Positions 1-32,000 of a stretch of DNA of 32,000 nt are shown in pieces. The notes under the pieces were generated by a model, which saw only the letters and a program-made list of their open reading frames with translations, did not search any database and was not told the origin of the DNA. The translations under genes and the position numbers were made by a program. The DNA is from Candidatus Harpocratesius repetitus (GTDB lineage Archaea > Asgardarchaeota > Lokiarchaeia > Sigyniarchaeales > Promethearchaeaceae), in the NCBI GenBank assembly GCA_021498095.1, contig JAIZWK010000001.1, positions 3,090,001-3,122,000 of the forward strand, in the 5' to 3' direction. Within the stretch, counting starts at the first letter, position 1. Every line of letters starts with the position of its first letter.

Positions 1-1197
1 AGTTTCATCTTCGATATTATCTTGAAAAGTTACAATAAGTATCTTTTTAAAATAACGGGTAACAGTTTTGAATGCATTTGAAAATTCAGTGATACCTGTA
101 CCTAATTCCAATCCAAATAATTTCAGAAAAGAATTAATTAAAGAATCAGGACAAAAAGTTGATGAAAAAACAATTTCAAACAAATTTGAGAAAAAAGCGA
201 ACATTCCCATATCAGATTCACGAAAACGATTAAAATGGAATTTAAAACTTTTCATATCTAATACAGCCGTTCGTAATCCTGTTCTTTCATAAACTTTTCT
301 CCCAATATCCAGAAGTGACAATTCTGGTTTTAGCACATCTTTAAAGATATGATTTGGAAGTGCGGCGATCTTCATACGATTGTGATCTACCATTAATTTT
401 ATACCAAATAAAATCTTTTGATGATTTTCTGAAACCAAAATCATGTTCATTAAAAGATCATCAAGTAGGGTTGTAACAATAATTAACCATTGTTGAACAT
501 CAACATTGTTCCAAGATTGAATCCATTTTTTCAAAGTTTTCAAATTAGATTTATTATGTATATTTTGAGAAATAATATAATATTGTAAATTAGCAGGATC
601 ATCATTAAATCCTTCTAAAATGTAACCTTTCCACCGTAGAATTTTAGAAATTGCCAAAAGAACGTTAGTGTTGAAGGAAGGAAGTTTTAATGATGCAATA
701 TCCTCTTTTAAAGTCCATGGTATTATTAAACTCCGTACATTCGAATATCCATATTTTGCTGAGAAGTATTCTTTTATTAATTGGTTGATTGGTTTCAGTT
801 GTTTGATCGAAGTTTGAAGTTTTTCGAAAAATTCGCTTTTTTCTTGAAATTCACTTATGAATTCTACTTCAAATTCTAAAAATGATTTTAATTCCCCCTT
901 TTCATCTTGATCAGTAAATTTATCAATATGAATTATAAATCCATCAAGAATATTCATAGACTTATCGATCAAAACAATAAGATTATCCTTAAATGGCTCT
1001 TTTTCATAGAAATAATGTAAAAGATTGTATACTTGGGTTAAATTCCATGAAATAGGTAATCCAGAATATAAAACCTTCGGAATAGTCACTTTTTCAAATG
1101 GATTTAAGGCAATTCGATTAAATATCTGAATAGAGAGCTCGACGGTTCTATGGAATTTCTGAATTTCATTCAAACTTAAACAATTTTCCTTTAACAT
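1..1197 (-). CDS. Hypothetical protein, C-terminally truncated by the window edge (at least 399 aa); absent from the ORF track
   Basis: Manual translation: ATG at 1197 (in-frame TAG a few codons upstream) stays open to base 1: MLKENCLSLNEIQKFHRTVELSIQIFNRIALNPFEKVTIPK...ILIVTFQDNIEDET. No recognisable motif. Confidence 0.8.
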   Translation of the reverse strand, partial: MLKENCLSLNEIQKFHRTVELSIQIFNRIALNPFEKVTIPKVLYSGLPISWNLTQVYNLLHYFYEKEPFKDNLIVLIDKSMNILDGFIIHIDKFTDQDEKGELKSFLEFEVEFISEFQEKSEFFEKLQTSIKQLKPINQLIKEYFSAKYGYSNVRSLIIPWTLKEDIASLKLPSFNTNVLLAISKILRWKGYILEGFNDDPANLQYYIISQNIHNKSNLKTLKKWIQSWNNVDVQQWLIIVTTLLDDLLMNMILVSENHQKILFGIKLMVDHNRMKIAALPNHIFKDVLKPELSLLDIGRKVYERTGLRTAVLDMKSFKFHFNRFRESDMGMFAFFSNLFEIVFSSTFCPDSLINSFLKLFGLELGTGITEFSNAFKTVTRYFKKILIVTFQDNIEDET

Positions 1198-1304
1198 TAA
1201 GTTTTGGTTATTTGAACTCTATAAAAAAACTTATTTTCATTTTCTTACTCAAATTATAGAAATGATGAGAAAAAATTTTTCTAAAAAAAGTTTTTAAAAA
1301 AGGA

Positions 1305-1326
1305 ATTTATCTAAAATTAGATAAAT
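1305..1326. promoter_or_regulatory. Near-perfect palindrome ATTTATCTAA-AA-TTAGATAAAT in a divergent intergenic region
   Basis: 10-bp arms with a 2-nt spacer, between divergent starts at 1197 and 1357. It could be chance in AT-rich DNA. Confidence 0.3.
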
Positions 1327-1356
1327 ACAAATTTTTGCAAACATTTTTGTAACTTA

Positions 1357-2598
1357 ATGAATTCCGGTGATATGAAAATAACAATTCCCTCTGAAATTGA
1401 AGAACAACTTATAAAAGACTATAATATTCTATTAAAAAATCCCAAACCGGAAGAGGAAGAACGCATTCATAACGAATTGTTACAAATATTTCAAAAATTA
1501 TCAGTAAATTTGCCTCAAGATTCTGAAATTTGTGTTAAAAGCGAAGTCATTCTCGAATTAATTCGTTCATGGGATCCATTAGATTATTGGTTTGTCGAAC
1601 TCCCAGAATTACCAATAAAATTGAGGAATTTCCTGATTTCTTTTACTAAATTTCAGGCACCAGATAATATAAAGAAATTACTTTCAACTGAAGCAAAAAA
1701 ATTAACTAATCTTATTGGTCAAAAACCAGAAAAGAAAGAAACAAACAAAGAAGAGGAAATAATCGAATTAGAAAGCAATTTAGATAAAATTGAAAGTATA
1801 AAAGGGAATATGTCTGTTAGTTTTGAAGAATCAAATAGAATTAATAAACGAATAGAAATTCTTCAAGAAAAAATGAAAAAATTGCAATTGAATGCTGTAA
1901 AAAAGCTAAAAACACCTACTATTACAGTACAAAACTTAAACGGAAACAAAAAACAACAAATTAAATCGAAGAATGAGCGGTTAAAACCACCTGTTCTTAA
2001 ATTATCTCCTATTATTTCATCTAAATCAGAAAAATCCAAAAGAAAAATCACAGAACCTAAAATTGCTTCTAAAGAAATTAAAATAAAAGTAGAACACCAA
2101 AAACAAAATGAAATTCAAAAACTAATAACAAATCAAGAACCAATAACAAATCAAGAACTAAATCTAAATCAAAAAGCGGATACATTACCAGAAAATCAAA
2201 TTCAGACATATAATAGAGCAGAAATAGAGCAGATTTTAGCATTAGAAGAGAATAACCCAACTGGTTCGTCCATATTAACTCAAATTTTTGTAAGAAAGAT
2301 TGATTCTCTTCCTCATCCAGATATAATCATTAAAGATGAGTTTGAACCAAAAATACCAGCAATTTTAGACAAAAAGGCCAATAATGAACAAGATCCAGAA
2401 ATATTATATCAAGAATTAATTCGGTTTAGAGCAAAAGTCTTTTATCTTCAATTAAAGCAGCAAAAAATTATCGAAAATGTTCAATCAGGAAATATATCTG
2501 AAGCACGATCTCAACTATATATAAAACAAAATAAAAAAGAATTAGCAGAATTAGAAACAAAAATAGAAAAAATTGAAAATTCTCTTTTTTCACCTTAA
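1357..2598 (+). CDS. Lys/Glu-rich coiled-coil hypothetical protein
   Basis: 413-aa ORF with helical N-terminus, low-complexity K/Q/N-rich middle and C-terminal helical hairpin (LYQELIRFRAKVFYL...ELAELETKIEKIENSL). No catalytic motif. Confidence 0.75.
   Translation: MNSGDMKITIPSEIEEQLIKDYNILLKNPKPEEEERIHNELLQIFQKLSVNLPQDSEICVKSEVILELIRSWDPLDYWFVELPELPIKLRNFLISFTKFQAPDNIKKLLSTEAKKLTNLIGQKPEKKETNKEEEIIELESNLDKIESIKGNMSVSFEESNRINKRIEILQEKMKKLQLNAVKKLKTPTITVQNLNGNKKQQIKSKNERLKPPVLKLSPIISSKSEKSKRKITEPKIASKEIKIKVEHQKQNEIQKLITNQEPITNQELNLNQKADTLPENQIQTYNRAEIEQILALEENNPTGSSILTQIFVRKIDSLPHPDIIIKDEFEPKIPAILDKKANNEQDPEILYQELIRFRAKVFYLQLKQQKIIENVQSGNISEARSQLYIKQNKKELAELETKIEKIENSLFSP
2124..2159 (+). repeat. 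18-bp in-frame tandem duplication (ITNQEP-ITNQEL)
   Basis: aataacaaatcaagaacc followed by aataacaaatcaagaact. Confidence 0.7.
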
Positions 2599-2682
2599 AT
2601 TTTTACTGGTATAGTACAATTTATCTTCCAAAAGATTTTTTTTAATTATTATATTATTAATTTGATAGAGGAAGGAATCACT

Positions 2683-3087
2683 ATGTCAAAAACTGAATTT
2701 ATCACCGCATTAGAACAAGCATTTGCCGAGGGCATTCCCTTTATTGATTATACTGAATTTTATACCTATGCTTTGATTCCTAAAGGTGGGCAATATCTTG
2801 AAATTTCATACGATTTTGAAGACCATGAAATTATGGAAAATCGAACTTTAGATCCTATTAAAGCATATAATAATTTTTGTGAAGAAGTTGAAAAGGCTTT
2901 AGCTGAAGAACTCGAACTCTTTTATCTGAATAAATGGCGTGATTTTAAAGCAAGTCTTTCAGGTGATGAAGCAGAAAAACTACCAAAGCTAATCGAAGAA
3001 TTAGTTAAAAATTCTGATACATATGGAAAAGATATTCCTATTATTAAATCACCGGATCAACTCGCTGTTTTAAAGGAAAAGTTATAA
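2683..3087 (+). CDS. Acidic hypothetical protein (134 aa)
   Basis: The ORF track starts at TTG 2662. ATG 2683 (MSKTEF) follows the purine-rich GAGGAAGGA and is the more likely start. Confidence 0.75.
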   Translation: MSKTEFITALEQAFAEGIPFIDYTEFYTYALIPKGGQYLEISYDFEDHEIMENRTLDPIKAYNNFCEEVEKALAEELELFYLNKWRDFKASLSGDEAEKLPKLIEELVKNSDTYGKDIPIIKSPDQLAVLKEKL

Positions 3088-3204
3088 ATAATTACTCTTT
3101 TTTAAATATCTCTATATATTCATCTATAATCTTTACTAAATATATGCAGTGATTCCTATCAAATTTGATTTCATCACTATACATTGCTAAAAAAGTTGAT
3201 AAAT

Positions 3205-3687
3205 ATGGCAGAACCGGAACCAATTGGAAAAATAATGCGCAAAATCAAATCGAAATGGGAAAAAGATCCAGAAGGATGGTCAGTAATTGGAAATATTGAT
3301 AAAGATGGTAATCGTGAAATGTTTATAAATCAAGCACCAAATAGCTATTGGTTAAAAATGCGTACAATAACAGCTCATTCTCATATGGCATTTGGAAAGG
3401 AATTGCACAATATAGATGAAGAAATCAATGAGAAAATTTATGGAACTAAAAAACAACCAAAATTAATAAAAAGTAAGCAAGATCTCATTCAACTTTTTGG
3501 ATTAATGACACCATCAGAAAAAGATATTCTTTATACAACCGGTGTTGAAAGATTTTCTCCACAACTTGCTCAAAATCAAAAAGAAAAAATCGAAGAAAAA
3601 GAAAATGAAGCAGACAAATTATATCGATTATATCTTCGAAAAAAATGGGAACGTGAACAAGAATTAAGGGAAAATATGTATCTTTAA
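3205..3687 (+). CDS. Hypothetical protein, probably of a conserved archaeal family
   Basis: ATG 3205 (MAEPEPIGKIMRKIKSKWEKDPEGW) preferred to TTG 3184. The DPxGW...FGL pattern resembles uncharacterised euryarchaeal proteins (recollection, unverified). Confidence 0.7.
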   Translation: MAEPEPIGKIMRKIKSKWEKDPEGWSVIGNIDKDGNREMFINQAPNSYWLKMRTITAHSHMAFGKELHNIDEEINEKIYGTKKQPKLIKSKQDLIQLFGLMTPSEKDILYTTGVERFSPQLAQNQKEKIEEKENEADKLYRLYLRKKWEREQELRENMYL

Positions 3688-3702
3688 TCAATTAAAAATA
3701 TA

Positions 3703-5190
3703 CTAAATTCGACCATCAGTCAAAAATTGCTTAGTTTTTTCGTGATTAAACCAATATTTCCCATTTAGACAAGCTAAACAGAGATCTTTTTCAGGTAAAT
3801 TAATCGCTTTAATTAAACCTTTAATGGAAAGATACTGCAAAGAATCCGCTCCAATTTCTTTTCGAATCAACTCGATTGCTTCTTCATAATTGTGTGACAA
3901 TAGAATTTTCCGCCCAAAAATAAGTTCTTGGCGGCTAGGAAAATCAACCCCATAAAAACATGGATCAGCAATTGGAGGACTTGAAGATCGGACATGAACC
4001 TTTATTGCACCTGCCTCTCGAAGAAGACGGACAATTCGAGTCATTGTGGTTCCTCTTACGATAGAATCATCGAATAAAATCACTTCCTTATCCTTTATAA
4101 TTGTAGCAACAGCATTTAACTTCATACGGACTAAATTCATTCGTTCAGCTTGACTGGGTGCAATAAAACTTCGAAAAACATATCGATTCTTCATTAATCC
4201 CTCATCATATGGAATATCAGATTCAGAAGCATATCCTAAGGCGGCAGATCTCCCAGAATCAGGCACGGGAACAACAATAGCATTTGAAAACTTGCTTTTT
4301 TCTTCACGAGCTAGAATTCTTCCTAATTGTTCACGAGTTCGATGAACTGATCTTTTGTCAATAATTGAGTCTCCACGTGCAAAATAGACATATTCAAAAA
4401 TACAATGATGAGGTTGAACAGGAATCAGAATTTCTTGATGAAAAAAGTGATCTTGATGAACATGTACTATTTCACCCGGTTCAACATCCCTGATTAAAGT
4501 ACCTCCAAGAGAAGTAATTGCACAAGATTCAGAAGCTACAATATATAATTCTGTATTCATAGATTTTACAATTCCAATGCAAAGCGGCTTATTTCCACTT
4601 CTATAAATGTAAATATCACCCTCATTAGTTAAAAGAATTAATGAAAATGCACCATCTAATAAACGAGTTGTAAATGTCAGATTCTCAACCCAATTTTCAG
4701 TAACCAAATGATTTGAAGCGAGTAAATTAGCGATAACCTCAGTATCACCATTAGTTAGGAAAATTCGTCCTTTTGATTTAAGTTGTTCTTTCAAAATTGG
4801 ATAATTAGTGATATTTCCGTTAAATGCAATAGAAAAGGGAGGAGCTTGTGTCGTCTCATAATGGAAAGGTTGAGCATTGAGAATATCCCCACTACCAGCA
4901 GTTCCATATCGTACATGTCCAATACCAACATTTCCCCAGAGTTTTGATAATACTTCTTGAGTTAAAGCTTCAAAGACTAAACCTTCCTGCTTATACGTGT
5001 GAATGGTTTTATTGGCATCAACAATGCTTATCCCAGCAGCTTCTTGCCCCCGATGCTGAAGAGCCATTAAACCTTGAAAGATTGTTTGCGATACATGAAC
5101 GGATGGATCTTTTGCTACAACTCCAATAATTCCACATTCTTCATGGGGAACATCATCACTAGCTCTTTTTAATAAAAATTCACTTTTCAT
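3703..5190 (-). CDS. purF: Amidophosphoribosyltransferase, [4Fe-4S] and propeptide (Bacillus-like) type
   Basis: 18-aa propeptide then EE-C-G nucleophile, QHRGQEAAG, GHVRY, NAQP, FNGNITN, PRPP-binding VILFDDSIVRGTT, and cluster Cys in CIFEY, PCFYG and CLAC. Confidence 0.97.
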   Translation of the reverse strand: MKSEFLLKRASDDVPHEECGIIGVVAKDPSVHVSQTIFQGLMALQHRGQEAAGISIVDANKTIHTYKQEGLVFEALTQEVLSKLWGNVGIGHVRYGTAGSGDILNAQPFHYETTQAPPFSIAFNGNITNYPILKEQLKSKGRIFLTNGDTEVIANLLASNHLVTENWVENLTFTTRLLDGAFSLILLTNEGDIYIYRSGNKPLCIGIVKSMNTELYIVASESCAITSLGGTLIRDVEPGEIVHVHQDHFFHQEILIPVQPHHCIFEYVYFARGDSIIDKRSVHRTREQLGRILAREEKSKFSNAIVVPVPDSGRSAALGYASESDIPYDEGLMKNRYVFRSFIAPSQAERMNLVRMKLNAVATIIKDKEVILFDDSIVRGTTMTRIVRLLREAGAIKVHVRSSSPPIADPCFYGVDFPSRQELIFGRKILLSHNYEEAIELIRKEIGADSLQYLSIKGLIKAINLPEKDLCLACLNGKYWFNHEKTKQFLTDGRI

Positions 5191-5214
5191 TTTGATTACC
5201 TACTTATTTATCAG

Positions 5215-5982
5215 TTATAAATGATTTTGTGCATATTTCACAGCATTTTGAAAAATCTTCAATCCATTTTCTTCTGGTGCATTTCCACGAGTCCATTGAG
5301 GATGATTAAACTTAGTTAAATGACACTCTGGATGAGGCATCATTCCAAAAACTTGTCCTGTTTCATCACAAATTCCAGCGATTCCATCCGTAGATCCATT
5401 TGGATTATTAGGATATTCATTTGGATCATAGACAAAAGGAATCATACCTTTTTCCCATAATTGATCGATAATTGATTTGGATTTTGCCACAAAGCGTCCC
5501 TCTCCATGTCGAACAGGAATTTCTAATATTGGAGCATAATCTCTGGTCCATATACATCGAGACTTTAAGGTCTTAAGTTTAACCCAACGATCTTCAAAGA
5601 ATCCCGATTTATTTCCAATGAGTGAGACTGTCTGTTTGAATAATTCGCCTTGAAATCCAGGTAAGATTCCCATTTTCACCAAAACTTGAAATCCATTACA
5701 AACTCCAAAAATTAATTTACCATCTTCTATAAATTGGTTAAGGTCTTTGCGTAGAGTATATTTAAATTTGTTAGCTAAAACAGTTCCTGCACCTAAATAA
5801 TCTCCAAAACTAAATCCTCCAGGAAACATCAATATTTGATAATTTTCTAATGAATCGCGTTTGTGAATAAAATCATTAACATGAACCCTTTGAACAATAT
5901 CTGCACCAGCCAATTCAAAGGCATATTGAGATTCATAATCTGAATTTATACCAAATCCTATCATTATACATACATTTACCAT
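5215..5982 (-). CDS. purQ: FGAM synthase glutaminase subunit
   Basis: PGGFSFGDYL, GVCNGFQ (catalytic Cys), HGEGRF, MMPHPE (His/Glu). Likely start ATG 5982, 1 nt after the purL stop, with GGAGGGG upstream. Confidence 0.95.
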   Translation of the reverse strand: MVNVCIMIGFGINSDYESQYAFELAGADIVQRVHVNDFIHKRDSLENYQILMFPGGFSFGDYLGAGTVLANKFKYTLRKDLNQFIEDGKLIFGVCNGFQVLVKMGILPGFQGELFKQTVSLIGNKSGFFEDRWVKLKTLKSRCIWTRDYAPILEIPVRHGEGRFVAKSKSIIDQLWEKGMIPFVYDPNEYPNNPNGSTDGIAGICDETGQVFGMMPHPECHLTKFNHPQWTRGNAPEENGLKIFQNAVKYAQNHL

Positions 5983-5983
5983 T

Positions 5984-8932
5984 TTATTCCCCTCCTTCAA
6001 CAAGAACAGATAAAGTGGATTGCCAAGCTTTTTTCAGTTCTTCAATGGGTTCATTGAGAATAATCTTCTCATCTTTTGAATTCGAATATACTATGAATTT
6101 GCGCCCAATTACTTTACCTATGCAAGCAGTGATAGTATCTTTCATAATATTTTCAAATTTTTCTAGATCTTTTGGGTTAATTGTTACAATTATACGACTA
6201 GGTGATTCTGAAAATAGAAGGACATCATCACGTAAAATTCCTTCAGTTGGAACAGCATTCAAATGAATTTCTATCCCATAATCACCAGCAAATGCAGATT
6301 CAGCCAATGCAACACCTAATCCTCCATCAGAACAATCATGGGAAGAACAAATTATTCCTTCATTTATTGCTGTGAAAAGTTTTCGATATCGTATAATTGC
6401 AGCAGAAGGATTCACTCTCGGTATTGAATTAAACCCTGATAATTTTAGCTCATCTATATATTCAGATGCTCCCAATTCCTGTTTTGTTATTCCAAGAATA
6501 TAAATCAAATCACCTTCATGTTTAACATCTAAAGAAATACTTTTACGAATATCAGGAATTTTTCCAATTACAGAGAATAATAAAGTAGGAGGAACACTTA
6601 CTTTTGTATCTTCAATTCTATAATCATTTTTCATTGAATCTTTACCTGAAATGCAAGGAACTTTAAATGAAGTTGTAATATCATATAACGCTTTATTTGC
6701 TCGTACCAACATTCCAGTGTATTTTTCTTCATCTTCTTGGGAAAATCCCATTGCCCAGCAGAAATTATCAAGTCCTGCTAAATAATTTGGATTGGCACCT
6801 ACGCATACTGCATTACGAACAGCTTCATCAATCGCATTTGCAACCATCCAATATGTATCAATATCAGAATATCGGGGACAAATCCCATGTGAAATGACCA
6901 ATCCTTCCCAAGAATTAAGAATAGGACGTATTACGGCAGCATCACTAGGCCCATCATTGTGTTTTCCCATAAAAGGCTTTATAATACTACCTCCTTGAAC
7001 TTCATGATCATATCGACGAACAATAGCTTCTTCTTTTGAACAGATATTCAAACGTCCTAACATTCGTTTTAGCATTGATGCCATAGATTTAGGCGCGGGA
7101 AATTCCGGATCTAATCCTTTTAGAGAATTCCACTTTCCAATCATTTTCTTTTGAGGGGTTCCTTCATGTAAAAAATCCATCGAGATATTTCCAACAATTT
7201 CGTTTTGATAATATAATTGGAAATGTTTAGAATTATTAAATTCGCCTACAATCGTGGATTCTACCTCAAATTTTTCAGATAATTCCATAAATTGCTCAAT
7301 TTTTTCTGGTGGGACTGCTACAGTCATGCGTTCTTGCGCTTCGCTTACTAAAATTTCCCAAGGCATAAGTCCAGGATATTTCAACGGAGGTTTTTCTAAA
7401 TCCAACCTTGCCCCAATTTCTTGCCCCATCTCTCCAACACTTGAAGATAAACCGCCTGCACCATTATCTGTTATTGCATTAAATAAATCTAAGTCTCGAG
7501 CTTTTAGAAGAAAATCCAGCATATTTTTTTGAACGATTGGAGCACCAATTTGAACAGCAGTTGCAGGAGAATTCTCGTTGATTTCCAAAGACGAGAAAGT
7601 AGCACCATGAATTCCATCAGCCCCAATTTTTCCTCCGCACATCACAACAAAGTCCCCCGGTTTCGGACTTTTTTCATGAGTAAACTTATCGTTAATTTTT
7701 GCAGGAGCAATCCCTCCAGTTCCAACGAAGACTAATGGTTTTCCTAAATATCTGGAATCAAAATAAAGACTTCCATTTACTGTTGGAATTCCTGATTGAT
7801 TTCCACCATCAATAACTCCTTTATGAACACCTTTGAGAACACGCCGGGGATGGAAAAGACGAGGGGGAATTTTACCGTTATAAAATGGACTGGCAAAACA
7901 AAACACATCGGTATTAAATATTAATTTAAATCCTTTACCTGTCCCTGCAGGATCTCGATTACATCCCACAATGCCAGTTAACGCGCCTCCATATGGATCT
8001 AGTGCAGTTGGTGAATTATGTGTCTCCACCTTCATTGCAACTGTAAAATCATCATTAAATTTAATAACACCAGCATTATCTTTGAAGACAGAAACTAAAT
8101 AAGGAGAATTAATTTGCTCTGTTGCTGCTCTAATATATGTTTTAAATAACGAATCAATAGTTTCTTTTTTTTCTCCTTCTTCATAATATTCGATTTTTGC
8201 ATTAAAGATTTTATGTTTACAGTGTTCTGACCATGTTTGTGCTAAACATTCTAATTCAACATCAGTCGGATTAGGAGGTAATCCCAATTTCAACCTTTCT
8301 TCTTTTTCTTGATGAAAATGATCCCGTATCGCTTTCATTTCTTCTAAATTTAGAGCTAAAACATTTTCTTGACTAATTTGGAGTAATTCCTCATCCGAAA
8401 CATCTAAATTGATTTCTTTTACCTCAGGTTTCTGATTCAATATTACTTTTGGAACTGTAGGGTTGAATTCGTCAATCATTTTACCGGATTTAATTTCCCA
8501 GCGTTGAATTAAATTATTAGCAAGTAAGTTCTTTGCAATATTTTCTGCAGTGGCAGTATCACAATTGTGAAGGAGAAATTGCTCGGACGTATATACCCCA
8601 TCAACATCAACATTGATGGCATCACTTATGGCTTGAACTGCAGTCATACCAACATTATCTGTTACCCCTGGTTTAAAACCAATTTCTAATATTGTTCCAT
8701 CAAAGTTCCTGGCTAATGGGGAATCTATTGCAAACTGTTCTGTAATTGGATCTGAGAAAACTTCTTTTCCTAATTTTGAAAGTTGATCAAAGGTTAAATT
8801 TCCACCTTCAATGGTGTATACTTTAATTTTTTCTACTTTAGAAACGGTTGTAATGTCGAGATCATGCTTGATGGCAGCATGAACGTTGGAATCTACTGAA
8901 ATCCCAACCTCGATACGGTGTACATTTTCCAT
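5984..8932 (-). CDS. purL: FGAM synthase synthetase subunit with two N-terminal PurS-like domains fused
   Basis: QTWSEHCKHK, KVETHNSP, DGIHGA, DNGAGG, SEAQERM, SGKDSM, HDCSDGG. The first ~147 aa contain the PurS-like GFKPGVTDNVG...LLANNLIQRWEI. No glutaminase domain. Confidence 0.96.
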   Translation of the reverse strand: MENVHRIEVGISVDSNVHAAIKHDLDITTVSKVEKIKVYTIEGGNLTFDQLSKLGKEVFSDPITEQFAIDSPLARNFDGTILEIGFKPGVTDNVGMTAVQAISDAINVDVDGVYTSEQFLLHNCDTATAENIAKNLLANNLIQRWEIKSGKMIDEFNPTVPKVILNQKPEVKEINLDVSDEELLQISQENVLALNLEEMKAIRDHFHQEKEERLKLGLPPNPTDVELECLAQTWSEHCKHKIFNAKIEYYEEGEKKETIDSLFKTYIRAATEQINSPYLVSVFKDNAGVIKFNDDFTVAMKVETHNSPTALDPYGGALTGIVGCNRDPAGTGKGFKLIFNTDVFCFASPFYNGKIPPRLFHPRRVLKGVHKGVIDGGNQSGIPTVNGSLYFDSRYLGKPLVFVGTGGIAPAKINDKFTHEKSPKPGDFVVMCGGKIGADGIHGATFSSLEINENSPATAVQIGAPIVQKNMLDFLLKARDLDLFNAITDNGAGGLSSSVGEMGQEIGARLDLEKPPLKYPGLMPWEILVSEAQERMTVAVPPEKIEQFMELSEKFEVESTIVGEFNNSKHFQLYYQNEIVGNISMDFLHEGTPQKKMIGKWNSLKGLDPEFPAPKSMASMLKRMLGRLNICSKEEAIVRRYDHEVQGGSIIKPFMGKHNDGPSDAAVIRPILNSWEGLVISHGICPRYSDIDTYWMVANAIDEAVRNAVCVGANPNYLAGLDNFCWAMGFSQEDEEKYTGMLVRANKALYDITTSFKVPCISGKDSMKNDYRIEDTKVSVPPTLLFSVIGKIPDIRKSISLDVKHEGDLIYILGITKQELGASEYIDELKLSGFNSIPRVNPSAAIIRYRKLFTAINEGIICSSHDCSDGGLGVALAESAFAGDYGIEIHLNAVPTEGILRDDVLLFSESPSRIIVTINPKDLEKFENIMKDTITACIGKVIGRKFIVYSNSKDEKIILNEPIEELKKAWQSTLSVLVEGGE
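5989..5995 (-). promoter_or_regulatory. Shine-Dalgarno-like site for purQ, within the purL 3' end
   Basis: GGAGGGG 6 nt before ATG 5982. Confidence 0.55.
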
Positions 8933-9082
8933 TCTATTAAATCTCCAATTTCTTTAGAAAAATATTCACTTGGATATATTTACACCAATGTATTTACGCT
9001 TTAAAATAGCACGCTGAAAAATTTAATGGGTAGTTAATATTATTTGTACCTTAGAACTGATTTTTAAAAAAGATGAGGATTT

Positions 9083-9144
9083 AAAAAAAAAAATGAGTAA
9101 GTAAAACACAAAAAATCATTAGTAAAATCCAAAAAAAAGGAAAA
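9083..9144 (-). terminator. Oligo-T archaeal-type terminator downstream of purC
   Basis: T8 and T11 runs on the minus strand just after the purC stop. Confidence 0.4.
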
Positions 9145-9156
9145 TTTTATGAAAAT

Positions 9157-10113
9157 CTATATCTTAAGATTCTTTTTTATGCGTTCAATTACATTTCCTT
9201 CAACTACAGGAACAAAATCTTGCCCAGTAATCATTTCAAATGATTGAACGTATCGATTTACGAATTCAACTTTAATATCATCTGGTATCTCCGGAATAGG
9301 TCCATCTCCCATAAAATTTTTCTCTTTTATCAACCATTGTCGGAAAAATTCTTTATCTAAAATCTCTGGTTTTTCTCCTTTCTCAAATCGTTCTTGATAA
9401 CTATCTTTAATCCAAAATCGTGAAGCATCAGGGGTAAAAATCTCATCAATAACAACAATTTCACCATCATGAGTTTTTCCAAATTCAAATTTACAATCTA
9501 CTAAGATGAGATTATTTTGTGCACAATAATCGGATGCAAATTTAAACAAATCCATTGTTTTCTTTTCAATATCAGTATATACATCTTCTTCAACTAAACC
9601 TTTAGCAATAATTTCTTCTCTTGAAATAGGCAAATCATGTTCTCCTACCTCAGCTTTAGTTGTTGGAGTAATTACTGGTTCAGGAAGTTTTTGGTAATTC
9701 TTTAAGCCAGCAGGAAAAGTAATTCCAGAAACAGATTCTCCTTTTTGATATGCGCGCCATGCACTTCCAGTAATGTAAGCCCGAACAATCATTTCAACTG
9801 GTAAACTCTGACATTCATGCACGCGTACGACATTTGGATCTGGAATATCGATTATATGGTTTGGAGCAATATGTTTAGTTTTTTCAAACCAAAATGTAGA
9901 CATTTGATTTAACAGTTGACCTTTAAATGGAATTGTTGTAATAACTTTGTCAAAAGCACTGAGACGATCTGTAGAAATAATAATTCGTTGATGATTTTCT
10001 TCATCAATAAAATTCTCACGTACTTTTCCTCGATAGTGTTTCCCTAATTGAGGTAATTTTATCTCATGCACTGTATTGTGCAGTTGATCTCGTATAAGCG
10101 ATTCATCTAGCAT
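9157..10113 (-). CDS. purC: SAICAR synthetase (long ~320-aa type)
   Basis: GKVRE, STDRLSAFD, KGQLLN, EMIVRAYITGS, ITPTTK, LVDCKFEFG, DEIFTPDASRFW. Confidence 0.95.
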   Translation of the reverse strand: MLDESLIRDQLHNTVHEIKLPQLGKHYRGKVRENFIDEENHQRIIISTDRLSAFDKVITTIPFKGQLLNQMSTFWFEKTKHIAPNHIIDIPDPNVVRVHECQSLPVEMIVRAYITGSAWRAYQKGESVSGITFPAGLKNYQKLPEPVITPTTKAEVGEHDLPISREEIIAKGLVEEDVYTDIEKKTMDLFKFASDYCAQNNLILVDCKFEFGKTHDGEIVVIDEIFTPDASRFWIKDSYQERFEKGEKPEILDKEFFRQWLIKEKNFMGDGPIPEIPDDIKVEFVNRYVQSFEMITGQDFVPVVEGNVIERIKKNLKI

Positions 10114-10128
10114 ATATTAGCTCATGGT

Positions 10129-10163
10129 TTAATATTTAAAAAATCATCGGGCTTAAATATTAA
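10129..10163. promoter_or_regulatory. Inverted repeat TTAATATTTAA-N13-TTAAATATTAA overlapping the probable purC TATA box
   Basis: Perfect 11-bp arms 16-50 nt upstream of the purC ATG. On the minus strand TTTAAATA ends 19 nt before the ATG. Confidence 0.35.
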
Positions 10164-10234
10164 GTCTCTATTACTATCTATTACATCTGAATTATTTTGC
10201 CCAATTATAAAAATTAAAAAAATATTTCATGAAT

Positions 10235-10594
10235 CTATTGCTTTGAATAATTGTCTCCACTGAATTGTTCAATAGGATATTTTTTGCTATTTTTTTCAAT
10301 TTTACGAAGAACTATTTCAGTAAAATTAGGAAGTTTTAAACTATTAACCAAATTCAATAAATATATAAAAACATCAGCAATTTCGTCAGTTATAGGTGTT
10401 AAATCTCCGTGAAAATAGTCATCTGGCTTAAAAAGGAAGTTTTCTAGCAATTCTCCCGCTTCAATTGATATTGCTTCAGAAAGCGCTCGTGGAGTGTGAT
10501 ATTTTTCCCAATCTCGATCAGCAACAAATTGCTTGAGAATTGTTCTAAATTGTTGAATTGTGAAATTTTCATCATTTGGGCTTTCAGCTGACAT
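10235..10594 (-). CDS. MazG-like nucleotide pyrophosphohydrolase (DCTPP1/RS21-C6-like)
   Basis: DRDWEKYHTP, EAGELLE and DEIADVFIYL, KIEKNSKKYP. Start ATG 10594 with GGTGA upstream, overlapping the methyltransferase stop. Confidence 0.85.
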   Translation of the reverse strand: MSAESPNDENFTIQQFRTILKQFVADRDWEKYHTPRALSEAISIEAGELLENFLFKPDDYFHGDLTPITDEIADVFIYLLNLVNSLKLPNFTEIVLRKIEKNSKKYPIEQFSGDNYSKQ

Positions 10595-12026
10595 TATTTT
10601 CACCCTTTTGTGAATATTTTTTACAAAATTTAAGAATCTTTTGGATATCTTTTTGTTCTAGATTTTTACGAAAATCTTCCTTTTCTTGAGGTTTCATCAA
10701 AAGCAAAGGACAGGTTTCAATTATTTTTCGAGCTTGGGAAAGTCCGAAATATTTCCGGATATAATCACCTGAAGAATACTTATAAGAAGTAAGGAACTCG
10801 CTATCAGATTCAGTACGTAAGTATTCAAGAATAATATTAACATATTGTTGCAAAAGGCGCTGATCAGAAATAGTTAATGGTGAATCAAAGAAAATTTGAA
10901 TAGGATTAGTTCTGTATGTGTTTTTTGTTACTAAAATTCCAGATATTCCAAAACTAGCATATATTTCATATAATCCGGCTCTTCCTTCCCATTTTCCTGT
11001 ATCAACAGTTCTAACCCATAGAATATTTTTGTGGATTTTTTCTGCTAATTCTGAATTGACATATATTTTTTGTCGTTGATACTTATTTTTGAAGTATTTA
11101 TTTGCATCAATTACAGAAATAACTTTATCACCAGGATTATCTAAAACTTCTTGAACTTTTAAATAATAATGTAGTTTTATTGGTGTTCTACATTGGTAGT
11201 TTTGAGTAAATTCTTCAAATGTTGTTCCAGCTCTATAATGATAACTCGGATGCAGTATAAATTTTTTAGAAATCTTCTTATTGTTAATTTTTATTGCAGA
11301 AAATTCAACTACTTCTTTCTTTTTTTGGATTTTTCTGATAAAGAAAAAGATACCAACATTCATCCCTGTAAATTCAAAAATCGGCTTTTCAAATATGAAT
11401 GCTTGTTGAATTTTATAGTGTGGCAAAAAATTATCCCTGAATTGATTTGAAACCGAATTTCCGAATAAAAAATTAGTTGGAATAATATAAATCATGCGAG
11501 AAATAGCTTGACGGAGATCATTCATTAATGCAATTTGATAAAGATCTTGATATCCTTCATTTACACCTGCAAAATATTGTAAATGACTTTGTGTTTCACG
11601 ATGTTTTGAAATATACCCCAAATATAGATAGGGAGGATTAGTAATATGAAAAATAGGGTATGTTTTGGGTAGATTTTTCAGTAAATCAGGGAATGATTTC
11701 AAAGAATCCCATAGTATGATATTTTTTTCAGCTATAGATTTAGGAATTCCATATAGTTTTGCATTAGAAATTGCTTCTTCAATGCTTTTCTCTTGAATAT
11801 CAAATAAAAATATATAATTTTTGAAAAAATTAATCCGTTTTGATTCAGGAATGTGTTCTAAAATAGGAAGGATTAAATTACCAGACCCAGCGTATAAATC
11901 TACCCAAATATAATTATATAACTCAGATTGAATGGAAGGTAGGATAAATTCTCGAAAAATTCCAGAAGATGTATAATGCTGCCCGAATTTTCTTCGGTGT
12001 TTGGATTGAGATTCCATAGTTTTCAT
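10584..12026 (-). CDS. SAM-dependent amino-methyltransferase, probably N6-adenine DNA methyltransferase (gamma motif order), with no endonuclease domain
   Basis: FGQHYT (motif X), DLYAGSG (motif I), ITNPPY (motif IV), YIIPTNFL, and a C-terminal putative target-recognition region. Confidence 0.8.
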   Translation of the reverse strand: MKTMESQSKHRRKFGQHYTSSGIFREFILPSIQSELYNYIWVDLYAGSGNLILPILEHIPESKRINFFKNYIFLFDIQEKSIEEAISNAKLYGIPKSIAEKNIILWDSLKSFPDLLKNLPKTYPIFHITNPPYLYLGYISKHRETQSHLQYFAGVNEGYQDLYQIALMNDLRQAISRMIYIIPTNFLFGNSVSNQFRDNFLPHYKIQQAFIFEKPIFEFTGMNVGIFFFIRKIQKKKEVVEFSAIKINNKKISKKFILHPSYHYRAGTTFEEFTQNYQCRTPIKLHYYLKVQEVLDNPGDKVISVIDANKYFKNKYQRQKIYVNSELAEKIHKNILWVRTVDTGKWEGRAGLYEIYASFGISGILVTKNTYRTNPIQIFFDSPLTISDQRLLQQYVNIILEYLRTESDSEFLTSYKYSSGDYIRKYFGLSQARKIIETCPLLLMKPQEKEDFRKNLEQKDIQKILKFCKKYSQKGENNVS

Positions 12027-12046
12027 CCATGAATATATTCAAGAGA

Positions 12047-12820
12047 TTAAAAATTAAAGATTCGGCTGAAAAGATCTTCCTTTTTTGGCATAATCATGGA
12101 TTGTGGGTCGATTCGCTCATTAGTAAAATTCACAGGTACATTATTTACTAAAATGAAAGGGGTTTGCTCATCACACTCACCCATTAAAATATGCGCTAAA
12201 TCTGTAATTTGATCGGCTATAGCACGAGTTGTCCATTCCATTTTATGCCCATAAAGATCGCATCGACCACGACAATCAATAATCGGTTTAAATCCAGCGA
12301 CTCCGATTGCTACACCTACGATTCCTCTTCGTAGTGGTTGAACTCTCGAATCAGATATAATGACACCGAAATCTTTCAGTTCATATTTACTTTTAATTTC
12401 TTGACATAATTCAGCAGCAACATTAAAAGGATTAGAAGGCCATAAAGAATATTGATCTTCGTCTCCTGCATTTGATTTATCAATACCTGCATTTGCAATA
12501 AGAATACCGGATTTAAGTGTAAAAAGCATACCGGGAATACCCCCAATAATTTCATCTGCTTCTTGAATAACCAACTCTGCAAATTTGGGATCAAGATTAT
12601 ATCCCTGACTTAGCTCTTCAGCCTCTAAAGAATAATTTTTCACATCAGATAACCGAATTATTCGATTTTGACAAGTTCCTACAACAGTTTCTGCAATTAC
12701 AAGTATAGATTTTTCTTTAGGAAATTGAGTATTTGCTTCAAAAGTATCACATAATACAGTAAATAAATCTTCGCCTTGTTTAATGATGTGTGTGGTTTTA
12801 AGTCCGATTGCTGTTAACAT
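12047..12820 (-). CDS. cofE: CofE-family (F420-0:gamma-glutamyl ligase-like) protein; substrate uncertain
   Basis: ANAGIDKSNA, VIISDS, GVAIGVAG, DCRGRCDLYG, TRAIADQI, MGECDEQTP. Start ATG 12820 preferred to TTG 12826. Confidence 0.82.
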   Translation of the reverse strand: MLTAIGLKTTHIIKQGEDLFTVLCDTFEANTQFPKEKSILVIAETVVGTCQNRIIRLSDVKNYSLEAEELSQGYNLDPKFAELVIQEADEIIGGIPGMLFTLKSGILIANAGIDKSNAGDEDQYSLWPSNPFNVAAELCQEIKSKYELKDFGVIISDSRVQPLRRGIVGVAIGVAGFKPIIDCRGRCDLYGHKMEWTTRAIADQITDLAHILMGECDEQTPFILVNNVPVNFTNERIDPQSMIMPKKEDLFSRIFNF

Positions 12821-12850
12821 TTTCAATTCTCTGTAATATTTTTTAAATGA

Positions 12851-14173
12851 TTAAATTATTTTTTCATCTGTCGTGATTTTATTTTTTATAATCTTAAAAA
12901 TCTTTGAAAAATTAGTTTTAGGGTTTTCTGCTTGCTGAATGAGTCTTTCAATCATCATTCCTATCTGATTTAATTCCAAATCTTGATTTTTTAATTTATT
13001 GATTAATTTCTGGAACTCCAACTGTGTTCCCATTAATACAGCAGTGAATTTTTTTTCATATTTTTGATTCTCTGTAGTGATTACATCTTTATGAATTGCC
13101 ACTTCTCCATTTCGAGCCAGCATTTCTTGTTTTAATATCAAAGCTTGCGGTGCAGTTAAATTTTCAATTTGAATTAGGCGATGAATCATTTTCTGCCTCA
13201 TAATTGCTGCTCCACCTTTAGATACACCAGATCTACGAAGAAAGATTTCTGCTGCTTCTTTTGTATGAAAATTTGGGAGTAATACTGCTTTCTGATCTTT
13301 TATTTGCGTTTGAATAACATTCTTTCGAATTGCTGATGCCATCTGAACTGTCTCGCGCAATTTTTTAGTAATTTGATGAGCACGAATTATATGAGCACCA
13401 TTAAAAACAGCAACTGAAGTAGCAGCAAGGCTCCCATCTAATCTTTCTATTGGATTTTTTTTCTCCAAAACTGAACCAATGAAAGATTTTCTAGATAAGC
13501 CAACTAAAATTGGAGCTTGAAGTGCTCGAAAATCTTCCAAAGAATGAAGCATTTCTAAATCATATTCAAATGTCTTTTCTGCTATCCATTTTCCTACTCC
13601 TGGATCGACAATTACTTGAGAAAGATCATAATTATCGCTAGATAATGATTCAATTGTTGAAAATAGAGCATGCAAAATTTCACTTATACTTTTTGCATCT
13701 CCTGGTTTCTGTTGAGTTGCCATCAAACAAACAGGAAGATTGTGAGAAACAACCATATCTTTTATTTTTGGATCGGTGTGAAATGAAGAAATATCATTAA
13801 TCAAAAGAGGAATATCATATGGGGTAGCCAATTTGATAGCTAATTCAACAATTTCAGAATACTGAGTATCAATTGAAAGAACTACGCTCTTTGGAATGTG
13901 TGGAAGGGCGATTTTTAATGCTTGTTCCACTCGAGCATACTCTTCACTAATTGTAATGGGATCTGACCATGGAGCAGTTGATCTTGCGCCAAAATCAAGA
14001 AAAGTCGCACCATTTGCCAAATCTTCCATAATTTGAGGCAATATTGCATCTTTTGGAATATAGGATTCTTTATAGAAACTTTCAGGGCTAAGATTTATTA
14101 TTCCCATTAAATGAACTGGATACAAATCACCAATATAAACTCTATTTGATAAATATGATTGTATTATTCCCAT
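12851..14173 (-). CDS. folP: Dihydropteroate synthase family protein (archaeal type) with a ~155-aa C-terminal extra domain
   Basis: MGIINLSPESF, LDFGARSTAP, SIDT, LINDIS, VDPGVG, VGLSRKSFIG, GAHIIRAH. Confidence 0.85.
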   Translation of the reverse strand: MGIIQSYLSNRVYIGDLYPVHLMGIINLSPESFYKESYIPKDAILPQIMEDLANGATFLDFGARSTAPWSDPITISEEYARVEQALKIALPHIPKSVVLSIDTQYSEIVELAIKLATPYDIPLLINDISSFHTDPKIKDMVVSHNLPVCLMATQQKPGDAKSISEILHALFSTIESLSSDNYDLSQVIVDPGVGKWIAEKTFEYDLEMLHSLEDFRALQAPILVGLSRKSFIGSVLEKKNPIERLDGSLAATSVAVFNGAHIIRAHQITKKLRETVQMASAIRKNVIQTQIKDQKAVLLPNFHTKEAAEIFLRRSGVSKGGAAIMRQKMIHRLIQIENLTAPQALILKQEMLARNGEVAIHKDVITTENQKYEKKFTAVLMGTQLEFQKLINKLKNQDLELNQIGMMIERLIQQAENPKTNFSKIFKIIKNKITTDEKII

Positions 14174-14405
14174 ATGTTATAATAATATAACACATTATTT
14201 TTGGATTTAGTTTAATGATAAATATTAAAGATACGATGATCTTGAAGAATTTTTCATTTTTCTTGCTTATACTTTGATAGAGAAGATTTTAAAGAACATA
14301 ACTCTTTTTAGTTGCCAAACCTTTCTTTTATTTACAGAAGCAAAAACTGTTTCTAGTTTTGACACCAAACATTGCTTTTTGTCGAATCAATAGGTGAAAC
14401 TTTCC

Positions 14406-16580
14406 GTGACTGATGTATCTCAAGAAAATACTAATGTTCAAAAGGAAAATACCAATGTTCAAAAGGAAATTTCTAATAACAATAAAGACAATAATACCAA
14501 CTTTACTCAAGAAAATAAAAACATAGAACAACTACAGCCATCCGTACAAAATAAGTATGACGCTAATAACATTGTGGTGTTGGAAGGTTTGGAAGGTGTC
14601 CGTAAACGACCAGCTATGTATATTGGAAGTACTGGAAAAAAAGGGTTTCACCATTTAGCATTTGAAGTTATTGATAATAGTATTGATGAAGCAATTGGTG
14701 GTTATTGTTCAAAAATTACTCTTATTTTAAATCCTGATAATTCATGCACCGTTCGAGATAATGGGCGTGGAATTCCTACAGAAATCCATCCGATAAAAAA
14801 GATACCCACTTTAGAAGTTATCTTTTCTTCACTTCATTCAGGAGGAAAATTTGATAAAAAATCTTATGCTGTTTCGGGTGGATTACACGGGGTAGGTTTA
14901 GCAGTAGTAAATGCTTGCTCAGAATGGGTCCAAATCAAAGTCTGGCGTAAAAATAAGCGTTATGAATTAAGAGTCGGAAAAGGAAAAATCATTGAACCAA
15001 CTCAAGAATTTGAAGAACCAGATTCCGAAATAGAAAGTGGAACCGAAATTACATTTTATCCAGATAAAGAGATATTTACAAGCATCCCTCCTGATGAATT
15101 TCAATTTGATTATGAATATCTTTCATCTAGACTGCGAGATCTGGCTTTTCTTAATCCTATTGAAATTGAAATTATTGATGCTCGACCAAATTCTCCTAAT
15201 CGAGAAGTATTCAAATATGAAAATGGCGTCTCTGATTTTGTAATGTATCTTAATAAAAATAAGAAAACATTACACCCAACTCCCATTCATTTATCCAAAT
15301 CGAAAAATGGAGTAGTTGCAGAAATCGCATTCCAATATAATGAAAGTTATAATGAATTAATTTATAGTTTTGTAAATAATATTAACACAGTTGAAGGGGG
15401 AACTCATTTAACTGGATTTAAAACTGCAATTACCAGAGTTTTTAATAATTATGTAAAAGAGCATCCACGTGAGTTTAAAGATGTCGGAGAAAAGGGCTTG
15501 AAAGGTTCTGATGTTCGGGAAGGTTTAGTTGCTGTTTTAGCTGTTAGGGTTCCAGAACCACAATTTGAAGGTCAAACAAAAACAAAACTAGGTAATCCAG
15601 AAGTTAAAGGAATTGTTTCTGAATTAGTTTTTTCAGAAATTATGCATTATTTTGACACACACCCAGTTGAAGCTAGACATATTCTGCAAAAATCAGTTTT
15701 AGCGCAAAAAGCGCGTATTGCGAGTCAAAAAGCAAGAGAATTAACACGAAGAAAATCAGCTCTTGATAGTCTACGATTACCCGGTAAATTAGCCGATTGT
15801 TCTTCAAAAAATCCCGAAGAATGCGAAATTTTTATTGTCGAAGGAGATTCTGCAGGAGGTTCAGCAAAACAAGGCAGAAATCGTGCCACTCAGGCAATTT
15901 TACCTCTGAGGGGAAAAATTCTCAATGTGGAAAAATCCAGACTAGCAAAAATTCTTGCCAATAAAGAAATCGCTGCCATGATAAAAGCAATTGGTATAGG
16001 AATTCATGATCCTTCTCTTACTCCAGAACCTGAAGATGATAATGGAGAAGGTGAAGGAAATGCAGATCACAGTGAAAATGGGGAGATTGCATTCGATTTA
16101 TCTAATTTACGATATCATAAAATCATAATAATGGCAGATGCTGATGTAGATGGACACCATATTGAAACTTTATTACTTACTTTCTTTTTCCGCTATATGC
16201 GCCCATTAATTGAAGCAGAACATGTTTATTTAGCAGTTCCTCCAATTTACAAGATATCTTATAAAAAACACTTTGATTATCTTTATATTGAAGATGATCC
16301 AAAGAAATTAAATGAAGAATTATCTAAATTTATGAAGAAATATAATATTCCAGATCCAAATAAAATAAAAATTCAAAGATACAAAGGTCTTGGAGAAATG
16401 AATCCTGAAGAATTATGGGAAACTACCATGAATCCTGAAAAGCGCCGACTTCATAGGGTAAAATATACAGATTTTGCCACTACAGACAATCTTTTTGCTG
16501 TATTAATGGGTGATGAAGTTGAACCTCGACGAGAATACATAATGGAACATTATCACCAAGCCATGGATATCGATATTTAA
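14406..16580 (+). CDS. gyrB: DNA gyrase subunit B
   Basis: LEGLEGVRKRPAMYIGST, EVIDNSIDE, DNGRGIP, GGLHGVG, EGDSAGG, PLRGK, DADVDG, QRYKGLGEM, C-terminal IDI. GTG 14406 preferred because AGGTGA (14392-14397) lies 8 nt upstream. Confidence 0.97.
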   Translation: MTDVSQENTNVQKENTNVQKEISNNNKDNNTNFTQENKNIEQLQPSVQNKYDANNIVVLEGLEGVRKRPAMYIGSTGKKGFHHLAFEVIDNSIDEAIGGYCSKITLILNPDNSCTVRDNGRGIPTEIHPIKKIPTLEVIFSSLHSGGKFDKKSYAVSGGLHGVGLAVVNACSEWVQIKVWRKNKRYELRVGKGKIIEPTQEFEEPDSEIESGTEITFYPDKEIFTSIPPDEFQFDYEYLSSRLRDLAFLNPIEIEIIDARPNSPNREVFKYENGVSDFVMYLNKNKKTLHPTPIHLSKSKNGVVAEIAFQYNESYNELIYSFVNNINTVEGGTHLTGFKTAITRVFNNYVKEHPREFKDVGEKGLKGSDVREGLVAVLAVRVPEPQFEGQTKTKLGNPEVKGIVSELVFSEIMHYFDTHPVEARHILQKSVLAQKARIASQKARELTRRKSALDSLRLPGKLADCSSKNPEECEIFIVEGDSAGGSAKQGRNRATQAILPLRGKILNVEKSRLAKILANKEIAAMIKAIGIGIHDPSLTPEPEDDNGEGEGNADHSENGEIAFDLSNLRYHKIIIMADADVDGHHIETLLLTFFFRYMRPLIEAEHVYLAVPPIYKISYKKHFDYLYIEDDPKKLNEELSKFMKKYNIPDPNKIKIQRYKGLGEMNPEELWETTMNPEKRRLHRVKYTDFATTDNLFAVLMGDEVEPRREYIMEHYHQAMDIDI
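14424..14470 (+). repeat. 21-bp in-frame tandem repeat (ENTNVQK x2 plus partial) in the GyrB N-terminal extension
   Basis: gaaaatactaatgttcaaaag / gaaaataccaatgttcaaaag / gaaat. Confidence 0.75.
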
Positions 16581-16635
16581 TCTAAATTCTATTCACAATT
16601 AATCAAAATTAACTATTATTAAGAGAGTATAAATC

Positions 16636-19143
16636 ATGCCAGATTCACTAAATCCTGATTCTCCAACACCCACTACTCCATCTCAGTCGACTACATCTTC
16701 ACAAATCATAGATAGAGACTTAAAACAAGAATTAAGCAAATCCTACATTGATTACGCCATGAGTGTGATCATTGGAAGAGCAATACCTGATGTACGTGAT
16801 GGTCTCAAACCAGTACAACGCCGTATTTTGTTCTCCATGGCACAGAACAATTTCTTTTACAATCGACCACACTTCAAAAGCGCTCGTATTGTTGGGGATT
16901 GTCTTGGTAAATATCACCCACACGGCGATCAAAGTGTTTATCAAGCCATGGTCCGTATGGCTCAAGATTTTTCTGTTAGATATCAATTAATCGATGGTCA
17001 GGGAAACTTTGGATCAGTTGATGGTGATTCAGCTGCAGCTATGCGATATACAGAAGCAAGGTTAGCAAAAATATCTAACGAAATTTTACAAGATATTGAG
17101 AAAAATACGGTAGATTTCCAAGATAATTTTGATGGATCTCTTCAAGAACCTGTTTTTCTTCCTTCAAAATTACCTTTAATTTTGCTAAACGGTGCCTCAG
17201 GAATTGCAGTGGGTATGTCAACAAATATTGCACCCCATAATCTAAATGAAATCGGTCAGCTAATTTGTCATGCAATCGAACATGGTCCAGAAAATCTCAC
17301 CAGTCAAGATGTTCTACAATATCTTAAAGGTCCTGATTTTCCCACAGGTGGTTTAATTATGGGAAATAAAGGATTTATAGATGCAGTTGAAACTGGTCGA
17401 GGGCAAATTATTACTAGAGCAAGGTGTGAAATTGAGGCTGATGGTGCAGGACGTAACAAGGATGCAATAATAATTACAGAAATTCCTTATATGGTAAATA
17501 AAGCTAGATTAATTGAATCAATAGCAGCATTAGTAAATAAAGGAGCAATTCCTGAAATATCTGATATTAGAGATGAATCAGACCGCACGGGAATGCGTAT
17601 TGTTATCGAATTAAAACAGAATTCAGACGCAAATGCTTGCTTAAATCGTCTTTATGTGCGCACACAATTACAAACTACTTTTGGAATAATTAATTTAATG
17701 CTTATAAATGATGGAAAGCAGCCTAAAATTCTTAATTATGTCGAGATTATCCAAGAATTTATCCACCACCGCGAAAGGGTTATTACCAGGCGAACAGAAT
17801 TTGATTTGGCGAAAGCTAAAAAACGTATGCATATTATCGAAGGTTTACTTAAAGCTATTGATAATATTGATGAAGTAATAATAATAATTAAACAAAGTTC
17901 AAATACTCCAGAAGCATCTCAAAAGCTCCAAGAAAAATTTCAATTTACAGAACTTCAAGTGCAAGAAATCTTGAAAATGCCATTAAGCCGGTTAACTAAT
18001 CTGCAAACACAAAAATTAATTGATGAAAAAGAAGATCTCTTAAATAAAATCCGTGATTATGAAGAAATTCTTTCTGATCGAACAAAACTTCATAGCATTA
18101 TTAAAGATGAAACATTGACTTTAATGAAAGATTATGGTGATCCTAGAAAATCAGAAATTCGAATGGATACAGCTGAGATTTCGATTGATAAAATGCAAAC
18201 AGAACCAGAAGAAGATTGTGTAATAATAATCACACAAAATCAAAAAATAAAAAGAATGACACTCGAGAATTATCAAGCCCAAGGGAGAGGAGGAAAAGGT
18301 AAACGTGGAATGAAGATTCGCGAAGAAGATATTGTAAAGGAAATGTTTATCGGTTCTTCACATGATACGGTTCTTCTTTTTACTCAAAAAGGAAGAGTAT
18401 ATTCGATTCCAGCATTTAGCATTCCAAAATCTTCACGTAATTCTCAGGGTAAAGCAATTGTGAATTATATTCAACTTCAATCGGATGAAAAAATAATAGA
18501 TATCGCCAATATCCAAAAATTTGATGAAAATTCATTCTTAGTTTTCTCAACAGCAAAAGGTTTGGTTAAAAAAACGGAACTAAAAGCGTTTGAAAAAATC
18601 CGTAAGACTGGAATCAGATGCATGTCAATATTAGAGGGTGATTCGTTAGTATGCGCGAAATATTGTCCACCTGGTAAGAATATTCTTATGGCAACGAAAA
18701 AAGGATTTGCAATTCGATTTATTGAAAATGAAATTCGATCTATGGGAAGAACAGCTCGTGGAGTCAGGGGAATGAGATTGCGCCCAGACGACGAGGTGAT
18801 TGATTTTATAATTGCCGATCAAGATTCAACTGTAGTTTCAATTACCAAAGAAGGGTATGGGAAGCACAGCAGATTAGATTTGTATAGATTGACTCATCGT
18901 GGCGGGAAGGGAGTAATTAATGTAAAACTACGCAATGATACTGATGAGGTTGTAGCTGTGAAAGCCATTCCCAGTAATAAAAATTTACTTCTGGCAAGTA
19001 CAAAAGGGATAATTATTCGAATTCGAACTGAAGATATTCGTGAAACGGGAAGAGCAACTCAAGGAGTCATTGTTATGAGACTTGATGAAGATGACAGTGT
19101 TTCTTCAGTAGCACTCTGCGATGCAGATGATTCAGATGAATAA
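16636..19143 (+). CDS. gyrA: DNA gyrase subunit A
   Basis: [16 protein letters not shown], catalytic AAMRYTE (Tyr138), GyrA-box QGRGGKG (18280-18300), beta-pinwheel repeats ([23 protein letters not shown]) and an acidic tail. Confidence 0.97.
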
Positions 19144-19170
19144 TTTATTTTTCCTCAATGCTTTTTTTTA
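19144..19170 (+). terminator. Oligo-T terminator after gyrA
   Basis: T-rich stretch with T8 at 19162-19169 directly after the stop; the next gene is convergent. Confidence 0.4.
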
Positions 19171-19315
19171 ACGATACTAACTTTTCTTTCTTAAATTAAT
19201 CTTTAGAATAATCTAATTCTAAGTATTCACATTAATAATGAAATTTATCAACAGAAATGATAAAAAAGCGAACAACCTAAAAAATCTAAAAAATATAAAA
19301 TTATGAAAAAGATAA

Positions 19316-20428
19316 TTACTCAATTTTCCATTTTCCCGCTTGATATATAATTTTATCATCAGCATAGATAATTGATTCTTCGCTGTGCATATCTTTTAAA
19401 ATATCCCAATGGATAGTAGATTGATTTTTTCCGCCAGTTTCAGGAAAACCCCGACCTAATGCCATATGTAAAGTTCCACCAATTTTCTCATCGAAAAGCA
19501 TGTTTTTAGTAAATTTGGTTATCCCATAATTGGTACCAATGGCAAATTCTCCGAAATGATCTGCACCTGGAATCTGCAGAACGCTGTCCAATAATTCTTG
19601 ACCTTTATCTGCTGTGGCTTTGACAACTTTCCCATTTTCAATCTCTAAATAAATATTTTCAATCTCTTTCCCTTGAAAAATACCAGGGTATGTAAAGCGA
19701 ATCTTCCCGTTAATGTTATCTTCTACTGGTGATGTGAAAATTTCACCGTCAGGAAGATTTTTATGCCCACATGAATTTACCCAAGTTCGTCCTGAAACAT
19801 CTACAGTTAAATCAGTATCTTCTCCTACTACATGAATGGTTTTGACTTTATTTAATTGCTCCACAATAGATGCTTGTTCTTGCTCAATCTTGCGCCATTC
19901 TTCAGCTGGATTATCCACGCTAAGTTTTAAAGCCTCAGCAACAAATTTTTCATATGAAAACAGATCCATTCCTGCTTCTTGAGCCATTGCGTCACATGGA
20001 TAAGGAACAATTGTCCATTTCAATTCGCCCGCACTTTCACGTTTTTCAAAAATTTTCATCATTTCTTGCAAATCTTTACTCATTTGTGCCTTTTGTAATC
20101 TTTCAGCTGGAATTTGCTCAAGTTTGTGTGTGTTATAATCAGCAAAAACATTAATTAAAGCATCATATGTTTCAACTGCAGTTTTGAACATTGGACTTAC
20201 AAATTGTAGTTGTTCATCTGAACCATACATTAATGTCATTTCTTGCAATCCAGGCACAATAGCTCGAACTTCAGGATGTCCTCCAGCTTGAATAGTCTCA
20301 TAAACTAAAGCACGGATCAACTCTTGGGCAACAATTGGGGCTTGAATCAAAACTTTATCACCAGATTTTACCCCAATTGCATAATTAATGGCAAGCTTTG
20401 CCACTTTGTCAAGGTTATATTCATACAT
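19316..20428 (-). CDS. Aminopeptidase, peptidase family M29 (AmpS/AmpT-like)
   Basis: NLPDGEIFTSP, FGEFAIG, LFDEKIGGTLHMALG, STIHWD. Confidence 0.92.
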   Translation of the reverse strand: MYEYNLDKVAKLAINYAIGVKSGDKVLIQAPIVAQELIRALVYETIQAGGHPEVRAIVPGLQEMTLMYGSDEQLQFVSPMFKTAVETYDALINVFADYNTHKLEQIPAERLQKAQMSKDLQEMMKIFEKRESAGELKWTIVPYPCDAMAQEAGMDLFSYEKFVAEALKLSVDNPAEEWRKIEQEQASIVEQLNKVKTIHVVGEDTDLTVDVSGRTWVNSCGHKNLPDGEIFTSPVEDNINGKIRFTYPGIFQGKEIENIYLEIENGKVVKATADKGQELLDSVLQIPGADHFGEFAIGTNYGITKFTKNMLFDEKIGGTLHMALGRGFPETGGKNQSTIHWDILKDMHSEESIIYADDKIIYQAGKWKIE

Positions 20429-20572
20429 TAAAAATCATCTAAAGCAGTTCGTCGTACGTTTAAAAGTTTTTATTATTCATTCTTTGAGAATTCAAAATAT
20501 TTAGGAAGATATATACGATCATGGAACTAATTTTTTTTCAATTACAAACAAATCAACTTTGATGTATACTTA

Positions 20573-22645
20573 ATGATCTTTCTTGATGCTTTATTTGTTG
20601 ATGATTTTCTATTTTATGCAATTCTCGAATCAATAATATTTATGATTTTATTGATTTCGGAAATATTTATGTATTTAAAATGGAAAAATCAGAAAAATTC
20701 CATATTGAAGATTAATCTGATTTATTTTTGTTTTCTTACATTAAGTGTTGGAGCATCAGCATCTTTAAAATTTGTTTGGAAATTTTATCTTGGTAATTTT
20801 AATAAATCAATTTGGCTTTTCATCTATGATCGTGGCTTCTTAATGACTTTTTTTCTTATATGTGCAAATATTACATTTAAATTCCTTTGTTTAAGACAAT
20901 TCTCTCAAAAATTGAAATTTAAAGATTTATTGATAGGTATTTTTGGATTAATTATTTTAAGTGGCTATTTTTGTAAAAATATAGAAGATTACTGGTTATC
21001 TATTGGATTATTGATTCATACTATTTGGGGATATCTTCCCGCTTTGATTAAAACTTATAGTAATTATAAAGAAATTCATGATTCAAGCAATCTAATTCTA
21101 TTATATTTGTTTTATTACTCTCTGATTTATAATTTCATTTGGATTTTTAATTTAGCAAATACTCTTTGGGATTTTCTTATAAGTAAATCTTTCGGTCCTT
21201 TTTATTATTTAATTTTTCTTTTTGTCTTAATTGCCATTCCTATCTTTTATAAATCAAATAATATTCTTTTCTTTTCTCTTAAAAATATTCATTCTCATTC
21301 TATAAAAATAAAAGAAATTATTTCACACCAGGATATTTTACAATCGAAAAAAGAGACATCATTTGAAAAACAAAATATTTGTGAAACTATTTTTATTTCT
21401 TGTCCAATTTGTCATAGATCCACATATTTTCTCCTTTCTCCAGAAATAATAAAACAATGTCAATTACATGAAAAAAAATATACTTCAATCTTCATACGCC
21501 GATATATAACATGTTCTCACTCTTATATTGTTTTTATTGATAAAAACTTTGTAATTCAGAGTTATCATCCATTAGATTTTTCAACAGATATAGAAAATTT
21601 ATTACAACAATTACCTGATTTAATTTTCTATATAAAATCAAATGGTTTAATCTTAGATGTGTTTGGAAATGAATCATTATTGATTGCTCCAAAAAAAGAA
21701 ATACTCAATCGATCAATCTACGAATTTTTTTCACTAGAAATTTCACAAAAAATAAGAAATAAAATAAAAAAGCTCATTGAAACAAAAAAATCTACTTCAT
21801 TTACATATAATGTTAATATAAAACAAGAACAGCGATTTTTCGAATCCAGATTGATTTTATCTTCAAACGATACAATATTAGCATTGATCGAAGATATTAC
21901 AGAAAGAAAGAAAATGGAAGAATCTTTGCTTCAAACGAGACTGAGAGAAGAAAAAATAGAATCAATTTCACTTATGGCTGGTGGAATCGCGCATGATTTT
22001 AACAATATTTTAGTTTCTATTTTAGGTATCGTTAATCTTCTCCAAGTAGACAATTCGTTATCACAAGAAAATAAAGAATTACTGCAAGATTTAGAGAAAG
22101 CAACTTTACGAGCAAGAGATTTAACAGATCAACTGTTAAACTTCTCAAAAAGCAAAGAACAAGTTGAAGAACTTAAAGAAATCGATCTACATCAAATTAT
22201 TCAAGATTCTCTCTCTTTAATTATGCGAGGTTCAAATTGCTTGTATAAAACATTTTTTTCTCAAAATTTACCTCATATTATGGGAGAAATCGGACAATTG
22301 AGCCAGCTTTTCAACAACCTATTAATAAATGCAAAACAAGCCATGCCGTCCGGTGGAACAATAAGAATAACTACTGAAGCTCGATCATTTTCAACAATAC
22401 GTGATTCTTCATTTTCATTTAAATCAGGAAATTATGTTCATATTTCAATTCAAGATGAAGGAGTTGGAATTCCAGATTCTGTTAAAAAGCACATTTTCGA
22501 TCCTTATTTCACAACAAAAAAAGAAGGAAATGGCTTAGGTCTTGCCACTTGTTATGCGATTGTAAAAAAACATCGTGGTTATATAACCTTTGAGTCTCAA
22601 ATTAATATAGGTACAATTTTTCATATTTATCTTCCATCAATATAA
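20573..22645 (+). CDS. Membrane sensor histidine kinase (about 7 TM + Cys/His domain + PAS + HisKA + HATPase)
   Basis: Seven hydrophobic segments in aa ~10-228, PAS (LPDLIF...EDITERKKME), H-box AGGIAHDFNNIL, N-box NLLINAKQAM, DEGVGI, FDPYFTTK, GNGLGL. No receiver domain. Confidence 0.9.
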   Translation: MIFLDALFVDDFLFYAILESIIFMILLISEIFMYLKWKNQKNSILKINLIYFCFLTLSVGASASLKFVWKFYLGNFNKSIWLFIYDRGFLMTFFLICANITFKFLCLRQFSQKLKFKDLLIGIFGLIILSGYFCKNIEDYWLSIGLLIHTIWGYLPALIKTYSNYKEIHDSSNLILLYLFYYSLIYNFIWIFNLANTLWDFLISKSFGPFYYLIFLFVLIAIPIFYKSNNILFFSLKNIHSHSIKIKEIISHQDILQSKKETSFEKQNICETIFISCPICHRSTYFLLSPEIIKQCQLHEKKYTSIFIRRYITCSHSYIVFIDKNFVIQSYHPLDFSTDIENLLQQLPDLIFYIKSNGLILDVFGNESLLIAPKKEILNRSIYEFFSLEISQKIRNKIKKLIETKKSTSFTYNVNIKQEQRFFESRLILSSNDTILALIEDITERKKMEESLLQTRLREEKIESISLMAGGIAHDFNNILVSILGIVNLLQVDNSLSQENKELLQDLEKATLRARDLTDQLLNFSKSKEQVEELKEIDLHQIIQDSLSLIMRGSNCLYKTFFSQNLPHIMGEIGQLSQLFNNLLINAKQAMPSGGTIRITTEARSFSTIRDSSFSFKSGNYVHISIQDEGVGIPDSVKKHIFDPYFTTKKEGNGLGLATCYAIVKKHRGYITFESQINIGTIFHIYLPSI

Positions 22646-23757
22646 TTTTTTTTTAATAAAATTACAATTATTCCACCCCAAAACAATAACACAACGAAAA
22701 ATCCACCAGGAAGAGAAATAAAATTAAAAATTCCTTTATTTCCTGATTCTGTATCACTATCGTCAGAATTAATTGGATTAGAAGTAGAATCTGTGTTTGT
22801 TGTACTCGATGTTGTACTTGAAGTTATGCTTGTGCTAGTATTTTGTTCAAAATAAGTATAATTTTCACCAACAGCAAGAATACTTTTAATACAAGCGGCA
22901 ACAGCGTTATTCAAATTTTCTTCAATTCTTTCATAATATGCAATTTTTGTTGAATTAGATTCTTCTTCACGTTGTTCTATCGTGAGAGCCCATCCTGAAA
23001 AGAAATTTTCATGAAGCCATACAGAACCTCTATGAAAGGCCAAAGTGGGATTTGGATCTGTGTAAGTATCCCAAGCTAATTCAACTGCTGCGTTATAAGG
23101 TGATTCAGGTAAAAGTTGTGTAATATTGATATTTAATTGAAAGAATTCTTCAACATCATCAACTTCATTTGTTCGTGTATTCACATAACCCTCGACTCTG
23201 GAATGATGTTCATCAAAATTTAAGTAGAAAGGTGCTACATTATTTGGAGCAACATGGGCATACATGCTCATATCTGCCAAATAGTGTGTCATTGCACCTA
23301 AATAAAAAGCAGCAGAATCCCAATTTCCTTCAGACATAGACACATCTGCCCAATCACCGCACCACTTGGCGCGTATTGCAGAGTCATCTTCATTAGCTAA
23401 AATTGAACCATTTTCATAAAAATAAATATGATGTAAAGCAGTATCACCAAAACCTGTTATATTTTTTCCATCTATTTGCATGGATACTCCTGAATTATCG
23501 GGAGCTTCAGTTCCGACATAAAAGATTTCACGACGTTCATTAAGCCAATTCCAATGAGAAGAATTAATCTCTAGAAGATAATCAAGTGCGGCATCCGCAA
23601 TCCAATCATGTGTGCCGTAATCAGTAGAATAATCATAATCTGAGGGATTGTAGGCATAGGAACCGTTTTTCCATGCAAATACAGCCGGTACGGATAAAAT
23701 AGACAAGGAAATTAAAATAATTAAAATAAAAGTTCCAATTTGGGCACTTAAATTCAT
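22627..23757 (-). CDS. Secreted, C-terminally membrane-anchored zinc-dependent phospholipase C family protein
   Basis: Signal peptide from Met at 23757 ending AVFA|W. Metal-ligand pattern W1, GTH, APD, HH, THYLAD-x5-H, HxxxE. Ser/Thr-rich linker and C-terminal TM with basic stop. The 3' end overlaps the convergent kinase by 19 nt. Confidence 0.82.
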   Translation of the reverse strand: MNLSAQIGTFILIILISLSILSVPAVFAWKNGSYAYNPSDYDYSTDYGTHDWIADAALDYLLEINSSHWNWLNERREIFYVGTEAPDNSGVSMQIDGKNITGFGDTALHHIYFYENGSILANEDDSAIRAKWCGDWADVSMSEGNWDSAAFYLGAMTHYLADMSMYAHVAPNNVAPFYLNFDEHHSRVEGYVNTRTNEVDDVEEFFQLNINITQLLPESPYNAAVELAWDTYTDPNPTLAFHRGSVWLHENFFSGWALTIEQREEESNSTKIAYYERIEENLNNAVAACIKSILAVGENYTYFEQNTSTSITSSTTSSTTNTDSTSNPINSDDSDTESGNKGIFNFISLPGGFFVVLLFWGGIIVILLKKNYIDGR

Positions 23758-23960
23758 TCTTCTATGTTTAAAAATATTGCCACATTTTTTCTGCACCAAA
23801 AGAATTTGTTTAAACATTGTAAACACTTCAAATATTTCAGATATAACCCTCTTAAAGATTCTAGATTTTTGATCTTTTTAAAAATTGGGCATTATATTAT
23901 TAACCGATTATGAAAAAGCCATGTTTTTTTTCAGTTATATAGGATAATACATCAATTCAA

Positions 23961-25301
23961 ATGCAATCAGTAACTTTTTGGCATAGAATGCAACGATCAC
24001 AAGTAGATCAAATACAACAAAATGGATCTGGTTTACAATCTATTAAAAAACAAAAACGAAATCTAAAATATAAAAGCATTCGACCTTTATGGTTCGCTGT
24101 TTTTTCGGATATAATTGGATTTTCGTTACTTACTGCTGTATTTCCGGATTTAACTCGAATATTTAATATTTCTTTCTTCCAAGTAAGTATCATTGCATCC
24201 CTAAATGGTTTATTTTCATTTATATCAGCCCCAATTTGGGGAAAATTATCAGACAAATACGGACGCAAACCATTGCTTCAATTATCACAAATAGGAACCA
24301 TTTTCGGATTTATTATTTTAGCTTTTGCCAATTCTTACTATATGATTTTGATTTCTCGGATTGTAGATGGAATTTTCGGCGGTAATTTTCCAATATCCAA
24401 AGCAGTTATTAACGATGTTGTCGAACCACAGGATATGGCAATGGAAATGACCAATATTGGAATTGCACATAATTTTGCCAATCTTTTTGCCCCAGCACTT
24501 GGTGGATTTTTGTATTCGCAATTTGGACTTGCAGGTCCTGGTCTAGCTGCTGCTTTTACATCTATTTTCACATTTACAATTACGCTTTTGCGATTACCAG
24601 AAACTGCACCCATTAAAACTGGGAAAACACTTCATACTATTAACCGTCAATCTGATGAAGGTAGAATGAATGGAGATATTGATAATAACCCAACTCGTTT
24701 TCCATGGTATAAACATACTTCATTGGTACGCGCTTTACTGATTTTAGCTCTCTCATCATTCGGATTTATGACAATTATCTCTAATTTAGCAAATTTTGGA
24801 TATAAAAAATTTGGATTAGATACATCTGAAATCGGAATTTTACTTATGATAACTGCAATAATTCAATTGACAACTAGATTCTCAATTTATATGCCAGCAT
24901 TGAAGAAGTGGGGCGAATATTATCTTGCAATTGTTGGATTTCTTCTATATATAATCGAATTTACCGTTTTTATTTTTATTTCTCAAATTTATCAATTTAT
25001 CATTGTGCTCGTATTTCACAGTTTAGCTACAAGTGCCACTCGGGGATCGATTTCATCATTCATCTCAAACTTAGCAAACCCTTGGGAACGCGGAAAAGTT
25101 CAAGGAATCGCATCTTCCATTGATACTTTCGCTCAAATAATTGGACCCCTTATTGGTGGAGCATTAATAACATTTTTACCTTTACAGTGGTTCACTTCTT
25201 TTAGCTTAATTTTAATGGTAGCCGCCATGAGTCTACTTCTTAGTTCGAAAGAAATGCATAAAGAACTCAAGAAAAAAAATAAAAATTTCCGTCGCTCTTA
25301 A
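23961..25301 (+). CDS. MFS transporter (TetA/DHA1-like)
   Basis: Motif A GKLSDKYGRK, RIVDGIFGG, PALGG, RGKVQG, about 12 hydrophobic helices. Confidence 0.9.
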   Translation: MQSVTFWHRMQRSQVDQIQQNGSGLQSIKKQKRNLKYKSIRPLWFAVFSDIIGFSLLTAVFPDLTRIFNISFFQVSIIASLNGLFSFISAPIWGKLSDKYGRKPLLQLSQIGTIFGFIILAFANSYYMILISRIVDGIFGGNFPISKAVINDVVEPQDMAMEMTNIGIAHNFANLFAPALGGFLYSQFGLAGPGLAAAFTSIFTFTITLLRLPETAPIKTGKTLHTINRQSDEGRMNGDIDNNPTRFPWYKHTSLVRALLILALSSFGFMTIISNLANFGYKKFGLDTSEIGILLMITAIIQLTTRFSIYMPALKKWGEYYLAIVGFLLYIIEFTVFIFISQIYQFIIVLVFHSLATSATRGSISSFISNLANPWERGKVQGIASSIDTFAQIIGPLIGGALITFLPLQWFTSFSLILMVAAMSLLLSSKEMHKELKKKNKNFRRS

Positions 25302-25459
25302 TGTAATCAAAAATAATGACTTATCAACACTCCATCTCTAAAATTCTTGATCTTTATACAAATTTAGGAGAAAAATACCATAATTAAATAAAAATAAGTA
25401 AAACTATTGATTTTTTAAAAAGAAAACCGAAAAAAAAATCAGATCGAATGGATCTTATT

Positions 25460-26323
25460 TCATTTTCTTATTTTCTTTTTCTTCATTTTCTTTTGAATTA
25501 ATTTTAACTGTGTATCAATAATGAAATGACCCAATTTTGGCCAGTGACGTTGAATAAATTGCACCCAACTTGAATCTCCTGGATAAATCGTATACTTTTC
25601 TTTTAAAATACCTTTCACAAATTTCAAAGCAACTGCATCTGCAGACATTAAACTCCCCGATTTGGAAATCTCAACGCATTCATAAGGTTTAATCTTATTC
25701 TCCTCATCAAAACCAGGTGTTTGAGTGTCTGGTGGAAAAATAATTGAAAATTTAATATTATAAGGTTTTAACTCGTGCCGCATAGATTCTATCAAACCGT
25801 AAATTGCAAATTTTGTGGGAGTATAGGTTGCATATCCAATTATTCCAACTATACTTGAAAGAGAAGCAACATTAGCATAATGTCCATGCTTTTGCTTCAG
25901 ATAATATGGAAGAATGCTCATCATAGGAACAAGCTGTCCATAATAGTTAACATTCATATTATTACGAAAATCTTCAATTTTTAAATTTTGAAGATAATCA
26001 GGATGGGCATAACCAACAACATTAATCATATAATCCGGAACACCCCGTTTGGCAATAAATTCATCAGACAATTGGCGGAATCTAGTCTCATCGGTAGTAT
26101 CACATGCAAACATGTCCACAAATTGGTTGGAATTTGAACAAAGTTTTTGACACTCTTGCTGAGCTTGTTGCAGAGTTTCTTGATTTCGAGCTACCAGACA
26201 AAGATTTCCGCCAAATTGCGCAATATACTTTGCAGTAGCGAAGCCTATGCCTTTTGAAGCACCACAAATAATTACAATTTTTCCACTAAATGGTTGTTTT
26301 TGAATTAGCTGTTTTATTTTCAT
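25460..26323 (-). CDS. Short-chain dehydrogenase/reductase, 3-ketodihydrosphingosine reductase (KDSR/FVT1)-like
   Basis: CGASKGIG (cofactor-binding Gly motif), NVNY, VASLSS, YTPTK (YxxxK), and PPDTQTPGFDEENKIKP. Confidence 0.8.
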   Translation of the reverse strand: MKIKQLIQKQPFSGKIVIICGASKGIGFATAKYIAQFGGNLCLVARNQETLQQAQQECQKLCSNSNQFVDMFACDTTDETRFRQLSDEFIAKRGVPDYMINVVGYAHPDYLQNLKIEDFRNNMNVNYYGQLVPMMSILPYYLKQKHGHYANVASLSSIVGIIGYATYTPTKFAIYGLIESMRHELKPYNIKFSIIFPPDTQTPGFDEENKIKPYECVEISKSGSLMSADAVALKFVKGILKEKYTIYPGDSSWVQFIQRHWPKLGHFIIDTQLKLIQKKMKKKKIRK

Positions 26324-26328
26324 GATTT

Positions 26329-26337
26329 CTCCTCCTT
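26329..26337 (-). promoter_or_regulatory. Shine-Dalgarno site of the SDR gene
   Basis: AAGGAGGAG 5 nt before ATG 26323. Confidence 0.6.
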
Positions 26338-26478
26338 ATTTTATTCAGTTGTATTTTTATTTTGGTGTTGTTAAGTTTTTAATTCGCATTTTTTCCATTT
26401 TATTCTTTTGCTTTAATTATCTCTATTTTTTGATTATTTATCGAATTTCCAATACTTCCATTAAGTTTTAATTATTTT

Positions 26479-26880
26479 TTAAAAAGTTATCCAAGAACCA
26501 CCCACAATTAAAAATACAATGCCCATCCCAATACAAATTACATTTATACTTAGATTCATTATTGTATCAACTATTGATTTTGTATATCCTTCATTTTGAA
26601 AGTTAAAAGAAGTATCAAGCAAACCAAGAAAAAGTAGTGATCCACCTACAGCAATTGTAAGAATAATCCCTAATTTAGAATTTTGTATCACAGTTATCCC
26701 TGAAATAATTAAAGCTGGAGTTAACCAAACCAGATCTGGAATAGGGAAAGAACGCTCAAATGCAAGATATTCAGGAGAATTCTTAGGATTTCGATTTTCT
26801 ACAGTAAAAAAATAAATCCAAAAAAGAATCAACCCGCCTGCAATAATAAATTCACTTGTTGCGATCCAGATCGCACTCAT
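26479..26880 (-). CDS. Small integral membrane protein (about 4 TM), unknown function
   Basis: 133 aa with four hydrophobic stretches; loop FERSFPIPD. Confidence 0.75.
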   Translation of the reverse strand: MSAIWIATSEFIIAGGLILFWIYFFTVENRNPKNSPEYLAFERSFPIPDLVWLTPALIISGITVIQNSKLGIILTIAVGGSLLFLGLLDTSFNFQNEGYTKSIVDTIMNLSINVICIGMGIVFLIVGGSWITF

Positions 26881-26915
26881 AATTTAGTCAAAGAACTGTT
26901 TGAATAAAAAGATTT

Positions 26916-27824
26916 TTAGTGACTATCAATCCACTGCTTGATTTTATTTAGAATATGATATTTTTGGGCTTGAACATCCGTTAACAACTCATGAAAAGCA
27001 TTTGGAATCAAATGTAAAGCTTTATCAGTTCCACCTAAACGTCTTATATATTCTTTCATACCCTGTAAATCAACCACAACATCTTTATCGCCATAAAATA
27101 TGCATGAAGGAACGAAATTTGAAAAATCAAGCGGTTTAAGCTGATGAACCATTTTTATCACCTGATAATAATATCTGGGCGTAACTTTATCAAGTCTCAG
27201 CAGATCGTTCATTTGATATTGAATATAAGCTTGAGAATTTGTCGAAAAGCGGCCTTGTCCCCGATCCTTGATATTAGGGCGCTCAATCCCACCAATTAGC
27301 CCATATGTAAATGATTTTTGGATTAAGGTAATTTCTGCAAGAGCAAAAGGTTTCAAAGCAGGTGATAGCAAAACCAAACCATTAATCATTTTTTGTATTT
27401 TTATGGTTGTTAAAATTGATACTGCAGCGCCCATACTCTCTGCTACAATAAATATTGAAGATTTCGGATATTGTTTACGCAAAAAAGAAATAAATTCGAT
27501 AATATCAGCAAGCCATAAAGAAAAATCAAGAATATCACCACGAGGATTCGATTCATTCCAACTAAGACCGTGTCCTCGAAGATCGGGAGCAACAACACGC
27601 CAACTTTTCGATTCGGTAAATTGAGCCAGATGATCTGCTAAAAGCACAAATTTTTGACCATGAGAATGTAAACCATGCAAACATACAACGAGCTTGGATA
27701 TTTCTAGATTTTCATCACGCTTATCGACTTTCATCTTTGGAATCCACTTTCTGTAAAAAAGAGGTAATCCATCAGAAGTACTATATTCAGAGCATTTTTG
27801 CTCTGTTAATGGATGAATTCGCAT
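26916..27824 (-). CDS. Alpha/beta hydrolase, monoacylglycerol lipase/lysophospholipase-like
   Basis: LHGLHSH, PDLRGHG, nucleophile elbow AESMG, YGDKDVVV, AFHELL. The start is uncertain: ATG 27824 chosen because the ORF-track start at 27977 overlaps nadE. Confidence 0.85.
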   Translation of the reverse strand: MRIHPLTEQKCSEYSTSDGLPLFYRKWIPKMKVDKRDENLEISKLVVCLHGLHSHGQKFVLLADHLAQFTESKSWRVVAPDLRGHGLSWNESNPRGDILDFSLWLADIIEFISFLRKQYPKSSIFIVAESMGAAVSILTTIKIQKMINGLVLLSPALKPFALAEITLIQKSFTYGLIGGIERPNIKDRGQGRFSTNSQAYIQYQMNDLLRLDKVTPRYYYQVIKMVHQLKPLDFSNFVPSCIFYGDKDVVVDLQGMKEYIRRLGGTDKALHLIPNAFHELLTDVQAQKYHILNKIKQWIDSH

Positions 27825-27933
27825 TTTTTCTAAAAATGGATTCGACCAACTCCCAATAGCGATATTTTTTTTAGTGATTTTTTTCTTTTTTCTTTGATTC
27901 TTTTTTAGCAAATTGGATTTCACCGTTGTAATT

Positions 27934-29160
27934 TTATAAATGAAAGGGAGAAACGCGCATGTGGGCAGATTTTTCAATCAATGCAAGAGTGTTATCAACC
28001 AAATCTTTGTTAAACTTTTTATAAAGCACTTTTTTCACTTCTAAAAATGAAGGATGGAAATTAAATTGATAAAGTTTTAATTTTTTTCCGTTATTGGTAT
28101 CGTTTTTTTGCTCACTTTTTATTTCATTTTGTTCTTTTCGAATGTTTTGATCTCTCTGATTGTTTTGATTGTTCTGACTGTTCTGACTGTTCTGACTGTT
28201 CTGAATGTCTTGAATGTCCTGATTATTTTGATTATTTTGATTATTCTGATTATTCTGATTATTTTGATTATTCTGATTATTCTGATTTTTTTGATCACTC
28301 TGATTATTCTGATCTTTCATCATAAAATAATTCTCAACTATCATTAATATTTCATCCACATTCTGAAATCCTCCTAAAAGTGAATCTTTATCTAAATTTG
28401 ATGGAAATATATCAGGATCTGCATATTTATTACGAATCCAATCAGGAATCTCTAAATATTTTGCTAATTGCTCCACTTGCGTTCGATATAAATGCATAAT
28501 AGGCATTACATCAGCACAATGATCAACACCCCATTTAGAAAATGTTCCAGTAAGCCACTCTGTGCGATTTGCTGCTCCTACCACTAATAAATTACCTAAT
28601 TCTGCAAGTTGATACAATTTTACCATTCGTAACCGATGTTTACTTATAGCATAAGCATTACCCTTAGCAATCCATTTATTTTTTGGAGGTTCGAGTCTAT
28701 TTTGGAGTAAATGATCCCCATGATTGTTCAAAAAATGATATTTTCCATAATCCACTGCACGATTACGTAAATATCTTGTAGGGATAAATCTTAATGGTAG
28801 TATTCTATATATACCTGCTGCCCGCACCATTCGAGTAATATTTATTCGTTTAAATTGAATGCCTAAAATTTGTGCAAACCTTTTGGCATGCTTTTGATGA
28901 ATTGGTTTACTATCAAATTCTGGCAAATTTATTCCCAATACAGTCTCTTTTCCTAAAGCTCGCACAGCCAAAGAAGCTGTAACTGCTGAATCCAATCCAC
29001 CACTTAAACCTATTATTGCCCCATCTCGATTTAATCTGTAATATACAAATTTAATTAAATCTTCAATTTTTTCACAAACTAATTTAGGATTAATTATTTT
29101 TGGCTCACGAGAAAGATTTTTATCAGGCAATATTCTAATTACGTTTCTATAATTATTCAT
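27934..29160 (-). CDS. nadE: NH3-dependent NAD+ synthetase (divergent) with a Gln/Asn repeat insertion
   Basis: PP-loop IGLSGGLDS, RLRMVKLY, VVGAANRTE, GTFSKWG, ADVMPI, LYRTQV-QLAKYL-IP, C-terminal SAHMR-P. Confidence 0.82.
   Translation of the reverse strand: MNNYRNVIRILPDKNLSREPKIINPKLVCEKIEDLIKFVYYRLNRDGAIIGLSGGLDSAVTASLAVRALGKETVLGINLPEFDSKPIHQKHAKRFAQILGIQFKRINITRMVRAAGIYRILPLRFIPTRYLRNRAVDYGKYHFLNNHGDHLLQNRLEPPKNKWIAKGNAYAISKHRLRMVKLYQLAELGNLLVVGAANRTEWLTGTFSKWGVDHCADVMPIMHLYRTQVEQLAKYLEIPDWIRNKYADPDIFPSNLDKDSLLGGFQNVDEILMIVENYFMMKDQNNQSDQKNQNNQNNQNNQNNQNNQNNQNNQDIQDIQNSQNSQNSQNNQNNQRDQNIRKEQNEIKSEQKNDTNNGKKLKLYQFNFHPSFLEVKKVLYKKFNKDLVDNTLALIEKSAHMRVSPFHL
28141..28311 (-). repeat. 19 x 9-bp in-frame tandem repeat encoding Q-x-x triplets
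   Basis: Units in order: QNN, QSD, QKN, 7xQNN, 2xQDI, 3xQNS, 2xQNN, QRD, QNI. Confidence 0.95.
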
Positions 29161-29427
29161 TTTTCACTAATCAATTTATAATTTAGAAGTATGTTAATGT
29201 TTTGTTGGTAAAAGGTAAAACATAAAAAAGAAATGAATTTAGATGGTATATTTCAGATCAGATCAGCAAAGTTCTAAAAGATAGGAAGTAGAAAGTAATA
29301 ATTTTTAATAACTAGCTTTAATGATGAAATACAAATGAAAATAAATAAAAAGCCTTAAAGGTTTATTCAAAAAAAATAAAATACTCGCTAAAAATGAGCA
29401 TTACCCCCATTAGTTACAATTTTTACT

Positions 29428-30666
29428 TCATAAATAAATATCATAACCCTTTTTTGTTTTTACTTTAGGTCTTTCTAACTGCACTATTTCCCGAAAACAT
29501 TCACGCCATTTCTCCGGCATTTTTGGAATCCAAGACTCCACGTACTTCAGATACTCGACCCGCTCTCTGGTCCATTCCCGCTCATGTTTCCAAAAATTCT
29601 TCTTGCATGTTTCATATCTATCCTTATATTTTTCATATATTGCCTCAATGCGCTTCTTTCGATTTATAGAAATATCCACACAATCCCAAAAAGGAAGGGG
29701 CAGATAGGTTAAATCAGGAATTTTCGGACAACGAATTATTTGAATGTAAATACGCGGCTTGTAGGTTAATTCAATCGGTAGCTCTTCCATATCTTCCATA
29801 TCATAAATTTCAAGATCTTCTAAATTTATGCAATAAGCCCAATTGGATGGAATCTTGAATGGGGGCTTTTCAGTGGTTTTTCCATCGGCAGAAATTTTAT
29901 TAGCAGAAATTTGGTTAGGGTTGTATGCAAGCAAGTTTTCAAGAATTATTTTTCTTAAATAAAAAGAGGATGAGAAATTAATATTCCAATCAATCAGATT
30001 AATCTTGTAAAAAGTAACTTCTTCTAAATATTGATAATTGGAACCATTGGTGGGTATAGTAAGCAGCTTAGGGCAAGAGGCAAGCCTCAAAGTTTTCAAT
30101 TTGGGAGGCCAACCTGTGATATGCTCCAAATCGCAATGATTTAAGCTCAATTTGGTGCAATTCTCGAATATAGAAAAATCTACAGATTTCTGCGGAAATT
30201 TGCATTCATAAAACGATAAAGAATTTATATGATTTATTCTAGGAATTTTGGAAAAATCAATGGTTTCGCGGTTAAAACCCCTTGGAATAAAGATAAGATC
30301 AACATGCTCGCTCTGAGAAAAATCAATATCCATGTTTTCTATATGTAGGCCGCGGACCACAAATTCTTTCAAAAATCGATACTGCGAAGGATCTTCAGGA
30401 ATACGCTTCAAATTAGGGGATTTATATATATTAATTTTTTCAATTTTGGGCGGCCATGCTATAATTTCCTCCAAGTCGCACCCCCCGATAATTATTTCTC
30501 TTAAATCAATCAAATGAGAAAGATCTACCTTTTTTGGATTGAATCTGCAGCCGGTAAAATATCTTCTAAGGAATTTGCGATTATTTATAATTTTAGCGCT
30601 GTCTATTTCAATATTTTCGATGAATTCACCATCAAGTTGATCATGATGCATTTTTTTATCCTTCAT
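29428..30666 (-). CDS. Leucine-rich-repeat-like protein with an internal 115-aa duplication
   Basis: LxxLxLxxCxxLxxIP/LP patterns (LKTLRLASCPKLLTIP, LEDLEIYDMEDMEELP). Duplicated CDLE-x4-WPPK at aa 63-74 and 178-189. Confidence 0.72.
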   Translation of the reverse strand: MKDKKMHHDQLDGEFIENIEIDSAKIINNRKFLRRYFTGCRFNPKKVDLSHLIDLREIIIGGCDLEEIIAWPPKIEKINIYKSPNLKRIPEDPSQYRFLKEFVVRGLHIENMDIDFSQSEHVDLIFIPRGFNRETIDFSKIPRINHINSLSFYECKFPQKSVDFSIFENCTKLSLNHCDLEHITGWPPKLKTLRLASCPKLLTIPTNGSNYQYLEEVTFYKINLIDWNINFSSSFYLRKIILENLLAYNPNQISANKISADGKTTEKPPFKIPSNWAYCINLEDLEIYDMEDMEELPIELTYKPRIYIQIIRCPKIPDLTYLPLPFWDCVDISINRKKRIEAIYEKYKDRYETCKKNFWKHEREWTRERVEYLKYVESWIPKMPEKWRECFREIVQLERPKVKTKKGYDIYL

Positions 30667-30865
30667 TTCTATTTTTTTATTTTTTTATTTTTTTATTTTC
30701 GTTTTTTGTTTTTCTTTTTTTTTTGATATTGATTTGTGCTCCTTATTTTATTACTTTCTCTATTTTCTCTATTTTCTTTTTTTTTAACTAAATAAATTAA
30801 AAAAACTACAGCAAAATAAAGGTTATGATGGTTATGATGGTTATAATGACAATGATGGCATTGAT
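30667..30865. repeat. Intergenic simple-sequence region: poly-T/T7-8A tracts, 9-bp duplication and five degenerate 9-bp units
   Basis: T-tracts at 30667-30724; ctctatttt x2 near 30757-30775; ggttatgat ggttatgat ggttataat gacaatgat ggcattgat at 30821-30865. Confidence 0.7.
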
Positions 30866-30867
30866 GA

Positions 30868-32000
30868 CTATGACGCTTCTACAAACGCCCTTAATTTGCT
30901 GATGAACGCCTCAAATTCCTGCATGAAAATGCGGTATTCAAGAATATTGACCAAATCATCTGCATCAGAAAAGCCGTAAAGTGCCTTAAATTCTTCAATG
31001 TAGTAGGCACGGATATTCTCATAATTGGCTAAATAAGTGCGGTAGACTTTCTGCCGATTTTTTTGGAATGGGGCGACAGCAGGGTCAAGATCTGGTGTTT
31101 CAATTTTTTCAAGAATTTTCTTCTTAATTTCATCAAATTGAATATTGCCATCTGCATCGAGAGTGGGGATCCAGTATGATTTATATTCTCCAATTACTCC
31201 AAATCTTTTTAAGAGATCTCCAAGATTTCTTTGTTCAAAACCATAATAAAGTGTTTTATAACGGTGGGCGATTCTCTCCTGTCTTAACCATTCAGCGCCT
31301 TTGATAATCACCTCTCGGACACTTAAACCAATATTCTGCGGGTCATTTCGCATTCTGAAAAAAAGCGGCTCCTGCTTAGGCGTTATTGAAATAAAATAAT
31401 TACTAATTGAATCATCGTCATTATATTTGGCATTTGGATTATATTCAATCCATTCAGGAAGATTTTCTTTATTATTAAAGAAATTCTTAAAACCTTCAGA
31501 AAATGCTGTAGGATTTGTATGTATATGGATTGTTGTGAGTTCATTTAACAAATTGATTCCTGATCGCTCACATAAACTATTATAATAATCTTGTTTAGAA
31601 CCTCCATCATACGAAAAGAAAAGAAATTCGGGTTGCACAAAAACAATTTTTCTGTTATTGCCCTCTTCGACAATTCTAATGGAATTACTAACGGTCAACC
31701 AATCCACCCTCTGCCAAATTAATCCATTGGGATTTTCTTTTATTTGGTCTTCAGCTGCACTTACTGAGTCGGTAAAAGTAACAAATTGATTTATGGTTGG
31801 ATCCCAAAGCCCGTAGATTGTATACTGAGGCTCAAAAAGCGAAAATGGCAGCCGAACGCCGTCCTCGTAGGTAGCCACCATTGCGTATTTTTCGGTGCCG
31901 TCGGGCAGTCTAACGGTGAGCATGTCTGAAGTAATAAAAACTTCTGGTTTTGAATCCTGTCCTTTTAAAAACGGCTTTCCGTATTGAATGTACGAGGCTG
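30868..32000 (-). CDS. 3' portion of an unknown, probably larger protein (at least 376 aa; N-terminus outside the window)
   Basis: The frame stays open upstream of ATG 31923 (ASYIQYGKPFLKGQDSKPEVFITSD-M) to the window edge. Locally GC-rich. Confidence 0.75.
   Translation of the reverse strand, partial: ASYIQYGKPFLKGQDSKPEVFITSDMLTVRLPDGTEKYAMVATYEDGVRLPFSLFEPQYTIYGLWDPTINQFVTFTDSVSAAEDQIKENPNGLIWQRVDWLTVSNSIRIVEEGNNRKIVFVQPEFLFFSYDGGSKQDYYNSLCERSGINLLNELTTIHIHTNPTAFSEGFKNFFNNKENLPEWIEYNPNAKYNDDDSISNYFISITPKQEPLFFRMRNDPQNIGLSVREVIIKGAEWLRQERIAHRYKTLYYGFEQRNLGDLLKRFGVIGEYKSYWIPTLDADGNIQFDEIKKKILEKIETPDLDPAVAPFQKNRQKVYRTYLANYENIRAYYIEEFKALYGFSDADDLVNILEYRIFMQEFEAFISKLRAFVEAS

Follow-up and report, generated by a model that had tools for sequence, protein, structure and literature searches.

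Gene Organization of the folP-Ligase Locus

The window, a 32,000-nucleotide stretch of the genome of Candidatus Harpocratesius repetitus, contains a gene for a FolP-type dihydropteroate synthase (DHPS; P0001) followed by a gene for a CofE-family gamma-glutamyl ligase (P0002), as summarized in Table 1. A preliminary description had reported folP and a cofE homologue as co-directional and about 30 nt apart, and both genes proved to be real and to lie on the minus strand. The folP stop codon is TAA (12851–12853), and the gap to the ligase gene measures 24 nt when P0002 is counted from a TTG at 12826 (259 aa) and 30 nt when it is counted from the ATG at 12820, the likely start, which gives the 257-aa form held in the databases. 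In relatives, the folP and ligase genes overlap or are 0–30 nt apart. The intergenic region upstream of folP is AT-rich, with TATA-like stretches 40–60 nt upstream of the folP ATG, and is presumed to serve as the promoter region of both genes.

Table 1. Coordinates of the folP-ligase locus within the window.
Feature	Position	Strand	Remarks
FolP-type dihydropteroate synthase gene (P0001)	12851–14173	minus	440 aa
P0001 catalytic TIM-barrel domain, about residues 23–282	13328–14107	minus	Pfam Pterin_bind, TIGR01496
P0001 extra C-terminal domain, residues 286–440	12854–13318	minus	no Pfam match
AT-rich 30-nt spacer, folP stop to ligase ATG	12821–12850	minus	read directly
CofE-family gamma-glutamyl ligase paralogue (P0002)	12047–12826	minus	PF01996; predicted dihydrofolate/folylpolyglutamate synthase
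folP/gyrB divergent intergenic region	14174–14393		presumed promoter of folP-ligase unit

Other genes of the window include gyrB, gyrA, purC, purL, purQ, purF, and DNA-methylase-like and MazG-like genes, and the gyrB/gyrA-folP arrangement was also found in Promethearchaeum and Lokiarchaeum. The methylase-like gene (10584–12026) was considered as a third member of the operon and rejected, because it is missing from that position in both of these relatives. Profile searches of the window detected neither folC nor any cof gene besides the cofE homologue, as had been noted earlier, and FolC, CofD, and CofH were also unmatched genome-wide.

The Upstream Dihydropteroate Synthase

P0001 matched the Pfam Pterin_bind family over residues 23–266 (E 6e-40), passed the NCBIfam DHPS model TIGR01496 (167.1 bits against a cut-off of 162.6), and shared 30–35% identity with bacterial DHPS of solved structure. 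It retains SIDT, NDI, DPG, SRKS, and RxH, the motifs of the pterin site. Its arylamine loops are divergent: PESF remains, loop 2 has STAPW in place of STRPG, and in DPGxGF other residues take the place of GF and three are inserted. The product of this FolP is not certain, because these loops differ from those of the bacterial DHPS that use p-aminobenzoate (pABA).

The extra C-terminal domain is homologous in the Lokiarchaeia-type and Baldr-type DHPS (409–447 aa) and is missing from the DHPS of the other Asgard families (279–300 aa). An AF2 model of the P0001 domain had a pLDDT of 82, and a Foldseek search with this model returned nothing at E ≤ 1e-3. The best matches by VIA-align were to ThyX (2af6, Z 9.1, rmsd 2.0 over 92 residues), followed by further ThyX structures (5chp and 4fzb, Z 8.0). 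A feature search with the same domain yielded sub-threshold leads only (0.84).

Family Scores and Residue Changes of P0002

P0002 matched PF01996 with 198.9 bits over profile positions 4–218 of 218, and its residues 13–232 were aligned with the Af-CofE structures (E 3e-31). The protein fell below the cut-offs of both CofE equivalog models, TIGR01916 (163.8 bits against 180.65) and NF009809 (178.6 bits against 274), and far below that of the FolC2 model TIGR04132 (131.1 bits against 350), so that it passed none of them, with the CofE models (164–179 bits) scoring higher than the FolC2 model (131 bits). On TIGR04132, the Asgard pterin-side clade as a whole scored 121–151 bits and the bacterial FolC2-like proteins examined scored 185–240 bits. 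In all public records, P0002 is named coenzyme F420-0:L-glutamate ligase.

The ligase had been described as departing from the motifs of F420 CofE, and the alignment showed that this departure is real and extends across the whole paralogue clade. The canonical motif A-Q-K-I-V-S-K reads A-E-T-V-V-G-T in P0002, and the canonical D-S/T-x-G-R-P/A-W/F/L-R reads D-S-R-V-Q-P-L-R. The catalytic core, comprising the metal-, nucleotide-, and glutamate-binding residues (N112, D116, S118, N119, D159, R166, G168, D190, D205, and E220), is conserved in both the canonical and the P0002-type clades. In Af-CofE, the F420 chromophore is held by G153–C155, F92, and R234 (PMC10861534). The aligned positions of P0002 are occupied by G99, V162-Q163-P164, and M246, the match of R234 to position 246 being accurate only to within one residue. 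At P0002 columns 162, 163, and 246, the canonical clade carries G (99%), R (100%), and R (88%), and the pterin-side clade carries V/T, Q, and M/I/V; the column of F92 is conserved in neither clade. Further residues conserved in the canonical clade, S50, K51, K78-D79, R95, and D134 (P0002 numbering), are replaced in P0002 as well. The bacterial FolC2-like proteins carry the same replaced G-R and C-terminal R pattern as the pterin-side clade. The alignment thus indicates that the chromophore-holding G153 and R154 of Af-CofE are replaced in the P0002 type, and that R234 probably is too.

Two Classes of CofE Paralogue in Asgard Genomes

CofE-family proteins were surveyed in 201 sampled Asgard genomes, where FolC was found in none (0/201). 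Two classes were observed. On TIGR01916, the canonical class (Asgard and Methanobacteriaceae CofE) scored 294–322 bits and the P0002-type class 164–217 bits. A single score threshold for separating the paralogues was dropped, because the ranges overlap in family f5, whose folP-linked copies scored 147–160 bits to P0002 against about 150 bits for the best canonical matches; the paralogues were therefore assigned by gene context and tree.

Genes of the canonical class adjoin CofD, a CofC-like gene, and a RimK/CofF-like gene, or are fused to an FbiB nitroreductase domain. The contexts of the P0002-type class were FolP, MptE with GcvH, GcvT, and an MTHFR-MtrH-MtrA-MtrH-DUF2114 operon. DHPS, MptE, or Gcv genes lay within 1.5 kb at 25 of the 30 sampled P0002-type Asgard loci and at 0 of the 29 canonical loci, an adjacency to pterin genes that is far beyond chance. 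The linkage to folP is kept across many Asgard families, in three gene orders; no cof gene was a neighbor in the folP-linked loci read, and RFAP synthase was never a direct neighbor of a P0002-type gene in the loci read.

In a careful 49-row tree, the CofD/CofC-linked clade, which includes the Methanobacteriaceae CofE and bacterial CofE/FbiB, was split from the folP-linked clade with 100/99 support and a branch of about 1.4, placing P0002 outside the bona fide F420 CofE clade. The same split between the canonical and P0002 sides was recovered in a quick 110-row tree (SH-aLRT 100). CT611, AF2256, and MJ0768 were represented by stand-ins, namely the bacterial proteins scoring best on TIGR04132 and Methanobacteriaceae CofE adjoining CofD. 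Like P0002, the bacterial FolC2-like proteins were excluded from the canonical CofE clade; their join to the Asgard clades had 61/54 support in the 49-row tree, and their placement with the canonical side was not rejected by the AU test (p 0.865) and had the higher likelihood. Because of this result, the quick-tree placement of these proteins inside a Lokiarchaeia/DPANN subclade beside P0002 (support 95) was set aside.

Phyletic Distribution of the P0002-Type Paralogue

Every family with FolP has a P0002-type paralogue. Families f9 and f16, which lack FolP, have the canonical CofE only, and f9 does so with the methanopterin module (defined as RFAP synthase plus MptH-type DHPS) present. Three genomes of a sister family (G065, G156, and G177; 100, 92, and 100% complete) have neither FolP nor the P0002-type paralogue and keep CofD, RFAP synthase, and MptH-type DHPS. 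Conversely, RFAP synthase and MptH-type DHPS were not found in families f3, f5 (0/21), f14, f15, f21, and f22 (0/10), in all of which the FolP-ligase pair persists. The paralogue does not lie beside FolP in f7, f8, f26, and f27, and in the last three of these it has no pterin neighbor at all; in f6 and f13, a divergent GcvT-linked copy occurs and no TIGR01496-type FolP. F420-making genomes have a canonical CofE as a separate, additional gene. The distribution of the P0002 type thus follows FolP, and follows neither the methanopterin module nor CofD.

Pterin and F420 Genes of the Genome

P0002 is the sole PF01996 gene of the 4.36-Mb genome, a closed single contig with a CheckM-type completeness of 93.6%. 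Searches of this closed genome detected neither FolC nor CofD nor a FolA-type DHFR, and nothing over the cut-off for CofH; CofD was likewise found in 0 of 3 genomes of family f1 plus G000. Since neither CofD nor CofH was found, F420-0 cannot be made in this genome, and since FolA-type DHFR was not found, a gap remains in the folate pathway. Enzymes that use folate are encoded nonetheless: SHMT, FTHFS, GcvT/H, and a MetH-like protein that contains a pterin-binding domain. FolC-type enzymes, which occur in Halobacteria and eukaryotes, provided a control for the FolC search.

The same genome also encodes a methanopterin-type cluster, distinct from the folP-ligase pair and equipped with a DHPS-like gene of its own. 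It consists of FolE, an MptH-type DHPS-like protein with DUF4346, a DmrX-like flavoprotein, DUF1464, DUF447, MptD, RFAP synthase, and an AIRS-like protein. A second pterin cofactor would therefore be available as a possible substrate of the ligase.

Predicted Function of P0002

Folates without a glutamate tail work poorly or leak from cells, and folate glutamylation is predicted to be needed in these genomes, which encode no other candidate enzyme for it. The gene pair, paralogue split, gene contexts, phyletic patterns, and residue changes were observed directly, whereas we infer which substrate and nucleotide the ligase uses and how many glutamates it adds. Most likely, P0002 adds glutamate to folate, and we consider it probable that the protein is a dihydrofolate/folylpolyglutamate synthase that replaces FolC and works like the FolC2 of Chlamydia. 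The comparative evidence points to folate glutamylation, and the database label of P0002 as an F420 ligase is therefore probably wrong.

As proposed here, a CofE-type pocket would have been re-tooled from the deazaflavin of F420 to pteroate or folate. By homology, a nucleotide triphosphate and two divalent metals would convert the substrate carboxylate into an acyl phosphate, open to attack by L-glutamate. P0002 would place the first glutamate onto the 7,8-dihydropteroate that FolP, encoded upstream, supplies and would probably extend tetrahydrofolate with more gamma-glutamates; by glutamylating the FolP product, it would stand in for the missing FolC. The folP and ligase genes may accordingly form one unit, a "late folate module" that would feed SHMT, FTHFS, the glycine cleavage system, and MetH, and that would be separate from the methanopterin-type module of the same genome.

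The closest precedent is C. trachomatis FolC2 (CT611), which belongs to COG1478, is encoded in the fol cluster, and rescues an E. coli folC mutant by complementation (PMC1971073, PMC4161248). Like P0002, CT611 (TIGR04132, "intra_fol_E_lig") is a CofE-family protein encoded in a folate cluster, and both genomes lack FolC and the F420 pathway; the FolC2-like proteins of Saccharibacteria (L148 and L152) and Pseudomonadales (L173) have lost the G-R and C-terminal R signature as P0002 has. In contrast, P0002 is closer to the CofE models than to TIGR04132, the Asgard proteins form clades of their own, and their partners differ: an archaeal MptE takes the place of FolK, the DHPS carries an added C-terminal domain, and a methanopterin-type pathway coexists. 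The preliminary description had called the route FolC2-type; this holds for the predicted function and does not hold for family membership (131 bits against 350; 61/54 for the join). With Af-CofE, P0002 shares the PF01996 fold family and the conserved metal-, nucleotide-, and glutamate-binding core, but its gene is unlinked to cofC, cofD, and cofF and its type occurs in genomes without CofD. With FolC, it shares the predicted reaction and the position in the pathway, directly after FolP; the two proteins are not homologous, FolC being an ATP-dependent enzyme of the Mur-ligase fold.

The earlier proposal that the ligase acts on a pterin, either dihydropteroate/folate or a methanopterin-like compound, and not on F420, is supported by the tree, the gene contexts with their conserved folP linkage, the residues, the missing CofD and CofH, and the failure to find a FolC in this genome or in any of the 201 sampled Asgard genomes. 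Between the two pterins, folate is favored, because the paralogue tracks FolP and tracks neither RFAP synthase nor MptH-type DHPS. Glutamylation of a methanopterin-type cofactor to a sarcinapterin-like product, on a phospho-hydroxyacid side-chain carboxylate resembling the phospholactyl end of F420-0, would find its substrate in the cluster encoded by this genome; methanopterin ends in a hydroxyglutaryl phosphate, which is chemically similar to the natural substrate of CofE, and f13, which has the methanopterin module and no TIGR01496 FolP, has its divergent copy beside GcvT. We regard this alternative as unlikely, since the paralogue is folP-linked in families where the module was not found, G065, G156, and G177 keep the module without the paralogue and FolP, f9 combines the module with canonical CofE only, and the gene never adjoins RFAP synthase in the loci read. 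Moreover, the known sarcinapterin ligase MptN (MJ0620), a tetrahydromethanopterin:alpha-L-glutamate ligase that also places glutamate onto an archaeal pterin C1 carrier, is an ATP-grasp enzyme acting on methanopterin.

It is similarly improbable that the ligase couples an amino acid, glutamate or a different one, to an as yet undescribed carboxylate linked to one-carbon metabolism. The variety of contexts would fit such a role (MptE with an NAD-kinase-like gene, GcvT/H, and an MTHFR-MtrH-MtrA-DUF2114-LarC-like operon), as would the copies without a pterin neighbor in f8, f26, and f27, but a pterin C1 carrier is involved in every recurrent context, and among the steps for which these genomes offer no candidate enzyme, only folate glutamylation suits a glutamate ligase.

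The diverged arylamine loops of P0001 raise another alternative, namely that the ligase acts before FolP by joining glutamate to pABA, the diverged FolP then making dihydrofolate directly from pABA-glutamate and the pterin pyrophosphate. The tight coupling of the genes fits either order of the steps equally. We find this route quite improbable: so small a substrate has no known precedent in the CofE family, the FolC2 precedent works after FolP, and P0001 keeps the SRKS motif, which in bacterial DHPS touches the pABA carboxylate. The annotated function, an ordinary F420-0:glutamate ligase using F420 precursors taken up from partner organisms, agrees with the public names, with the CofE equivalogs as the best-scoring models, and with the syntrophic consortia in which Asgard relatives live with F420 producers, but is extremely unlikely given the scores under both CofE cut-offs, the position outside the canonical clade (100/99), the replaced equivalents of G153/R154 and probably R234, the lack of detectable CofD and CofH for making F420-0, and the separate canonical CofE of genomes that make F420.

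Implications of a folP-Linked CofE Paralogue

If P0002 is a folate-glutamylating enzyme, its type provides a concrete candidate for the missing folate-glutamylation enzyme in the archaea nearest to eukaryotes, and the FolC-type FPGS of eukaryotes would have a source other than their archaeal ancestry. All proteins of this type carry the F420-ligase label, on this reading a systematic misannotation, which inflates reports of "F420 biosynthesis genes" in lineages that, like this one, are without the rest of that pathway. In the literature covered on archaeal FolC2/CofE relatives and Asgard folate biosynthesis, which did not include the 2012 comparative genomics of archaeal pterins (de Crecy-Lagard et al., ACS Chem Biol), no description of the clade was found.

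A broader scenario, which we hold to be doubtful, is that the folP-linked paralogue represents an ancestral archaeal glutamylation of pterin C1 carriers that is older than the use in F420 and would serve both folate and methanopterin-type cofactors in archaea with both modules; the bacterial FolC2 of Chlamydiae and CPR would have descended from it, and the ThyX-like domain of FolP would be part of a channeled FolP-ligase machine. Under this scenario, the lineage nearest to eukaryotes would have used a non-FolC enzyme, and eukaryotes would have swapped in a bacterial FolC. The occurrence of a canonical CofE and a folP-linked paralogue in the same genomes offers a matched pair for studying a cofactor switch in gamma-glutamyl ligases.

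Organization of the folP-ligase gene pair

The FolP-type dihydropteroate synthase (DHPS; P0001) and the CofE-family ligase (P0002) are encoded head to tail in the genome of Ca. H. repetitus (G000; a single contig of 4.36 Mb with a G+C content of about 30%). The spacer from the folP stop codon to the ligase ATG, which is the start in the public record and lies two codons inside the TTG, is 30 nt. The pair has gyrB and gyrA upstream, divergently oriented, and genes for DNA-methylase-like and MazG-like proteins, purC, purL, purQ, and purF downstream. The preliminary description of the pair was accurate in all particulars, including coordinates, shared direction, gap, and the lack of cofC/D/G/H and folC in the window. 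P0001 scored narrowly above the NCBIfam DHPS equivalog cut-off (167.1 vs. 162.6 bits). P0002 scored below the cut-offs of both CofE models, TIGR01916 (163.8 vs. 180.65 bits) and NF009809 (178.6 vs. 274 bits), and also below that of the curated FolC2 model TIGR04132 (131.1 vs. 350 bits), by which it is no member of the FolC2 family. Matches of the encoded proteins put the genome with Lokiarchaeia-type Asgard archaea. The closest named relatives of P0002 are from Promethearchaeum syntrophicum (63% identity) and then Lokiarchaeum ossiferum (59%).

The methylase-like gene is missing at that position in Promethearchaeum and Lokiarchaeum, where other genes follow the ligase, and is probably an insertion. 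The MazG-like gene is followed by purC, and the same order was found in P. syntrophicum (locus L008); the MazG-type enzyme could be a dihydroneopterin-triphosphate pyrophosphatase, as a candidate only.

Positions of the genes, domains, and clusters discussed. Unprefixed coordinates are those of the window; C1 is the G000 contig, L-numbers are gene loci, and f-numbers are families of the Asgard sample
Feature	Position	Strand	Remarks
DHPS (P0001)	12851-14173	minus	440 aa; Pfam Pterin_bind, residues 23-266
P0001 C-terminal domain	12854-13318	minus	155 residues; no Pfam family
CofE-family ligase (P0002)	12047-12826	minus	259 aa from TTG; PF01996 full-length, 198.9 bits
N6 DNA-methylase-like gene	10584-12026	minus	480 aa; start 20 nt past ligase stop
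MazG-like pyrophosphohydrolase gene	10235-10603	minus	
purC	9157-10113	minus	
Methanopterin-type biosynthesis cluster	G000:C1:3462263-3473644 (L094)		holds RFAP synthase
NAD-kinase-family gene, divergent beside mptE	G000:C1:4353495-4355526 (L095:7495-9526)		
NAD-kinase-family gene, other genomes	L013:4848-7586; L010:1874-3010		
DHPS, then SDR and tautomerase genes	L013:2420-3676; L011:836-2031		Odin-type folate clusters
f7 operon	L076:3134-10265		also L074, L078, L091, L107
FbiB-like fusion, then cofD	L038:1447-2877; L040:808-2217; L124:3977-5392		f2
Third PF01996 copy	L075:7875-8684; L077:7971-8825		f7
FolC2-like genes	L152:3887-4681, 5186-6031		Saccharibacteria MAG

Gene neighborhoods of the two ligase classes

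In an even selection of 201 Asgard genomes, PF01996 was detected in 188, mostly in two or three copies. Comparison of coordinates by hand placed FolP and the ligase less than 2 kb apart in about 74 genomes (f1, the family of G000; f2, its sister family; and f4, f5, f12, f14, f15, f19, and f22), in three arrangements (FolP before the ligase, the ligase before FolP, and divergent). They lay within about 5 kb in six further genomes (f3, f21, and one of f12) and apart in about 39, most of them of f7. The cofE-folP linkage is therefore kept across many Asgard families. In P. syntrophicum and L. ossiferum, the ligase gene follows the DHPS gene with an overlap or a gap of only a few nucleotides. The same holds for a Baldrarchaeota MAG, where GcvT and GcvH adjoin the pair. 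The ligase gene of Odinarchaeia-type genomes overlaps with mptE and lies no more than 5 kb from DHPS, SDR, tautomerase, GcvT, and GcvH. In f7, a conserved operon contains MTHFR, MtrH, MtrA, MtrH, DUF2114 (methanogenesis marker 14), the ligase, and a LarC-like nickel-insertion protein. The recurrent contexts of the ligase are all those of pterin-dependent C1 metabolism.

DHPS, MptE, NAD-kinase-like, or Gcv genes occurred within 1.5 kb at 25 of the 30 loci most like P0002 and at none of the 29 best-scoring canonical loci, that is, those of the CofD/CofC-linked CofE/FbiB class. The latter were flanked by CofD (11), a MobA/CofC-like transferase (6), or a RimK-type ATP-grasp protein (8). The identical two-way split was found among 80 named GTDB loci: canonical-like proteins adjoin CofD, FbiB-C, CofC, or RimK (Alphaproteobacteria, Chloroflexota, Bathyarchaeia, and one Methanobacteriaceae archaeon), and Asgard proteins nearer P0002, including those of Hodarchaeota, adjoin DHPS. 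Reviews tally Asgard "F420 biosynthesis genes" with the two paralogues not separated (PMC8498797).

The canonical paralogue of f2 is an FbiB-like fusion of CofE and a nitroreductase domain, followed by cofD, consistent with the bifunctional FbiB homologue described for Lokiarchaeota (PMC8498797). CofD was found in just 6 of 43 f7 genomes, yet f7 also has a third PF01996 copy that belongs to the canonical clade (TIGR01916, 272 bits). The SDR of the Odin-type folate clusters is a candidate FolM-like substitute for the missing FolA-type DHFR.

Phylogeny and active-site residues

An unrooted tree of 49 proteins without an outgroup (IQ-TREE, LG+C20 PMSF; ultrafast bootstrap/SH-aLRT) was dominated by a single branch (length about 1.4; support 100/99). 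All 20 canonical-type proteins, archaeal and bacterial, lie on one side; on the other are the remaining 29, namely P0002 and other Asgard proteins of pterin context, DPANN relatives, and three bacterial FolC2-like proteins. A quick tree of 110 rows recovered the same split; of the 67 rows in its canonical clade, 49 have F420 context, 17 have none, and 1 has an incidental MtrH nearby. The FolC2-like proteins (two from Saccharibacteria and one from a Pseudomonadales MAG; best model TIGR04132, 185-240 bits) nested beside the subclade of P0002 in the quick tree. Their join to the Asgard clades was supported at only 61/54 in the 49-protein tree, and the score was higher for a tree constrained to group them with the canonical proteins (AU p 0.865). 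The two FolC2-like genes of one Saccharibacteria MAG are on opposite strands, about 500 bp apart.

In crystal structures of Af-CofE, the F420 chromophore is held by the extended segment G153-C155, with F92 stacking behind it and R234 of the partner subunit above (PMC10861534). In a phmmer alignment, these correspond to V162-Q163-P164, G99, and, to within one residue, M246 of P0002. The two motif differences from F420 CofE noted in the preliminary description were borne out by clade-wide columns of the tree alignment.

Residues in columns of the tree alignment (P0002 numbering)
Column	Canonical	Pterin-side (P0002-type)
50	S 97%	not conserved
51	K/R 97%	not conserved
78-79	K-D	not conserved
95	R/K 96%	G 90%
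134	D 96%	not conserved
162	G 99%	V/T
163	R 100%	Q 69%
164	P/A (49%/48%)	P 98%
165	W/L/F	L
246	R 88%	M/I/V

The F92 column is conserved in neither clade, and the FolC2-like bacterial proteins likewise lack G162, R163, and R246. The presumed metal/nucleotide/glutamate core (N112, A113, G114, D116, S118, N119, D159, R166, G168, D190, D205, and E220) is common to both clades. This pattern fits what would be expected of one chemistry on a different cofactor head group. By its sequence, P0002 belongs to the CofE superfamily; it showed none of the four defining features of CofE tested and is therefore not CofE proper.

Folate, methanopterin, and F420 genes and the predicted role of P0002

The G000 genome contains exactly one PF01996 gene. 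FolC, CofD, bacterial HPPK, Mch, and FolA-type DHFR (PF00186) gave no match there, and CofH gave nothing above cut-off (a single weak radical-SAM match, 34 bits). Without a CofD or CofH match, F420-0 cannot be made. The genome encodes SHMT, formate-THF ligase, GcvT/GcvH, an MptE-like archaeal HPPK, and an 820-aa MetH-like protein with homocysteine methyltransferase, pterin-binding, and B12 domains. The organism thus has folate-type enzymes and a glutamylation step without FolC, which was found in none of the 201 sampled Asgard genomes.

The phyletic counts come from related and in part incomplete genomes and are descriptive rather than a statistical test. CofD was not found in f1 (0/3, and G000), f21 (0/3), or f26; these families and the CofD-poor f7 all have the ligase. 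FolP (TIGR01496) was detected in 166 of 201 genomes and not in f6, f9, f11, f13, f16, f17, f20, or f23. Of these, f9 and f16 have canonical CofE only, f11, f17, f20, and f23 weak matches at most, and f6 and f13 a divergent ligase copy, adjoining GcvT in f13. The clearest case is that of three f2 genomes (G065, G156, and G177; 100, 92, and 100% complete), which lack both FolP and a P0002-type paralogue (best match to P0002, E 1e-34 to 9e-39; family-mates, 1e-51 or better) and retain CofD, RFAP synthase, and MptH-type DHPS. The same joint absence was seen in four f12 genomes.

On the simplest account of these results, P0002 probably serves Ca. H. repetitus as dihydrofolate synthase/FPGS, a functional analogue of FolC that would act like Chlamydia FolC2, the precedent for a CofE-family enzyme in the FolC role (PMC1971073, PMC4161248). 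We found no description of FolC2 outside Chlamydia in the literature searched, whose coverage of archaeal pterin pathways is incomplete. Of the FolC2-type route proposed earlier, the function is favored on comparative grounds (absence of FolC, phyletic pattern, and residues), and membership in the FolC2 family by model is not.

Glutamylation of a methanopterin-type cofactor by P0002 is unlikely. G000 encodes the committed enzyme of methanopterin synthesis, RFAP synthase (241.6 bits), in a cluster with a 609-aa MptH-type DHPS-like protein (DUF6513, weak Pterin_bind, and PterinBD-DUF4346), FolE, a flavoprotein of PF02441 (to which archaeal dihydromethanopterin reductase DmrX belongs), DUF1464, DUF447, a C45-family protein, MptD, and an AIR-synthase-like protein. 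This branch has its own DHPS homologue, and the FolP-ligase pair is thus left as a separate module. The phyletic pattern also disfavors this alternative: RFAP synthase and MptH-type DHPS, often a few kb apart, share one distribution (f1, f2, f4, f8, f9, f10, f12, f13, f18, f19, and f27), and the pair occurs without them in f3, f5, f14, f15, f21, f22, and most of f7. Neither Mch nor the F420 pathway was found in G000, the genome with this cluster. Most f7 genomes gave no match to CofD or RFAP synthase. Action of P0002 on some other C1-linked substrate is unlikely.

P0001 shares the motifs SIDT, NDI, DPG, SRKS, and RxH of the pterin site with solved DHPS and departs from these in the pABA-pocket loops, so that its use of pABA as the arylamine substrate is putative. 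Glutamylation of pABA by P0002 ahead of the FolP step is very unlikely. That P0002 is a true F420 ligase, which would act on scavenged precursors, is highly improbable.

The NAD-kinase-family gene beside mptE is the only one found in G000 by tblastn, so it may be just the housekeeping NAD kinase. Odin-type, Baldr-type, and f21 genomes repeatedly have such a gene as a neighbor of mptE, gcvH, or the CofE-like ligase.

The C-terminal domain of P0001 occurs only in Lokiarchaeia-type and Baldr-type DHPS and was modeled confidently (pLDDT 82). Foldseek gave no significant match with this domain. In VIA-align, five of the six best matches were ThyX-family proteins (flavin-dependent thymidylate synthase; Z 9.1, rmsd 2.0 Å over 92 residues; others Z 8.0 and 8.0), and the likeness of the model to part of the ThyX fold may serve as a lead only.
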